Assembly: GCA_000724175.1 (NCBI GenBank)
Contig: JPGV01000006.1
Location: 28,630 to 92,629 of the forward strand
DNA from: [Candidatus Thermochlorobacteriaceae] bacterium GBChlB
GTDB lineage: Bacteria; Bacteroidota; Chlorobiia; Chlorobiales; Thermochlorobacteraceae
DNA: 64,000 nt
Direction: 5' to 3'
Below, in pieces: positions 1 through 64,000 of this stretch; position 1 is the first letter of the stretch; each line of letters opens with the position of its first letter. Below the pieces are notes generated by a model that was not told the DNA's origin, ran no database searches, and worked only from the letters and a program-made list of their open reading frames with translations. Position numbers and translations under genes: made by a program.

Positions 1-1164
1 GGCAATTATCACGGCAACTTTCCAGCCCTCTGGCGACACCAAAAGCCCTCGATGCCACGCCTGCGTCGCCGACCAAACCAATGCCAACCCGACCGCCAAC
101 CAAGCCAATTGAGTTGCCTGTTTTGATATATTTTTCAATGCAACTTCAAGAGATTCTACAATTATTAAGAACGTCGCTGGCAGACACAACAGCCCATACC
201 ACAAGAGTTTTGTTTGAGCAATTGAGAGAATACTGAACGGCAGAGCAAATGACAGAAGCCAGAGAACACGAGTAGAATTTCGGAAATTTGATGTCGTAAA
301 GAACATAAATATCCATGTTAGGCTTAATGCCGACAAGGGAATGCGGGCGATGAGGACATTCAGGTAGTAGAAAACGCCCGTGCGATAGGTCGCCCCCGTT
401 TGGTTTTCCTGAACCCGGTTGGCAATGTAGAAATCCACATACCGTTCCAAAAAGCCATCGTGCGCGGCGCAAATGCCCGCAAACCACGAGAGTCCGATTC
501 CCAAACCAAATCCAGCAAATAAAGCATTTGAAGCAAGAAATTGCCTGAAAGTAATGTCTTTTGCCGCCCATCTGTAAAGGCTGTGGAGTGCAATCGCTGC
601 CGCTGCAAATCCGCCGACTAAGACTTTTGTTAGTAACGCCAAGCCAAGCATTATGCCGCCTATTGCCATATCGCGCAATCGGCTCGATTCTAAGAATCGC
701 ATGTAGAAAAGGAGTTGCCATGCTGAAAAGAGCGTTACGAGCATATCGAACTGCCCAAGCCGTGCGAACCACACGAGCATCGGTGAAAATCCGACAACGA
801 TGACGGCGAAGAGTGCGGCACGGTCGCTAATGCGGTAGGCGAGAGAGCATACCGTCATCAGCAACCCGACGAAAGCGCACCACGAGGGCAGGCGTAATGA
901 AAATTCAGAAAGTCCAAAGAGTTTTGCCGAGATTGCCATCAGCCAAAGTTGAAGCGGCGGGTGAGAAGCGGAGTAAAATCCACCAATGGCGTAGTCGGTT
1001 TGGTCGAGCCAGCAGTCAAATTGCAAAATGGCTTTCACGCGCAGGGCGTAGTAGCCTTCATCGTAGGGTTGAATTTCCATATCGCCTAAGTTCCAGAGTG
1101 AGAGCGCCGCAGCAAGGGCAACAAGTCCGAGCGCGGTTCGGAGTTTAACCTTGTGAGCCAGCAC
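1..1164 (-). CDS. ArnT/PMT-like GT-C membrane glycosyltransferase, 3' end runs off the window
   Basis: Absent from the ORF track and translated by hand. GTG start at 1164, open to base 1: VLAHKVKLRTALGLVALAAALSLWNLGDMEIQPYDEGYYA...SHPPLQLWLMA...FGLSEFSLRLPS...GQFDML...LALLTK...FYYL...TKLLWYGLLCLPA. DE, HPPL and RLPS motifs plus many hydrophobic segments. Confidence 0.85.
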   Translation of the reverse strand, partial: MLAHKVKLRTALGLVALAAALSLWNLGDMEIQPYDEGYYALRVKAILQFDCWLDQTDYAIGGFYSASHPPLQLWLMAISAKLFGLSEFSLRLPSWCAFVGLLMTVCSLAYRISDRAALFAVIVVGFSPMLVWFARLGQFDMLVTLFSAWQLLFYMRFLESSRLRDMAIGGIMLGLALLTKVLVGGFAAAAIALHSLYRWAAKDITFRQFLASNALFAGFGLGIGLSWFAGICAAHDGFLERYVDFYIANRVQENQTGATYRTGVFYYLNVLIARIPLSALSLTWIFMFFTTSNFRNSTRVLWLLSFALPFSILSIAQTKLLWYGLLCLPATFLIIVESLEVALKNISKQATQLAWLAVGLALVWSATQAWHRGLLVSPEGWKVAVIIA

Positions 1165-1273
1165 ACATCAAGCAATTTAGAGTTTGACTTTCAAACGAAA
1201 TCGGCTTACATTCCGACAGTCGTGGAAACCGTCTTTTTGGTCATGTGTTTCTTAATATCATCGCGGATTGGAC

Positions 1274-1951
1274 ATGAGCATCGGCAAAAAAATTATGGAC
1301 TTCATAGTTCCGACAAAAATTACAGAGGAAGAAATTGAATTACCTGCTGACTCTGCGGAGGTCGAGGTGCGCCCGATGCACAGCAGCAATCGCGCCACAT
1401 ACGATTCTTCCGTTCACAAACCCACATCGGACAACGATGTTTATTTCAATCGCGGGATGAACAACAACGGACTCGACGCAGACCAGAGCGGTTACAGCAC
1501 AACGAACATCAAAACACTGATTGAAACGGCAAAGTTGGAATCGCGCGAGTGGCACAATTTACTCAAACGCTCGGTGAAGATAATTCTTGCGCACCGCGAG
1601 TTAAAAAGTCTTGACGAAACCACGCTGCCGAAAATCGCCGACGACTTAGCGCTCATTCTGCAAGCCTCCGATATTGACGCGGCAACCATGCTTGCCGACA
1701 TCAACACGCTCAAGAAAACCGTGCGCGACGGTGTCAATCAAAATCTGAAAGCCATTGGAGAGTATTGCAATAAAAAAGGCTATGAAATCAATACGCTCAT
1801 CGCTCGCTTAAAACAACTTGAACAGGAAGTCAATGGATTAGATAAGATAATGGCTGATGATACCCAAAATATGAACGATACATTAGACGAGTTGGAAAGT
1901 TACAGCAAAATGCTCGAGCTTGTCTCGAAGATGAAAACCCAAAGTGTATAG
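1274..1951 (+). CDS. hypothetical protein with C-terminal coiled coil
   Basis: Long ORF, ATG at 1274, heptad-like C-terminus (EINTLIARLKQLEQEVNGL); 3 bp before the next gene. Confidence 0.7.
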   Translation: MSIGKKIMDFIVPTKITEEEIELPADSAEVEVRPMHSSNRATYDSSVHKPTSDNDVYFNRGMNNNGLDADQSGYSTTNIKTLIETAKLESREWHNLLKRSVKIILAHRELKSLDETTLPKIADDLALILQASDIDAATMLADINTLKKTVRDGVNQNLKAIGEYCNKKGYEINTLIARLKQLEQEVNGLDKIMADDTQNMNDTLDELESYSKMLELVSKMKTQSV

Positions 1952-1954
1952 GAT

Positions 1955-2581
1955 ATGACTCGCAGAGTAAAAAAAATCGTTACGGTTCAGCGCGACTTTC
2001 GCCGCGTTGCCCTGTTTGGCTGCCTGCTCTTATCGTTGGGATTCGCGACGCTTTTTCGTCCCAATCGGCCTGAACCGATGAAACCCACACAGAAAGCATC
2101 GACGGAAACCGCCGCGCCTACCGCGAAAACTGCCGCACAAGAGCCGGCCACATCGCTTGCCTCATTGGAGCCCAAAGTTGCTTACGCTGCCATTACGCCG
2201 CCAGCTATCGCGCCGACATCTCATTTGACAACGGTGCGCAAAACCATCGTGGTTCACTTTGGCTACAACCGCAGTTCGCTTTCTCAAAAGGACAAGCAGC
2301 GTATGTTGCTTGAAGCCCTGCCTAATTCCAGCCAGTTGAGAGTTACGCATATCACTATCGTTGGACATAGCGACAGCGATGGGCGAGAGGAATACAATTA
2401 TGCGCTGTCGCTCAAACGCGCCGAGTCGGTGATGCTGGCGTTGGGCAACATCGTGAAGACAAAAGAGTGCGTCTCGCTGAAAGCAGTTGGCAGCAGTAAG
2501 CCCGTTTTCGTCGGAGATTTGGAAGACCGCGCTGCCTCGCGCCGCGTTGAAATTAACCTTGAATATGCTTCGTCGCCTTGA
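1955..2581 (+). CDS. OmpA/MotB-type peptidoglycan-binding protein
   Basis: N-terminal hydrophobic anchor, Pro/Ala/Thr linker, motifs VHFGYN, IVGHSDSDG..EYNYALSLKRAESV and RRVEI. Confidence 0.85.
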   Translation: MTRRVKKIVTVQRDFRRVALFGCLLLSLGFATLFRPNRPEPMKPTQKASTETAAPTAKTAAQEPATSLASLEPKVAYAAITPPAIAPTSHLTTVRKTIVVHFGYNRSSLSQKDKQRMLLEALPNSSQLRVTHITIVGHSDSDGREEYNYALSLKRAESVMLALGNIVKTKECVSLKAVGSSKPVFVGDLEDRAASRRVEINLEYASSP

Positions 2582-2674
2582 AATGAACACTTGCTTGGTC
2601 TATTGACGGCTTCCGACCGCGCGACTTTTGATAGAACTCGATTACTATGGCAACTTCATCGAAGCACGGACAGC

Positions 2675-3814
2675 ATGGCAGGACTGTATATTCACATTCC
2701 CTTTTGTCGGCGACGCTGTAACTATTGCGACTTCTACTTCGTTACTAACTCCGCGCTCATCGACCAATTTCTCGCCGCGCTTTCGCATGAGTTGACAAGC
2801 CGTGCATATCTTTTAACTAATGAACTTATTGAGACAATTTACTTCGGCGGCGGCACGCCCTCAATGCTTTCTGCGGCGCAGTTTGACTTCATCTTAACTC
2901 TTGCGTCAAAGACTTTTCGCGTCTCACCGACCGCTGAACTCACACTCGAGGCCAATCCCGAAGATGTGACGGCGACGTATCTGGCTGACCTTGCCCGCGT
3001 CGGTATTAATCGCATCAGTCTCGGTGTTCAGTCGTTCAATGATGCAAAGTTGAAACTGCTTACGCGCGAACACAACGGCGCGCAAAGTCGAAAGACCGTT
3101 GAGCTGGCAAAACATCGGTTTAATAATGTCAGCGTCGATTTGATATTTGGAACTGACGGTGAAACGCTCGATGACTGGACGACAGAACTTCAAACGGCAG
3201 TGGCGTTACAGCCTGAACACCTCTCGACCTACTCGCTCACGGTTGAGCCAAGAACACTGCTTGATAAACTCATTAGGCGCGGCAAACGCCAGCCTCCGAT
3301 GGAATCCCTGCAAGCCGAGATGTTCCTTGTGGCAATGGAATTTCTACGCCACAACGCTTACGAGCATTACGAAGTGTCGAGTTTCGGCAAGCCGAATTTT
3401 CACTCGCGCCACAATAGCGCGTATTGGAATCGCACGCCGTATTTGGGGGTTGGTCCGTCGGCGCATTCGTTTGTCAAAACCACTGACGGCGAGATACGCT
3501 TCGCCAACACGCCCAGCCTGAAAGACTATCTTGCGGCGCCAACCGACTCGATTCAATTCAAGGAGCGTCTTTCAGAAGAAGATATTTTCAACGAGAGCGT
3601 CCTGTTGGGCTTGCGCCAAGCGAAGGGAATTGACGTGGATGATTTGCGGAAAAAGTTTAACTTTGCGGTCTCTTTGTCTCAACTCACTGCGCTGGTTGAA
3701 CAAGGGCTGTTGACCAAAGAAAGCAGTTGGGTGAGATTAACCGACAAGGGCTTTACACTTGCCGATGAAATCGCCGCTGAATTACTCGCTGCTTCACATT
3801 TTACTTTTGCATGA
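2675..3814 (+). CDS. hemW: radical SAM heme chaperone HemW (HemN-like)
   Basis: LYIHIPFC, CxxxCxxC (CRRRCNYC), GGGTPS and the HemW-type HNxxYW motif; start reassigned to ATG 2675. Confidence 0.9.
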   Translation: MAGLYIHIPFCRRRCNYCDFYFVTNSALIDQFLAALSHELTSRAYLLTNELIETIYFGGGTPSMLSAAQFDFILTLASKTFRVSPTAELTLEANPEDVTATYLADLARVGINRISLGVQSFNDAKLKLLTREHNGAQSRKTVELAKHRFNNVSVDLIFGTDGETLDDWTTELQTAVALQPEHLSTYSLTVEPRTLLDKLIRRGKRQPPMESLQAEMFLVAMEFLRHNAYEHYEVSSFGKPNFHSRHNSAYWNRTPYLGVGPSAHSFVKTTDGEIRFANTPSLKDYLAAPTDSIQFKERLSEEDIFNESVLLGLRQAKGIDVDDLRKKFNFAVSLSQLTALVEQGLLTKESSWVRLTDKGFTLADEIAAELLAASHFTFA

Positions 3815-3831
3815 CACTTTAACCGTTTGAA

Positions 3832-6558
3832 ATGTTACCGCATAAGAAACTCAACACTTACATCGCTATTGGCGTTTATGCCGTCGCGCTTATTGTCTAT
3901 TTGCTCACGGTTGCACCGACGTTTTCGTTTTGGGATTGTGGCGAGTTCATCGCCGTTGCCTACACGATGGGCGTTCCACATCCGCCCGGCACGCCCATTT
4001 TTACTATGCTTGGTCGGATTTTCTCGATGCTTCCATTTCCAGAGGACATCGGCGCACGGGTCAATCTCATTAGTCCAGTTGCTGCGTCGTTTGCCGTGAT
4101 GTTCACCTACCTCATCACCGTTCTGCTTATCGGAATGTATCGTGGTAAAGCGCCCGACGAGTGGTCGGTGCCCGAAAGAATTTCTGCTTATGCCAGTGGC
4201 GTAATTGCCGCGTTGGCACTTGCGTTCTCCGATAGTTTTTGGTTCAACGCGGTCGAGGCGGAAGTCTATGCGTCATCAATGTTTTTCAATACGATTGTCG
4301 TTTGGCTGATGCTCAAGTGGCATGAACACGCCGATGAGCCTGACGGCGACCGATGGATTTTGTATATCGCGTATGCGTTTGGCGTGGCCTTGGGCGTTCA
4401 CTTGCAGGCGTTGCTGGCGTTCTTTGCATTGGCGCTCATTTACTACTTCCGCCGCTATGAGTTCAGCCTTGCGGGATTTGGCATTTTGGTGATTGTGTCC
4501 AGCGCGATTTTCTTAGTCATTTATCCGGGCGTGGTGCAGAAACTTCCCGCGTTGATGCGCGATACATCGCCCGTCGTCGGCATTATCATTGCGCTCTCGG
4601 TCGTCGGTGCGGCGTATTACACCTATCAACAGAAAATGCGTTTGGCGCACTTGGCGTCGATGTCGCTCCTGCTGATTTTGATTGGATACAGTTCAATGAC
4701 GATGGTGCTGCTGCGCTCTCAGGCAAAGCCGCCTATCAACGAGAACGCACCTGCGACGATGGAAAAACTCTTCTCGTATCTCAACCGCGAGCAATACGGC
4801 GACTATCCGATTTTTCAGCGACGCTGGTCGTTAGACCCTGAACATCAACGCAACTACCAGAAGTACTCGAGCGATACGGATTTCTTCTTGAAGTATCAAG
4901 CGGGACATTTGTATGCGCGGTATCTCGGCTGGCAGTTCATCGGGCGCGCGGGCGACGTGCAAGACGACGGCATTGATTGGTCGAAGTTCTGGGGAATCCC
5001 GCTTGCCGTCGGCTTGTTCGGCTTGCTTTTCCATGCACGCAAGGATTGGAAAATGGCGTTCTCGGTTTTCGCCCTTCTCTTGCTCACAGGCATCTTCATC
5101 AACATTTATACAAACCCGCCTGAACCGCAGCCGCGTGAGCGCGACTATGTGTATGTCGGCAGTTTCTTTGCCTTCTGCATCTGGATAGGCATTGGCATTG
5201 ACGCACTCTTCGAGACGTTCCGCGAAAGCGTTGAAGACGAGAAGCAATGGCTTTACGGCGCAGTCGGCGTTGCCGCGTTTGGACTTGTGTTCATCAACGC
5301 CCGAATGCTGACCGTGAATTTTCATTCTCATAGCCGCGCAGGCAATTATGTGCCTTACGATTACGCCTACAACCTTTTGCAAAGCTGCGAAAAAGACGCG
5401 GTGCTATTTACCAACGGCGACAACGACACCTTCCCGCTTTGGTGCTTACAGGAAGTCTACGGCGTGCGGCAAGATGTGCGCGTGTGCAATTTGAGCTTAG
5501 CAAATACAGATTGGTATATCTTGCAACTGAAAAATGAATCGCCGCGCGGCGCAAAGCCAGTCAAATTCAATATGACCGACCGCGAGATTAAGTCGCTTTC
5601 CTACGAGCCTTGGACAACGCGCATCCTCTCGATTCCCGTGCCGAAGGAAAAACTCCTGCAATCGGAATACAAAGGCTACGATGAAGGCAAGACCGTTATG
5701 ATTGATGGCGCGCCCGTCCTTCTATCGGGCAAACCAAAAATGGTCGATACGCTGCGCTGGTCATTTGAGCCGACGGTCAGTTCGGGAAAGCAAGGCTACA
5801 TTCGCGCACAAGACCGTGTTGTGTATGAAATAATTATGAACAACCTGTTCCAACGTCCTATTTACTTCGCTATTACGGTTAGCGAATCGAACCGCATCGG
5901 CATTGATAAGTATTTGCGGATGGACGGTTTCGCCTACAAAGTCGTGCCATTTGAAGGCGACGGATACAGCACGATTGACGCCGAGATTATGTATGACAAA
6001 TTGATGAATACGTTTCAATATCGAAACCTGAATAATCCCGACGTGTATCTCGATGAAAATTCCCGCCGGTTGGTCAGCAATTACAAAAATGTATTCTTGC
6101 GATTGGCATCGGAGTATATTCAAAGCCCGTTCTCGCCGGTAGCAGTTCGCAATACGAATGGCGAGTTGGAAACGGTATTGGGCAAAGACCTTGCTGTGCG
6201 TGTTCTGGATAAAGCCGAAAGCGCCTTGCCGACCGAGCTGCATGAAACCGACTATCGCGTGTTGCAAGGCATGATTCGCATTTACGCACAAGCTGGCGCG
6301 CGGGAAAAAGGACTTGCGCTGATCCCGAAGTTGGAAAAACAGGTCGACGATATGTCGCTGCAAAATCCAAAAGATGTCTACGGCAAATTTTATTTAGCAC
6401 AAGCCTACAAAGCTGTCGATGAAAACCAAAAAGCATTGACGGTCTTACAGGGGCTTTCGGCGCTGATGCCAAATGACCCAACGCTGAAACAGGAAATTGC
6501 CGACCTGCAACGCGTCGTTGGGCAACCGAAAGACAGCGCTGGACCCTTGAAACAGTAG
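3832..6558 (+). CDS. DUF2723/TMEM260-like GT-C membrane protein with C-terminal TPR-like region
   Basis: SFWDCGEFI..HPPG, FWFNAVEAEVY, RERDY and GDNDTFPLW motifs; many TM segments. Confidence 0.85.
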   Translation: MLPHKKLNTYIAIGVYAVALIVYLLTVAPTFSFWDCGEFIAVAYTMGVPHPPGTPIFTMLGRIFSMLPFPEDIGARVNLISPVAASFAVMFTYLITVLLIGMYRGKAPDEWSVPERISAYASGVIAALALAFSDSFWFNAVEAEVYASSMFFNTIVVWLMLKWHEHADEPDGDRWILYIAYAFGVALGVHLQALLAFFALALIYYFRRYEFSLAGFGILVIVSSAIFLVIYPGVVQKLPALMRDTSPVVGIIIALSVVGAAYYTYQQKMRLAHLASMSLLLILIGYSSMTMVLLRSQAKPPINENAPATMEKLFSYLNREQYGDYPIFQRRWSLDPEHQRNYQKYSSDTDFFLKYQAGHLYARYLGWQFIGRAGDVQDDGIDWSKFWGIPLAVGLFGLLFHARKDWKMAFSVFALLLLTGIFINIYTNPPEPQPRERDYVYVGSFFAFCIWIGIGIDALFETFRESVEDEKQWLYGAVGVAAFGLVFINARMLTVNFHSHSRAGNYVPYDYAYNLLQSCEKDAVLFTNGDNDTFPLWCLQEVYGVRQDVRVCNLSLANTDWYILQLKNESPRGAKPVKFNMTDREIKSLSYEPWTTRILSIPVPKEKLLQSEYKGYDEGKTVMIDGAPVLLSGKPKMVDTLRWSFEPTVSSGKQGYIRAQDRVVYEIIMNNLFQRPIYFAITVSESNRIGIDKYLRMDGFAYKVVPFEGDGYSTIDAEIMYDKLMNTFQYRNLNNPDVYLDENSRRLVSNYKNVFLRLASEYIQSPFSPVAVRNTNGELETVLGKDLAVRVLDKAESALPTELHETDYRVLQGMIRIYAQAGAREKGLALIPKLEKQVDDMSLQNPKDVYGKFYLAQAYKAVDENQKALTVLQGLSALMPNDPTLKQEIADLQRVVGQPKDSAGPLKQ

Positions 6559-6575
6559 CCACAGAGAATGCGGTT

Positions 6576-7172
6576 ATGCGCGATGGAACGATGCCTGACG
6601 CACTTGTTCGGATATTTTTGACGCTGTGCCTGCTCGCGTTTGCGCTTATTGTCGGCGTTCCGCTCCACCGGCGGCGATGGAAACCGATAACGATAACGAA
6701 AGCCCGCTCTCTGAAAAACCGCGCGATGGAACTGGGTCTGCTCGTTGGACTCGTTGGCTGGCTGGCGTGGCTCTTACACGTGATTGTGCGCGGCACAAAC
6801 GACTTGCTTGTTCAACAGCTCGGCGGCATGTTGGAACTTGGGTCGTTTTACCTCGTCGCTGCATTACTTGGCGCGACACTCTTGATTGCAGGGCTGTTGT
6901 TGGTTGCATTCGGCATTTCGGAAATGGACGACCAATGGCGTATCGGTATTGACGAACAAGACCCGCAAACGCGCGTTGTTCAAACGGGCATTTTCAAGGT
7001 GCTTCGCCACCCGATTTATACAGGTATTTGTTGTATAGCAGGCGGCGCGGTGCTGGTTTTGCCACACTTTGTTACGGCAGCGCTTGCGGTCGGCAGCATT
7101 GCCGGCGCAGTTGCGCAAATGAAACTCGAAGAGACCGTTATGCGCGAGCGCTTCGGCGACGCCTACAAGTAG
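6576..7172 (+). CDS. isoprenylcysteine carboxyl methyltransferase (ICMT/PEMT) family membrane protein
   Basis: WRIGID, TGIFKVLRHPIY and EE..M.ERFG.AY motifs; hydrophobic N-terminal half. Confidence 0.85.
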   Translation: MRDGTMPDALVRIFLTLCLLAFALIVGVPLHRRRWKPITITKARSLKNRAMELGLLVGLVGWLAWLLHVIVRGTNDLLVQQLGGMLELGSFYLVAALLGATLLIAGLLLVAFGISEMDDQWRIGIDEQDPQTRVVQTGIFKVLRHPIYTGICCIAGGAVLVLPHFVTAALAVGSIAGAVAQMKLEETVMRERFGDAYK

Positions 7173-7195
7173 TTTTAATCTTAAACAGTCGAAGT

Positions 7196-8065
7196 ATGGT
7201 GGACACACAAGCAACTCCGTCTACAAAAGCGACCATTGAGATAATCCAGTCGCGCTGGTTTGACGACGCGATGATTCAATCGCTCCAAAAGCAGTATCTG
7301 GCAGCGCAGCCGTATCCGCACGTCGTTCTCGATGGATTTCTGCACGACGAGGTCGCACTCGCGCTTTACAATGGCTTTCCAAAGCTCGGCGAGATGGCGA
7401 CACACTACAACGGTATGAACGAGAAGAAAGCCGAAGACTCCGGCTTCGAGCGCTATCCACAAGTCTTTCGCGACCTTCGCGCCGCGCTCTTTAGCAACAC
7501 ATTTACAGCGTTCTTGGAGCGCGTTACGGGCATTGAGGACATTCGAACCTGCGAGGGAGCGTTAGGGTCAGGCACGCATCAAGGCGGTAACGGGAGTTTT
7601 CTTGATATTCATGTCGATTTCAACATTCACCCGACGGAAAATCTGCATCGCCGAATCAATGTCTTGGTGTTTCTTAACAAAGACTGGCAGGAAAGTTACG
7701 GCGGCAAGTTGGAGATGTGGAATAAGGATATGACGGCATGCATTACAGCGCACTTGCCGCTTCTTAATCGCTGCGTGATTTTCGAGACGAACGATATTTC
7801 GTATCACGGCTATGGCAAAATCACCGTTCCTGATGGCGAGTCGCGCAAGTCGGTCTATGCGTATTACTATACGCCACTCGATAAATCAACACTGGTCTAT
7901 CACGATACGACGTTTCGCACGCGACCCAACGAGCCGACTGCGAAGAAATTACAGACTGCTGTCAAAGAAACAACGAAGAATTTTATCAAGCGTCAGCTTA
8001 AAAATTTTGGGTTGATTGAGTTTTACAACAATACCTTGTTCAAGTTCAAAACGCGAGGAAAATGA
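7196..8065 (+). CDS. 2OG-Fe(II) oxygenase (prolyl hydroxylase-like)
   Basis: PYPHVVLDGFL, HxD (IHVDFN), GGKLEMW, distal His (SYHG) and RxS (RKS); ATG 7196. Confidence 0.85.
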   Translation: MVDTQATPSTKATIEIIQSRWFDDAMIQSLQKQYLAAQPYPHVVLDGFLHDEVALALYNGFPKLGEMATHYNGMNEKKAEDSGFERYPQVFRDLRAALFSNTFTAFLERVTGIEDIRTCEGALGSGTHQGGNGSFLDIHVDFNIHPTENLHRRINVLVFLNKDWQESYGGKLEMWNKDMTACITAHLPLLNRCVIFETNDISYHGYGKITVPDGESRKSVYAYYYTPLDKSTLVYHDTTFRTRPNEPTAKKLQTAVKETTKNFIKRQLKNFGLIEFYNNTLFKFKTRGK

Positions 8066-8874
8066 ACGCAGCCGTCGGCGTTGACATTCACCCCACTGCA
8101 GTCGTTAGTCCCGACGCCAAGTTGGGCGAGGGCGTGAAGATTGGTGCGTATTCAGTCGTTGAAGATGATGTGGAAATTGGCGATGGCACGGAAGTTCTTT
8201 CGCACGTTACGATTGGCAGTTATGCCCGCATTGGCAAACAGTGCCGTATTTTTCCTAACGCCATTATCTCAATGCCGCCGCAAGATTTGAAGTTCGCTGG
8301 CGAAAAAACATTTGTCGTCGTTGGCGACCATACCACGATTCGAGAATGCGTTACGCTCAACCGAGGCACAGCAGCACTGGGCAAAACGGTTATCGGCTCT
8401 CACTGCTTGCTAATGGCATATACGCATGTGGCGCACGACTGCATCATTGGAGACCATGCAGTCATTGCCAATGCCGTGCAACTCGGCGGACATGTAGAAA
8501 TCGAGGAGTATGTTACCATTGGCGGATTATGCGGCATTCACCAATTCACGCGCATCGGCAAACATGCGATGATTTCTGCGCTCTCAAAACTCACTCACGA
8601 TGTCCCGCCTTATGTAACTGTTGCCCATGACCGTTACGAGGGCTTGAACCAGATAGGACTCAAACGGCGCGGCTTTGATTCCGAGGCGCTTAATCGGTTA
8701 AAAGATATTTATCGCGTGATTTTTCAGTCAGGGCTGCTTTTGTCTAACGCACTCGCGAAGGTTCGCACAGAGCTTCCAGAGTCAGCTGAACGCGCCGATG
8801 TGTTGCGCTTCTTCGAGTCAGGTAGCAAACGCCAATTTATCCGACCGTTTTTAAGTGGAGCCAACGTCAAGTAA
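8062..8874 (+). CDS. lpxA: acyl-ACP--UDP-N-acetylglucosamine O-acyltransferase
   Basis: Hexapeptide repeats, PQDLKF, IRECVTLNRGT, MAYTHVAHDC, HQF and GLNQIGLKRRGF. Confidence 0.95.
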   Translation: MNAAVGVDIHPTAVVSPDAKLGEGVKIGAYSVVEDDVEIGDGTEVLSHVTIGSYARIGKQCRIFPNAIISMPPQDLKFAGEKTFVVVGDHTTIRECVTLNRGTAALGKTVIGSHCLLMAYTHVAHDCIIGDHAVIANAVQLGGHVEIEEYVTIGGLCGIHQFTRIGKHAMISALSKLTHDVPPYVTVAHDRYEGLNQIGLKRRGFDSEALNRLKDIYRVIFQSGLLLSNALAKVRTELPESAERADVLRFFESGSKRQFIRPFLSGANVK

Positions 8875-8934
8875 TTTTGAATAAATGAATTATTCTACTG
8901 ACTCGTTGAAATACAAGTTTAACTCTATTGCCAA

Positions 8935-10932
8935 ATGCTGCCAACGATGCGCACAATACTCTCTCTATGGCTTGTCCTTGCATGCTCCGCAACGCTTTTG
9001 GGACAATCTTCGTTGCGGCAGAGACAAATAGACAGCCTTCGCGCTGAACTCGACCGCCCACAACAGGACACCACGCGCTACGCCCTACTGACCAAACTCG
9101 GATTTCTTTACTACGACGACTCGCTGCCCGATTCTGCAATTGCTTTTGCAGAACGCGCCAAAGTTGTTGCCCATTTGATAGGCGATGATGTGCGCATCTC
9201 CGACGCCTGTTTTCTCATCGGAACGACATATCGAGCGCAGTTGGCAACTTACGACAGAGGGTTGGAGTATTTTTTTCTTGGATTAACCCATTTAGAAAAC
9301 GCACGGTCGCATCCACGATACCTTGTCAAAAGAGCACGATTGCTCACGGAAATTGCGTTGAGTTACGAATCGCTGGAAGATTTTGAGCAGGCAATCGCCT
9401 ATTGTATCGAGATAAGACAAATTGCGCGTGAAAACGGATTTAAGTTTTATGAGGCTATTGCCGCTGCCACTGAAAGCAGTATTCGTCGGCTTATGGGCGA
9501 TTACAACGCGGCAATGGTTTTGACCGAAAGAACGCTCGTCTTGCGCCGCGAAATTGGGGACTCGGCTGTTGTTGCCCGTTCCATCGGCACGGTCGGCGAA
9601 ATTTTATACCTCAAAGGCAAGCCGCTCGATGCCTTGCCAGAGTTATTCAAAAGCGTTGAGATGCTCAACGGCGAGATTCACAATACCGTTCGCGCCTACA
9701 ACAATATCGCGCGGTGCTACCTTGCCATACATATGCTCGACAGCGCAGCGATTTACGCTCAAAAGGGATATGACCTCTGCGTCAGCACGCGCCGCAAGTT
9801 CGGCATACAGCAGTGCTACAAAATCATGGCGAGTATAAAAGAGCGACAAGGTCAGCTCGAGGAAGCGTTGTTTTTTCAAAAACGATACAACGAGTTGCGC
9901 GATACGGTTTTATCGGGACAGCGCCGCCAACGCGCCGCCACATTGCACATACAAGCCTCTATCGCTGAACGGGAAAGGGAAAGAGAGCAAAAGTTGAACC
10001 AACAAGTTATTGTGCAAAATGTTCTGTTAGTTATTCTTAGCGTGCTTACGGCAGCGATATTCGTTGTCGCTTTGGCGTATCACCAAAAGCAAAAGTCGGA
10101 ACAGGTGTTGCAAGAAAAAAACGCCTTGATTGAAATACAAAATCGGCAGTTGGAAACCCAGCGCGACGACCTTGCGGAAGCCAACAAATTGAAATCAGAA
10201 CTGCTTGCCATTGCCGCACACGACCTCAAAAATCCGCTTCAGAGTGTCGTTGGCTTCGCGTCGCTGATTGAAGAGAAAGTCGAGCCACAATCGGAATTTG
10301 CGCAAATGTCGCGCTTCATCAAGCAGTCGGCAGATAAAATGTTACGGTTGATTAACGATTTGCTCGACACGACCGTGATGCAAATGGGTCGAATGAAATT
10401 GCGAAAAGCCTCGATTGATGTGGGCAAGCTTATTGAGGACGTGGTTAATGACCACCTTGCATCTGCTCAACGAAAAAACCAAACGATAGAAATTACTACT
10501 GATAAAAACGCCGTCGCATCTGTTGATGAGGAACGAATGCGGCAAGTCCTCTCGAACCTCATCAGCAACGCGATAAAATACAGTCCGTCGGGTAAGCAGA
10601 TAGCGGTTAGCTGTAAGCGAACTGTTGGAAAGACGGTGCCTATGAACGGCCATAACTCTTTGCTGCCCAATGCGACCGACAATCTGCTCATTGCTGTTCG
10701 TGATGAGGGAAAGGGTTTAACCGAGAGCGATAAAGCCAAACTCTTTCAGCAGTTCCAACGGCTTTCAGCACAACCGACGGGCGGCGAGAGTTCAACAGGA
10801 CTGGGCTTGTGGATTGCCAAAGAAATCGTCGAGTTACATGGCGGAAAAATTTGGGCGGAAAGCAAGGGAAATGGCTCTACATTCTTTGTCGAGTTGCCCG
10901 CGCTACCTGTCGCCAAACCCATATCGGTCTAA
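8935..10932 (+). CDS. TPR-sensor histidine kinase 1
   Basis: Signal peptide, TPR-like helices, TM segment, H-box AHDLKNPL, N-box NLISNAIKYS, DEGKG and GLGL. Confidence 0.9.
   Translation: MLPTMRTILSLWLVLACSATLLGQSSLRQRQIDSLRAELDRPQQDTTRYALLTKLGFLYYDDSLPDSAIAFAERAKVVAHLIGDDVRISDACFLIGTTYRAQLATYDRGLEYFFLGLTHLENARSHPRYLVKRARLLTEIALSYESLEDFEQAIAYCIEIRQIARENGFKFYEAIAAATESSIRRLMGDYNAAMVLTERTLVLRREIGDSAVVARSIGTVGEILYLKGKPLDALPELFKSVEMLNGEIHNTVRAYNNIARCYLAIHMLDSAAIYAQKGYDLCVSTRRKFGIQQCYKIMASIKERQGQLEEALFFQKRYNELRDTVLSGQRRQRAATLHIQASIAEREREREQKLNQQVIVQNVLLVILSVLTAAIFVVALAYHQKQKSEQVLQEKNALIEIQNRQLETQRDDLAEANKLKSELLAIAAHDLKNPLQSVVGFASLIEEKVEPQSEFAQMSRFIKQSADKMLRLINDLLDTTVMQMGRMKLRKASIDVGKLIEDVVNDHLASAQRKNQTIEITTDKNAVASVDEERMRQVLSNLISNAIKYSPSGKQIAVSCKRTVGKTVPMNGHNSLLPNATDNLLIAVRDEGKGLTESDKAKLFQQFQRLSAQPTGGESSTGLGLWIAKEIVELHGGKIWAESKGNGSTFFVELPALPVAKPISV
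10099..10238 (+). repeat. 140-bp near-identical repeat, copy 1 (copy 2 at 12174-12313)
   Basis: Manual alignment gives 8 mismatches in 140 bp with no gaps; covers the coiled coil and H-box of both kinases. Confidence 0.9.
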
Positions 10933-12995
10933 TGAACATTATGCTCATCACTTTGGCCATTGTTGCGCTCCATGCCAGTCTGTGGGAACGACGGGCGTCG
11001 GCACAAACAGTTTCTGATACGACCGCCATCGATAGCCTCATTGCACGCGCGAAAGTCATGCGAAGCCAAAATCCTGTCGAGTCAATTCGCGCTGCTGTTG
11101 AGGCACAACGGCTGGCGTCGCGCTTGAATGATTCCGCGCGGCTTGCCGATGCGCTCAACGAACACGGCATCTCGGCACGTGTGCCGGGCGATTACGACAG
11201 CTCTCTTGCGCTGCATCGTAAGGCTGCTGGACTTTACGAAAAAATCAACAACCGTGTCGGGCTTGCGGCAGCATGGCTGGGGCAAGGACATGCGCACTTT
11301 TGGACGGGCAGAAACGACAGTTCGCTCTACTGTTATTTCAAATCGCTCTCACTTTGTGAGGAAGTCGAGAACAAACGCGGCATGGCGAATGCGCTTATCA
11401 GCGTCGGAGAAATCTACCGTCGCCGACGGCTCTTCGCGGAGTCGTTGGGGTATCAAGCAAAGGCGCAGCAGGCTGCTCTTGCAGCTGGCGATTCAGCGCT
11501 CTATGCACGCTCGTTACGCGAAACGGGAATTGTTTACCACGATGCTCGGCGGCTTGATTCGGCGCTGAGCTGTTACTTTCGTGCGCTCAAGCTCTTGCAT
11601 CACGCGAATGCGAACTTTGCCGTCAATCTTTACAACAGCATCGGAGAAACTTACGAACAGCTCGGCGAGACGAGCCGCGCCGTCGCCTATCAAAACAAGG
11701 CATTGCAATTCTTCGAGGAGACCAACGACAAACGCGGCATCGCCCGCACGCTTAATGGGTTGGGAGAACTTCATTTCACACAAGGTCGTCTATCCGAAGG
11801 GATTAGCGTTGCGACCAGAGCTGGCGAACTTGCCGAGAGCATTGGCGCATTGCCCGACCGACAAAAAGCCTATCAACTTCTCTCGTATCTCTATGCCGCT
11901 CAAAATCAACCTGAAAAATCCACCGAGTTTCGTCGACGGGCAGCGGCGTTGCAAGATTCGCTCTTGGGCGAGCAAACCGCACTGAAAATCGCCGAAGTGC
12001 AAATGGCTTACGAAAATGAAAAGCGCCAACGCGACATTGACCTCTTGCTTAAAGAGCGTCAACTGCAAGAGTTGAAATCTGACCGCGAGCGCGCGTGGTT
12101 CATCGGTGGGTTGCTTGCGGCGGCGGCAATCTTAGGCGCGATGGTTATTGCCTACATGCAAAAGCGAAAATCAGAACAGGCGTTGCAGGAAAAAAACGCC
12201 TTGATTGAAACACAAAATCGGCAGTTGGAAACCCAGCGCGACAGCCTTGCGGAAGCCAACAAGGTGAAATCAGAACTGCTTGCCATTGCCGCCCACGACC
12301 TCAAAAATCCGCTGCAAAGCATTAGAGGATTTTCCATCTTGATACAAGAAGATGCAATGGGCGCACGCGAGATGGCGACAGTAATTCAACGCGCGTCCGA
12401 CCGTATGCTGCGCCTTATTGCAGAATTGCTCGACTCCGCCGTGATTGACTTGGGGAAATTGGAACTAAACAAACGCCTCATTCACATCGGTGATTTGCTC
12501 AGCCGCGTCGTAGAAGAAAATCAAGTTCAAGCCAGCCAAAAGCATCAACAATTCATTTGCCGTATCGAGCCGAATCTCTTTGCCAACATTGATGCAGAAC
12601 GCATGCGCGACGTGTTCGATAATCTCATCAGCAACGCCATCAAATACTCTCCGACGGAAAAAACCATTTATGTCGAGACGAAAAAGCACACCGAACAACG
12701 TAGTCAGAATCGAGATGGCAACCCGCTCCTTGCTCCTGATTCTTCTATTCTGATTTCAATTCGTGACGAGGGACAAGGTTTAACGGACGACGACAAGAAA
12801 AAGCTGTTTGGAAAATTTCAACGCTTATCGGCTCGACCAACAGGCGGCGAGAGCTCAACGGGACTTGGATTGTCAATTGTCAAGCAATTGGTAGAACTGC
12901 ACGGCGGGCGGGTGTGGGCAGAGAGCGCGGGCAAAGACCAAGGCACCACGTTTTTCGTCGAATTGCCTGCTGCAACGGCGCACGCTACGCGCTGA
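10932..12995 (+). CDS. TPR-sensor histidine kinase 2
   Basis: Same architecture; ATG overlaps the upstream TAA (TAATG); AHDLKNPL, NLISNAIKYS, DEGQG and GLGL. Confidence 0.9.
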   Translation: MNIMLITLAIVALHASLWERRASAQTVSDTTAIDSLIARAKVMRSQNPVESIRAAVEAQRLASRLNDSARLADALNEHGISARVPGDYDSSLALHRKAAGLYEKINNRVGLAAAWLGQGHAHFWTGRNDSSLYCYFKSLSLCEEVENKRGMANALISVGEIYRRRRLFAESLGYQAKAQQAALAAGDSALYARSLRETGIVYHDARRLDSALSCYFRALKLLHHANANFAVNLYNSIGETYEQLGETSRAVAYQNKALQFFEETNDKRGIARTLNGLGELHFTQGRLSEGISVATRAGELAESIGALPDRQKAYQLLSYLYAAQNQPEKSTEFRRRAAALQDSLLGEQTALKIAEVQMAYENEKRQRDIDLLLKERQLQELKSDRERAWFIGGLLAAAAILGAMVIAYMQKRKSEQALQEKNALIETQNRQLETQRDSLAEANKVKSELLAIAAHDLKNPLQSIRGFSILIQEDAMGAREMATVIQRASDRMLRLIAELLDSAVIDLGKLELNKRLIHIGDLLSRVVEENQVQASQKHQQFICRIEPNLFANIDAERMRDVFDNLISNAIKYSPTEKTIYVETKKHTEQRSQNRDGNPLLAPDSSILISIRDEGQGLTDDDKKKLFGKFQRLSARPTGGESSTGLGLSIVKQLVELHGGRVWAESAGKDQGTTFFVELPAATAHATR
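12174..12313 (+). repeat. 140-bp near-identical repeat, copy 2
   Basis: Matches 10099-10238 at 132 of 140 positions. Confidence 0.9.
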
Positions 12996-14934
12996 CTTTT
13001 TCCCACTCCGTGTAGAGCGTCTCTAATTCCTTCGCCAACAACTTATGTTTCTCAATGGTCTGTTTGGAATCGGCGCGTTTGTAAAAATCGGCGCTCGACA
13101 TCTCAGCTTCTAAGGTTATTTTTTCCGCTTCCAATTTCTCGATTTGTTTCTCGAGTTTATCAAGCTGCTTTTTGTTGACGGTCGGTTTGCTCGTCGGCAC
13201 CGTTTTGGCAGTGGGCTTTGCGCTGTCTGTTTTTTTCGGCGTGTCGGCTTTAACGGACGATTTTTTAGAGTCCGCTTCTGCTTGTAGTTCAGCGTCGATT
13301 TTTTCCAAGAACTCTGCATAGCCCGAGAGAAAGACGCGCACGCCGCCGTCTTTCACATAAAAAACTTTATCGACCAAACTGTCCAGAAAATATCGGTCGT
13401 GCGAGACAATCAATAGTGTCCCGTCGTAATGTTCAAGCGACTCAATGAGCATTTCCTTCGAGCGCATATCGAGGTGGTTCGTCGGCTCGTCGAGAATGAG
13501 AAAGTTCGAGGCGGTCAGCAGCATTTTCGCCAAGGCAACGCGCGACTTTTCGCCGCCCGACAACACGCCGATTTTTTTCTCGACTGCGTCGCCCGAAAAC
13601 AAAAAGCAGCCGAGCAAATCGCGCACTTTTTTTCGAGCCTCACTGTCGGGAGCAGCGTCGAGCATCTCGTCGAGAATTGACACTTTTTGATTGAGCTTCT
13701 CGGTTTGGTGCTGACCGAAAAAAGCAAGGCTGACATTATGCCCCAGTGTGCGTTTGCCCTCGAACTCGGTTTCGCCCGCCAATACTTTGCACAGCGTCGA
13801 TTTGCCCGCACCGTTTGAGCCGACAATCGCCACGCGGTCGCCGCGCTCGATTTCCAAAGATACGTTTTTCAAGACGACTTTCCCGGCTTGGTCGGGCATG
13901 GTGTAGCTCTTACGGACATTCTCGAGTGTTATGACCATTCTGCCCGACGGCGCGGCTTTCGGGAATCGAAACGAAATCTGCGACAAATCTTGCTCTGGGG
14001 TTTCTAATTCTTGTTGCAATTTTTCAATCATACGCACGCGGCTTTGCGCCTGAGTCGCCTTTGTCGCCTTGGCTTTGAATCGATTGACGAACTGCTGTAA
14101 GTGTTCAATCTTCTTTTTGTCGTTCTCGTATTTGGCGATGGATTGCTCGTAGCGCAGCGCCTTTTCTTGTTCGTAAAATGTGTAGTTGCCTTTGTATTCC
14201 GTGATGCGCTTAAATGAAATTTCCAGCGTTTTCGTCGTGAGTTTATCGAGGAAAAATCGGTCGTGCGAGATGATGACATACGATTTGTCGTAATTGAGCA
14301 AATAGCTTTCAAGCCAGCGCAGCGAATCCATATCTAAGTGGTTCGTCGGTTCATCGAGCAATAAGAGCGCGGGCTGTTGCAACAAGAGTTTGGAGATGAG
14401 CAGCCGCATTTGCCAGCCGCCGGAGAACTCTTTAACGCGCTTTTGAAAATCCTCTTGCGAAAATCCCAAGCCCGAAAGAATTTTCTCGGCGTCGGATTGC
14501 ATTCGGTAGCCGCCCAAACGTTCAAATTCATGCGTGGATTCAGAGAAGGTCTCGATGAGTTTATGATAGGCGTCGCTCTCGTGGTCTATCGGCAGCGTGA
14601 GTTCGATTTCCATTCGCGCAATCGCCCGCGAGAGGTCGTAGAGCGTTTGGTTAGCTTGCATTGCATATTCCAGCGCGGTTTTCTCGAGGTCGCCCTCAAA
14701 GGAAATTTCCTGTGGAAGGTAACCGATGGTGGTGTCGGCGGATTTGAGAATTTGTCCCTCGTGGTGCAGCGTTTGAGAAATCGTTTCGCCTGCAAGAAAT
14801 TTCATCAGCGTCGATTTGCCCGCGCCGTTCAGCCCAATCAGCGCAACTTTGTCGGTGTCGCCGATGCGAAACGATGTATCGATGAGTAAATCTTTCGTGC
14901 CGATGGTTAGATGTAAATTTCGCGCTTCGAGCAT
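12985..14934 (-). CDS. ABC-F family ATP-binding protein
   Basis: Two ABC cassettes (GLNGAGKS/FSGGW/LLLDEPTNHLD and GSNGAGKS/LSGGEK/LILDEPTNHLD), no TM, C-terminal coiled coil. Confidence 0.95.
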   Translation of the reverse strand: MLEARNLHLTIGTKDLLIDTSFRIGDTDKVALIGLNGAGKSTLMKFLAGETISQTLHHEGQILKSADTTIGYLPQEISFEGDLEKTALEYAMQANQTLYDLSRAIARMEIELTLPIDHESDAYHKLIETFSESTHEFERLGGYRMQSDAEKILSGLGFSQEDFQKRVKEFSGGWQMRLLISKLLLQQPALLLLDEPTNHLDMDSLRWLESYLLNYDKSYVIISHDRFFLDKLTTKTLEISFKRITEYKGNYTFYEQEKALRYEQSIAKYENDKKKIEHLQQFVNRFKAKATKATQAQSRVRMIEKLQQELETPEQDLSQISFRFPKAAPSGRMVITLENVRKSYTMPDQAGKVVLKNVSLEIERGDRVAIVGSNGAGKSTLCKVLAGETEFEGKRTLGHNVSLAFFGQHQTEKLNQKVSILDEMLDAAPDSEARKKVRDLLGCFLFSGDAVEKKIGVLSGGEKSRVALAKMLLTASNFLILDEPTNHLDMRSKEMLIESLEHYDGTLLIVSHDRYFLDSLVDKVFYVKDGGVRVFLSGYAEFLEKIDAELQAEADSKKSSVKADTPKKTDSAKPTAKTVPTSKPTVNKKQLDKLEKQIEKLEAEKITLEAEMSSADFYKRADSKQTIEKHKLLAKELETLYTEWEKVSA

Positions 14935-15009
14935 AGCCTGTGTGCCTCGATAAAGTTAAAACTCAATGATGTTAAAAATCGACCGCAAAAATAGACGGCA
15001 AAGATAAAC

Positions 15010-15038
15010 AAAAAACCCTGCTCCGAGCGCAGGGCTTT
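15010..15038 (-). terminator. intrinsic terminator after amt
   Basis: Minus strand reads CCCTGC-gctcgga-GCAGGG followed by TTTTTT. Confidence 0.7.
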
Positions 15039-15076
15039 ACAGGTACAGTGTTGAATCTGCTCACATCAGGGAACTC

Positions 15077-16447
15077 TCAGTTCATCGCCACAACGGATTT
15101 TGCGCTGTTGGCATGAACCGTACCGTTGGGCGTTATGTCATCAAGCGATTCGCCATGCTGGCTGATGTCGAGTCCGATTTCTTCTTGCTCTTCGCGCACG
15201 CGCATCGGGATAACTTTATCTGTGAGCATGTAAATCAGATACGACCCGATGAATGTAAAGGCGCCGACGACCAGCAGCGCGAGAAGATGATACAGAAATG
15301 TTTTCATCTCTCCAAACATCAGCCCGACGCTCTGCGCGAAAACGCCTGTTGCGACCATGCCGACCATGCCGCCGACGCCGTGGCACGGAAAGACATCAAG
15401 CGTGTCGTCGAGCGTCGATTGATTTTTCCAATGCACGGCTAAGTTACTGACGATGCTTGCAATGGCGCCGATGAACACACTTGCGCCGACGCTCACATAG
15501 CCCGCCGCAGGCGTGATTGCCACCAACCCGACGACCGCGCCGACGCACGCGCCCAACGCCGACGGCTTTCTCTGTCGAATCCCATCGAAGAAAATCCATG
15601 CCAGCATTGCCGACGCTGACGCGGTGTTCGTCGTCAGAAATGCCGTGGTCGCCGTTTCATTTGCCGCCAGCGCCGAACCCGCATTGAAGCCAAACCAGCC
15701 AAACCACAGCATGCCCGTTCCCAGAATCACAAACGGAATGTTCGCTGGCGCGTGCGCTTCGCCAGCATGATGCGATTTTCGTCGCCCGAAAAAGAGTGCG
15801 CCTGCCAGTGCAGCAAAGCCCGCCGACATATGGACAACCGTGCCGCCTGCAAAATCCAACACGCCCAAGTTTCGCAGAAAGCCATTGGGATGCCACGTCC
15901 AATGCGCAAGCGGCGCGTAGATGAAAAGGCTGAACAAGCAGATAAAGAGCAGGTAGCTTGAAAATCTTACGCGCTCAGCGAATGAGCCAGTGATGAGTGC
16001 GGGCGTGATGATGGCGAATTTTAATTGGAAGAGCGAAAACAGCACCAGCGGAATTGTCGGCGAGAGGCTCTCGTTGGTCGATGTGCCAACGCCGTTGAAC
16101 ATAAAAAATGTCGTTGGGTTTCCGATGAGTCCGACCTTGTCGCCGCCAATGCTCTCGCCGAAGGCAAGGCTGAATCCACAGACAATCCATAGAATGGAAA
16201 TCACGCCAAGCGCGATAAAACTCTGTAACATTGTCGAAATCACATTGCGCCTGCCCACCATGCCGCCGTAAAAAAACGACAAGCCGGGTGTCATGAGCAG
16301 CACTAAGCCTGAGGCGGTCAGCATCCACGCCACGTCGGCGGCGACGATGGGCTTCGCGTTTGGGTCAGGCACGGCAGCGGGCGTGAAAATTCCTGCAATG
16401 CCGACCGCAATGAGAATCGAGAACGGAACAATCCATTTTTTTTCCAT
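15077..16447 (-). CDS. amtB: ammonium transporter (Amt family)
   Basis: LMTPGLSFFYGG, DFAGGTVVHMSAG, WFGWFGFNAGS, DDTLDVFPCHG and EEIGLD motifs. Confidence 0.95.
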   Translation of the reverse strand: MEKKWIVPFSILIAVGIAGIFTPAAVPDPNAKPIVAADVAWMLTASGLVLLMTPGLSFFYGGMVGRRNVISTMLQSFIALGVISILWIVCGFSLAFGESIGGDKVGLIGNPTTFFMFNGVGTSTNESLSPTIPLVLFSLFQLKFAIITPALITGSFAERVRFSSYLLFICLFSLFIYAPLAHWTWHPNGFLRNLGVLDFAGGTVVHMSAGFAALAGALFFGRRKSHHAGEAHAPANIPFVILGTGMLWFGWFGFNAGSALAANETATTAFLTTNTASASAMLAWIFFDGIRQRKPSALGACVGAVVGLVAITPAAGYVSVGASVFIGAIASIVSNLAVHWKNQSTLDDTLDVFPCHGVGGMVGMVATGVFAQSVGLMFGEMKTFLYHLLALLVVGAFTFIGSYLIYMLTDKVIPMRVREEQEEIGLDISQHGESLDDITPNGTVHANSAKSVVAMN

Positions 16448-16665
16448 ATTTTGCTCCCAATAAAATTAAGGTGATGCCGTGCAAAAGTAAAAATTTCTTA
16501 AATGTTCTTCAAGCAACACTTAAATTTTTTAGACGCCGAGGCAAATAGAAAACATCGCTGCACCCGCTCTCGATGAGCGACCATGTGGCATATTATCTTT
16601 TCATTAACTGCCTGCAAATACGCCACCTTTGTCTTAGCTTCATATGTCCAATAACTTGACAAGAT

Positions 16666-17739
16666 ATGACATCGCATTACGCTGACTCTGAGAACGCTGC
16701 CAGTCAAGGCGCGATACGCGCGCGCGTCCTTGATATTCTCCGCGAACTGCACCAAAAGTATTTGCCGCATGCCTACGGCAAAGTTGCTGACTATATTCCC
16801 GAACTCGCAAAGGCTAATCCGAATTGGTTTGGAATTTGCATCGTTACAACCGACGGGCAAATTTTCGAAATCGGAGACTCGGATAAACTCTTCACGATTC
16901 AATCCATCTCAAAGCCGTTTGTCTATGGCATGGGCTTGGAAGAATTTGGACGCGAGTATGTCTTGAGCCGCGTTGGCGTTGAACCAACGGGCGATACGTT
17001 CAATTCGGTCATCAAGCTCGATATGCAATCGAAGCGTCCGCATAATCCAATGGTGAACGCTGGCGCGATTGCGATGACCAGCCTTATTCGCGGCAACGAC
17101 CCGACGGAACGCTTAAATCGAATGTTGCAAATGTTTTATCGATACATTGGCAGGCAGGCGGACATTGACATGCCTGTGTTTATCTCGGAGCGCACCACCG
17201 GTCATCGAAACCGTGCTATCACGCACCTGATGAAAAATTTTGGAATGATTGACGGCGCGCTCGATGAACATCTTGATCTTTATTTTCAGCAGTGTTCCCT
17301 GAAAATCACCTGCCGTGATTTAGCCGTGATGGGTGCGACGCTGGCGAATTTGGGCGTGAATCCAATCACGCAAGAACGGGCGATTTCCGCCGAATACATC
17401 AGAGATATTTTGAGTGTGATGTTCACCTGTGGGCTATACGATGCGGCAGGCGAATGGACATATCGCGTTGGGCTGCCTGCCAAGAGCGGTGTCGGTGGCG
17501 GTCTGCTTGCGGTGGTGCCAAACCGCGTCGGAATAGCGGTCTTCTCGCCTCCGTTGGACGCGCACGGCAACAGCACGCGCGGCGTCAAGGTCTGCGAAGA
17601 ACTTTCTCAAAAAATGGGATTGCACGTCTTCGATGCGTGGTTCGGCGAGCGCGGCTTTCTGTCGAGACTCGGTAACCATACGCCCGAAAAACTTCCCGCC
17701 CCAAATTCTCAAAACATAGTCTCCAACGGCGCGCATTAA
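16666..17739 (+). CDS. glsA: glutaminase A
   Basis: [30 protein letters not shown] and [11 protein letters not shown]. Confidence 0.95.
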
Positions 17740-17956
17740 ACCGACGGTGCGGCCACAAACCCTCCTCTAAAAAACAGCGTAAAAAAAGCGACTTGTATGT
17801 GAGCCGGTGGTCTCGATTGAAGAGCACTCAGCGCAATTTGCCTAAACCGCGAGAAATGTCTTCGGAAAAATGTTTTTGAATAAATCAGCGATTTTGCCGC
17901 GCATTGTGGTATCTTGTTAGAATTTCTCGAATCAACAAACGCAAAGGAATCGACGA

Positions 17957-19138
17957 ATGCCAAGAATATCGGACTTTATTGAAGTCAAAAAGCCGCGTCT
18001 CTCCGTGCGCTACGGCGGCGCAAAAGTTCCCGTCGGATATTTTATTGAAGACTATATGCGCGGCGACATCGACGTCGTCGGGGACTTTAAAGACCTCATC
18101 AAACATAAAAATGAGGTCTTTGACTATGTGTTTATTGATGAGCATTACAAATTTTTCTTCACGCGTTTCATTCCAGAAGTGGCGATTCACTCCAAAGAGC
18201 AAGACGAGCGCATTGTCCGCGCGCATTACGACAACCGCAACGATTTCTTCAATTGGTTTTTAGGTCCGAGAATGGTCTACACGTCGGCGTTTTTTCTCTC
18301 GCCCGATGAACCTCTGGAAATTGCGCAAGACCGCAAGATGGATTTGGTCGCGCAGAAGATTCAACTCAAAGCGGGGGAGAAGTTGCTCGACATCGGTTGC
18401 GGCTGGGGAACACTCGTGATGTATCTCGCCAAGCATTACGGCGTCGATGCAACGGGCGTTACGATTGCGCAAGCCGGTATGGACTGGGGCATGAACCAAA
18501 TCCGCGAGAACGGGGTGGGCGACCGCGCCAGAATTATGCGACTGGACTACCGCGACATTCCCGAAAAGAAATACGACAAAATCACCTGCCTCGAGATGGC
18601 AGAACACGTCGGCGTCAAGAACTTTAAAAAATTCATGGCGCAAATTTATGGCTTGCTCGAAGACGACGGGCTGTTCTACTTGCAAATTGCGGGACTGCGG
18701 GCGCGTCCGGGCGTCTTTGCGCCGATTATGAACGAAGATACGGTTTGGGGACTCTTTATGAACAAATACATCTTTTCGGGTGCGGACGCCAGCATGCCGC
18801 TGAGCTTCGTCGTCAAAAACTTGGAGCGCGTCGGGTTTGAAATTCACAGTGTCGAGAACGTTGGTATCCATTACTCGCGCACCATTGACTTATGGTATGA
18901 AAACTGGATGCGCAACGAGAGTAAAATTATGGAGAAATACGGTCTCTACTGGTTCAGAATGTATCAAATCTTTTTGGGCTGGTCGGTGGAAATCGCTAAG
19001 CAAGGCAGCTCGACGTGCTTTCAAATTGTTTGCAACAAGAACCGCGACAAGTTTAATCGATACCGTTGGATTGGTGCGGTCAACATGGGCGAGCGCGACA
19101 TGGTGGACATCAACGGCTTGGAGAGCGTCCGCGCCTAA
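17957..19138 (+). CDS. CFA-synthase-family SAM methyltransferase, sphingolipid C9-methyltransferase-like
   Basis: HYD..NDFF.WFLGPRMVYTS, LLDIGCGWG, KITCLEMAEHVG and WGLFMNKYIF.GADAS. Confidence 0.85.
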   Translation: MPRISDFIEVKKPRLSVRYGGAKVPVGYFIEDYMRGDIDVVGDFKDLIKHKNEVFDYVFIDEHYKFFFTRFIPEVAIHSKEQDERIVRAHYDNRNDFFNWFLGPRMVYTSAFFLSPDEPLEIAQDRKMDLVAQKIQLKAGEKLLDIGCGWGTLVMYLAKHYGVDATGVTIAQAGMDWGMNQIRENGVGDRARIMRLDYRDIPEKKYDKITCLEMAEHVGVKNFKKFMAQIYGLLEDDGLFYLQIAGLRARPGVFAPIMNEDTVWGLFMNKYIFSGADASMPLSFVVKNLERVGFEIHSVENVGIHYSRTIDLWYENWMRNESKIMEKYGLYWFRMYQIFLGWSVEIAKQGSSTCFQIVCNKNRDKFNRYRWIGAVNMGERDMVDINGLESVRA

Positions 19139-19211
19139 GCGTCCCGCTTGTTCGTAACGCGACATAAATTTGAAAAACGCAAGACATCAGCTACCTTTGA
19201 AAATTCACATC

Positions 19212-19673
19212 ATGGATACGATAATGACTTCGCAATACGAATTGGAGAGGGTCAAGCCTGCGCCGCGATTTAAGCACAGCCGTGTTCAGACAAACGTTAT
19301 TATGGCGTTATCAGCTTACCGAACACAATATGATGTCCTGCCCGAACTCGACATTGTCTTGAACGGAAAACCATTTGTGCCAGATATTTGCGTGTGTCCG
19401 AAGGGAACGCCGAATTGGGCGGGCGAAGAGGAGCCGTTTTGTGAACCGCCGCTCATCGTCATTGAAATCATCTCGCCGAGTCAGTCGATTGAGCATCTGC
19501 TCTCGCGAGCGAAAGACTATCTCGCAGCGGGCGCGGCGTGGATCACTGTGCCTGCGGTTCAAACGCTCTATGTGATGCACGGGCCAAACGACAAACCAAA
19601 ACCGTTTATTGACGGCATTGTCAGAGACGAGAAAACGGGCATTGAAGTGAATGTGCCGTCGCTGTTCCAATAA
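19212..19673 (+). CDS. Uma2 family putative endonuclease
   Basis: P...H..VQ, PEL, VPDI, PLIVIEIISPSQ and K.Y pattern. Confidence 0.85.
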   Translation: MDTIMTSQYELERVKPAPRFKHSRVQTNVIMALSAYRTQYDVLPELDIVLNGKPFVPDICVCPKGTPNWAGEEEPFCEPPLIVIEIISPSQSIEHLLSRAKDYLAAGAAWITVPAVQTLYVMHGPNDKPKPFIDGIVRDEKTGIEVNVPSLFQ

Positions 19674-19694
19674 ATCGCATCAAGCGGAAAAAGT

Positions 19695-19722
19695 AAAAGG
19701 CGTCTTTCCAGAGACGCCTTTT
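19695..19722. terminator. bidirectional intrinsic terminator between uma2 and icd
   Basis: AAAAGGCGTCT-ttccag-AGACGCCTTTT inverted repeat between convergent genes. Confidence 0.85.
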
Positions 19723-19744
19723 TCGTTGCATCATTCCATCGTTC

Positions 19745-21013
19745 TCAAAGATGCTTGACAACTTCTTTGGCAAACTCGGAGCATTTGACTTCCTTTGCGC
19801 CGTCCATGAGGCGAGCAAAGTCGTAGGTTACGGTCTTTTGTCCGATTGCGCCGTTCAAGCCTTTGATGATGAGGTCGGCGGCTTCGGTCCAGCCAAGATA
19901 GCGGAACATCATTTCGCCTGAAAGAATCACCGAGCCGGGATTGACTTTATCCTGCCCTGCATACTTTGGCGCAGTGCCGTGCGTGGCTTCAAAGACCGCG
20001 TAACCGGTTTCGTAGTTGATGTTCGCACCGGGCGCAATGCCAATGCCGCCGACTTGTGCCGCCAAAGCATCGGAAATGTAATCGCCGTTCAGGTTAAGCG
20101 TCGCAATCACATCGTATTCTGCTGGGCGCGTGAGAATTTGTTGCAAGAAGGCATCGGCAATCACGTCTTTAATGACAATGCCATTTGGCAATTTGCACCA
20201 AGGACCTCCGTCAATTTCTACCGCACCAAATTCCGCTTTGGCAAGTTCGTAGCCCCATTCACGGAAACCGCCTTCGGTATATTTCATAATGTTACCTTTA
20301 TGCACCAGCGTAACCGACTTGCGGTTGTTGGCAATCGCATAACGAATCGCCGCACGAATGAGCCGCTTTGAGCCTTCTTCCGAAACAGGCTTGACGCCGA
20401 TTGCGGACGTTTCAGGAAATCGGATTTTATTCACCTTCATTTCCTTTTGCAGAAAGTCAATCACCTTTTTGACTTCGGGCGTGCCGGCTTTGTATTCAAT
20501 GCCTGCGTAAATGTCTTCGGTGTTTTCGCGGAAGATGACCATGTCGACAAGTTCAGGGTGCTTGACAGGCGAAGGCACGCCGTTGAAATACTGCACGGGA
20601 CGCACGCACGCATACAAATCCATCATTTGCCGAAGCGCAACGTTGATGCTACGGAATCCGCCGCCGACGGGCGTGGTAAGCGGTCCCTTGATACCGACGC
20701 GATACTCCGTAATGGCTTTGAGCGTATCGTCAGGCAGCCAGATTTCTTTTTCATAGACCTTGTTCGCTTTCTCGCCGGCATAGACTTCAAACCAAACGAT
20801 TTCGCGCTTGCCGCCGTAGGCTTTTTTGACTGCGGCATCGAAGACCATCTGCGAGGCAGGCCAAATATCCACGCCTGTCCCATCACCTTCAATGAAGGGA
20901 ATAATGGGATTATCAGGCACATTCAACTTGCCGTCTGACATCGTGATTTTTTCGCCGCGTGCAGGGGGCGCGAGGCGTTCATACTTGATTTGTTCGGTTA
21001 CGAGTGCTGACAT
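19745..21013 (-). CDS. icd: isocitrate dehydrogenase (E. coli-type dimeric)
   Basis: [34 protein letters not shown] and [12 protein letters not shown]; start reassigned to ATG 21013. Confidence 0.97.
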
Positions 21014-21054
21014 ACTGCGTTCATTTTTAGTTGTTGGAAAATGTGCCACTGTGC

Positions 21055-22008
21055 TTACCAATTTCCGAGATAATCCCACTCAAATTTTGTGAGCAGGCGT
21101 CCAAGTCGTTTAACCAATTTTTCAGTGGTATGTTTGCCGCGAAAATCCACCGCATAATGCTTTTTTCCCTCGGAAGAAATGACGGCTTCAATGTCGCGAA
21201 ATTCGTTCGCTGAAAGCTTGCGATGATGATACGCTGATTGCGCGATTTCAAGTGCAAAGTCAAAATAGCAATACTGCATTACAAGGACGATGGCGCGCAC
21301 CAGTTTTGCCTTATCGTAGAAATGGCTTTCAGGCGATAGGGCTGGAATATCGCGAAAATAAATCGCATCGCCCGCAACTAATTGTCCTTTCGGACCGCCC
21401 AACGTCGCGCCGACTTTGCGTTTGAAATAGTTGCTTTTAGCTAAGTCAAAGAGCACGAACCCTTTTTCAGTAAGAAGCGAATCAATGTCGCGAAAAAACG
21501 GCGCGTTGGTAAAAACGGGATTGAACCACACTTCGACTTCAATCGCAAACGTGTGGTTGAGCGTTTCTGCGGCGCCGTTGAGAATATCGCGCTCAAACCC
21601 TTCGGTATCAATTTTCAAATAATCGACATCTTCAATGCCTGATTGCTTGAGAACGGCGTCGAGCGTGTTGGTTTGAATTGGGATTTCGCGCTTGATGGCG
21701 TAGTTGGGTTCTGATACAAATCGGCTTAGAAATGGGCAGTTCGGTCGGAAAAGCGAACTGCTTCCTTCGGCAACCAAAAGATGAAATGTTCTCTGTTCAA
21801 CTTTTTCTCCGACGGCGAAAGGCAGATACTTGACAAATGTATCGCCTTTTGCGTTCAGAGCGGCACATTCCTGTTCATCGGGTTCAAATCCGGTAATTTG
21901 TACTGGAAAGTGATGGATTAGTTTTAACCATCGCGGATGAATGCCTGCGCGAGCGCCAATATCAATCAAGGTCAGAGGCGCGTCAGAGTAATTTTTAAGC
22001 GCGTGCAT
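21055..22008 (-). CDS. FkbM family methyltransferase
   Basis: [22 protein letters not shown] and EVEVWF. Confidence 0.85.
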
Positions 22009-22055
22009 TTATTTGAGGTGTTTTACTTTTTCCATTTTCCGTAGCGCATTGAGCG

Positions 22056-22955
22056 TCATCGAACCTGCTCCGATTTGAGTTGCGGCGGTGCGAACTCCTC
22101 AAAGCCCGCTTGTTTGACCAACTCGTCGTGTTGAAGGGCATGGTGCATCAGGCGGAGGAAGGGCAGCGTGGTGCCCATCATACTGTATCCTCCATCGTGA
22201 TACAAGTTTTGCATCGTTACCTTGCGCGAGAGGTCGGAGAGCAGCATAACGGCGAAATCAGCGCATTCTTCGGCAGAGGCGTTGCCGAGCGGCGAATGTA
22301 GGTTCGAATACTCGAACATTTTATCAAAGTCGTCAATGCCGCTTCCGGCGCGCGTCATCGTCGGGCTTTGCGAAATGGTGTTGATGCGAATACCACGTTT
22401 GGCAAGGCGCGGTCCGTAGCTGCGGACAATAGATTCAAGGAGTGCTTTCGCGTCGCCCATGTCCGAATACGTCCAATAGTTTTTTTGCGCGGCAATGTAG
22501 GAAAGGGCGATAATCGAGCCGAAGTCGTTGATGGCATTGTGCTGCATTGCCACCGTGATAATCTTGTGCAGTGAGATTGCCGACACATCGAGCGTTTTCA
22601 TAAACCATTCGTAGTTCAAGTCTTCGTAGGCTTTTTCCTTGCGAATGTTCTGCGACATGCCGACCGAATGGACGATGAAATCCACCGTGCCGAATTTTTC
22701 TTTGAGTTCTGCGAAGCCTGCGTTGAGTTCATCTATGTTGGTTACATCGCAGAGAATCAAGGGCGTGCCAAGCAGTTCGGAAAGTTGCTTGACCTTACCG
22801 ACACGTGCTGCGACGGCAATGTTCGAGACCGCCACTTCTGCGCCTTCACGATGCGCCGCCAGCGCAATGCTCCAGCCGATTGAACTTTCATCGAAAGGTC
22901 CAAACACAATACCTTTCTTGCCTTTGAGCAATCCGTAGGATTTTTGTTCCGACAT
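22056..22955 (-). CDS. fabI: enoyl-ACP reductase
   Basis: YGLLKGKKGIVFG, YxxMxxxK (YSDMGDAK) and RINTISQSPT. Confidence 0.9.
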   Translation of the reverse strand: MSEQKSYGLLKGKKGIVFGPFDESSIGWSIALAAHREGAEVAVSNIAVAARVGKVKQLSELLGTPLILCDVTNIDELNAGFAELKEKFGTVDFIVHSVGMSQNIRKEKAYEDLNYEWFMKTLDVSAISLHKIITVAMQHNAINDFGSIIALSYIAAQKNYWTYSDMGDAKALLESIVRSYGPRLAKRGIRINTISQSPTMTRAGSGIDDFDKMFEYSNLHSPLGNASAEECADFAVMLLSDLSRKVTMQNLYHDGGYSMMGTTLPFLRLMHHALQHDELVKQAGFEEFAPPQLKSEQVR

Positions 22956-23135
22956 AACCGAGTAAGAATTTTCTGAAAAAAGTTGTTTTTGAACAGAGCG
23001 ACAGGAACTGCATCACAAAAGGATTTGAAGATACGGCTTTGGCGATGAAAAGAAAAGAGACAACTGAACGATTAGAAAACTTTTGTAGTTCGAACTGGCT
23101 CTTTTCAACAGCAGTTCGAAACAACTCCATGTTCT

Positions 23136-25952
23136 ATGGCAAGACTCGCCGTTTTCGTTACATTTTTGTGCATCTCAGCTTCGGCGGTTGCACAGTCCTT
23201 CACGGTTCAAGGGAAAATTGTAGCGGAAAGTGACAAGTCTCCGCTTGTAGGTGCGCGTATTGTTCTCTCGCGCGTTCCCGATTCCACCAATAAAGTCGGC
23301 GCGATTAGCAATGCCAACGGGCTTTTTTCCATCTCGAACCTTTCGGCGGGGAAATACGCCGTCCGCGTCAGTTTCATCGGTTACAAAAGCACGCTCAATT
23401 TTATCGACCTTTCGGCGAACATGAACCTCGGCACAATTGCCCTCAAAGAGGGCGAAGCCACCGCCGATGAAATTGTCGTCGAAGAACGCTTGCTGACGGC
23501 AGTGCAGTTGGGCGATACTGTGCAATTCAACGCCAAGGCGTTCAAAGTCAATCCTGATGCAACCGCAGAAGATTTAATTACCAAGATGCCAACCATCACG
23601 ATACAAAACGGCAGAGTGCAAGCACAGGGCGAGCAAGTGCGGCAAGTGTTGGTCGATGGCAAACCGTTCTTCGGTGAAGACCCAAGCGCAGTCTTGAAAA
23701 ACCTGCCTGCTGAAATGATCGATAAAATTCAAGTCTTCGACCAGCAAAGCGAGCAAGCGCGGTTTTCTGGCGTCGAGGACGGCAACACGACGAAAACTAT
23801 CAACATCATCACCAAGCCTGCGTATCGCAATGGGTCTTTCGGCAGAGCATTTGCAGGCTACGGCGAAAACCAGAGCTACAAGTCGGGCGGCAATTTGAAC
23901 ATCTTCAACGACGAGAGGCGCATCTCCATCATCGGTCAATCCAACAATGTCAATGAACAAAATTTTGCGTCCGAAGACCTCTTGGGCGTAGCCAGTTCGG
24001 GCGGACAGGGCGGCGGACGACGGGGCGGCGGGTTCGGCGGCGCGGGAGGATTCGGCGGCGGCTTCATTGGCAGACCACCCGGCGGCGCGTTCAATTCAAA
24101 TCCGACCGATAACTTTCTTGTCAGCCAGCAAAATGGGCTTATCACTACACACGCGCTCGGCGGCAACTATGTTGACAACTGGGGTAAAGCGACGGACGTC
24201 TCGGGCAGTTACTTCTTTAACCAGAGCGACAATCGCGCCAGAACCTCGCTTCTGCGCCAGTTTATTTTGCCGTCGCAAACGGGTCAAACCTATTCGGAGA
24301 CAAATTTATCGGACGCTCGGAACATCAACCACCGCGTGAACTTTCGACTCGACCACAATTTTGATGAGACCAATTCGCTGCTCATTGTTCCGCGCCTAAC
24401 CGTGCAGCGCAACCGCGGCGACAACGATTTGCTCGGCACGACGGCATTGCCGGCTTCAACCCTTGGCAGCACACAAAACGCGTTCTTCTCCGACCTCTCC
24501 GCCATTCGATTCTCGAATCAACTCTTGTATCGCCATCGCTTTTCAATCGGACGCACGCTCTCGCTCTCGCTCAATACCAACTACAATCAAAGCGACGGCG
24601 AAAGCAACTTGGACGCGGTCAATCAGTTCTTTCAAGCCAACGCCATTTCACGCACCGATTCGCTCAATCAATTTTCAAATACGCGGCAACGCGGCTGGGC
24701 TTGGACAGGCAACGCCACATACACTGAACCGCTTGCGCTCGCGCAAGTCTTGCAGTTCAGCTACACTGCGAACTACCGACCCAACTCCGCCAACAACGAA
24801 ACATTCAGTCGCCGACCGCTCACCAATGTCTTCGCACTCGACACGGCGCTAACCAATCGAATCGAGAGCGCTTACTTAACACAAGCAGCAACGGCAGGCT
24901 ATCGATATTTCAGCCGTGATGTCATTCTCTCGCTTAACGTTGGCTATCAGTGGGCGACCTTGAACAGCTCGCAGGAGTTTCCATTTGCGTTCACATTGGG
25001 ACGCGCATTTCAAAATGTCTTGCCGTCGCTCTTCTTTCGATTGCGCTTCTCGGAAAATCAAAACATGTTCGTCGCTTATCGCACCAACACCGCAGAGCCA
25101 ACGGTTACGCAACTGCAAGAAGTCTTGAACAACGCAAATCCGCTCTTGCTCTCCATCGGCAATCAATCGCTCAATCAAGAATTTCAACACAACCTGACAT
25201 TCCGATACTCGTCGGTCGATGTGCAACAAGCAAGTTCGTTTTTCTTCTTGCTCAATGCGAACTTTCGGCGGGACTACATTGGAAACAGCACGATTGTGGC
25301 AGCGCGCGATACAACAGTTGGCAATGGCATTCGACTGCGCACAGGGTCGCAGCTCTCGCAGCCCATCAATCTCAACGGGTTCTATTCTTTGCGCGGGTTG
25401 GTCTCTTACGGCGTGCCGCTTTCGTTTATTCAGACAAATCTAAATTTGAGTTTATCGGCAAATTTCTCACGCACACCAGCACTGCTCAACGGCGCGGAGA
25501 ACATCGCCACTGCGCCCTCGATAACGGCGGGCATTACGCTCAGCAGCAACATCAGCGACAAATTAGACTTCACGATTTCATCGAATACCAACGTCGGTAC
25601 ATCGCAAAATTCATTACAGCCGCAACTCAACAACCAGTTTCTCAATCAACAAAGCCGCGCGCGTGTCAATTGGATTTTCGGCGATGGGTTTGTGATTCAA
25701 ACCGAACTGGCGCATCAATACTTTACGGGACTGACCGAGGGGTTTAACCAAAATTTCCTTTTGTGGAACGCCAGCGTCGGCAAAAAACTCTTCGACAATC
25801 GCGCTGAAATCCGACTCGTTGTGTTCGATATTCTCAAACAAAATAACAGCATTCAGCGCAGTTTTACCGAGGCGTTCATCGAGGATACGCGGACGGACAT
25901 CCTTCAGCGCTACCTGATGCTGACATTTACTTACAACCTACGGGCGAATTAA
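23136..25952 (+). CDS. outer-membrane beta-barrel protein with N-terminal carboxypeptidase-regulatory-like domain (TonB-receptor-like, FCB family)
   Basis: Signal peptide, VSFIGY, GDTVQFNAKAFK..AEDLITKMP, Gly-rich insert, C-terminal YLMLTFTYNL. Confidence 0.85.
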   Translation: MARLAVFVTFLCISASAVAQSFTVQGKIVAESDKSPLVGARIVLSRVPDSTNKVGAISNANGLFSISNLSAGKYAVRVSFIGYKSTLNFIDLSANMNLGTIALKEGEATADEIVVEERLLTAVQLGDTVQFNAKAFKVNPDATAEDLITKMPTITIQNGRVQAQGEQVRQVLVDGKPFFGEDPSAVLKNLPAEMIDKIQVFDQQSEQARFSGVEDGNTTKTINIITKPAYRNGSFGRAFAGYGENQSYKSGGNLNIFNDERRISIIGQSNNVNEQNFASEDLLGVASSGGQGGGRRGGGFGGAGGFGGGFIGRPPGGAFNSNPTDNFLVSQQNGLITTHALGGNYVDNWGKATDVSGSYFFNQSDNRARTSLLRQFILPSQTGQTYSETNLSDARNINHRVNFRLDHNFDETNSLLIVPRLTVQRNRGDNDLLGTTALPASTLGSTQNAFFSDLSAIRFSNQLLYRHRFSIGRTLSLSLNTNYNQSDGESNLDAVNQFFQANAISRTDSLNQFSNTRQRGWAWTGNATYTEPLALAQVLQFSYTANYRPNSANNETFSRRPLTNVFALDTALTNRIESAYLTQAATAGYRYFSRDVILSLNVGYQWATLNSSQEFPFAFTLGRAFQNVLPSLFFRLRFSENQNMFVAYRTNTAEPTVTQLQEVLNNANPLLLSIGNQSLNQEFQHNLTFRYSSVDVQQASSFFFLLNANFRRDYIGNSTIVAARDTTVGNGIRLRTGSQLSQPINLNGFYSLRGLVSYGVPLSFIQTNLNLSLSANFSRTPALLNGAENIATAPSITAGITLSSNISDKLDFTISSNTNVGTSQNSLQPQLNNQFLNQQSRARVNWIFGDGFVIQTELAHQYFTGLTEGFNQNFLLWNASVGKKLFDNRAEIRLVVFDILKQNNSIQRSFTEAFIEDTRTDILQRYLMLTFTYNLRAN

Positions 25953-26076
25953 GCACTCGGCTCATCGCCTAAAATGTCTTTAACAGATTGTCATACTCTT
26001 CAACTGTGAGCAGGCGTTTGGCAACGGGCGTCGTCATGGTGTCGTTTAAGTTTTCTCAAAATACGCTGAACTGATT

Positions 26077-27015
26077 TTAATACATCACTTGAACGCCTGC
26101 ACGCAGAAACCACGTATTGGCGGGATTGTACTGTTGAAGCAGCCGTGCGTCGCCCGACATGCGGTTATCGACGAGCTCTGTGCGGCGAATCACGGTGTAG
26201 CCACCCTCGAGCGAGAGATAGGTTTTCTCAATGAATTGATACCGAACAATCGGCCCTGCTGTCAGGTTCGCAAAGCCAAATTGGTTCATATTGATGCTGT
26301 TAAGCGACGCATCGCCGAGTCGATACTCGCTGCCGTTGAGCAAGAAACTCACGCCGAGCTCCCACTCCTTCGAGGGATACAACATAAAATCGACATTGCG
26401 CGGAATGATGGCGTCAATCATAAACGACTCGCCCCCGAAGTAAATGACATGTGCGATTGGCACGATTAAGACCCGACCGAAATTGCTGGTGCGAGCCGCG
26501 CCCAAGCCCAGCGTGAGTTCATCGCTGACGCGCCAGTCCACAAACGCTGCACCTTCAAAACGGCTGTGGTCGAAGACCACATTTTGAAAATCAGAGAAGA
26601 CGCCCGGACGCGCCGCCACAAACAGCGTGAAGATGTCCGACAACCGTTGTTGCCAAATGAGGTCGAGAAAAATGAAGTGCGCGGCGCGCGGCGCATCAAT
26701 CGCAGGCGCAAAAGAGGTTTCTCGGTTAGGACGCACGTTAATGCTCTGTGCAATGGAAACATATCGATACTGCGCGCCAACCGTCAGGCTCGATGCGCCG
26801 CGCTTGTCCAAAAAGATTTTAAACGATGCATTTGCCGTAAGGCTCGACGCGCTGAACGAACTGCCTGATAAACTCGGCGACGCATTGTCCAAATTCACTG
26901 CGCCAAATTGCTCGTAGCGAATGCCGAACTGTTCGCGCTGTGCTTGTGCTGAATGAGATGCGGCGACGAGAAGAAATGTGGAGAGCCAAAGCGTGTTGAA
27001 AAACCGTCTTATCAT
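26077..27015 (-). CDS. outer-membrane beta-barrel protein (possibly DUF6268-like)
   Basis: Signal peptide ending AQA, alternating beta strands, terminal FLRAGVQVMY; start reassigned to ATG 27015. Confidence 0.65.
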   Translation of the reverse strand: MIRRFFNTLWLSTFLLVAASHSAQAQREQFGIRYEQFGAVNLDNASPSLSGSSFSASSLTANASFKIFLDKRGASSLTVGAQYRYVSIAQSINVRPNRETSFAPAIDAPRAAHFIFLDLIWQQRLSDIFTLFVAARPGVFSDFQNVVFDHSRFEGAAFVDWRVSDELTLGLGAARTSNFGRVLIVPIAHVIYFGGESFMIDAIIPRNVDFMLYPSKEWELGVSFLLNGSEYRLGDASLNSINMNQFGFANLTAGPIVRYQFIEKTYLSLEGGYTVIRRTELVDNRMSGDARLLQQYNPANTWFLRAGVQVMY

Positions 27016-27209
27016 TTGTGAATTGGTGTTTGTTGATAATGTCGTAATGTCGTATTGACCGCCGCCGAAAATACACTCGCGGGCGTGAATCCAAAAACGA
27101 CGAATTGGTTGAGACCAGAGCGGATTGTATTTTCGCGCACAACGTGTTGCTGCACTTTGCCTGCGGCGATAACTCAACATTTCTAATCCATTCAAGTCCA
27201 ATCGATGCT

Positions 27210-27965
27210 ATGAAAACCATTGCCCTGATTTTGTCCGTCGCGCTCTGCGTTGTTTCGTCAGTGCAGGCGCAAGACTCCAAAGCCGTTTGCGACGAGATTG
27301 ACGCGCTGATGGAGCAAATCAAACTTGCTGATGCCAAATCGAAAGTCGACGACGCGCTCACAAAATTCCCAAACGATTTTGAAGTCAAGTGGCGTGCCTC
27401 GCGCGTTTATGTCGCCTTTGGCGATACGCAGCCAAAGAGCGAGCAGGAAAAAATTTATGTCAAAGCCAAAGAGCTTGCCGACGAGGCAATCAAGCTCAAC
27501 CCGCAAGCGTCGGTTGGCTATGTGCGTCGCGCTGCTGCGAATGGAAAAGTCGCGCTGTTCAGAGGCGTTTTGAGCGTGAAAGATTTGGTCAAGCAAACCA
27601 AAGCCGATGCCGAAAAAGCCATTCAACTCAATAGTTCAGGCGAACAAGTGCTTGCGACGGCGTATTACATTTTGGGCAGAACGCACTTGAAGCTCAGCGA
27701 GACGCCCGAAGTCATGCGTATGCCGATTGGCTTGGCGTGGGGAAATTTGGACGACGCGCTGAAACATCTCGCCAAAGCCGCTGAGTTACGCGGCGACTTC
27801 ATCATGTTCCGTTTAGACTACGCACGAGCGTTGGAAAAAGATGATAAGTTCGCCGAAGCGCGCGCGCAGTTGGAAAAAATTCCGTCGCTCAAAGCGCAGG
27901 AATACGGCGACAACGACCGCAAAAAAGAAGCCGCCGAACTTTTGGAAAAATTGAAAGGCAAGTGA
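27210..27965 (+). CDS. exported TPR protein, RMDN (regulator of microtubule dynamics)-like
   Basis: Signal peptide (VQA-QD), WRASR, AIKLNP and AYYILGR TPR-like helices. Confidence 0.7.
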   Translation: MKTIALILSVALCVVSSVQAQDSKAVCDEIDALMEQIKLADAKSKVDDALTKFPNDFEVKWRASRVYVAFGDTQPKSEQEKIYVKAKELADEAIKLNPQASVGYVRRAAANGKVALFRGVLSVKDLVKQTKADAEKAIQLNSSGEQVLATAYYILGRTHLKLSETPEVMRMPIGLAWGNLDDALKHLAKAAELRGDFIMFRLDYARALEKDDKFAEARAQLEKIPSLKAQEYGDNDRKKEAAELLEKLKGK

Positions 27966-27998
27966 ACGATTGAGCGTCGCCGACATGCGCCTCATCGT

Positions 27999-28622
27999 TT
28001 ACCGCCGTTGCCACTCGACGCGAAAGAGCGGTATATCGATATTGCCGACATTCTGCGAGCCGATGCCGACGACCGGCAGTTTGTCTTTTACCATTGAGGC
28101 GACGGTTTGCGTGACTAAAATCTCGCCGCGCCCAGCAATGTCTTCGCCTAATTTGTAAGCGATATTGACTGCGTCGCCGAAAATATCGTCCTCCAATTTC
28201 AAAAACTTGCCATACTCAATGCCGATGCAGACGTGAAAATGCTCGTCGTCGTGTTCGAGCGATGTGTTGCGTTTGAAATGCGCCTCTTGAATGGCCATTG
28301 CGCACTCGACCGCCGTGTCGACGGTGTCGAATCGCGCGATGAGGTTATCGGCTTCGTTTTTTATCAGCACGCCGCCGTGATTTTTTACGAGCGGAATCGA
28401 GAGGTGATAGCTCTGTATCAACAATGCAAGGAAGTGCAGAATGCCTTTCTGGCGCGTCGTGCGTGTAAAGCCCGATGAATCGCAAACCATGACGGCGGCA
28501 GTGGTTTCAAGCGACGATGTGATTTCTTTATCGAGCGCGTCGGCATTTTCGCGGGTGCGCGTGAGCAGTGTTTTGAAAAGGTCGTCTCGCGTCATTGATA
28601 GATGGTTTTTGTGAATGGACAT
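27999..28622 (-). CDS. stand-alone class III adenylate/guanylate cyclase domain protein
   Basis: VCDSSGFT, IKNEADN, CIGIEYG and DIFGDAVNIAYKL; start uncertain (28622 or 28595). Confidence 0.85.
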   Translation of the reverse strand: MSIHKNHLSMTRDDLFKTLLTRTRENADALDKEITSSLETTAAVMVCDSSGFTRTTRQKGILHFLALLIQSYHLSIPLVKNHGGVLIKNEADNLIARFDTVDTAVECAMAIQEAHFKRNTSLEHDDEHFHVCIGIEYGKFLKLEDDIFGDAVNIAYKLGEDIAGRGEILVTQTVASMVKDKLPVVGIGSQNVGNIDIPLFRVEWQRR

Positions 28623-28955
28623 CGCAGTGTTGCGTCGTGAAGGTGCTTGCTCGGAAGTTACGGATAATTTCTGCTTGACCAAACGCGCCGCGCTGTTTCA
28701 GATGTTGCCAGAGAGAGCGTATTTTCCCGTCCAACACTTGACCAGCGATGAAACTCACCTATGCCCTGTTGTCTTTTTGAAACTTGCCATAATCCGAACC
28801 AAAACAGCTCAGTATGTCAATTGCCAATGCACAATTTTATTGGTCAAAATCCTGAAGCCGAAAGACATTATGCACCCGAACTTTGCTGAAACCGTTGCAA
28901 CTCATTTTATTGCGTCGTGCCCGCTCAACGAATTTTTACGCTCCGCCATACTCGG

Positions 28956-29150
28956 CTAATTCGCTTTGTCGAGCATTTTTTGGAATATCTTCTTCGCGCT
29001 TCGATAATGAATTTGCTGTTCCAAAATGCAACTCATCAAATCAAAAAAAACATCGTACGTGCTTTGGGTAACGGGCTTAGGAATTGCGCCGATGATTTTC
29101 TTCAACATCGGGTCTCTCTCGGACAAAAGTTGTTTGGCGTCAATCGGCAT
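28956..29150 (-). pseudogene. truncated DNA-3-methyladenine glycosylase (AlkA/HhH-GPD) N-terminal fragment
   Basis: 64 aa: L.ERDPMLKKII...FFDLMSCILEQQIHYRSAKKIF, then TAG; no HhH continuation recognised downstream. Confidence 0.65.
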
Positions 29151-29161
29151 AACTGCGTCGT

Positions 29162-31318
29162 TTAATTGACGAGCAAACTTTCCAAAACTTTCACGTCGGT
29201 CGTCGGCAGTTGGCATGCGTAATCGATGCAGACGAATGCCGTCGGCGTCTCGGTCGCGTCTTTCAAGATTGCGTTCAAAAACTCCAATTGTTTTGCCGTT
29301 TCAGGCGCCGCGTGGATGAGCACTTTGTTCGGCAAATACGTTGAGTAAATCGCGCGACGCATTGCCGTCATATCAGGCGAGTCAAGGCGGCCCGCTAAAA
29401 TAATCTGTTTGGGCTTTTGCAAATAAAAGTCAAGTGCAACAAGCATCTGCGGCAAATAGCTTGGCGCTTTATCAATGAGTTGGCTGAAGAACTGCAGGGT
29501 TTTTTCTGCCGAGTCGCGGAAGTCGGCTCGGTCGGTCATTTGTGCCAATCGAAGCAAATTCAACACCGCTATTGAGTTCGGCGAGGGTTCTGCGCCATCA
29601 TGGTCTTCCTTCATTCGGATAATCACGCTTTGGTCGTCGGAGCTTGCACTGAAAAATCCGCCGTTCTCGTGGTCGTAAAACAGGTCGATCATTTTTTCCG
29701 TCAATCGAATCGCCGTCGTGAAGTACTTCGGATCGAGTGACGCCTCATACAAATCAAGCAACCCTTGTGTGAAGAAGGCGTAGTCGTCTAATTTGCCGTC
29801 GATGCCTGCGTCGCCGTCGCGGTAGCGCCGCAGAAGCGTGTGCGTGCTCGGGTTGTAAAGCGTTGATAAAATAAAATCGGCGGCGCGATGTGCCGATTGC
29901 AAATACGACTCATCGTTCAGAACCGTGAAGCCTTTGGCAAAAGCCGAAATCATCAAGCTGTTCCAAGAGACGAGAATTTTGTCGTCCAAGTGCGGGCGCG
30001 GGCGCTTAGCACGAACCTCAAAGAGTTTTGCTTTTGCATCGAGAACAATCGCTTCAATTTCTTGCACCGATTTGCCGAACCGACGCGCTGTTTCTTCGAA
30101 CGAGAAGCGTTGTATCAAAATGTTTTTTTGAATGAACTCGCCGTGCGGGTCGTTAAGCGCATTGCCGCTTGGCTTTGCGCCGTAGATGTAGGAGAAAATT
30201 TCGCTCGCGTCATCGCCTAAAATCTCGTCGAGTTCGTGTTGTTCCCACACGTAGAACGCGCCCTCGGCCTTATGGTCAGCGTTGGGGTAGGGCAAGCTAT
30301 CGGCGTCTTCAGCGGAGTAGAAACCACCGCCGCGTGCCTGTGAACGAGGGGCATTATCGGTCATATCGCACATGACGTAATTGAAAATGTCGCGGGCAAT
30401 CTGTGCGTAAAAGTTATCGTTTGTCAATTGATACGCGTCGAGGTATGAGATTGCCAATTGCGCATTGTCGTAGAGCATTTTCTCGAAGTGCGGCACATGC
30501 CAATACTTGTCGGTCGAGTATCGCGCAAAGCCGCCGCCGCCTTTTCCCATGACACCGATGTGGTCGTGCATGCCGCCGTCCGCCATTTTGCGCAGCGTAA
30601 AGAGCGCCATCTCAAGCGCAGATTTATCTTTGCTTCGATGGTAATAATTGAACAAAAAATTTAGGCAAACTGGGCGTGGAAATTTTGGCGCGCCGCCGAA
30701 GCCGCCCCATTCTACATCAAAACTTGATGCAAGTTGCGCTGCACCGCGCTTGAAAACCTCTACCGAAAGGTCGGCTTTTCCAGCCTTAGCAAACTGCGAA
30801 CTTTGCAAGGCAAGTTGTTCTGTTGCCCGCGAGGCAACTGCGATGATGTTCTCTTTATCGCTTTGCCAACTCTCGGCGATTTTGATGAGCAAGGTCTTGA
30901 AGCCCGGTCGCCCCCACCGGTCTGTCGGCGGAAAATACGTGCCGCCAAAAAACGGCTTCAACTCCGGCGTCAGCCACACGCTCATCGGCCAGCCCCCGCT
31001 TCCCGTCGTCGCCTGCACATAACTCATATACACCCTGTCCAAATCCGGACGCTCCTCACGGTCGACTTTAATCGAAACGAAATGCTTGTTTAAGACATCC
31101 GCCACATCGTCGCTCTCAAACGATTCGCGCTCCATCACATGACACCAGTGGCAGGTTGAGTATCCAATGGAAAGAAAAATCGGTTTATCTTCCCGACGTG
31201 CTTTTTCAAACGCGGCGTCGCCCCATGCGAACCAATCAACGGGATTATGTTGATGTTGCAGGAGATACGGACTTTTTTCGTGGGCAAGCGCGTTGGTGTG
31301 TTTCGGCGATGCGGTCAT
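29162..31318 (-). CDS. thioredoxin-domain protein (YyaL/SPATA20, DUF255)
   Basis: [42 protein letters not shown] and [10 protein letters not shown]. Confidence 0.95.
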
Positions 31319-31405
31319 AGCAAGAGAGGTTTGAACGTTAGCGTTGTTTTTATTCCAAACGACCGCCGCACGCCTAAAAGTTTAATCACTAAACTGGGTT
31401 GAACC

Positions 31406-32431
31406 ATGACGAACTCCATCGTGAATGAACTGAAGATTGAAAACTTTAAATCGATAAAATCCCTGACGCTCACACCCAAGCGGATAAATCTCTTTATCGG
31501 AAAACCCAACACCGGCAAATCGAACATTCTCGAGGCGTTGAGTTTGTTCTCTGTGCCAACATTGACAGAGATGGGTGATTTTGTCCGCCACGAAAAACCC
31601 AGTCATTTATTTTATGACCAAAACTTAAAACAGCGTGTGAGCGTCTCCGCCGGAAACTTCTCGATGGAAATTTCCACGCGAAAGCCCGTTAATAATCCGA
31701 CAGCAACGCTTGATGAATTCGGCAATCCGATTCGGATAAGAAGCCATGTCGCGCTGTGGGTCAATGAAAAAAACGAGATTGAAGGCGGCGAAGAGGATAT
31801 TAAATCGCTAAAAAAGTACAACACCAAGTTCAAGAAATACGAGTTTCGAAAAGGTGTGAACGACAACGCGCAAAAGCCTCTCTCTCACCTTCAAGTTCCG
31901 TTTGGCGAAAACATTTTTTACATGTTGGAAACGCACCCTGAACTGTTCGAGGAAGTCGCACGATTCTTCACGCAATATGGACTGGACTTGGTGTTGAATC
32001 AAGAAAACGACACGATTCTGATGCAAAAAAAAATCGGCAATCGCGTGTTCCAACTGCCGTATTCGCTGGTGGCGGACACGTTGCAACGCATGATTTTTTA
32101 TTTGGCGGCAATCAAGACGAACAAAGAAAGCGTGTTGATTTTCGAAGAGCCTGAAACGCATTCGTTTCCGCTATACATACAACGGTTAGCGTTAGAAATT
32201 ACCAATTCAATCGAGAATCAATTTTTCATCGCCACGCATAGCCCGTATCTCTTCAACACCATTTTGGAAAAAGCACCGAAAGAACACGTCGCCGTGTTCA
32301 TTACCTATTTCGAAAACCATGAGACGAAAGTTATGTTGCTCTCCGAAGAGGATAAGAGCGAGGTAATGAATTATGGAATGGACGTGTTCTTTCACTTAGA
32401 TGAATTTATCACTGAAAAACAACTCCAATAA
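31406..32431 (+). CDS. ABC/AAA_15-AAA_21 type ATPase
   Basis: IENFKSI, Walker A GKPNTGKS, Walker B LIFEEPE, H-loop IATHSPY; no TM. Confidence 0.85.
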   Translation: MTNSIVNELKIENFKSIKSLTLTPKRINLFIGKPNTGKSNILEALSLFSVPTLTEMGDFVRHEKPSHLFYDQNLKQRVSVSAGNFSMEISTRKPVNNPTATLDEFGNPIRIRSHVALWVNEKNEIEGGEEDIKSLKKYNTKFKKYEFRKGVNDNAQKPLSHLQVPFGENIFYMLETHPELFEEVARFFTQYGLDLVLNQENDTILMQKKIGNRVFQLPYSLVADTLQRMIFYLAAIKTNKESVLIFEEPETHSFPLYIQRLALEITNSIENQFFIATHSPYLFNTILEKAPKEHVAVFITYFENHETKVMLLSEEDKSEVMNYGMDVFFHLDEFITEKQLQ

Positions 32432-32432
32432 T

Positions 32433-32939
32433 ATGCGAAACATCATTCCGGAATGTTGGTTCGATAAAGAGTTGTTATTGCAATTGCGTATAACGCAAAA
32501 ACAAATCAACAAAGTGACAGACATTACTGACGTTGTAAAGAAGCTCAACGAACAAATTTATTCAAACAAAGTCGCTCTCGGTTTAATTGATGAAGACCTA
32601 AACAGTTCCCGTCCGAGCAGTTTTTCAGAATTTCAGGTAATCAAAGAGGCGCATCAATTGATGTGGAAGCAAAAGCCAAATACACGCCATATTTTAATTG
32701 TTATCCGCCCGCGTTTAGAAGATTGGCTTTACGCGGTAGCGAAAACAGGAAATGTGAATCCGTCTACGAAACCTTATCTGCTTCCGAAAACTCCGAAAGA
32801 ACTGCACGATGATTACACGGCTAAAAGACAAGTTTCGGAGAGCAAAAACGTGATGAGTTTCTTGAAAGATGTAATCGCGGCAAACCCACCGCAGATTCAA
32901 ACCCTGAAAACTTGGCTTCAAGAAATTCAATCATTATGA
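32433..32939 (+). CDS. hypothetical protein, possible TOPRIM-like partner of the ATPase
   Basis: IIPECWFD and GLIDED resemble TOPRIM E..D and DxD motifs; 1 bp after the ATPase stop; AT-rich. Confidence 0.6.
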   Translation: MRNIIPECWFDKELLLQLRITQKQINKVTDITDVVKKLNEQIYSNKVALGLIDEDLNSSRPSSFSEFQVIKEAHQLMWKQKPNTRHILIVIRPRLEDWLYAVAKTGNVNPSTKPYLLPKTPKELHDDYTAKRQVSESKNVMSFLKDVIAANPPQIQTLKTWLQEIQSL

Positions 32940-34330
32940 CCGTCGTTCAGCACGAACCCATCGCCGCAATTGCCACCGCTGTCGGCGAAAGCGCGATTGC
33001 AATTGTGCGCATCTCCGGCGCAGGCGCGTTGCAAATCGCCGATAAAACTTTTCGCAAAGCAGGCGATAAAAACTTTTCCTTCTCAACCGCCGACTCGCAC
33101 ACCGCACACTACGGATTCGTCGTCGATAAACGCGGCGACGTGATTGACGAAGTCATGGCAATTGTCTACAAATCGCCGCGCAGTTTCACGATGGAAGATT
33201 CAGTCGAGTTCAATTGTCACGGTGGCGTGATTGTAACGCAAACTGTGCTTGAAACCTTGCTCGATGCGGGCTGCCGCTTGGCGGAAGCAGGCGAATTTAC
33301 GCGCCGCGCCTTTCTGAACGGTCGAATCGATTTAGCGCAAGCCGAAGCCATCGGCGAGATGATTCACGCCAAAACACGTGCGGCATACCGTGCGGCGCTC
33401 TCGCACATGAAAGGCGATTTGTCCAAAAACCTCTCGGCGCTCCGAGAAGACCTGCTCAATGCGTGCTCTATGCTCGAGCTCGAACTCGATTTCGGAGAGG
33501 AGGATGTCGAGTTTCAAAGCCGCGATGAGTTGGTCAGGAAAATGTCGGAATTGAAAGTGCAACTCACGCGGCTGGCAAGTTCGTTCATGTTCGGGAAGTT
33601 CGTGCAAGAAGGCGTGCGCACCGCAATTGTCGGCAAACCGAATGCGGGCAAATCGACGCTGCTTAACGCGCTCTTGGGAAAAGACCGCGCCATCGTCAGC
33701 GATGTTGCTGGCACGACGCGCGATTACATTGAAGAAAGTTTTGTCAGCGACGGCGTCTTGTTCAAACTCATTGATACAGCTGGACTGCGCACAACAGCGG
33801 ACAATATCGAGGGCGAAGGCATTCGGCGCAGTTACGAAAAAATCGAGGAAGCGGATTTGATTTTGTATCTCATCGATGCGTCGATACCCGTAGACCCAAG
33901 TGAAATCAAGGCAGTTGAAGCAATGAGAGAAAAAAACGGTGATGCAAAATTTCTGCTTGTTCTAAACAAAAGTGATAGACAATTGACAAATGCAGCGCAG
34001 CACATTGAGACTGTGGAACAAGTAAAAATTTCCGCGCTCACTCGTGAGGGCATTTCTGAACTGAAACAAAAAATGACATCACTTGCGCTTGGCGCAGAGA
34101 CACTCGCCGACGGCAGCGTGATGCTCACCAATTTGCGGCACTACGAGGCAATTCGCAATGCGCTGCAAAGCTTGGAAAACGCGGAGGTGCAGGTCGCGCA
34201 TCATGCCCCAACGGAACTCATCGCCTCCGACTTGCGCGACGCACTCTACCATATCGGCACGATTACGGGAAATGTCTCGACCGACGATATTTTGAACAAC
34301 ATCTTCGCCAAGTTTTGTATCGGAAAGTAG
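32936..34330 (+). CDS. mnmE: tRNA modification GTPase MnmE
   Basis: IAAIAT, GEFTRRAFLNGRIDL.QAEA, GKPNAGKS, GTTRD, DTAG and C-terminal FCIGK; ATGA overlap start. Confidence 0.97.
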   Translation: MTVVQHEPIAAIATAVGESAIAIVRISGAGALQIADKTFRKAGDKNFSFSTADSHTAHYGFVVDKRGDVIDEVMAIVYKSPRSFTMEDSVEFNCHGGVIVTQTVLETLLDAGCRLAEAGEFTRRAFLNGRIDLAQAEAIGEMIHAKTRAAYRAALSHMKGDLSKNLSALREDLLNACSMLELELDFGEEDVEFQSRDELVRKMSELKVQLTRLASSFMFGKFVQEGVRTAIVGKPNAGKSTLLNALLGKDRAIVSDVAGTTRDYIEESFVSDGVLFKLIDTAGLRTTADNIEGEGIRRSYEKIEEADLILYLIDASIPVDPSEIKAVEAMREKNGDAKFLLVLNKSDRQLTNAAQHIETVEQVKISALTREGISELKQKMTSLALGAETLADGSVMLTNLRHYEAIRNALQSLENAEVQVAHHAPTELIASDLRDALYHIGTITGNVSTDDILNNIFAKFCIGK

Positions 34331-34342
34331 AACGTGTCATTT

Positions 34343-35563
34343 TTACCATAACTCCACGCGCACTAACTCGATGACACGCTGCAAGGCTTGCTCGACGACC
34401 GCTGTGTCGCTGTGTCGCACAATCACAAATCCTTCGCCTTCGTAGGTGCCGCTTGCGGGCTGCCCAATGTCGGGAAGTTTTACATCGGTAAAGAGATGCC
34501 CGACTTCCGCCGTCGCTGCCTCGAATCCATGAACTGCTTTGACCCTTCCTGCACCTTGTCCGCGCAAAAACGCGACGCCCGCAGCGGATTTTTGTTCAGG
34601 CGGAATGAACTCGCCATAGACCATCAGCCGCGCCCACGCTGAGATAAAATCAATGTCAAACGCACGCGAATTGAGCGTCATAATTTGCGCCCCGGGCGGA
34701 CGTGCGCCGACTTCTGAAATCGCAATCTTGCCTGTTCTTTTTCGAAACCACTCCAAATGCGACACGCCTGTTGTCATGCCCAACGCTTGAAGAGCCTTCG
34801 CGCCAGTTTGTCGAATGTCGGCGTAAACATCGCTCGATGCTTCACGCGGCAAAATGATGCGCCATTGAATCCATTGGTTTCTCATTACATCGAGCGCGGC
34901 AGGCAAATAATAGGTGCAGGATTGCCACACTGCGTTGCCGTTCACCGAGACAGTCTCGAGTGAATGCTCTTGTCCTAAAACAAATTCCTCGATGACAGCC
35001 GGATTGGCGTCGCTGGGCTGAATACGCAACAGTGCATCGTGTAAATCCTTCTCGTGTTGAATTTGAAACGTCGATTGCGACCCTGCGCCAGCAAGCGGCT
35101 TCAAGACCAGTGGAAATCCGACAGCAGTTGCAAACTCTACCGCGTGGCTTGGCTTCGTCACGGCAGCATGTTTCGCGCAGGGAATATCGGCGGCGGCGAA
35201 GCGCGACTTCATTCGCGCCTTATCCCGAAAATTTTTTGCCGACTCGACGGACAGTCCTTCGACACCCAACGCCTCACGCGCTTCGGCAACAGGGACTTGA
35301 ATCTGCTCGTTTACCGCAAGAAATTTATCCAGTCCGCCTAAATAGTTTCGTAAGGTTTTTGCAGCAAACGCCAAGTGGGCAGCGTCAAACACATTATCGA
35401 CTTTGTAATGCGCGTCGATTGTTTGGCGCAACGCGGTGGGCAAGCGTTCTTGCGCTTCCTGCGCAATCACGCCGAGACGCACATTAGGCAGCGAACAAAG
35501 CGCGTTGATGAATCCCACGGCATTTGCATTGAAAAATGGCGTTGCAAAAATTACGATGGGCAT
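34343..35563 (-). CDS. ATP-grasp domain protein
   Basis: FRDKARMK, GFPLVLKP, IEEFV.G.EHS, HLEWF and EVGARPPG. Confidence 0.85.
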   Translation of the reverse strand: MPIVIFATPFFNANAVGFINALCSLPNVRLGVIAQEAQERLPTALRQTIDAHYKVDNVFDAAHLAFAAKTLRNYLGGLDKFLAVNEQIQVPVAEAREALGVEGLSVESAKNFRDKARMKSRFAAADIPCAKHAAVTKPSHAVEFATAVGFPLVLKPLAGAGSQSTFQIQHEKDLHDALLRIQPSDANPAVIEEFVLGQEHSLETVSVNGNAVWQSCTYYLPAALDVMRNQWIQWRIILPREASSDVYADIRQTGAKALQALGMTTGVSHLEWFRKRTGKIAISEVGARPPGAQIMTLNSRAFDIDFISAWARLMVYGEFIPPEQKSAAGVAFLRGQGAGRVKAVHGFEAATAEVGHLFTDVKLPDIGQPASGTYEGEGFVIVRHSDTAVVEQALQRVIELVRVELW

Positions 35564-35620
35564 ACACAAAGCTGATTATATTTCGAAGACCATTACTTGC
35601 AGAAAGTAACTTAAAAAACC

Positions 35621-36577
35621 ATGAAAAAAATTTTCATCACCTATCCAATCGCGCCCGCAGGCATCGAGCGCCTGAAACAACACGGCTACAAAATCGAGAT
35701 GAATGAGCAGCATCGATTGCTCTCGCACAACGATTTTATCGCGCAATTCCAAAACGCCGACGCAGTCATCACGGTCATTTCCGACAAGGTCGACCGAACG
35801 ATTCTCGACCTTGCCGCCACCGCACACACGCCAACGAAAATTTTTGCCAACTTCGGCGTTGGGTTCAACAACATTGATGTGGCTTACGCTAAGCAACTTG
35901 GCATCTTTGTCACTAACACCCCCGAAGTGCTGACCGACGCTACCGCCGACACCGCGTTTCTCTTGCTGCTCGCCGTTGCACGTCGGTTCAATGAATGCCA
36001 AAAGGTGATGCAACCGCAGACCTTTACGGGCTGGAACACTGTGCAGAATTTGGGCGTGAATTTAAGCGGCAAAACGCTTGGCATTGTCGGCTTCGGCAGA
36101 ATCGGCGAGGCGATGGCGAAACGCGCCAAGGCATTCGATATGAACGTCATTTTTTCAACGCGCACTGAAAAGACATCGGAGTTCGCCACACAAGTTGATT
36201 TTGAAACATTGCTCCGCGAGAGCGACGCGGTTTCAATTCATACCGCGCTCACCGACGAGACGAAGCACCTTTTTACCAAACGCGAGTTCGATAAAATGAA
36301 ACCGCAGTCGATACTCATCAATACAGCGCGCGGCGCAGTCATCAACGAAGCCGATTTGGTGTCAGCTATCAAGGCAGGCAAGTTTTTCGGCGTCGGCTTA
36401 GATGTTTACGAATTTGAGCCGCTGGTTTCAGACGACCTGTATAAATTAGACAATGTCATCTTACTACCACACATCGGCGCCGCGACAATCGAGACGCGCA
36501 ACAAAATGTCAATGCTCTGCGCCGAAAACATCATCGCCGCACTCGACGGCAAAACGCCGCCGAATTTGGTGTGGTGA
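35621..36577 (+). CDS. D-2-hydroxyacid dehydrogenase (glyoxylate/hydroxypyruvate reductase-like)
   Basis: GVGFNNID, GIVGFGRIG, LINTARG, LDVYEFEP and LPHIG. Confidence 0.92.
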   Translation: MKKIFITYPIAPAGIERLKQHGYKIEMNEQHRLLSHNDFIAQFQNADAVITVISDKVDRTILDLAATAHTPTKIFANFGVGFNNIDVAYAKQLGIFVTNTPEVLTDATADTAFLLLLAVARRFNECQKVMQPQTFTGWNTVQNLGVNLSGKTLGIVGFGRIGEAMAKRAKAFDMNVIFSTRTEKTSEFATQVDFETLLRESDAVSIHTALTDETKHLFTKREFDKMKPQSILINTARGAVINEADLVSAIKAGKFFGVGLDVYEFEPLVSDDLYKLDNVILLPHIGAATIETRNKMSMLCAENIIAALDGKTPPNLVW

Positions 36578-36610
36578 TCCGCAATTTTGTAGCAAGAACT
36601 GAGTCTGCAA

Positions 36611-37123
36611 TTACACAGCGTTCTGAAATCCTAGAACGCTTTTTAATTGTTCCACCACATTGAACACAATCGGACAAACATCGTATTTTTCCATCACGGC
36701 ATCGAACCGATATTTGAAATGCTCGCCGACAAGGTTCGGAAATGTGCGGCAACATATCGGACGCGCATCGTAGACATTGCACAAATTATTCGCTTGCAAC
36801 ATCGGGCAGGGGCGAGAGACGAAATAAAACGCCTCTTTGTGCGGGCGCAAAAAAGTTCGCTTGAAATCATCAACGGAAATTTGTTTCTGTGCGGCAAGCG
36901 CGGGAAGTTCCGATTCAAGCGCGGCGGCGTGAAGGCATTTGCAACAGTTCGCGCAAGCCGTGCAATCAATGCGCGGCTCGATGTCCGCATTGAGTTGCTC
37001 AACAAGCGCATTGAGTTCGGCGGACGGCATTCGGCGCAGAAATTTTTTGAACGACAAGTTCTCCCCGTGTTTCGCACGAGCCGCTTGACTGATGATTTCC
37101 AAATTCGTTTCAATGCACATCAT
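36611..37123 (-). CDS. YkgJ family cysteine-cluster protein
   Basis: CTACANCC, PCPML...LCNVYDARP..CRTFP. Confidence 0.88.
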   Translation of the reverse strand: MMCIETNLEIISQAARAKHGENLSFKKFLRRMPSAELNALVEQLNADIEPRIDCTACANCCKCLHAAALESELPALAAQKQISVDDFKRTFLRPHKEAFYFVSRPCPMLQANNLCNVYDARPICCRTFPNLVGEHFKYRFDAVMEKYDVCPIVFNVVEQLKSVLGFQNAV

Positions 37124-37134
37124 TGACGAAGCAG

Positions 37135-37150
37135 GTTTTCACGTGAAACA
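37135..37150. promoter_or_regulatory. parS site (imperfect)
   Basis: GTTTTCACGTGAAACA, 14 of 16 matches to TGTTTCACGTGAAACA. Confidence 0.75.
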
Positions 37151-37243
37151 TTCTTTTGGCGACAAAAATTTTCCGTTGCTAATCAGTGTTGAACAGATGG
37201 CGTTGCGCCGCTCAATCCAACGAAAGCCTGAAATTGGCGAAAA

Positions 37244-37259
37244 TGTTTCACGTGAAACA
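37244..37259. promoter_or_regulatory. parS site (perfect palindrome)
   Basis: TGTTTCACGTGAAACA inside the 22-bp palindrome AAATGTTTCACGTGAAACATTT. Confidence 0.92.
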
Positions 37260-37317
37260 TTTGGGCAAACGAGATAAGTTTTTCTTCATTTTTCACTTTT
37301 CATTCTTCCTTGAATTT

Positions 37318-39198
37318 ATGACCGATTATGATGTGATTATCGTCGGCGCGGGACACGCAGGCTGTGAAGCCGTGCTTGCCGCCGCCCGAATGGGGCAGAG
37401 AAGTTTGCTCATCACGATGGACTTGCTCGCCATCGCGCGAATGTCGTGTAACCCAGCCATCGGCGGCGTTGCCAAAGGACAAATGGTTCGGGAAATCGAC
37501 GCGCTCGGCGGCGCCATGGGCATCATCACCGACCGCGCCGGCATCCAATTTCGAATGCTCAACCGAAGCAAAGGCGCCGCCATGTTTTCGCCAAGAGCGC
37601 AATGCGACCGCGTGCAATACTCTATTGAAATGCGCAAACTTATTGAGCAAGAACCGCTCATCGATTTGCGTCAAGATTCCGTTCTCGGCGTGCGGGCGGA
37701 AAGCGGCAAAATTAAATCTGTTGTCATTCGCGGCAATCAGGAAATCACCACCAAAAGTTTGGTTCTCACCAACGGCACTTTTCTGAACGGCAAAATTCAC
37801 GTCGGGCTGAAGAACTACTCCGGCGGCAGAACGATGGCAGAGCCAGCCTCAATTGGCATGACCGAAAGTCTGACCGCACTCGGCTTCACATCGGGACGGC
37901 TCAAAACCGGAACGCCGCCGCGCATCGACGGCAGAAGCGTCGATTACAGCAAAGTTGAGGTGCAACCGCCCGACGACGTCATTGAACCATTTTCATTCGA
38001 CACCGATGAACAAGAATTTCAAAAGAAGCGACAACTCTCGTGCTTCATTACCTACACCAACGAAGCAACACATCGGATTCTGGAATCGGGCTTTGACCAA
38101 TCGCCAATGTTTCGTGGCTTGATTGATGGGGTTGGACCAAGATACTGCCCATCGATTGAGGACAAAGTGAACCGCTTCCGCGATAAAGACCGCCACCAAA
38201 TTTTTCTCGAACCCGAAGGCTTCGACACCAACGAAATGTATGTGAATGGATTTTCAACATCATTGCCCGAAGAAATCCAACTTGCGGGAATGCGAACTAT
38301 TGCTGGCTTAGAACAGGTGAAAATGATTCGTCCGGGCTATGCGATTGAATACGATTACTTTCACCCGCATCAGTTGAAGCCGACGCTCGAGACAAAGCTC
38401 GTCGAGGGACTTTTTTTCGCGGGACAAATCAACGGCACGTCGGGCTACGAAGAGGCGGCGGCGCAAGGCTTGATTGCAGGCATTAACGCGGCGCTTCGGG
38501 CACAAGGCGACGGACGGGAATTCATCTTGCGCCGCGACGAAGCCTACATTGGCGTTCTCATCGACGACCTTATCACCAAAAGCGCCGACGAGCCGTATCG
38601 GATGTTCACCTCACGCGCTGAGTATCGAATTATCTTGCGGCAGGACAACGCCGACCGTCGGCTACGTGACAAAGGATTTGAGTTAGGACTTGTCAAGCCC
38701 GATGTCTATCAAAAATTTTTGCAGAAGAAATCTGAAATCGAAGAGCTACACCGGTTCATTCGGGAGTTCAGCATTTTGCCCGAGGAAATCAATCCGCTCA
38801 TTGAGTCGCTCGGCAAGTCTCCGCTCTCGAAATCCACGAAAGCAAACGATGTGATTCGTCGGCAGGAATTGTCGTTTGAGAACATCTTGGAGAGCGTGCC
38901 GCGCTTCCGCGAAAAAGTTGAGTCGATTTCAACGAACAAGCGCGTGTATGAGCAAATCGAAATTGATGTCAAATACGAGGGCTACATCAGGCGTGAACTT
39001 TCGGTTGCTGAGAAACTCACACGGTTGGAAGAAGTGCCGATTCCGTTCACTTACGACTTCGACCGCGTTAAAGGCTTATCGGCAGAAGGACGCGAGAAGC
39101 TCAAAAAAATGAAACCAACGTCGCTCGGTCAAGCCTCTCGAATTTCCGGGGTAACGCCCGCCGACGTCTCGGTCTTGATGGTTCACTTGGGGCGGTAA
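37318..39198 (+). CDS. mnmG: tRNA uridine-5-carboxymethylaminomethyl modification enzyme MnmG/GidA
   Basis: [29 protein letters not shown] and [16 protein letters not shown]; ATG 37318. Confidence 0.97.
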
Positions 39199-39337
39199 GA
39201 CGGATGAACGATAGGTGTAACACCTCGCAAATCTACATGCGACTTCACCAACCAGCCAACCAACGATACAGGTCGAGTTTGAAACGCGGCCCAACTCCGC
39301 CCTCGATTCAGCATTGGCAAACGAACCGATACTCTAA

Positions 39338-39353
39338 TGTTTCACGTGGAACA
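39338..39353. promoter_or_regulatory. parS site
   Basis: TGTTTCACGTGGAACA, whose reverse complement TGTTCCACGTGAAACA fits TGTTNCACGTGAAACA. Confidence 0.88.
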
Positions 39354-39612
39354 TTTTGAGCGAATTTTGAGGGTTCCGCTTTGCTGGGTTAATTCAAAGG
39401 GTCGCTTCCTTACGAGCAACTGGTAGCATTACCTGATTCAAGACAAGCGACAAAGAACCGCCAACCGCTTCGCACAAGCTCATTGGTGGACGCCTTAAAA
39501 AAATATCTCATTCAATTTGATTTTGTTTTCACAGACGTGTGTCGTGTTGTAAATTCCCTTGCTGATTTCCTCAAAGAGTAATCTTGACGCAATACTAATC
39601 GAGACCAAAAGC

Positions 39613-42063
39613 ATGACCGACACGCTTCTTGAAGAACAACTTATTGCGGAAAAAACGCAATCACTCGCACAAAGTTTTTTGTCGAATGAATTGCTCTACG
39701 GCAAAGACCGCGAAGAAGGCATCATTGCTGTGCATCAAGTTTCAGATACGCACGTGAAAATTTACAAGCGCGAAAACGGCAAAGTTACCTCGCGTGAAGA
39801 AGCGTTTTTCCCATTTTTCTTTATCTCAAATGCTGGATTTCTCAAAGGTTTCACTGTGAGCTACAGCGACGGCTTCTGGCTGAAAGAATTGCAGGGAAAT
39901 AATTACTACAAATACCTCGCCATTTTCAAGCACTGGAAAGATTACAAGAGTGCATTGGACTACGCCGCAAATACCAGACGAAGACTCTCGTCCGACAACA
40001 ACGGCTTCACATCGGACGACGACGACGACCGACGCATCGATGAAATTTATTCAAAGGGCGATGCTGCATCGCAATACCTTTTTCAGACAGGCAAGACGCT
40101 CTTCAAAGGTATGACCTTTCAAGACCTGCACCGCATGCAACTCGACATCGAGACCTACTACGATAAAGACTCGCAGTATCTTTCGGGGGTGCAGATTGGG
40201 CGCGACAAAATCATCATCATTTCCCTCTCCGATTCAACCGGTTGGGAAGAGGTGCTTCATTTGCGGCAGTTCGACAACTCTGAAAAAAAGATGTTGGAGC
40301 GTCTGATACAACTCATTCAGGAGCGCGACCCTGATGTTATCGAAGGGCATAACATTTTCAGCTTCGACTTGCCTTACATTCAAAAGCGGTGTGAGATGAA
40401 CAGCCTCAAGTTCCCCATCGGGCGCGACGGAAAGGAGCCGCGCAGCTATCCCGCCAGTGTCCGCTTTGCCGAGAGAACCATTGACTATCCCTACTGCGAA
40501 ATCCCCGGCAGACATGTTGTCGATACGTTCTTTCTTGTGCAGTGGTTCGACATGGCAAAGCGCGCGATGCCAAGCTACAGCCTCAAAGAATGCGCGAAGT
40601 ATTTTGGGTTTGCCGCCGACAACCGAACCTACATCGACCACAAAGACATTGCCGATGCGTGGAACAACAACCCCGAAAAACTGCTTGCCTACGCGCTCGA
40701 TGATGTGCGCGAGACAAACAAACTATCAGAATTACTTTCGGGCAGCAATTTTTATATGACGCAAATGATGCCGTTTGGATACGCGAAAGTCTCGAGCATG
40801 GGACCTGCGGCGAAAATTGAAGCATTGTTCGTCCGAGAATACTTGCGAGAAAAACATTCCATTCCACGACCGCAGCAAGGACAACAAGAAACCGGCGGTT
40901 TCACAGAGGTTTTTCTTAAAGGCATTTTAGGCCCGATTGTCTATGCCGACGTCGAGTCGCTCTATCCAAGCATTATGCTGTCGTTCAATGTTTGTCCAAC
41001 GAGCGACGAGCGGAAGCTCTTTCCGAAAATTCTCGCCGACCTCAAAGCGCTGCGCTTCGCTGCCAAAGGGCGAATGAAAGATGCCAAAAAAGCTGGCGAC
41101 ACATCAGGCGCGGAACTTTACGACGCAATGCAGAACTCGTTCAAAGTTCTCATCAACGCCATGTATGGTTACTTGGGATTTCGAGCAGGTATTTTCAACG
41201 ACTACATCGAAGCCGACCGCGTTACGACGACAGGACAAACGATTGCCAAAAAAATGATTGCCGAATTCGAAAAGCGCGGCTGCCGAATTGTCGAAGTCGA
41301 CACCGACGGAATCTACTTAATTCCACCGCCCGACGTGCAAACAGAAGCTCAGGAAGCCGACCTTGTGAAAGCTGTTTCATCAACGATGCCCGAAGGTATT
41401 TCCATTGCGTATGACGGGCGCTTCAAGAAGATGATTTCGTATATGAAGAAAAATTATCTCTTGCAGGGCTACGACGGGAAACTTAAAATAAAAGGCTCAT
41501 CGCTGGTCAGCCGAAGCGGCGAGAAGTTCGGACGCGAGTTCGTCAAAAAAGGGTTTGAGTGTTTGCTCGACGAAGACATCGTTGGCTTGCATCAGCTTTA
41601 CATCGAGACACGGGAGCGAATTTTGAATAAGTACATGCACGTCTCGGAGTTCAGCCGCACAGAAACCTTAAAGAGCAGCCTTGATGAATACAAAGCAGAT
41701 GTGAAAGCCGGTAAGCGCAACAAAGCCATCACATATGAAATTGCCATAAAAAATAAACTGAGCGTTGGCAAAGGCGACCGCATTACATACTACCTTACGG
41801 GTTCAGGGCTTTCGGGCAATTATGCAGAGCGCGGCAAACTTGTCAGCGAGTGGAAGCCCGAGAAACCCGACCAAAATGTAGATTTCTATCTCAAGCGGCT
41901 CGATGAATTCGCTGAGAAATTCCAAGACTTTTTCAAGCCGAGCGATTACCGCAAAATTTTCACTGCCGATGAACTCTTCGGATTTTCACCCGACGGCATT
42001 GAACTTATCAAAGAAACGCAACACCGCGACACCGCCGAACTCGAAGACGATGTGCCGTTCTAA
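39613..42063 (+). CDS. polB: family B DNA polymerase with 3'-5' exonuclease domain
   Basis: ExoI LDIET, ExoII GHNIFSFDLPY, ExoIII YALDD; Pol motifs DVESLYPS, KVLINAMYG and VDTDG. Confidence 0.92.
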   Translation: MTDTLLEEQLIAEKTQSLAQSFLSNELLYGKDREEGIIAVHQVSDTHVKIYKRENGKVTSREEAFFPFFFISNAGFLKGFTVSYSDGFWLKELQGNNYYKYLAIFKHWKDYKSALDYAANTRRRLSSDNNGFTSDDDDDRRIDEIYSKGDAASQYLFQTGKTLFKGMTFQDLHRMQLDIETYYDKDSQYLSGVQIGRDKIIIISLSDSTGWEEVLHLRQFDNSEKKMLERLIQLIQERDPDVIEGHNIFSFDLPYIQKRCEMNSLKFPIGRDGKEPRSYPASVRFAERTIDYPYCEIPGRHVVDTFFLVQWFDMAKRAMPSYSLKECAKYFGFAADNRTYIDHKDIADAWNNNPEKLLAYALDDVRETNKLSELLSGSNFYMTQMMPFGYAKVSSMGPAAKIEALFVREYLREKHSIPRPQQGQQETGGFTEVFLKGILGPIVYADVESLYPSIMLSFNVCPTSDERKLFPKILADLKALRFAAKGRMKDAKKAGDTSGAELYDAMQNSFKVLINAMYGYLGFRAGIFNDYIEADRVTTTGQTIAKKMIAEFEKRGCRIVEVDTDGIYLIPPPDVQTEAQEADLVKAVSSTMPEGISIAYDGRFKKMISYMKKNYLLQGYDGKLKIKGSSLVSRSGEKFGREFVKKGFECLLDEDIVGLHQLYIETRERILNKYMHVSEFSRTETLKSSLDEYKADVKAGKRNKAITYEIAIKNKLSVGKGDRITYYLTGSGLSGNYAERGKLVSEWKPEKPDQNVDFYLKRLDEFAEKFQDFFKPSDYRKIFTADELFGFSPDGIELIKETQHRDTAELEDDVPF

Positions 42064-42096
42064 TAAGCGTGATTTCTAAACTTAAATAGCTCTCTC

Positions 42097-42324
42097 ATGA
42101 AAAAACTGTGTCAAACATGCCGTAGCATGCGCTTGGTGAGCGTCATTGCCAAGAGCGGGGAGTTTTGCGTTATTGAAATCGCTGGTAAACGGCGCTTAGG
42201 CGCAGTGCCGAAAGATATGGGCATCGGCGGCGAAGAATATATTGAACTTCGCTACTGCTTAAACTGCGGGCAAGTGCAGGGTATGTTTCCACTCCCGACG
42301 ACAGACTTAGAAAAGCAAAAGTAA
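42097..42324 (+). CDS. small Cys-rich (CxxC...CxxC) hypothetical protein
   Basis: 75 aa with CQTC and CLNC and a central VP.DMGIGG; fills the gap after polB. Confidence 0.7.
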   Translation: MKKLCQTCRSMRLVSVIAKSGEFCVIEIAGKRRLGAVPKDMGIGGEEYIELRYCLNCGQVQGMFPLPTTDLEKQK

Positions 42325-42327
42325 CCG

Positions 42328-42786
42328 TTAGGCATCTCCATCTAAAATTTCCCACGTGTGGTCAGCCAGCAATTTGATTTTAGCGACGAACTCCAAGGAT
42401 TTCCTGCTACGTCCCCATTCTGTTGGTGCAATAAGCGAGAGTAAATCTTCGCCATCGGGGCGTCGATACAAATAATACACGTGCGAGATGAGCGGCTCGA
42501 AGGACATTTTCGCGGCATAAATTCGTTCCGAAATCTCGACGCGTTTTTTGATGGCGTTGGCTTGGTCGGCAAGCAACTTCATTTGTTCGTAAAGTTGCGC
42601 CATTTGCATATCGGTCTGCTGGTGCATCGCCGAAACCGCTCGGCCTTTCGTCTTGCCCATGTCTTCGGGCTTGATGAGTGCACTGCCTGACGTGTGTGCG
42701 TAGGGCAACAGTCCGGGTGCATCGGCAATTTTCTCTTTCATTTTCTCCAAATCAATCTTGGAGAGGTCAATTTCATTTTCTTTCAT
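42328..42786 (-). CDS. DUF2452-like protein
   Basis: PGLLPYAH, IYAAKMSFEP and YYLY...LSLIAP.EW. Confidence 0.75.
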   Translation of the reverse strand: MKENEIDLSKIDLEKMKEKIADAPGLLPYAHTSGSALIKPEDMGKTKGRAVSAMHQQTDMQMAQLYEQMKLLADQANAIKKRVEISERIYAAKMSFEPLISHVYYLYRRPDGEDLLSLIAPTEWGRSRKSLEFVAKIKLLADHTWEILDGDA

Positions 42787-42887
42787 CAGAATAAGCAATA
42801 GTTGACGACTGTGTAACTACAATTTTTAGAAAAAGGTTCACTTGGGGTTAACATTCTTGTCGCAGCAAGCGCAACTGGAACTTTTAG

Positions 42888-45101
42888 CTATTCCTTTCCC
42901 GGTTGGTAGATTTTTTCGGCACGCTTGACGACGTCCTCTTTGTAAAACAGCACGTCTTTGAATTGACCTTTGGTATACATCAACAGTTGGTCTTTGAAAT
43001 GAGGCGATTTCACGTCGCCGCTCACGCCGCCCGCCAAGAGCGACTTGGCTTTGAGCCGTTTGCCAAACTCGACGGCGCAGACGAAACTGTTGCCGCTTGT
43101 GCCATAACGCTTTTTCGTGCCGGGAAAATAATTGCTGTTGTAAGCAGGCAACATCCCCCAGAGCGCTGACGCAAAGGCAATCGGAGCGCTCTCTTGCGCG
43201 TCGCTGTATCGCTGTGGAACATCGTTGCTAATGCGCTGAAACCGATTGATGTCTCCCCATGCCACGTCCCATTTTCCAAACTTCTGCGTGAGCGTATTAA
43301 CGACCGACAGCAGGGGGGTCAAGAGCGTCTTCGCCGAGGCGGAATCAGCAAAACGTTTTGTTGCCAATACTTGGTCTGCTTCGCCGTCATCGACATACAC
43401 TTTGCGAATACTTGAACTGAGCAACTGCGCCCACTCAATGGCTAAGGCAGTTGCAACTGAACTTTCTGCGACACGATAATCCCACTGTTTGAGGACGCTT
43501 ATCGGCTCTTTGAGCGCAGCATAAGTTGTATCGTTCGTTTTTTCGTAAGCGCTGATGAGCGCAGGAATTAAAACTTCAAATGCGGCTAAGTAAGTGTCGT
43601 ATCCTGCGGCGATGAGTTTATCGAGCGTGAATTTATTTTCCTTGCCGAGAACGCGCACGGCATTGATGCCGCGAAAATTCTCGCCATCGGGCGCCATGTA
43701 TGTCGGGTAATTTTGTTTTTTCGGGCTCTGTTCCCCGCTTGCTGTGAAGGGCGTTGAGTTGCAGTTTTGTATCCAGCCCGTCGATGGATTGTATAAGTGA
43801 ATTGTTTCCTCAACGCGGTGCAAGCCTCTCCATTCGGTCGCCGATGTTGTGCCGTCGACAACTTTGCTCCAATTCAATCGGGCGTCACGTTTGGGAATGA
43901 AGTTGCCGTGCCAATACGCAATGTTGCCTCTACTGTCGGCGAACACCGTGTTATTGCTTGCATTTGCGCACAAGTCCATTATTTTTTTGAAATCATCAAA
44001 CCCTTTGGCTTTTGTGCGACGCCAACTTTGAATTAAGCCCTTCATATCGCGGTTGTTGCTCTTGACCGAAATGAGTTGATTGGCGCGCTTCGCCATAATT
44101 GGTCCATGGTGCGTAAAAAAAGCCGTTAGGGACTTTGCGGTCAGCACGTCGCCGTCGCGGTATCGCAGCACGATTTTTTTTTCTTTGACGGGCAGCCATT
44201 GATTGTCGAATTTGTAAACATGCCCAGTGCCTTGCTTTTTAACCTCTACGGCATACATATCGCTCACATCAACGTTGTTGCTTGTGTGCATCCAGCCGCA
44301 GTGTTCGTTGAAGCCCTGATAGATAAAAAACTGTCCCCAAGTAACCGCGCCGTAGGCGTTCAATCCCTCACTGCTGCTGATATGCACTTCGGGACGAAAG
44401 TAAAACGTTGTGTGAGGATTGATGTAAAGCATCGCGTTGCCACTCTCAGTTTTTGATGGCGCAATCGCAAAGCCGTTAGAGCCGTCAAAGTGATTTTTTT
44501 CCGCGCTGGCAACTGCAAGGTCATCGCGATGGCGCGGTTCATCGGGCGAGGCTGTGCCGAGTAAATCGCCTGTGCTGTAAAAATTTTTCACGTCCTGTTC
44601 CGTTACGTCGCCTGTATTGATAGCACCGATGCTGCCGTCTGTCCATAGCAGCGGATACCAAGGCTGAACGCGCGACAGAAGCAGTGGTCTCACGGCTGGG
44701 TGTTTGTGCAGATAAAAATTCATTCCGTCTGCCCACGCATCGAGGAGTTGCTTCAACCATTGCGGAGATTTTTTGTAATCGGCGACGGCGTCTGCGCTGT
44801 CAATCAGCAATCGAATATACAGGTCGTTGTAGAGGTCTTTTTCGCCAAACACCTCTGCTTTGCGTCCGAGCTTTTCAATGTAGTTCAGTTCAACGCGCTT
44901 GAAGTCGTCTTCGCATTGGGCATACATCAAGCCAAACACGGCGTCGGCATCTGTTTTGCCATAGACGTGCGCAATACCCCAGTTATCGCGGATAATTGAG
45001 ACACGGGCTGCCCGCCGCTCGAAGCGGGCAATCTCTTTTTGGCTGAACGGCTGCGCCCACAGCGGCAACGGCAAGAGAAGAAAGATGAGTAATCGAGTCA
45101 T
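42888..45101 (-). CDS. penicillin acylase family (Ntn hydrolase) exported amidase
   Basis: IIRDNWGIAHVYG, beta-subunit nucleophile G-SNGFAI, INPH; signal peptide. Confidence 0.92.
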   Translation of the reverse strand: MTRLLIFLLLPLPLWAQPFSQKEIARFERRAARVSIIRDNWGIAHVYGKTDADAVFGLMYAQCEDDFKRVELNYIEKLGRKAEVFGEKDLYNDLYIRLLIDSADAVADYKKSPQWLKQLLDAWADGMNFYLHKHPAVRPLLLSRVQPWYPLLWTDGSIGAINTGDVTEQDVKNFYSTGDLLGTASPDEPRHRDDLAVASAEKNHFDGSNGFAIAPSKTESGNAMLYINPHTTFYFRPEVHISSSEGLNAYGAVTWGQFFIYQGFNEHCGWMHTSNNVDVSDMYAVEVKKQGTGHVYKFDNQWLPVKEKKIVLRYRDGDVLTAKSLTAFFTHHGPIMAKRANQLISVKSNNRDMKGLIQSWRRTKAKGFDDFKKIMDLCANASNNTVFADSRGNIAYWHGNFIPKRDARLNWSKVVDGTTSATEWRGLHRVEETIHLYNPSTGWIQNCNSTPFTASGEQSPKKQNYPTYMAPDGENFRGINAVRVLGKENKFTLDKLIAAGYDTYLAAFEVLIPALISAYEKTNDTTYAALKEPISVLKQWDYRVAESSVATALAIEWAQLLSSSIRKVYVDDGEADQVLATKRFADSASAKTLLTPLLSVVNTLTQKFGKWDVAWGDINRFQRISNDVPQRYSDAQESAPIAFASALWGMLPAYNSNYFPGTKKRYGTSGNSFVCAVEFGKRLKAKSLLAGGVSGDVKSPHFKDQLLMYTKGQFKDVLFYKEDVVKRAEKIYQPGKE

Positions 45102-45153
45102 GGAATTTACCTAACTTTGCGCAAAAGATACATCAACCACTAACCATAATCCA

Positions 45154-45411
45154 ATGCAAATTATCGATACGCAACCCACGCCGAATCCGAACGCCGTCAA
45201 GTTTATTGTAAATGGGATGTTCCCTGCGGGCTCACACGCTTTTATGTCCGCCGCCGAAGCCGAAAAAGACGCGCTTGCACAGGAAATCTTTGCGCTCGGC
45301 AATATCACGTCGGTGTTTTACATGAACAATTTTTTGACTGTTAGCAAAACGCCAAGCGGCGACTGGAACAATCTGCGCGATGGCATTCTTGCGGCAGTCT
45401 CGAAAGTGTAA
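45154..45411 (+). CDS. Nfu/NifU N-terminal scaffold domain protein
   Basis: PTPNPNAVKF and LAQEIF..GNITSVFY..NFLTVSK...DW. Confidence 0.85.
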   Translation: MQIIDTQPTPNPNAVKFIVNGMFPAGSHAFMSAAEAEKDALAQEIFALGNITSVFYMNNFLTVSKTPSGDWNNLRDGILAAVSKV

Positions 45412-45442
45412 TTCGATAGAGGCGACTTGGAGTGCGGCTCGC

Positions 45443-46336
45443 TCAGTAGTGAAACTGCAAGGTGAGAATGTTCGCTGTGCCAAGTTGATTGGAGAACGGG
45501 ACAAAGGCGTAATCGAACTTGAATCCACTATATGCAATGCCCGCTCCCGCCGAAAAGTTGCGCGACGTGTTTCCAATCGAGTAGCCAACTCTGATGAAGA
45601 GCAATTCTCTAAATTGAAACTCGGTGCCGAGATTGATGTTTGTTTGGTCGGAAAAAATCGAGACGACATTCGCCTCGAGCAGCAGCGTACTTTCGAGCGA
45701 GGAAAATCCGAGCGCGTAGGCACCACCCAAACGCACCGCCGTTGGCAATCGGGACGACTGCGCTGCAAGGGCGCTCATACCGCCAAGATTCTGAACCGTC
45801 GCCGCCAGAGCGAGTTCCTTCGTTGCTTTGAATGATGCGGAGACATCGACCGCCGCGCCGAGCGCGTCATCGACAAAAATTTTCTCGTAGAGCAATTTTC
45901 CCGTCAGTGCCAACGCGAGATTGTCGGTAATGCTTCGGCTGTATGAAACGGCTGCGGCAACGTTTTGCGATGTGAAAACACCCAGCGGGTCAGTCGTTGG
46001 TGCGTTGCCGCGAATGGGAATATCGCTAACGGTGAACCAGGTGAGCGAGATGCCAACGGCGCTTTTGCCGAAATTAAAATTCGCCCCTGCAAAACTCGAT
46101 TGCGTGTCGAGTATCCAAAGGTTTTGGGAAAACATCACGCTTGATTTTTCGCCCGCGTTGAGCCGAGCGGCGTTGTAATAATTAGACGCTGCGCCCTCTG
46201 CCGAGGCAGTGCCTGTATTTGCCATCGATTGCTCACGCGCCGTTGCGCCGATGTTCAAAAACGATAAGCCTGTTTGGGCGAAGGCATACGGCACACAAAG
46301 CACCCACGCACAAAGGAAAGTGATTGGTCGCATCAA
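45443..46336 (-). CDS. PorV/PorQ (FadL-like) outer-membrane protein
   Basis: FLNIGATAREQSMA...YYNAA, QNLG, IRVGY and FDYAF motifs; signal peptide. Confidence 0.8.
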   Translation of the reverse strand: MMRPITFLCAWVLCVPYAFAQTGLSFLNIGATAREQSMANTGTASAEGAASNYYNAARLNAGEKSSVMFSQNLWILDTQSSFAGANFNFGKSAVGISLTWFTVSDIPIRGNAPTTDPLGVFTSQNVAAAVSYSRSITDNLALALTGKLLYEKIFVDDALGAAVDVSASFKATKELALAATVQNLGGMSALAAQSSRLPTAVRLGGAYALGFSSLESTLLLEANVVSIFSDQTNINLGTEFQFRELLFIRVGYSIGNTSRNFSAGAGIAYSGFKFDYAFVPFSNQLGTANILTLQFHY

Positions 46337-46348
46337 AAGGCTAAGAGT

Positions 46349-46378
46349 AAAAGAAAAGGGTTCACTTGATGTGAACCC
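46349..46378 (-). terminator. intrinsic terminator after the rhomboid gene
   Basis: Minus strand reads GGGTTCAC-atcaa-GTGAACCC followed by TTTTCTTTT. Confidence 0.7.
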
Positions 46379-46418
46379 CAGCGCAATTTAGCGTTGAATA
46401 CGCACGATAAACAATGCC

Positions 46419-47207
46419 TTAGTTTTTATCCTTGCTGGCGTCGAGCAGAATGCGCTTCTCGTCGCTGGTGAGCGATTCGTAACCGCTTCGGGAAATCTTG
46501 TCGAGAATTTCATCAATGCGGTCTTCTTGCGAGCGGCGCGGCGGCGGTGCAGCGGTGTAACTTTGACGCTCTGTAAGGACTTTCTCGAACCACGATTGAA
46601 ACGGAAACTCGCGCTGCATCACCTTGATGTAAATGAACCCGACCACCATCCCGCCCAAATGTGCGAAGTGCGCCACGCCGCTCGAGGCTTGGTCGAAACT
46701 GGCAAAGAGTTCAAGCACGGCGTAAATGATGACGAGATATTTTGCTTTAATCGGCAAGAGGAAATAGATGTAGATATATCGGTCGGGAAACATCATGCCA
46801 AAGGCAAGCAAGACACCATAGACTGCGCCCGACGCACCGACGGTTGGATAGCCGCCACTCGTGAGTAGAATGTTGCACAAGCCCGCGCCAATGCCGCAGG
46901 TGAAGTAGTAGATTGTGAATTGCTGCGTTCCCCAGTAGTTTTCAATTTCGGCGCCAAACATCCAGAGCGCAATCATATTGAAGAGGATATGAAACAGCCC
47001 GCCGTGCATGAACATATACGTAACAAGTTGCCACACTTCGAAATTGCGCGAATCGAGTGTCCAGAGCGCACCGAACTCCATAAGCGGCGCACGAAGCGGC
47101 GTGAAATACTGAAATACAAACACGCTGACATTGGCAATCAGAATCAATTTTATTGCCGGGGGCACGATAGAAAAGCCCCCCGGTCGATAATCATCGTAGT
47201 ATCCCAT
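46419..47207 (-). CDS. rhomboid family intramembrane serine protease
   Basis: WQLVTYMFMHG, HILFNM, GASG and AHFAHLGG; C-terminal IDEILDKISRSGYESLT. Confidence 0.93.
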   Translation of the reverse strand: MGYYDDYRPGGFSIVPPAIKLILIANVSVFVFQYFTPLRAPLMEFGALWTLDSRNFEVWQLVTYMFMHGGLFHILFNMIALWMFGAEIENYWGTQQFTIYYFTCGIGAGLCNILLTSGGYPTVGASGAVYGVLLAFGMMFPDRYIYIYFLLPIKAKYLVIIYAVLELFASFDQASSGVAHFAHLGGMVVGFIYIKVMQREFPFQSWFEKVLTERQSYTAAPPPRRSQEDRIDEILDKISRSGYESLTSDEKRILLDASKDKN

Positions 47208-47357
47208 AGGTCTAAGAAATCTGTGAAACGGTTTACAAATCTTTGCGAAATCTTTGCGACTTAGCGTTCAGACGGAACACGCTGACGGTGCTAACAATTC
47301 AAGATGCTAATAATTTTTTGGCTTGTCAAGAAATTTAAGTTGATTTTTAAAAGGCAA

Positions 47358-49352
47358 TTAAAAGGCAATTTTGAAGCCGAAATCGAGGATGCGTGTTGCG
47401 CCGAGTTGTTCTTGAAACGAGTTACCCAACAAAAAGTTGTATCGCGCGAACACAAGGAACCCAACAGCATCAGCGTTGAATCGAACGCCGCCACCCAGCG
47501 CAGGTGACACCGCCACGCCAATCCCTTGATAAGTTGCAGCGGCAGCCCTGACTTCCGCAAACGGCGCCGCCCAACTTGTCAGTTCGGCGTAAACTGACGC
47601 GCCAACCCCAGCTCCGAGCAAGACAGCGTCGGGCGTGAAACCAATTCCTGATAGACGTCCTGCAAGGGCTTCAGCATCTACACTAAACACGCTGTTGGGT
47701 CTATACTCAACGCCGCCGCGAAACGCCACGCCGTTGCCATACAACGCGGAAGGCGAGGGAGAAACGCTCATGCCCAAGAATCCAATCCATCGCCTTGGCA
47801 TTACGAGGTCTACGCTGAACGACTGACGCGCCGGTATGTTGTCGTCGTCTTTGGCAACCACATTGATGTCATTAAATCGAGATGTTAAGGCTACTGAAAA
47901 CCGGACAGCGCCGTTGTTGTCGGCGCGCGCAATGCTGTCGCCATTAACGAAAATCGTCGCGCCCGGCTCGGTTTCGCCGTTGATGACAATCACGCTGTTG
48001 GTTGCCACGCCGCGTTCAAGTTCGGGAGCGCGCAATGTGAGCCGAAGCCGTCTTGGCGAGCGTCCGATAACATCAATCGGGAGGACAAGTGGGATGCTCT
48101 CGAGTCCAATAGAGTCAATCGACGTGAGTTTCAAAAAATACCGTCCGGCATTAAGCGACGCCGTCGTCGATTCTGCGACATTGGTTGTCGTGAAAACGAG
48201 GGTATCGAACTCGTCCGTCGGTGAAATGTCCAGTCGAGTTTGCGCAGCAGTTGCTCGCCATCGGAACTGAATCGGATTTTCAACTGGCGATATAGGCGCG
48301 ACGAGCTCCGGTGGATTTGGCAGAGGGCGCGGTTGTTCGGGCGGCGTATTTTCGGCGATGCGTGTGCCGAAGTTTTCAGGCACAGCGACGGGCGCGTTAG
48401 GCAAGGGGGTTGCCTCTTCAAACGATGCGCCAGTTTTCAGCCCGCGCACTGAGGCGCCACCGCGGTGTATCGAGACCAGCGAGCGTCCTTTCGCATCAGA
48501 GCCAATTTTGCCCGAACTATTGGCGAGTGCGATTTCCGCAGCGCGCGTGCGCACCGAGAGCGGCGGTTGCTGGCGCGCTGCCGCCAGTTTTACATACAAA
48601 TCGCCCGAGAGCAACCCGACTTGCGGCGTTGGCGTGGGGCGTTGCTGAGGCTCTTCGGTTACGCCGTAAATCACGACAAGGGCGTTCTCACCGATTTGAA
48701 GCGCACTGCGGTCGAGAAATGTAACGGTCGAGCGCGAGGCCGCCGCAGTGTTGATTTTATGATACTCATAAACGGGTTGCGATAAGATGGCTTTTGACCA
48801 AGCGGTCTCCCACGGCGCGCGAGCGCGCACGTCGCGTTGAATTGCGGTAATAGTGCCATCGGGCGAAATTGGTGTATTGGTTTGTGTTGTTAGGCTGCGC
48901 TCCGTGCGCGGACTTAATCCGACGACCTCAATACGGCGATTTTGCGAGCGCCCGTCGTCGGTCGAGTTGTCGGCAATCGGTTGAGTGTCGCCGTAGCCTT
49001 TGGTGAACAATCGGTCAGCCGCAATGCCACGTTGAACTAAAAACGCTTTCACAGCGTCGGCACGCGCTTTCGAGAGCGCAAGGTTGATTTTCGGATTGCC
49101 TTGATTATCGGCATGTCCGCCGATTTCAATGTCGAGGTCGGGACGCGCAGCAAGGTAAGCAAGCAGTTTTTCAAATCGAGGATAACTTGCTGGGTCGATG
49201 GCAGCGCTGCCGCGTTTGAATGTGGCGTCTTTGAACACGAATTTTTTGCCCGGACTCAAATCGACTTCCTGTGCACGCACTGCGCTTGAGAAGACAGCAA
49301 CGAGACATATTGTGGAAAGCCATTTCATTGGCAGTAAAAAGGCAGTTTTCAT
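47358..49352 (-). CDS. OmpA_C + FecR-like + Ig-like + C-terminal beta-barrel protein
   Basis: Signal peptide (AVRA-QE); IEIGGHADNQG..NLALSKARADAV..QNRRIE; FecR-like TVTFLDRSALQIGENALVVI; GETEPGATIFVNG; terminal FGFKIAF; ATGA overlap with the kinase stop. Confidence 0.8.
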   Translation of the reverse strand: MKTAFLLPMKWLSTICLVAVFSSAVRAQEVDLSPGKKFVFKDATFKRGSAAIDPASYPRFEKLLAYLAARPDLDIEIGGHADNQGNPKINLALSKARADAVKAFLVQRGIAADRLFTKGYGDTQPIADNSTDDGRSQNRRIEVVGLSPRTERSLTTQTNTPISPDGTITAIQRDVRARAPWETAWSKAILSQPVYEYHKINTAAASRSTVTFLDRSALQIGENALVVIYGVTEEPQQRPTPTPQVGLLSGDLYVKLAAARQQPPLSVRTRAAEIALANSSGKIGSDAKGRSLVSIHRGGASVRGLKTGASFEEATPLPNAPVAVPENFGTRIAENTPPEQPRPLPNPPELVAPISPVENPIQFRWRATAAQTRLDISPTDEFDTLVFTTTNVAESTTASLNAGRYFLKLTSIDSIGLESIPLVLPIDVIGRSPRRLRLTLRAPELERGVATNSVIVINGETEPGATIFVNGDSIARADNNGAVRFSVALTSRFNDINVVAKDDDNIPARQSFSVDLVMPRRWIGFLGMSVSPSPSALYGNGVAFRGGVEYRPNSVFSVDAEALAGRLSGIGFTPDAVLLGAGVGASVYAELTSWAAPFAEVRAAAATYQGIGVAVSPALGGGVRFNADAVGFLVFARYNFLLGNSFQEQLGATRILDFGFKIAF

Positions 49353-51490
49353 TTTGGTAGAGTAAATCGAAAGCAAGACCCTTTGTAAAGTTCACTCTCA
49401 ACGCTGACCGTGCCACCATGTTTCTCCACGATTTCTTTCACAAATGCTAAGCCCAAGCCCGTTCCGATATTAGCGCGCACGCGGTCGTCGTCAACGGCGC
49501 GAAAAAATTTTGAAAAGAGTTTCTCTTTCGCCGACGCCGAAATGCCGAATCCTTCGTCCCGCACCGCCACTTCCATGCACTCTTGATGTTCAAGCATCTC
49601 CACATAAACAGTTTTGTTTGGCTCGGAATACTTGACGGCGTTTGAAAATAAATTCAGGACGACTTGCCCGATAAGTTCTGCGTCGCCCAGAATCGGCGTA
49701 GAATTGGACGGCAGATTTAACTTCACGGCGATATGTTTGGCATCGGCAAGCGGTCGATTGATTTCCACTGTTGTTGCAACGACGTCGTGCAATTTAAACG
49801 GCGCACGCTGAATATCAGCGCGTCCCGATTCGAGTCGGTTCAAATCAAGAAATTTGGTAACAATGTTTCCGAGTCGCTCCGACTGCTTGTAGATAATCTC
49901 GACAAACTCTCGCGTCTCTCTTGAAAGCTCGTTCTGGCTGTCCAGAATCAGCGAACTGAATCCGCTAATGGTGGCAAGCGGCGAGCGCAGTTCATGGGCG
50001 ACAATCGAGACCAACTCGGTTTTCATTCGATCCATGTCAACGTCTTTCGTCACATCGCGCAGCACGCCGAGCAGCGCAACCAACTCTCCCTCGCTCTCCA
50101 CGCGCACCACTGTGCCACGCAACACCGTCTCTCGCGCCTCGCCGACCAACCGCACCCGACATTCCACGGGCATGAGTGCTGCCTCCGACGCGAACGCCGA
50201 GTCGATGATGGCGCGAAGCTGCTCGTTAGCAATGAGCGTCTCAATCGGCTTCGGCTCGACATTCAAGTTCATTTTTGGCAGCGAAAACCACTTGGCGAAC
50301 AACGGATTGACAAGCACCGCCTGACGCGCTGAGTCAATGACAATCATGCCGTCGCCAGCTTGCTGCAACGCGGCATCGAGTTTATTGCGCTCGGCCACCA
50401 GCTTATTGACATTGATTTTTTGATAACGACCGAGCGTTTCGGCAACGTCGTTGTAGGCTTGAAAGACTGTATCAAATTCATCGCCGCGCGTCTCGGAAAA
50501 TCGAAAGTCGAATTCTTGCTTGGCGAAGCGGCGGGCAGCATCGACAAGTTGCGCAATCGGTTGATTGAGCCGCTTCGCCAAGAAAAGGCTCACAAGGCTG
50601 GCGGTTGCCGCGCCGATAAGCGAGCCGACAAGAACACGCCATTGCATTTCGCGCACGGAAAAATACGCAACGCGCTGCGGTTCCTCGACCACGATTGCCG
50701 CTCGAAATTGCGGGAGTGAAATCCATGTGCCGAGCATCGGCTCACCTGTAAAACCGACATACTCCTGCGAGACGCCAACAGGCTTCATCAGAAACACATC
50801 GTCCGATGAGCGCGCGTCGCTAAACAACCCTCGCCCGATGAGCGACTCGCGCCGTGCGGCAAGCGCACTGTCGGCATGAATGAATATCCTTACATCGCTG
50901 TCGAGCAAATACACACGGTCGCGCTGTCCAGAAAAGGTCTTCGCTGAAACGTCGCCAATCAGGTTGGCAAGCGCGCGCGGCTCGGGCTGCGTAAGCAGGT
51001 AGCCCGCATTTTCTCCGTTCAACTTCCACTTAACGCCGACCTGAAATTGTTCTCCGAGACTCACGACGCTTTCCAGCGAATCGAGTGCACGCTTAATCGA
51101 CAGCGGAAAACGACTTGGTAAGTCGGAACGACCAGTTTTGACAAAGGCATCGATGAATGCGCCATCGTTGTCATACACACCAATCGACCCTGCGGTCGAG
51201 TTATTGGCAAGCAGACTCGAGACCAAACTCGTCGCATCTGCCGGCGAGAGAGTGCGGTTATCGAGCAGTCGTGCCGCTTCCAAAAGCAGTCTCGTTGTTT
51301 CTTGAAGGCGCTGTTCCAACCGCGCAGCAACGCTATTGGCGGTGGATAGATACAGTTCACGGGAAAGATTTTTCAGCGTGTCTAAGTTGAGAACGGAGAG
51401 CGAGTAACCCACAAGCGCAAGCGGCAAGACAGCGACGAGCGTTAGAACGACAGCGAGTTTTGTCGCAAAGTTGAGCGACGGCAATTTCAT
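49349..51490 (-). CDS. membrane sensor histidine kinase (Cache-like periplasmic region, HAMP, PAS, HisKA, HATPase)
   Basis: Two TM segments, HAMP (PIAQL..DEF), PAS (DGMIVID..VNP), AHELRSPL, NAVKYS, DEGFG and GTGLGL. Confidence 0.92.
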   Translation of the reverse strand: MKLPSLNFATKLAVVLTLVAVLPLALVGYSLSVLNLDTLKNLSRELYLSTANSVAARLEQRLQETTRLLLEAARLLDNRTLSPADATSLVSSLLANNSTAGSIGVYDNDGAFIDAFVKTGRSDLPSRFPLSIKRALDSLESVVSLGEQFQVGVKWKLNGENAGYLLTQPEPRALANLIGDVSAKTFSGQRDRVYLLDSDVRIFIHADSALAARRESLIGRGLFSDARSSDDVFLMKPVGVSQEYVGFTGEPMLGTWISLPQFRAAIVVEEPQRVAYFSVREMQWRVLVGSLIGAATASLVSLFLAKRLNQPIAQLVDAARRFAKQEFDFRFSETRGDEFDTVFQAYNDVAETLGRYQKINVNKLVAERNKLDAALQQAGDGMIVIDSARQAVLVNPLFAKWFSLPKMNLNVEPKPIETLIANEQLRAIIDSAFASEAALMPVECRVRLVGEARETVLRGTVVRVESEGELVALLGVLRDVTKDVDMDRMKTELVSIVAHELRSPLATISGFSSLILDSQNELSRETREFVEIIYKQSERLGNIVTKFLDLNRLESGRADIQRAPFKLHDVVATTVEINRPLADAKHIAVKLNLPSNSTPILGDAELIGQVVLNLFSNAVKYSEPNKTVYVEMLEHQECMEVAVRDEGFGISASAKEKLFSKFFRAVDDDRVRANIGTGLGLAFVKEIVEKHGGTVSVESELYKGSCFRFTLPK

Positions 51491-51553
51491 AGACCTAACA
51501 AACGACGACAATAAACTGTAAACATAGCAACTTGTAAGTGGCTTGGCGGAAAA

Positions 51554-52135
51554 TTACGGATTTTGCCGTCGGTCTTGGCGCAGTTTCTTTCGGGCAGCGG
51601 GCGAAATGCCATGTGAGACTGTAATGTTGAACTCGTCTTTCAAATACTTCTCCACCTGTATCCAATCGCCGTTGGTTTTAACGGCTTTCGTCCATGCGCA
51701 CATCGTAATGAAGGTTTTATACCTGCCGTCTCTTTTTTTTCGTTCAGCCTCATATTGAGCAATGGCATCGCTCAACACTTTCGGAAGAGACTCAATAAAG
51801 GTCTTCCCACCGTCTTTGACGATGTAATCTGCCGCGCCGAGTTTCATCATTTCGACGGCAACAGACTCGTTCCCTTTGCCTGTTAGAACCACAAATGGCG
51901 GCACATCTTGCCGATGCGATAGCTTCCGAAGCACATCTAACCCCGTGAGCTTCGGAATGATGTAATCGAGCAACACCACTTGATAAGACACAGCACTAAG
52001 TTTTTCTAACGCCTCGATGCCATCGTGAGCAACATCAGGCACAAAGCCGTTTCGTTCCAGCAGCGTTTCAAGCATCTGTGAAAATGGCACATCGTCCTCT
52101 ACGATGAGTATGCGGCGCAGTTGAACATCGCTCAT
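51554..52135 (-). CDS. response regulator: REC plus short C-terminal CAW..SHGISP domain
   Basis: VEDD, phosphoacceptor LLDY, LTG and YIVK. Confidence 0.9.
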   Translation of the reverse strand: MSDVQLRRILIVEDDVPFSQMLETLLERNGFVPDVAHDGIEALEKLSAVSYQVVLLDYIIPKLTGLDVLRKLSHRQDVPPFVVLTGKGNESVAVEMMKLGAADYIVKDGGKTFIESLPKVLSDAIAQYEAERKKRDGRYKTFITMCAWTKAVKTNGDWIQVEKYLKDEFNITVSHGISPAARKKLRQDRRQNP

Positions 52136-52145
52136 TTGTTCTCCG

Positions 52146-52778
52146 TCATGTTGATTTGAGTTGTTTGCCGTAACGAGCCAACGCTTTCGGCGAAATGCCG
52201 TGGCTGATACTGACCCCGAAACGTTGCTTTAAGAAGTCCTCGATTTTTATCCACTCGTCGTTGAACTTTACATCGCCCGTCCATGCGCAAATGGTAACAA
52301 TCTCGGTGGGCGTCTCTACGGAGGAAGCGTTCTCTTTCGGTGGCGCCGACGCGTCGTGTTCAAGCGAGGTAAGCACTCGTTTTCGAACCGCGTCTTGCGC
52401 CATCGAGTCTTCAATTGCTCGCTCGAGCGCATCGACAAAAGCTTTTCCGGAATCTTTAACGATATAATCTGCAGCGCCGAGTTTCATTGCTTCGACTGCG
52501 ACGGCTTCGTTGCCGCTTCCAGTCATTAAAATCATCGGCGGCAAGTTCGGCTCGTTAGCTGCGTAGCGCAGGACTTCCAAACCGTCCATTGCAGGCATGA
52601 TGTAATCGACCAGCACGGCGTCGTAGTGAGAGAGTTTGCACATCTCTAAACCAGTCGCACCGTCAAATGCCGCGTCAACATTGTAGCCACGCCGTTGCAA
52701 CAGCATTTGCAAAAATTTTGAAAGACCTTCGTCGTCCTCAATGATGAGAACGCGTTTGCGTGCGTCATTGGTCGTCAT
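52146..52778 (-). CDS. response regulator paralog: REC plus CAW..SHGISP domain
   Basis: IEDD, LVDY, MTG and YIVK; ATG 52778. Confidence 0.9.
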   Translation of the reverse strand: MTTNDARKRVLIIEDDEGLSKFLQMLLQRRGYNVDAAFDGATGLEMCKLSHYDAVLVDYIMPAMDGLEVLRYAANEPNLPPMILMTGSGNEAVAVEAMKLGAADYIVKDSGKAFVDALERAIEDSMAQDAVRKRVLTSLEHDASAPPKENASSVETPTEIVTICAWTGDVKFNDEWIKIEDFLKQRFGVSISHGISPKALARYGKQLKST

Positions 52779-52829
52779 ACGCTTCAAGCTAAGTGGTTAA
52801 GACGACAACTGAAAAGGGCATCAATTTAA

Positions 52830-54023
52830 CTATTTATCGTTTAACGCGGCAATGCCCGGTAATTCTTTACCTTCCAGAAATTCCAAGCTTGCACCGCCGC
52901 CAGTCGAGACATGCGTAACGGCTTTGTCTAAACCTGCTTTGGCGATTGCCGCCGCTGAATCGCCGCCGCCGACAACCGTTACCGCACCTGACTTTGTCGC
53001 CTCTGCCAAAGCCTTAGCGACTTCAAGCGTTCCGGTTGCGAACTTGTCTATTTCAAATACGCCCATCGGTCCGTTCCAGACGATTGTCTTTGCATCGAGA
53101 ACTGCCGTGCGATATTTGGCAATCGTTTTTTCGCCGATGTCCAATCCCATCCAGTCGTCCGGAATGTCGGTTACTTGAACCGTTTTCGTATCAGCATCCG
53201 CCGCAAATTTATCGGCAACTACAACATCTTCGGGCAGCAAAAAGTCTACTCCGCTTGCTTCAGCTTTATCGATGAGCGATTTTGCCAAGTCGAGTTTATC
53301 GTCTTCGACAAGCGACTTACCAACGGGCAATCCGTTTGCTTTGAAGAACGTGAAAATCATCGCGCCGCCAACGAGAATTTTATCGACCTTGTGCATCAAG
53401 TTTTCCAGCACGTCGATTTTGCCCGAAATTTTCGCGCCGCCTAAAATGGCCACATACGGACGTTGTGGATTCCCTGTCGCTTCGCCGAGATACTTCAGCT
53501 CTTTTTCAATCAAAAAGCCAGCAACGGCCGTCGAGATGAACTTTGTAACACCTTCGGTTGATGCGTGCGCCCGATGCGCCGTGCCGAATGCATCGTTTAC
53601 ATAGACATCGCCGTAAGCCGCCAGTTTCTTGGCGAACTCCATATCGTTTGCCTCTTCTTCTTTGTAGAAGCGCACATTTTCGAGAATGATCACTTCGCCA
53701 TCGCGGAGTTCGGAGACCATCTTCGCGGTCTCTTCGCCTAAACAATCGGGCGCAAATTGAACGGGCTTGCCCAATAGGTCGGACAGCCGCCCGACGGTCG
53801 GCTTCAAGGAAAACTCTGGCGACTTGCCTTTCGGTCTGCCCAAGTGCGACATGATGATGAGCCGTCCGCCGTCGTCCAGAATTTTTTTAATTGTCGGGAT
53901 GGACTCTCGAATGCGGGTGTCGTCTTCGATGTTGCCCTGTTTATCAAGTGGCACGTTGAAATCTACGCGCATCAGCACGCGCTTGCCAGCGACGGCAATA
54001 TCACGAATGGTCTTTTTGTTCAT
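52830..54023 (-). CDS. pgk: phosphoglycerate kinase
   Basis: [35 protein letters not shown] and STGGGASLE. Confidence 0.98.
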
Positions 54024-54068
54024 AGATACTCCTAAAGTTAGTTGAGTGAAACGTGATTGTTGAAAGCG

Positions 54069-56132
54069 TCATTGTCCCAAGCGGTAACCGATGCGCGCAA
54101 CGGCTCTGACGCGAAACGTGTCGCGCTGTCGAACTCGTGAAAGCCGTGCGGTGCCTTGTTGCCGCGTATCGGCAGCGATATTGACGATAATCGCGCGCGC
54201 CTGTCGAAGCAGGTCAATCTCGGTTTTGTTGAGTTCGAGCGTAATCTCGCTGCGCGTTGTGCCGTTGCTCTCGCCCGTAGCGGTAACAGGCGCAGGCGAA
54301 ATGCTCGCAGGAAAATTATTTCTCGGCAGAGTAAATGCTTGCCGTTGCGCCGCATCGACGAACAAAACACGGCGATTGGCATCTAAAAAGGTCAACCGAA
54401 ACGTCGTGTTGAGCGGAATGCCGTTCTCGATGCGCAAGTTGAGTGCAACGCTCTGCGCGTCTTGCAAATCAGGCGGATTGTTGAACGGCGCTGTGTCGCG
54501 CACGCCGAAGGCATTGAGATTGAACTGAAACGGAATGAGAAAGCGCAGCCCAACAGAAACCGTGCTGGTGTCGGTAACGGTTCCGAACACGCGATTCGGA
54601 TTAAGTGCTGCTGTGCCGCGCGTTGTTATCGTAGTCGGCAAACTTGTAACGAATTGAGAGACATTGCTGTTCGTTGCGTCCAAGCGAAGCGGCGTAACCG
54701 CGTTGGGCGCAAGGTCAATGGAAATCAGTGCATTGTTTCGCAACAAGTCAATCGATTGGCGCGTGCGCGAGTTCTGCGCGCTGAAACGCGGATTGGCACG
54801 AATGGTAAAGCCCACACCATTGCGAAAACTAAACTCAATTTCGGGGAAGAGTTGTCCATTCAGCGTATCGACGCGGCTGAAATTTGTCGTGAGCGAGTCA
54901 AGCGAAAAATCCAAACTAAGCGGACGATTTTGCGAGGTATTCCAAACGACGCCTTCCGCTCTCGATGCTGCAAAGCGATTGGTCGTCGTGTAAATAATCA
55001 GAAACTCTGTGCTGAGGTCAACCCGAATAAAGTCTCGTGCCGAATTGACGCTCACAGTTGTTTCATATTCCGTCGCCGTATCGCCGACGGGTCTGAACGT
55101 CCAGCCCGCCAGCGAGGGCGAGACAATGGTCGTCGATTGCAATGCCGGCAATTGACTTTGCGCTTGAAAGACCGTCGAGCCCTGCGTCAATCCCGCCAAA
55201 CGCACCTGTGCCGAGCCGTTGAGCGCAATAGGATTGACAAAGCGCAGCGAGAGGCTACCCTGCTTAATCGTCGCCGAGCGCAAGCGTTCCAAGTTACCGC
55301 CAACGGCTCGAACCGTGCCGGTCTCGACAAAGGTTTGCGCGTCGAACCGCACTTCCGCCGCAGTGTAGGTTAAAACATCGGTTGGCTCAATTTGCAGCCG
55401 CAACTGATTGTTGAGGTTCACTGAAACGCCTGTTTGCGCGGGAAGTTGTCCGTCGACAATCTGCGCTGCGAGCCGATTTGTAAAAACGCCCGAAAAGAGA
55501 ACGGAGTCGCGCAGCGTCGCGCCCGGCGCGAGCGAGGCAATCGTGATACTGCCCAAGACAGCATTGCGCGTTACATCGCGCAGTTCAATGCGGAGATTTT
55601 CAAATCGAATGCCTGTATTGTTTGTCGCCACAAGCCGAATACCACCGCCCGTTACGGTTACAGAGCGGATATTTTCGTCCAGCGCAAATGAAAACGTGGT
55701 CGAGACGATGTTTGAAAATGTTGGCAGGCTCACGCTGTTGCCTTGTGGCAGCGCAATGCCCGAAGCAGAGGCAATCTGTCCAAGCGTTTGCACTGCTTGC
55801 GCTTGAAAGCGTGGAATCTTCAGGCGGTTGACCGCTTTGGTTCGCGCCGTATCGCTGATGGAAATCGTGAGCGAATCTCCAATGCGAAACGAATTTTGAA
55901 ATGTGGTGTCATAAAAATACGCTACTGTGCCATTGGGCGTTACGGTCGTTGCTGTCGTGTCTAATTTATCGAGCAACGATTCGGCGGTGTAGCTGGCATC
56001 GACAAGCGGAAGCGCGGCGTCAATATCCCAAACGGGCGTTACTGGCTGCTCAAGGCGGCAACTCGATACGGCGATAAAGAAGAGCAAGGGCAGCAATCGA
56101 GCAGATGTATTCGGATTCAGAGGCGCGTTCAC
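54069..56132 (-). CDS. large beta-rich hypothetical lipoprotein
   Basis: Hydrophobic leader with lipobox-like AVSS-C; Thr/Ser/Asn-rich beta-strand pattern. Confidence 0.75.
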   Translation of the reverse strand: MNAPLNPNTSARLLPLLFFIAVSSCRLEQPVTPVWDIDAALPLVDASYTAESLLDKLDTTATTVTPNGTVAYFYDTTFQNSFRIGDSLTISISDTARTKAVNRLKIPRFQAQAVQTLGQIASASGIALPQGNSVSLPTFSNIVSTTFSFALDENIRSVTVTGGGIRLVATNNTGIRFENLRIELRDVTRNAVLGSITIASLAPGATLRDSVLFSGVFTNRLAAQIVDGQLPAQTGVSVNLNNQLRLQIEPTDVLTYTAAEVRFDAQTFVETGTVRAVGGNLERLRSATIKQGSLSLRFVNPIALNGSAQVRLAGLTQGSTVFQAQSQLPALQSTTIVSPSLAGWTFRPVGDTATEYETTVSVNSARDFIRVDLSTEFLIIYTTTNRFAASRAEGVVWNTSQNRPLSLDFSLDSLTTNFSRVDTLNGQLFPEIEFSFRNGVGFTIRANPRFSAQNSRTRQSIDLLRNNALISIDLAPNAVTPLRLDATNSNVSQFVTSLPTTITTRGTAALNPNRVFGTVTDTSTVSVGLRFLIPFQFNLNAFGVRDTAPFNNPPDLQDAQSVALNLRIENGIPLNTTFRLTFLDANRRVLFVDAAQRQAFTLPRNNFPASISPAPVTATGESNGTTRSEITLELNKTEIDLLRQARAIIVNIAADTRQQGTARLSRVRQRDTFRVRAVARIGYRLGQ

Positions 56133-56358
56133 GGTAATGCGTCAACAAAATGAGTTACTTTTAGAGCTTTAGAGGCTGGCGCTCGCGTCAAAGGTAAAAA
56201 GAAATCACGACTTTTACGTTGATAAATCGCACAGAAGGCTTGACACCTTGCGCCGCCCGCCGAAAAAACCATTTCGCAATCGCGATTCAACACGCTAAAT
56301 TCGAGCTGCCCAAAACAATCAAATGAAGCGCAACTGCATTCGCCAAACCTGCATTGCT

Positions 56359-57255
56359 ATGAAAACACTCACGCTCTCGATGGCTAAATTGGAGCAGGAA
56401 ATCAACGGATTTCTGACCGACTACCTCAAAGAAAAAAGCGCAGAAACACACGGCACATACCAGCGTGCTTTGCGCGAGTTCCAGCGCTACTTTGCCGTTG
56501 CCAAAGAGTGGTTTTTGTTTCGCCCCGAAGATATTGAGCAATACAAAACCTATTTGATGAAGGAAAAAAAACTTTCCCAAGTCTCGGTCTCCACATATCT
56601 GACGGCACTGCGCCGATTGCTCGATTACTTTGTTGCCCAACATCTGCTCGATGAAAATCCTGCCAAATCCGTCAAAGGCAATCGCCGACCGACGACGCAC
56701 ACTGCTGGCGTTCTCACCGAAGCCGAAGCGCAAAAACTCTTGCTCGTGATTCCAACCGAAAAATTACAAGACCAGCGCGACCGCATTGCCGTGCGACTAA
56801 TGATGGAATCTGCCGTCTCGGAACACGAACTCGTTAAAGCCAATGTTGAAGACCTGAAAAAATTTTCAACGCGCTATGTGCTGTTCGTTCAAGCGAAGGG
56901 AAAGAAAACGAAGGACGACGCCGTCGATGTCCCGCTCTCATTAGGATTTGAAATTGAGGCATATTTGGAGCGTCGGCGAAAAGTCTTGCCTCTTTCGCCG
57001 TTGCTCGTCAGCCATAGCCGTCGCGTCAGCGAAGAGCGCATGACAACGCGGGCGCTGAATTACCGACTTAATCACTGGCTCGATGCGGCAGGCATTGTCC
57101 GCGACAACATTACGCCGCACAGCCTTCGACACACCGCCGCCAAACTGTGGATTGAACGCGACCGTCTGCCGCTCGAGGAAGTCAAACGCCGAATGCGGCA
57201 CGGCATGATTGCCACAACAAAAATTTATACCGCCAATTCGTCAATTTCAGATTGA
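56359..57255 (+). CDS. tyrosine recombinase/integrase family protein (atypical)
   Basis: N-terminal core-binding domain, RDR, KG, HSLRH and H..I.TT.IY; start uncertain (56323, 56359 or 56380). Confidence 0.85.
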   Translation: MKTLTLSMAKLEQEINGFLTDYLKEKSAETHGTYQRALREFQRYFAVAKEWFLFRPEDIEQYKTYLMKEKKLSQVSVSTYLTALRRLLDYFVAQHLLDENPAKSVKGNRRPTTHTAGVLTEAEAQKLLLVIPTEKLQDQRDRIAVRLMMESAVSEHELVKANVEDLKKFSTRYVLFVQAKGKKTKDDAVDVPLSLGFEIEAYLERRRKVLPLSPLLVSHSRRVSEERMTTRALNYRLNHWLDAAGIVRDNITPHSLRHTAAKLWIERDRLPLEEVKRRMRHGMIATTKIYTANSSISD

Positions 57256-57294
57256 CTGTTGATGCAGTTCGTCAGTTTAAGGTGTGAAGCAATT

Positions 57295-57588
57295 TTACTT
57301 AAAGACGATTTCTTTCACGAGGTCGCGTCCGATGCGGCTGTTGAGTTGAGAGAGAATGCCCGGCTTTTTGAAAGTTAGTTCATTGCGCCACGCCGAATTG
57401 CGCACCTTGACGAAGAGCACGCCGTTCACGATTTTTTCCACCTCCGACACTCGGGCAATATGTGCGCCAACAACATCCGACCACAGTTTCACAGCGCGAA
57501 ATTCATCAGCGGTGTCATCGAACTTCAAATGTTGATAGAGCGCGTCGAGTGCGACATCTAAGTGCCGTGGCGGTCGAGTGTAAGACAT
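57295..57588 (-). CDS. dciA: DUF721/DciA family protein
   Basis: WSDVVG..IA...GVLFVKV.NSAWRNEL; located downstream of recF. Confidence 0.85.
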   Translation of the reverse strand: MSYTRPPRHLDVALDALYQHLKFDDTADEFRAVKLWSDVVGAHIARVSEVEKIVNGVLFVKVRNSAWRNELTFKKPGILSQLNSRIGRDLVKEIVFK

Positions 57589-57739
57589 TGTTGCGTTCAA
57601 GATTTGTTTGAAAAATCAAGCGGCGTTGGAGTGCCGTTAAATATCTGCTGACGCTGCCAAGATAGTGTTTGCACGCATCTCTCAAAAGTTTTTCCTATAA
57701 AACAGCCGCAGTGTGCTATGGCGTCGTCGATGCCTAATG

Positions 57740-58843
57740 TTACAAAAGCGCTTCGATATTGAGTTGATTGACACCGTCGAAATCTTTTCGTCCTGTGGTC
57801 GTAATGACCGATTGACCAAGCGGCTTGAGCAGTGAAATCAGGTCTTTGGCGCGGTCGCGGTCGAGTTCGCTAAAGACATCGTCGAGCAAAAAAATCGGGG
57901 TCTCGCCCAGCCGCTCTCGAATATAAAATTGCTGCGCAAGTTTGAGGCATATCACAAAGGTTTTCTGCTGACCCTGCGAGGCAAATTTTTTCAGCGAATG
58001 CCCGTCCACAGTGAACTTAATATCGTCTCGGTGCGGACCCAGCAGCGTTTGTCCGCGGCGCTGTTCTTCGCTTTCAACCGAGCGCAATTTATGCTCGAAC
58101 CGTTTTAAGATGTCCTCTTTGCTCAGCCCTTGCTCAAGGCTGAAATCCGATTCGTAGTCAATCGACGGTGCTTCTTCAAACGACGAGAATCGCGCATAGG
58201 CATCTTTGAGATGCGTCGCAAACTCTTCGGCGAACCTTATCCGACGCGCAATGAGCGACGCTGCAATCAGTGAAAATTGTTCCGTCCAGACTTCCAGTGA
58301 CGCCCGCAGTTCCGACGCCGCACGCGGAGAGAGCCGCAGTTCTGCAAGCAGCTTGTTTCGTTGGGTCAAAGCGCGTTTGTAGTTGAACAAGTCTTCGAGA
58401 TACGCTTTGTTTGTTTGCGAAATTGCGCCGTCCAAAAACTTCCGTCGCTCTTGCGGCGAGCCTTGAACAAGCCCTATGTCCTGAGGCGACATTGCCACGC
58501 ACGGATATTCGCCAACGATTTTCGAGAACTGGTCGAGCGGCGAGCGATTGATAAAAATATGTTTGCCTTCGCTTGCGGAGTAATATACGCGCACCGATGA
58601 TTGCACGCCCGCATCGCTTTGCATCTCGGCGTCAATTTCAAAATCGGCAGCATCAAAGCGCAGACAGTCGGCGTCGCTTGCGCCAAGAAAACTTTTGGTG
58701 AGACAAACAAAGTAAATGGCTTCGAGCACATTCGTCTTGCCTGCGCCGTTGTGTCCGTAGAGAATGTTCGCGCCGCCTTCGAGCGAGAGCTGCAGCGACT
58801 CGTGTTTGCGAAAGCGTTGAAGATGAATTGAGAGCAGTTTCAA
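57740..58843 (-). CDS. recF: DNA replication and repair protein RecF
   Basis: GHNGAGKTN, GPHRDD, SQGQQK and LLDDVFSELD; TTG start. Confidence 0.96.
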   Translation of the reverse strand: MKLLSIHLQRFRKHESLQLSLEGGANILYGHNGAGKTNVLEAIYFVCLTKSFLGASDADCLRFDAADFEIDAEMQSDAGVQSSVRVYYSASEGKHIFINRSPLDQFSKIVGEYPCVAMSPQDIGLVQGSPQERRKFLDGAISQTNKAYLEDLFNYKRALTQRNKLLAELRLSPRAASELRASLEVWTEQFSLIAASLIARRIRFAEEFATHLKDAYARFSSFEEAPSIDYESDFSLEQGLSKEDILKRFEHKLRSVESEEQRRGQTLLGPHRDDIKFTVDGHSLKKFASQGQQKTFVICLKLAQQFYIRERLGETPIFLLDDVFSELDRDRAKDLISLLKPLGQSVITTTGRKDFDGVNQLNIEALL

Positions 58844-58967
58844 AAAAAATCGTTGGTCAAAGGATTGACGCGGTCAGCGTTGCGCGTTAGCTTCTGTAAA
58901 GATTGACGACGCCTTGTAGCAAGCCCAGAACTATCGGTGCAACGGCAGGGCAATCACTTCATTGATA

Positions 58968-60095
58968 TCAATTGTTAATTCTCACTGGCATTACGAGCAT
59001 AAGCAAATCGTCTTTCTTGTCATCGCCGACGGGCTTGATGATTGCGGCGCGTGTAGGCGAGCTGAATTCGAAATGAACTTCTTCTGACCCGATGTGCGAC
59101 AGCGCGTCCTCCAAAAACTTTGCATTGAACCCAATCGTCAAGGTGTCTTTGAACTCACAAGCGATTGTCTCTTCTGCCGATGCACCTTCGTCCGCATTTT
59201 CCGCCGAGACTTTTAGCGAGCCGGGCTCAATGCTGAGTTTCACATCGCCACGCGACGAAAATCGAGCCACGCGCTTGACCGTCCCCAGCAAGTTGGAACG
59301 ATTAACCAGCATTTTCTTGTCGTTCTCCAACGGAATTACGGCTTCATAATTCGGATAGTTTTCCGCAATCAGGCTGCCGGCGATTGTTGTCTCGCCAAAT
59401 GAAAATTGTATGCGTTCCGATTTCGTCGCGATGGAGATCTTCACGTCGTTTTCTGCTGTCAGCGTTTTTTGCACGATGTTGAGCAGCCGCGAAGGAATAA
59501 TGATTTTGTATTTGTCCTTAGCGCCGACTTCGGTGTTTTTCGTCAGGCGGACCAAACGATGCCCGTCGGTCGTTACAGCGCGAAGTTCTTTTGCATCAAG
59601 TTCAAACAAGACACCCATCATTGCTGGACGCATACTGTCGACGCTCGCCGCGAAGAGCGTTTTATCCGCAATAACTTTGAGCTCCTCGCCCGAGAGTTTG
59701 AACTCAATGTCGTAGTCGATGGCTTTCTCGTCGCGGTCGGCTTTTTCCGCACTTCCAGAGATTTTGTATTTGCCTCTGCCCGTGTCAATCGAGAAACTCA
59801 CATCGCCGTCGCTTTCTTTTTTCTTCGTCTCAAATTCGGCGACCGCGTCGGGAAGGCTCTTCAAAATATCTTGCAGCTTCTTGGCATTGAGCGCCACCGT
59901 GCCTTTATCGCCCGATTCGGTCTGCAGCGATGTGGTAAAGGACAAGTCGCCGTCCGTGCAGAACATTGTCAGCTTCTTTTTTTCAATCGTCAGCGTGATG
60001 CTTTCGTAACGGAAATCTGTGGCTTTGGGCGGCAGCGCTAAGGCGGCATTGCTTACGGCTTCAGCGAGAGGTTTCAGAGACGACGAGAATTTCAT
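58968..60095 (-). CDS. dnaN: DNA polymerase III beta clamp
   Basis: TDGHRL, YPNYEAVIP, IGFN and LVMPVR; position between dnaA and recF. Confidence 0.96.
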   Translation of the reverse strand: MKFSSSLKPLAEAVSNAALALPPKATDFRYESITLTIEKKKLTMFCTDGDLSFTTSLQTESGDKGTVALNAKKLQDILKSLPDAVAEFETKKKESDGDVSFSIDTGRGKYKISGSAEKADRDEKAIDYDIEFKLSGEELKVIADKTLFAASVDSMRPAMMGVLFELDAKELRAVTTDGHRLVRLTKNTEVGAKDKYKIIIPSRLLNIVQKTLTAENDVKISIATKSERIQFSFGETTIAGSLIAENYPNYEAVIPLENDKKMLVNRSNLLGTVKRVARFSSRGDVKLSIEPGSLKVSAENADEGASAEETIACEFKDTLTIGFNAKFLEDALSHIGSEEVHFEFSSPTRAAIIKPVGDDKKDDLLMLVMPVRINN

Positions 60096-60408
60096 TTTCC
60101 AGTAACGTATTTAGAATTTTTTTGAAAAGAAAAACGTGTAAAAGACGTTGACCGCGTGGAAACGTGGAAAACTCTTTGGATGTTTTGCCAAGGTGTTCAA
60201 ACGTAACATCTTGGCGCCCGGCTTCCCCGCAAAATCAACGTGAATAACACGTGAATGAACACCCAACGTATCCACGTGCCGCGCCTGAGGCGACGGAAAT
60301 TAGCGATTTACTCACACTTCTTCAACGCAAACGTCGGATTGTTCACGTGCTTATCCACGTTCCAAGCGGTATATTTTTCAGTGACCAAAAGCAGCTCCAC
60401 TAACTCCT
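60096..60408. promoter_or_regulatory. oriC candidate, dnaA-dnaN spacer with DnaA-box cluster
   Basis: About nine DnaA-box-like 9-mers, e.g. TTATCCACG 60351-60359, TTATTCACG (rev) 60239-60247, TTTTCCACG (rev) 60163-60171; AT-rich tract next to the dnaN start. Confidence 0.75.
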
Positions 60409-61863
60409 CTACAGCGACATAATATCGAGCCGCTTCTTCAGTTCTTCCAAGTCTTTGCGCAGGTCGGCGGAGTTTTGCTGCGCTTCCTCTATGGTTTGGC
60501 AGGCGTGGATTACCGTCGAGTGGTCGCGTCCGCCGAAATGCAAGCCAATAGTTTTGAGCGATGACCCCGTGAGCTGTTTTCCAAGATACATTGCCACTTG
60601 CCGAGCCAAGGCAATTTCTTGCTTGCGCGACTTGCCTTTGATGTCATTCGGAGAAATTTTGAAGTAATCGCACACCGCTTTTTCAATCATTTCAAGGCTG
60701 ATGTTCATCGCCTTGTCCCGAATGATGTCTTTGAGAATAGACTTTGTAAGTGGAAGGTCAATATCGCGTCCGAGCATTGAGGCGGTAGCAAGCAGTTTAA
60801 TCAAACACCCCTCCATTTCACGGACGTTGCTTGTAACATTGGTAGCGATAAAGTTGATAACATCGGGCGGGAGTGTCGTGCCGTTGTCGTCCATCTTTCG
60901 GCGCAGAATAGCGAGCCGTGTTTCAAAGTCCGGCGCTTGAAGGTCGGTCGAAAGTCCCCATTGAAAGCGCGAGAGCAGCCGCTCTTCGAGTCCGCGCAGT
61001 TCTTTGAGCGGTCGGTCGCACGAGAGGACAATCTGTTTGCCCGATTGATGCAGCGCGTTGAAGATGTGAAAAATCTCTTCTTGCGTTTTTTCTTTTTTCT
61101 CGAAGAACTGCACATCGTCGATGATGAGCAAATCGATGTTTCGATAAAACGCGGAGAACTCACTGATTTTTCCGCTTTGAATAGCACTGACAAAATCAAT
61201 CGTGAACTTCTCGCTGGAGACATAGAGGATAAATTCTGCCTTGCGCTTGACTTTGACGTAATTCCCAATGGCTTGAACCAAATGTGTCTTGCCAAGCCCA
61301 ACGCCGCCATAAACCACAAGCGGATTAAAATTATTCTTGCCCGGCGTCTCGGCGACGGACTTTGCGGCAGCAAGTGCAAGCGCGTTGCAATCCCCTTTGA
61401 TGAAGTTATCGAAGGTATGTGTGGGTTTCAAGTAGCCCTCGAAGCGATGCACATTGGCTTTGTAAAAATCCTGTGCCGCGCGCGAGACGGCAATTGGACG
61501 CGGTTCGGGCGGCGGAAGTTCGGATTGCTGCTGCGGCAGTTTAATCGTTACAGGTTCAACTGGCGACTGCTGAACAACAACCGAGTATGTCAGTTTCGCA
61601 TTCCGCCCAATCACATCGAGAATCGTGCGCTTTAGAAGCGAGTAGTAGTTTTCTTCAATCCACTCATAGAAAAATTGGCTTGGCACTTGAATGGTGAGTT
61701 CTTCACCTGAAAGGCGCAAGGGGACAATCGGCTCGAACCAAGTCTTGAAACTTTGGCTGTTGATATTGTCCTCAATGATGGCAAGGCATTTTTTCCATGC
61801 GTCTTGCGCCGCCTGCCGCTCGGCGGATTGAGTGTCGCTATGTGTCGTAGGAGTGTGGTTCAT
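60409..61863 (-). CDS. dnaA: chromosomal replication initiator DnaA
   Basis: [30 protein letters not shown] and [11 protein letters not shown]. Confidence 0.98.
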
Positions 61864-62379
61864 AGAGTCGTCACATCGAAAAAGCGTTCAATGGAAAAAA
61901 TAGCCGCAAATTTTAGGCTTATCAACAAGTTATCCGCACGGTTTTGGCTCGATGTGGATTACTTTGATAGCCGAATGACCGTAAGTTAAGTTAATTTTTA
62001 TGGACTACTCACATTGGCGGCGATGCTATAACCATTAACGAAATCAATACTTAAAAAGATGTTAAAAAAGTTATCCACATTTGACGAATTGGTAACAAAA
62101 GGTCGCTGAAAGTAAATTCAAAATCGTCCGCAAAATTTCACATGTTATCCACGTTGGCAAATAGAATCGGCGGAACAGGTGTTGTTCGGCTGTGTTGTTG
62201 TTTCAAAAAATGTCGCTAAAAAATGTGCGCAAAAAAGGGGCTAATTATACAATAAATGGCGCACGTCGCAAACTTGTTTTTCAAAAAAAATTGTGATAGC
62301 TTTGCAGCCTTTCCGCAAAATGAATTTTGCGCCTAATTTTAAGTTGAAAGTCCATCTGAACCGTTGAACTCTAAATGCT
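61864..62379. promoter_or_regulatory. dnaA-rpmH divergent promoter region and second DnaA-box cluster
   Basis: Perfect TTATCCACA 62071-62079; one-mismatch boxes at 61919-61927, 61930-61938, 61953-61961 (rev) and 62145-62153; AT-rich. Confidence 0.8.
62273..62304 (+). promoter_or_regulatory. Bacteroidota-type primary-sigma promoter for rpmH
   Basis: cTTG-N20-TAGCTTTG fits the -33/-7 consensus TTTG-N19-21-TAnnTTTG. Confidence 0.6.
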
Positions 62380-62538
62380 ATGAAACGCACTTTCCAGCCG
62401 TCCAATCGCAAACGCCGCAACAAGCACGGCTTTCGTGAAAGAATGGCGACCAAGAACGGACGCAAAGTTCTTGCCGCACGCCGCAGAAAAGGACGCTACA
62501 AACTGACCGTCAGCGACGAACCACGATACAAACGCTAA
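62380..62538 (+). CDS. rpmH: 50S ribosomal protein L34
   Basis: Absent from the ORF track; hand translation [52 protein letters not shown]. Confidence 0.97.
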
Positions 62539-62593
62539 ACAGCCGCGTCGCTCGTCGGCAAGATGTCTCTTTAACCGTTTGAACGCCGAAGCC

Positions 62594-63169
62594 ATGTTGC
62601 CATCGCCACCGTCAAGCGGCGGCAACGCCGATTCAAGTCGTAGCACGAGCCGCACACCGATAGAACGCACGCTTCCGAACCACTCGCTCTCGAAATGCGA
62701 GATTCTGCGCCGCAAAAAAGACATTGACAATGTCTTTGAGCATGGCAAATCGCTCCGCGAACCATTCTTGAAGGTGATGTTCCGAACCGCCACGCGCGAC
62801 CCAAGCGAGCCGATTGTCGTTGCGCTCTTCGCTGTCAGCAAGCGCTCGGTGAAGAAAGCCGCGCATCGAAATCGGGTCAAACGGCTCTTGCGAGAGGCAT
62901 ATCGATTGAACAAACAGCCGTTGCTGGAACAACTGCACTCGCGGCTCTCGAAAGAAACCAAAGTGAATGTTGTATTTTTATATCAGCCGTATCGAGACAA
63001 TGACCTGACGCTTGCAAGCGCAACGTTGTCGCTTCAAAATGCGTTCAAGAAAATGACCGAGATGATCTTGCGTCAAAACAATGCGACCTCGACCAGCGAG
63101 AAAGCGAAAGACGACATGACCAAACAACGATTTGAAGCCACAGCACACGACTACGATGAAATTCCCTAA
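62594..63169 (+). CDS. rnpA: ribonuclease P protein component
   Basis: [25 protein letters not shown] (RNR motif); start uncertain. Confidence 0.93.
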
Positions 63170-63473
63170 CGATTTTTTCAATTTTTCGCCTGACCTTCCA
63201 CTTCTCTGGAAAGTCGCAAACGCAGTTCCGATTTTTTTGATTAAACTCTACCGAGCTATTCTTTCGCCTTACTTCGGAAACGGCTGCCGCTTCGAGCCAA
63301 CATGCTCTGCCTACGGATTGCAAGCCTTTCAAACGCATCATTTTTTTCGGGCGTTATACTTGACGGTTTGGCGCATTGTGCGATGCAATCCCTTGGTTAA
63401 AGGCGGTTACGACCCTGTTCCCGTGCCGAAACCGCGCAAGTCGCACCACGCTTGCAACCATCAACATCATTAA
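63156..63473 (+). CDS. yidD: membrane protein insertion efficiency factor YidD
   Basis: [10 protein letters not shown] and RIVRCNP..GGYDPVP. Confidence 0.93.
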
Positions 63474-63501
63474 ATTTTTACTGACTTTTACGTTTCAAGT
63501 T

Positions 63502-64000
63502 ATGGATAGAAATACGCTTATTGGATTTGCACTTATCGGATTGATTCTCATTATCTGGTTTCAACTGCTGTCGCCGCCGAAACCGACTCCGCCGCCGAAG
63601 CCGCGCGACATTGCCATTGACACCACGCTGGTCAGCGACACCCTGAAAGTTGCTAAAATCGACACTGCGCAAAAGTTCGGCGAGTTCAGCGTCGGCGCGC
63701 GCGGCACAGAGGAACTTATCGTCGTTGAAACCGATATCTTCACAGCAACGCTCTCGAGCAAAGGCGCAACGCTCAAATCGTTCATTCAAAAAAAGTACCT
63801 CGACTACGAGCGCAAGCCGTTCGACTTAATTACCGCCAAAGACGGCGCGCTGTCGCTGATGTTCGAGACGCGCGATGCCAAGGTCTCGCAAATCAATACC
63901 AACGAGCTACACTTTGCGCCGAAAATTCAGGAAAAGAAAATCACGCTTACGGGAGAGCAGTCTGCTACAATACCGTTTGAACTGGCGCTACAAGGGGACA
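63502..64000 (+). CDS. yidC: membrane protein insertase YidC, 5' part
   Basis: Hand translation MDRNTLIGFALIGLILIIWFQLLSPP...VETDIFTATLSSKGA; canonical position after yidD; runs off the window. Confidence 0.92.
   Translation, partial: MDRNTLIGFALIGLILIIWFQLLSPPKPTPPPKPRDIAIDTTLVSDTLKVAKIDTAQKFGEFSVGARGTEELIVVETDIFTATLSSKGATLKSFIQKKYLDYERKPFDLITAKDGALSLMFETRDAKVSQINTNELHFAPKIQEKKITLTGEQSATIPFELALQGD

Follow-up and report, generated by a model that had tools for sequence, protein, structure and literature searches.

A predicted outer-membrane-anchored OmpA-FecR protein linked to a dCache sensor kinase in a relative of the green sulfur bacteria

A secreted OmpA-FecR protein that ends in an outer-membrane barrel and the sensor histidine kinase encoded beside it probably form a two-protein sensing module, in which the envelope protein serves as an accessory co-sensor and the barrel is mainly an anchor. 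This reading is carried by the folds, the intact catalytic and peptidoglycan-binding motifs, the coupling of the envelope protein to one dCache subfamily and the exchange of its anchor among relatives. Co-inheritance with one kinase in distant bacteria points to an uncharacterised mode of cell-envelope monitoring.

A four-gene block encodes the kinase and the envelope protein

The window, the whole 64,000-nucleotide stretch of DNA analysed here, contains four co-oriented minus-strand ORFs, confirming the two response regulators, histidine kinase and envelope protein listed in the earlier note:

52146-52778, minus strand: response regulator RR1 (P0004), 210 aa (ORF)
51554-52135, minus strand: response regulator RR2 (P0003), 193 aa (ORF)
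49349-51490, minus strand: sensor histidine kinase P0002, 713 aa (ORF)
47358-49352, minus strand: envelope protein P0001, 664 aa (ORF, Pfam, AF2 model, structural matches)

The kinase stop overlaps the envelope-gene ATG in an ATGA at 49352-49349, again as first described; in two relatives (G006 and G001), gaps of 14-25 nt take the place of this overlap. Met9 of the envelope protein is an alternative start that some database records adopt. Within the window the block is flanked by pgk, a rhomboid gene and a PorV-like barrel gene. An ECF sigma factor and a TonB receptor had been reported as not adjacent, and neither was found among the 8 window proteins scanned.

The GC content of the block is 0.49-0.56 against 0.51 for the genome, and composition gives it no foreign mark. 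A promoter scan returned 5 against 3.4 in shuffles and a terminator scan 7 against 10.3; because neither exceeds the shuffles, the argument for co-transcription comes from gene spacing only. In all 4 of the other relatives examined, pgk and the rhomboid gene are adjacent, and the block occupies that very site, indicating that the kinase and envelope genes arrived or left together.

The envelope protein is an inverted OmpA-like chain carrying a FecR fold

The envelope protein contains a signal peptide, an OmpA_C domain, a FecR domain with the PupR CJM fold, a Pro-rich hinge, Fn3-like and Ig-like domains and an 8-stranded barrel ending in Phe. Pfam, the AF2 model and structural matches bear out the domain order originally claimed:

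49272..49352, minus strand: predicted cleavable signal peptide, residues 1-27 (sequence and alignments; predicted cleavage site)
48912..49247, minus strand: OmpA_C peptidoglycan-binding domain, about residues 36-147 (Pfam, TagL match)
48318..48854, minus strand: FecR-type beta domain corresponding to the PupR CJM subdomain only, about residues 167-345 (Pfam, structural match)
48066..48308, minus strand: Fn3-like beta-sandwich, about residues 349-429 (AF2 model, orthologue and paralogue comparison)
47805..48038, minus strand: Ig-like domain, about residues 439-516 (AF2 model, orthologue Pfam)
47361..47798, minus strand: 8-stranded outer-membrane beta-barrel, NspA/OprF/OmpA-like, about residues 519-664 (AF2 model, structural matches)

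Pfam places OmpA at residues 44-139 (E 2.7e-23) and FecR at 199-298 (E 1.2e-6, above cut-off). In the AF2 model (mean pLDDT 83, pTM 0.49) there are two small domains, both all-beta, and eight strands at the C-terminus. Structure prediction had been proposed as the check on the FecR fold and the barrel, and it yields both: the FecR region matches the PupR CCSSD (6ovm_R; Z 15.4, rmsd 2.3, 130 aligned), and the C-terminal strands match the barrels of NspA (Z 17.2, rmsd 3.1, 143 aligned) and OprF (Z 17.0, rmsd 1.9, 122 aligned). The N-terminal domain matches the peptidoglycan-binding domain of TagL (Z 18.9, rmsd 1.5, 112 aligned), and a Foldseek search with the whole model returned OmpA_C rows only.

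No transmembrane helix was found in P0001 beyond the signal peptide, and Gln28, the predicted mature start, is near-invariant across aligned orthologues. The OmpA_C domain has Asp82 and Arg97, which we take to be the canonical peptidoglycan-binding positions. Directly after the conserved Pro-rich hinge lies the Fn3-like domain, common to all family variants; the Ig-like domain is missing from the inner-membrane variants. The names of these two domains are based on the all-beta whole-chain model together with Pfam matches in relatives: Glucodextran_B in one orthologue (G013, E 1e-10) and fn3 in a paralogue (E 0.0016).

The kinase has a rare dCache sensor

P0002 is built as TM, dCache, TM, HAMP, PAS, HisKA (with His499) and HATPase_c. 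Its best NCBIfam resemblance is to PnpS/WalK/PhoR, with all models below cut-off. The sensor belongs to a rare subfamily:

50639..51394, minus strand: periplasmic dCache domain of P0002 (profile, fold and genome searches)

The dCache_1 Pfam match (E 5.4e-6) lies below cut-off, and the fold matches the dCache domains of McpX (Z 15.9) and Tlp1 (Z 15.8). This subfamily co-occurs with OmpA-FecR-Fn3 proteins. In a tree of 48 kinase cores, the kinases of paralogous FecR-Fn3-Ig loci form the sister group of P0002 (95/91, midpoint root). A complex prediction pairing kinase residues 33-284 with envelope residues 158-432 scored 0.00 against a mark of 0.32 and counts neither way.

The description of the two regulators as output-less does not hold. 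RR1 (Asp58, Thr86, Lys108) and RR2 (Asp57, Thr85, Lys107) each have an intact receiver followed by the same C-terminal domain of ~45 residues, which is conserved, unnamed and also found on PAS, GAF, CHASE3 and MASE1 proteins. Response_reg is the sole Pfam match in either, and all NCBIfam models fall below cut-off. RR1 is the counterpart of the lone regulator at this site in three relatives (G001, G006 and G008), where RR2, an extra paralogue 44% identical to RR1, is missing. In a relative, one regulator is present at this site without the kinase. RR1 and RR2 are candidate phosphoryl acceptors of P0002 and are probably not a fixed part of the module.

The envelope protein and the kinase are linked across genomes

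In 6 of the 10 genomes with visible context, a barrel-type orthologue adjoins a kinase that shares the rare dCache domain of P0002. This count omits the barrel-type representatives P0044, P0048, P0095, P0098, P0131 and P0142 (genomic context not obtained), and its kinase-linked genomes come from only three lineages and are not independent. G001 and G006 have the same pair of genes as the window, with the G006 kinase broken by an assembly frameshift. In three further genomes (G526, G576 and G677) the gene order is reversed: the orthologue is the gene directly upstream of a hybrid kinase, at a locus split over two contigs in G677. When the window dCache domain alone was used as the query, that hybrid kinase was the sole match in each of the three (E 1e-16 to 3e-21), and 2 genomes holding paralogous FecR proteins gave no match. 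A sensor-first search of 401 genomes found 7 places in 4 genomes. Four of the 7 adjoin an OmpA-FecR-Fn3 gene (one being the G576 place again), and OmpA-FecR-Fn3 proteins are encoded in all 4 matching genomes.

We rejected a chance fusion or misassembly on the ground that 7 of 121 genomes of the order, as well as other lineages, share the full-length architecture. The 79 loci of a metagenome scan were filled by plain OmpA domains, with 0 full-length, and the full-length profile matched 0 of 251 genomes in a class search that scored only 4 candidates per genome.

Relatives exchange the anchor

The closest sister proteins (OmpA-FecR-TM) end in inner-membrane helices instead of a barrel. Three of their 9 genes follow a dCache kinase of the P0002 family, and the other 6 have no dCache kinase next to them. 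The kinase copies nearest to P0002 in G739, G747 and G787 (44-45% identity) all lack an adjoining FecR gene (3 of 3). Paralogous FecR-Fn3-Ig proteins that have neither OmpA nor barrel are encoded with a kinase directly upstream in 26 of the 26 best loci. We conclude that the conserved unit is the wall-tethered OmpA-FecR-Fn3 module together with the kinase, and that the anchor is exchangeable. Because the inner-membrane-anchored sisters keep the kinase family, the partnership does not depend on outer-membrane anchoring, and the case for the barrel or outer-membrane spacing as the signal is correspondingly weaker. The original picture of a kinase-coupled outer-membrane envelope sensor keeps its genomic link, but spacing becomes only one possible signal.

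These sisters also bear on the strong form of the original reading, in which the barrel-Ig-Fn3 stalk would set the depth of the FecR domain below the outer membrane, allowing the kinase to read how far apart the outer membrane, wall and inner membrane lie. A single chain does join the outer-membrane barrel, two spacer domains, FecR and the peptidoglycan-binding domain; its domain count is constant across the aligned full-length barrel-type proteins, and the tree has the barrel type as its widespread form, in 15 of 19 OmpA-bearing rows. However, the inner-membrane sisters remain with the same kinase family without Ig domain or barrel, and the triad paralogues lack OmpA domain and barrel altogether. 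We consider such a distance gauge unlikely.

The earlier note had expected homologues to be kinase-linked. Linkage with the same periplasmic domain is indeed seen in two independent lineages, but 4 of the 10 barrel-type orthologues (G012, G013, G015 and G017) have no adjacent kinase. Their genomes are 97-99% complete, and in them the sensor profile found nothing beyond HAMP-level matches, and no such sensor. Since these orphans sit on separate branches and have a Trp in the peptidoglycan-binding motif, they may have a role different from that of the kinase-linked proteins. They show that the barrel-type protein can persist without a P0002-type kinase.

Orphans would be expected if the envelope protein were a structural tether or regulon member, joining outer membrane and wall as an inverted OmpA-like protein, co-transcribed with the kinase as a target of the pathway and using its FecR domain to bind some other envelope protein. 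The dispersal of kinase and OmpA-FecR-TM genes in three genomes fits this idea, and, in the available part of PMC5498481, a FecR-domain protein of S. meliloti is described as a target of the CHASE2 cyclase pathway that is dispensable for signal perception. Yet a target is not expected to track specifically a periplasmic domain when gene order and the cytoplasmic part both vary, and FecR-Fn3 proteins with differing anchors all lie beside Cache-type receptors, one of them an adenylate cyclase. On balance, a structural tether or regulon member appears improbable.

Proposed mechanism

In the co-sensor reading that we favor, the envelope protein would be exported and its barrel inserted in the outer membrane, mainly as an anchor. 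The Ig and Fn3 domains would hang in the periplasm, OmpA_C would bind peptidoglycan, and the FecR/CJM domain would be held near the wall, within reach of the dCache domain of the inner-membrane kinase. We infer direct contact between FecR and dCache, as well as which way control runs and what is sensed: the envelope protein would most likely keep the kinase in a single state until its engagement with the wall is altered by damage, remodelling or detachment, or until the co-sensor is cleaved or displaced.

A bolder version, possible but doubtful, is an envelope gauge without described precedent, in which a chain from outer membrane to peptidoglycan offers FecR to a dedicated dCache kinase that reports the geometry or attachment of the layers. 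If so, the inner-membrane-anchored sisters would gauge the wall from the opposite side, and the family as a whole would supply Cache-type receptors throughout the phylum of the source bacterium with a general FecR-fold "plug".

We know of no mechanism for the FecR-fold proteins noted in print beside kinases and cyclases. This locus lends itself to a clean test: one dCache subfamily is identifiable as the partner domain and stays with the co-sensor even where the gene order is reversed and the output changes, and natural outer-membrane-anchored, inner-membrane-anchored, unanchored and orphan versions exist for swaps. Should the contact be real, the FecR fold would reach beyond anti-sigma signalling to direct control of a histidine kinase, and Ignavibacteria and relatives of the green sulfur bacteria would gain a cell-wall monitoring pathway.

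Comparison with known systems

The general kind of module is already in print, as the available parts of two reports show (PMC5192318, PMC9239204). The locus is best read as an outer-membrane-anchored variant of the known, unexplained modules of a peptidoglycan binder, FecR and a sensor (COG4254/BiofilmReg). As described in the part of PMC5192318 available, the BiofilmReg operon of Burkholderia and relatives encodes a response regulator, a LysM-FecR protein (COG4254) and a CHASE2 histidine kinase. Both systems have a secreted peptidoglycan-binding domain preceding FecR and a tightly linked membrane kinase with PAS-HisKA-HATPase, and both are without ECF sigma factor or TonB transducer (PMC5192318); P0001, too, is a secreted PG-binder-FecR protein adjoining a sensor kinase. 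They differ in the wall binder (OmpA_C here, LysM there, with no LysM match in P0001 at E 0.1), in the outer-membrane barrel that ends P0001, in the sensor (dCache and HAMP against CHASE2, for which Pfam gave no match in P0002) and in the regulators (REC with a small unnamed domain against the CreB/OmpR type, whose DNA-binding domain was not matched in RR1 or RR2) (PMC5192318).

A Campylobacterota cluster, described from bioinformatics only, comprises a CHASE2 adenylate cyclase, a phosphodiesterase, an outer-membrane protein with a FecR domain, and a TPR protein (PMC9239204). There, too, a FecR-domain outer-membrane protein is conserved beside an inner-membrane receptor, but that receptor is a cyclase with CHASE2 instead of a kinase with dCache, and the available part of the report describes no OmpA_C (PMC9239204). 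In the literature searched, mostly non-subscription papers and main texts, combinations of FecR with OmpA, LysM or Cache and a kinase met no such module.

By analogy, an outside ligand might bind the barrel loops and the signal pass inward through FecR to the kinase, a parallel proposed for NsrA and CyaK in Sinorhizobium meliloti. NsrA carries a FecR domain. The accessible portions of the source papers describe it as an outer-membrane barrel protein needed for signal perception via inner-membrane cyclases (CyaK/CyaD1/D2), which resembles the coupling to an inner-membrane receptor enzyme proposed here (PMC7529298, PMC13001267), and in cell-surface signalling, signals from the outer membrane are relayed by FecR domains (PMC7186176). 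However, the barrel region of NsrA is much larger (residues 600-1200), and NsrA senses an outside protein and partners CHASE2 cyclases (PMC7529298, PMC13001267). The barrel of P0001 is small and short-looped in the model, is the least conserved part of the aligned proteins, lies two independent domains away from FecR and is missing from kinase-linked sisters. P0001 also has no STN subdomain, which in PupR is needed for transducer binding (PupR 250-324, with helices): the PupR alignment stops at chain residue 241, and the model shows the domain that follows as all-beta. A surface receptor is very improbable.

YfiBNR of Pseudomonas aeruginosa is similar in that an outer-membrane OmpA/Pal-like protein controls an inner-membrane HAMP enzyme via periplasmic protein contacts (PMC3375315, available part). 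YfiB, however, is a lipoprotein without FecR fold or barrel that acts through a separate soluble repressor, YfiR, with c-di-GMP as output (PMC3375315). P0001 has no Cys after its signal peptide, the block has no extra gene and the output is a kinase.

The sigma regulators FecR, PupR and FoxR have the CJM beta-solenoid fold in common with P0001 (Z 15.4 to PupR residues 111-241), as far as the available parts of PMC7186176 and PMC12036975 describe it. Unlike them, P0001 begins with a signal peptide and OmpA_C and has no cytoplasmic anti-sigma domain, membrane helix or other hydrophobic segment, and no adjacent sigma factor or transducer; we rejected a canonical FecR anti-sigma identity. The Gly-Thr autoproteolysis pair (FecR G181-T182) is absent from what we infer to be the equivalent place in P0001 and is present in 2 of 24 aligned rows.

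OmpA and OprF, like P0001, combine an 8-stranded barrel and an OmpA_C domain with the peptidoglycan-binding Asp/Arg in one chain, and all NCBIfam OmpA-type models fall below cut-off on P0001. We rejected a canonical OmpA identity. The domain order is reversed: in OmpA and OprF the barrel is N-terminal and a short linker leads to a C-terminal OmpA_C, whereas in P0001 three domains are inserted and about 370 residues lie between the two.

Layout of the pgk-rhomboid block

An envelope protein, a sensor kinase and two output-less regulators had been proposed to form a trans-envelope signalling system. In the window, their four ORFs are flanked by pgk on one side and a rhomboid protease gene on the other:

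52146-52778, minus strand: response regulator RR1
51554-52135, minus strand: response regulator RR2
49349-51490, minus strand: sensor kinase, 713 aa
47358-49352, minus strand: envelope protein, 664 aa

As proposed, the genes are co-oriented and the kinase stop overlaps the next start, in a 4-nt ATGA. The remaining gaps are 51 nt (pgk-RR1), 10 nt (RR1-RR2) and 63 nt (RR2 to the kinase ATG). Pfam matches OmpA (residues 44-139) and FecR (199-298) in the envelope protein, HAMP, PAS, HisKA and HATPase_c in the kinase (dCache_1 is sub-threshold), and only Response_reg in RR1 and RR2.

Downstream of the rhomboid gene lies a gene for a PorV-like barrel protein (45443-46336; Pfam E 1.2e-8). Because G004 and G012 have it too, although their site is empty, it is not part of the block. 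Upstream of pgk, a 687-aa predicted lipoprotein (54069-56132) with no Pfam match at E 0.1 keeps its position in the related genomes G001 and G006.

Predicted folds

The AF2 model of the envelope protein, built on a 12-row alignment, has a mean pLDDT of 83 and a pTM of 0.49; its domains are therefore confident, with relative positions unfixed. When the domains were aligned structurally against 48,161 PDB representatives, the N-terminal domain resembled TagL (Z 18.9, rmsd 1.5, 112 aligned), the middle domain the PupR CCSSD (Z 15.4, rmsd 2.3, 130 aligned, chain residues 111-241) and the C-terminus 8-stranded barrels (NspA, Z 17.2; OprF, 17.0; OmpA, 16.6). The earlier note's order of OmpA_C, FecR-like region and barrel is thus borne out. 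The protein is neither a FecR anti-sigma nor a canonical OmpA. The periplasmic region of the kinase is modelled as a dCache fold (pLDDT 78; McpX, Z 15.9, rmsd 3.7, 221 aligned).

According to PMC7186176, PupR 110-238 is the CJM subdomain, and transducer binding needs CJM and STN together; the window protein has CJM only. FecR has a Gly-Thr self-cleavage pair (PMC12036975), which is missing from the window protein at the FecR-equivalent place, an equivalence positioned by inference. Elsewhere in the host genome, the gene for a 245-aa secreted FecR-only protein, which has a Gly-Thr pair, adjoins that of a secreted beta-rich protein (G000:C38:20156-22036), and similar short FecR genes are present in many genomes of the phylum.

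These folds predict a barrel in the outer membrane, with the Ig, Fn3, FecR and OmpA_C domains in the periplasm, where OmpA_C would sit on the wall. The barrel could belong to a surface receptor, a reading that we consider very improbable.

Linkage to dCache kinases

Of 121 genomes searched within the window's order, 7 encode the full-length architecture; it is absent from 105 genomes of the order's largest family, and reappears in an Ignavibacteria-labelled record and metagenome proteins. Ten barrel-type orthologues have visible context. The kinase lies directly upstream in the host genome, G001 and G006; directly downstream in G526, G576 and G677, after a gap of about 45-50 nt, is a hybrid kinase (HAMP-HisKA-HATPase-REC-Hpt) whose periplasmic domain is homologous to that of the window kinase (24% identity, 272 columns, E 2e-21). 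The window dCache domain as a lone query, a non-circular test of linkage, matched only that hybrid kinase in G526, G576 and G677 alike, and G003 and G179 gave no match; the linkage holds.

The expectation that homologues adjoin kinases is thus upheld for six of the ten, which fall into two lineages of opposite gene order and differing cytoplasmic parts. The other four (G013, G015, G012 and G017; L023-L026) have no adjoining kinase, and in them the sensor profile matched at HAMP level only. These orphans branch separately and have a Trp in the peptidoglycan-binding motif of OmpA_C, and the G012 protein lacks the motif's Asp; judged by these residues, the proteins without the kinase may bind the wall differently. 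That the envelope protein is a structural tether which is only co-regulated with the kinase seems to us quite unlikely.

The orthologous kinase of G006 is split into 173 + 558 aa near a short A/T run (L021:7689-9823), either by assembly error or as a pseudogene; P0166 is a closely similar intact protein.

Exchange of the membrane anchor

A sensor-side search of 401 genomes returned seven places in four genomes, one being the G576 locus again. The other genomes, G739, G747 and G787, belong to one genus and have two such dCache kinases each. In all three, next after the first comes the gene for an OmpA-FecR-Fn3 protein with hydrophobic helices at its C-terminus (TM-type), without Ig or barrel; the second, nearer the window's (44-45% identity), has no FecR gene next to it. 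There are three OmpA-FecR-TM genes per genome, and six of these nine lie away from any dCache kinase. A quick tree was built from 29 FecR-Fn3 cores, before six further TM genes were found; in it, the window protein and its two orthologues cluster with four TM-type rows (SH-aLRT 100), within barrel-type diversity. The anchor has therefore switched from one membrane to the other, outer or inner, and the kinase family has stayed the same. The wall-binding domain is common to both anchor types. We regard a strict spacing gauge as unlikely.

The wider FecR-Fn3-Ig family

At E 1e-8, a FecR-Fn3-Ig profile had matches in 109 of 301 genomes searched across the phylum. Among the best 30 loci, a kinase is directly upstream in all 26 that lack OmpA, and the adjacency recurs in 13 further loci (three are re-draws). 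Eighteen of 20 wider loci form a triad of kinase, ~590-aa FecR-Fn3-Ig protein and ~1,580-aa PKD-repeat protein; the other two have a ~770-aa FecR protein, preceded by either a HAMP kinase or a dCache-HAMP adenylate cyclase. In a midpoint-rooted tree of 48 rows, 23 triad kinases form, by their catalytic cores, the sister group (95/91) of the window kinase together with its two orthologues. By profile comparison the two kinds align from TM2 onward, the periplasmic domain not aligning. No triad-type FecR gene was seen in the host genome, G001 or G006, and eight other members of the family have one, as if one module had replaced the other.

The triad, with its helical-FecR-Fn3-Ig protein, is conserved in many families of the phylum (L027-L031, L064-L083; for example G012:C1:1795700-1804400), and a response regulator almost never accompanies it. 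This cassette, apparently uncharacterised, is found far more often than the module in the window. At L078 (G179:C121), a ~775-aa FecR-Ig protein and a PKD-repeat protein follow a dCache-HAMP adenylate/guanylate cyclase in place of the kinase, so the cassette's output can be exchanged. Directly upstream of the triad kinase lies a BLUF-domain gene in G010 (Pfam match) and, twice, a BLUF-like gene in G008 (sequence likeness; L028, L029); G008 also has a partial duplicate of the triad kinase N-terminus.

A candidate co-sensor

Since FecR-Fn3 is common to all kinase-linked variants, it is probably this segment that touches the sensor domain, judging from domain composition. In the simplest model, which we think probably correct, the envelope protein would act as an accessory co-sensor, and its binding to peptidoglycan would determine how firmly it holds the kinase; the contact, the direction of control and the signal are all three inferred.

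The module works like a Burkholderia operon of LysM-FecR and CHASE2 kinase (PMC5192318) and a Campylobacterota cluster of FecR outer-membrane protein and CHASE2 cyclase (PMC9239204), but by the defining domains of these systems it belongs to neither. NsrA-CyaK and YfiBNR are looser likenesses, and by their defining domains, too, the module is a member of neither. Searches within an open-access library turned up no paper that treats an OmpA-FecR-barrel protein or the dCache kinase paired with it. We read the module as a further form of an already known kind.

The regulators

Both regulators have the phospho-acceptor Asp, Thr and Lys. The description of them as output-less did not survive, as each ends in a conserved domain without a Pfam family:

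52170-52304, minus strand: ~45-residue C-terminal domain of RR1
51581-51715, minus strand: ~45-residue C-terminal domain of RR2

Of 21 related genomes, 15 encode the domain, which is also present on a PAS protein of the host (G000:C9:122032-122643); by structure, it occurs on CHASE3, GAF, PAS, MASE1 and REC proteins and stands alone in other phyla. One relative has kept four cysteines and the RR1 and RR2 copies one, which suggests a degenerate zinc-binding module; in this lineage the cysteines are mostly lost.

At the pgk-rhomboid site, G003, G004, G005 and G012 have no gene between the two, G001 and G006 have one regulator, and G008 (13% contamination) has a regulator with kinase and envelope gene absent. 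No regulator with this tail lies beside the linked pairs of G526, G576, G739, G747 and G787, and only one of 18 triads has one, divergently placed. The window kinase best resembles PnpS/WalK/PhoR models; kinases of these types usually pair with OmpR-type regulators. Since RR1 may have come in together with the block, it stays a candidate acceptor of the kinase's phosphoryl group, with a chance of about one in two. RR2 is an additional copy that arose locally.
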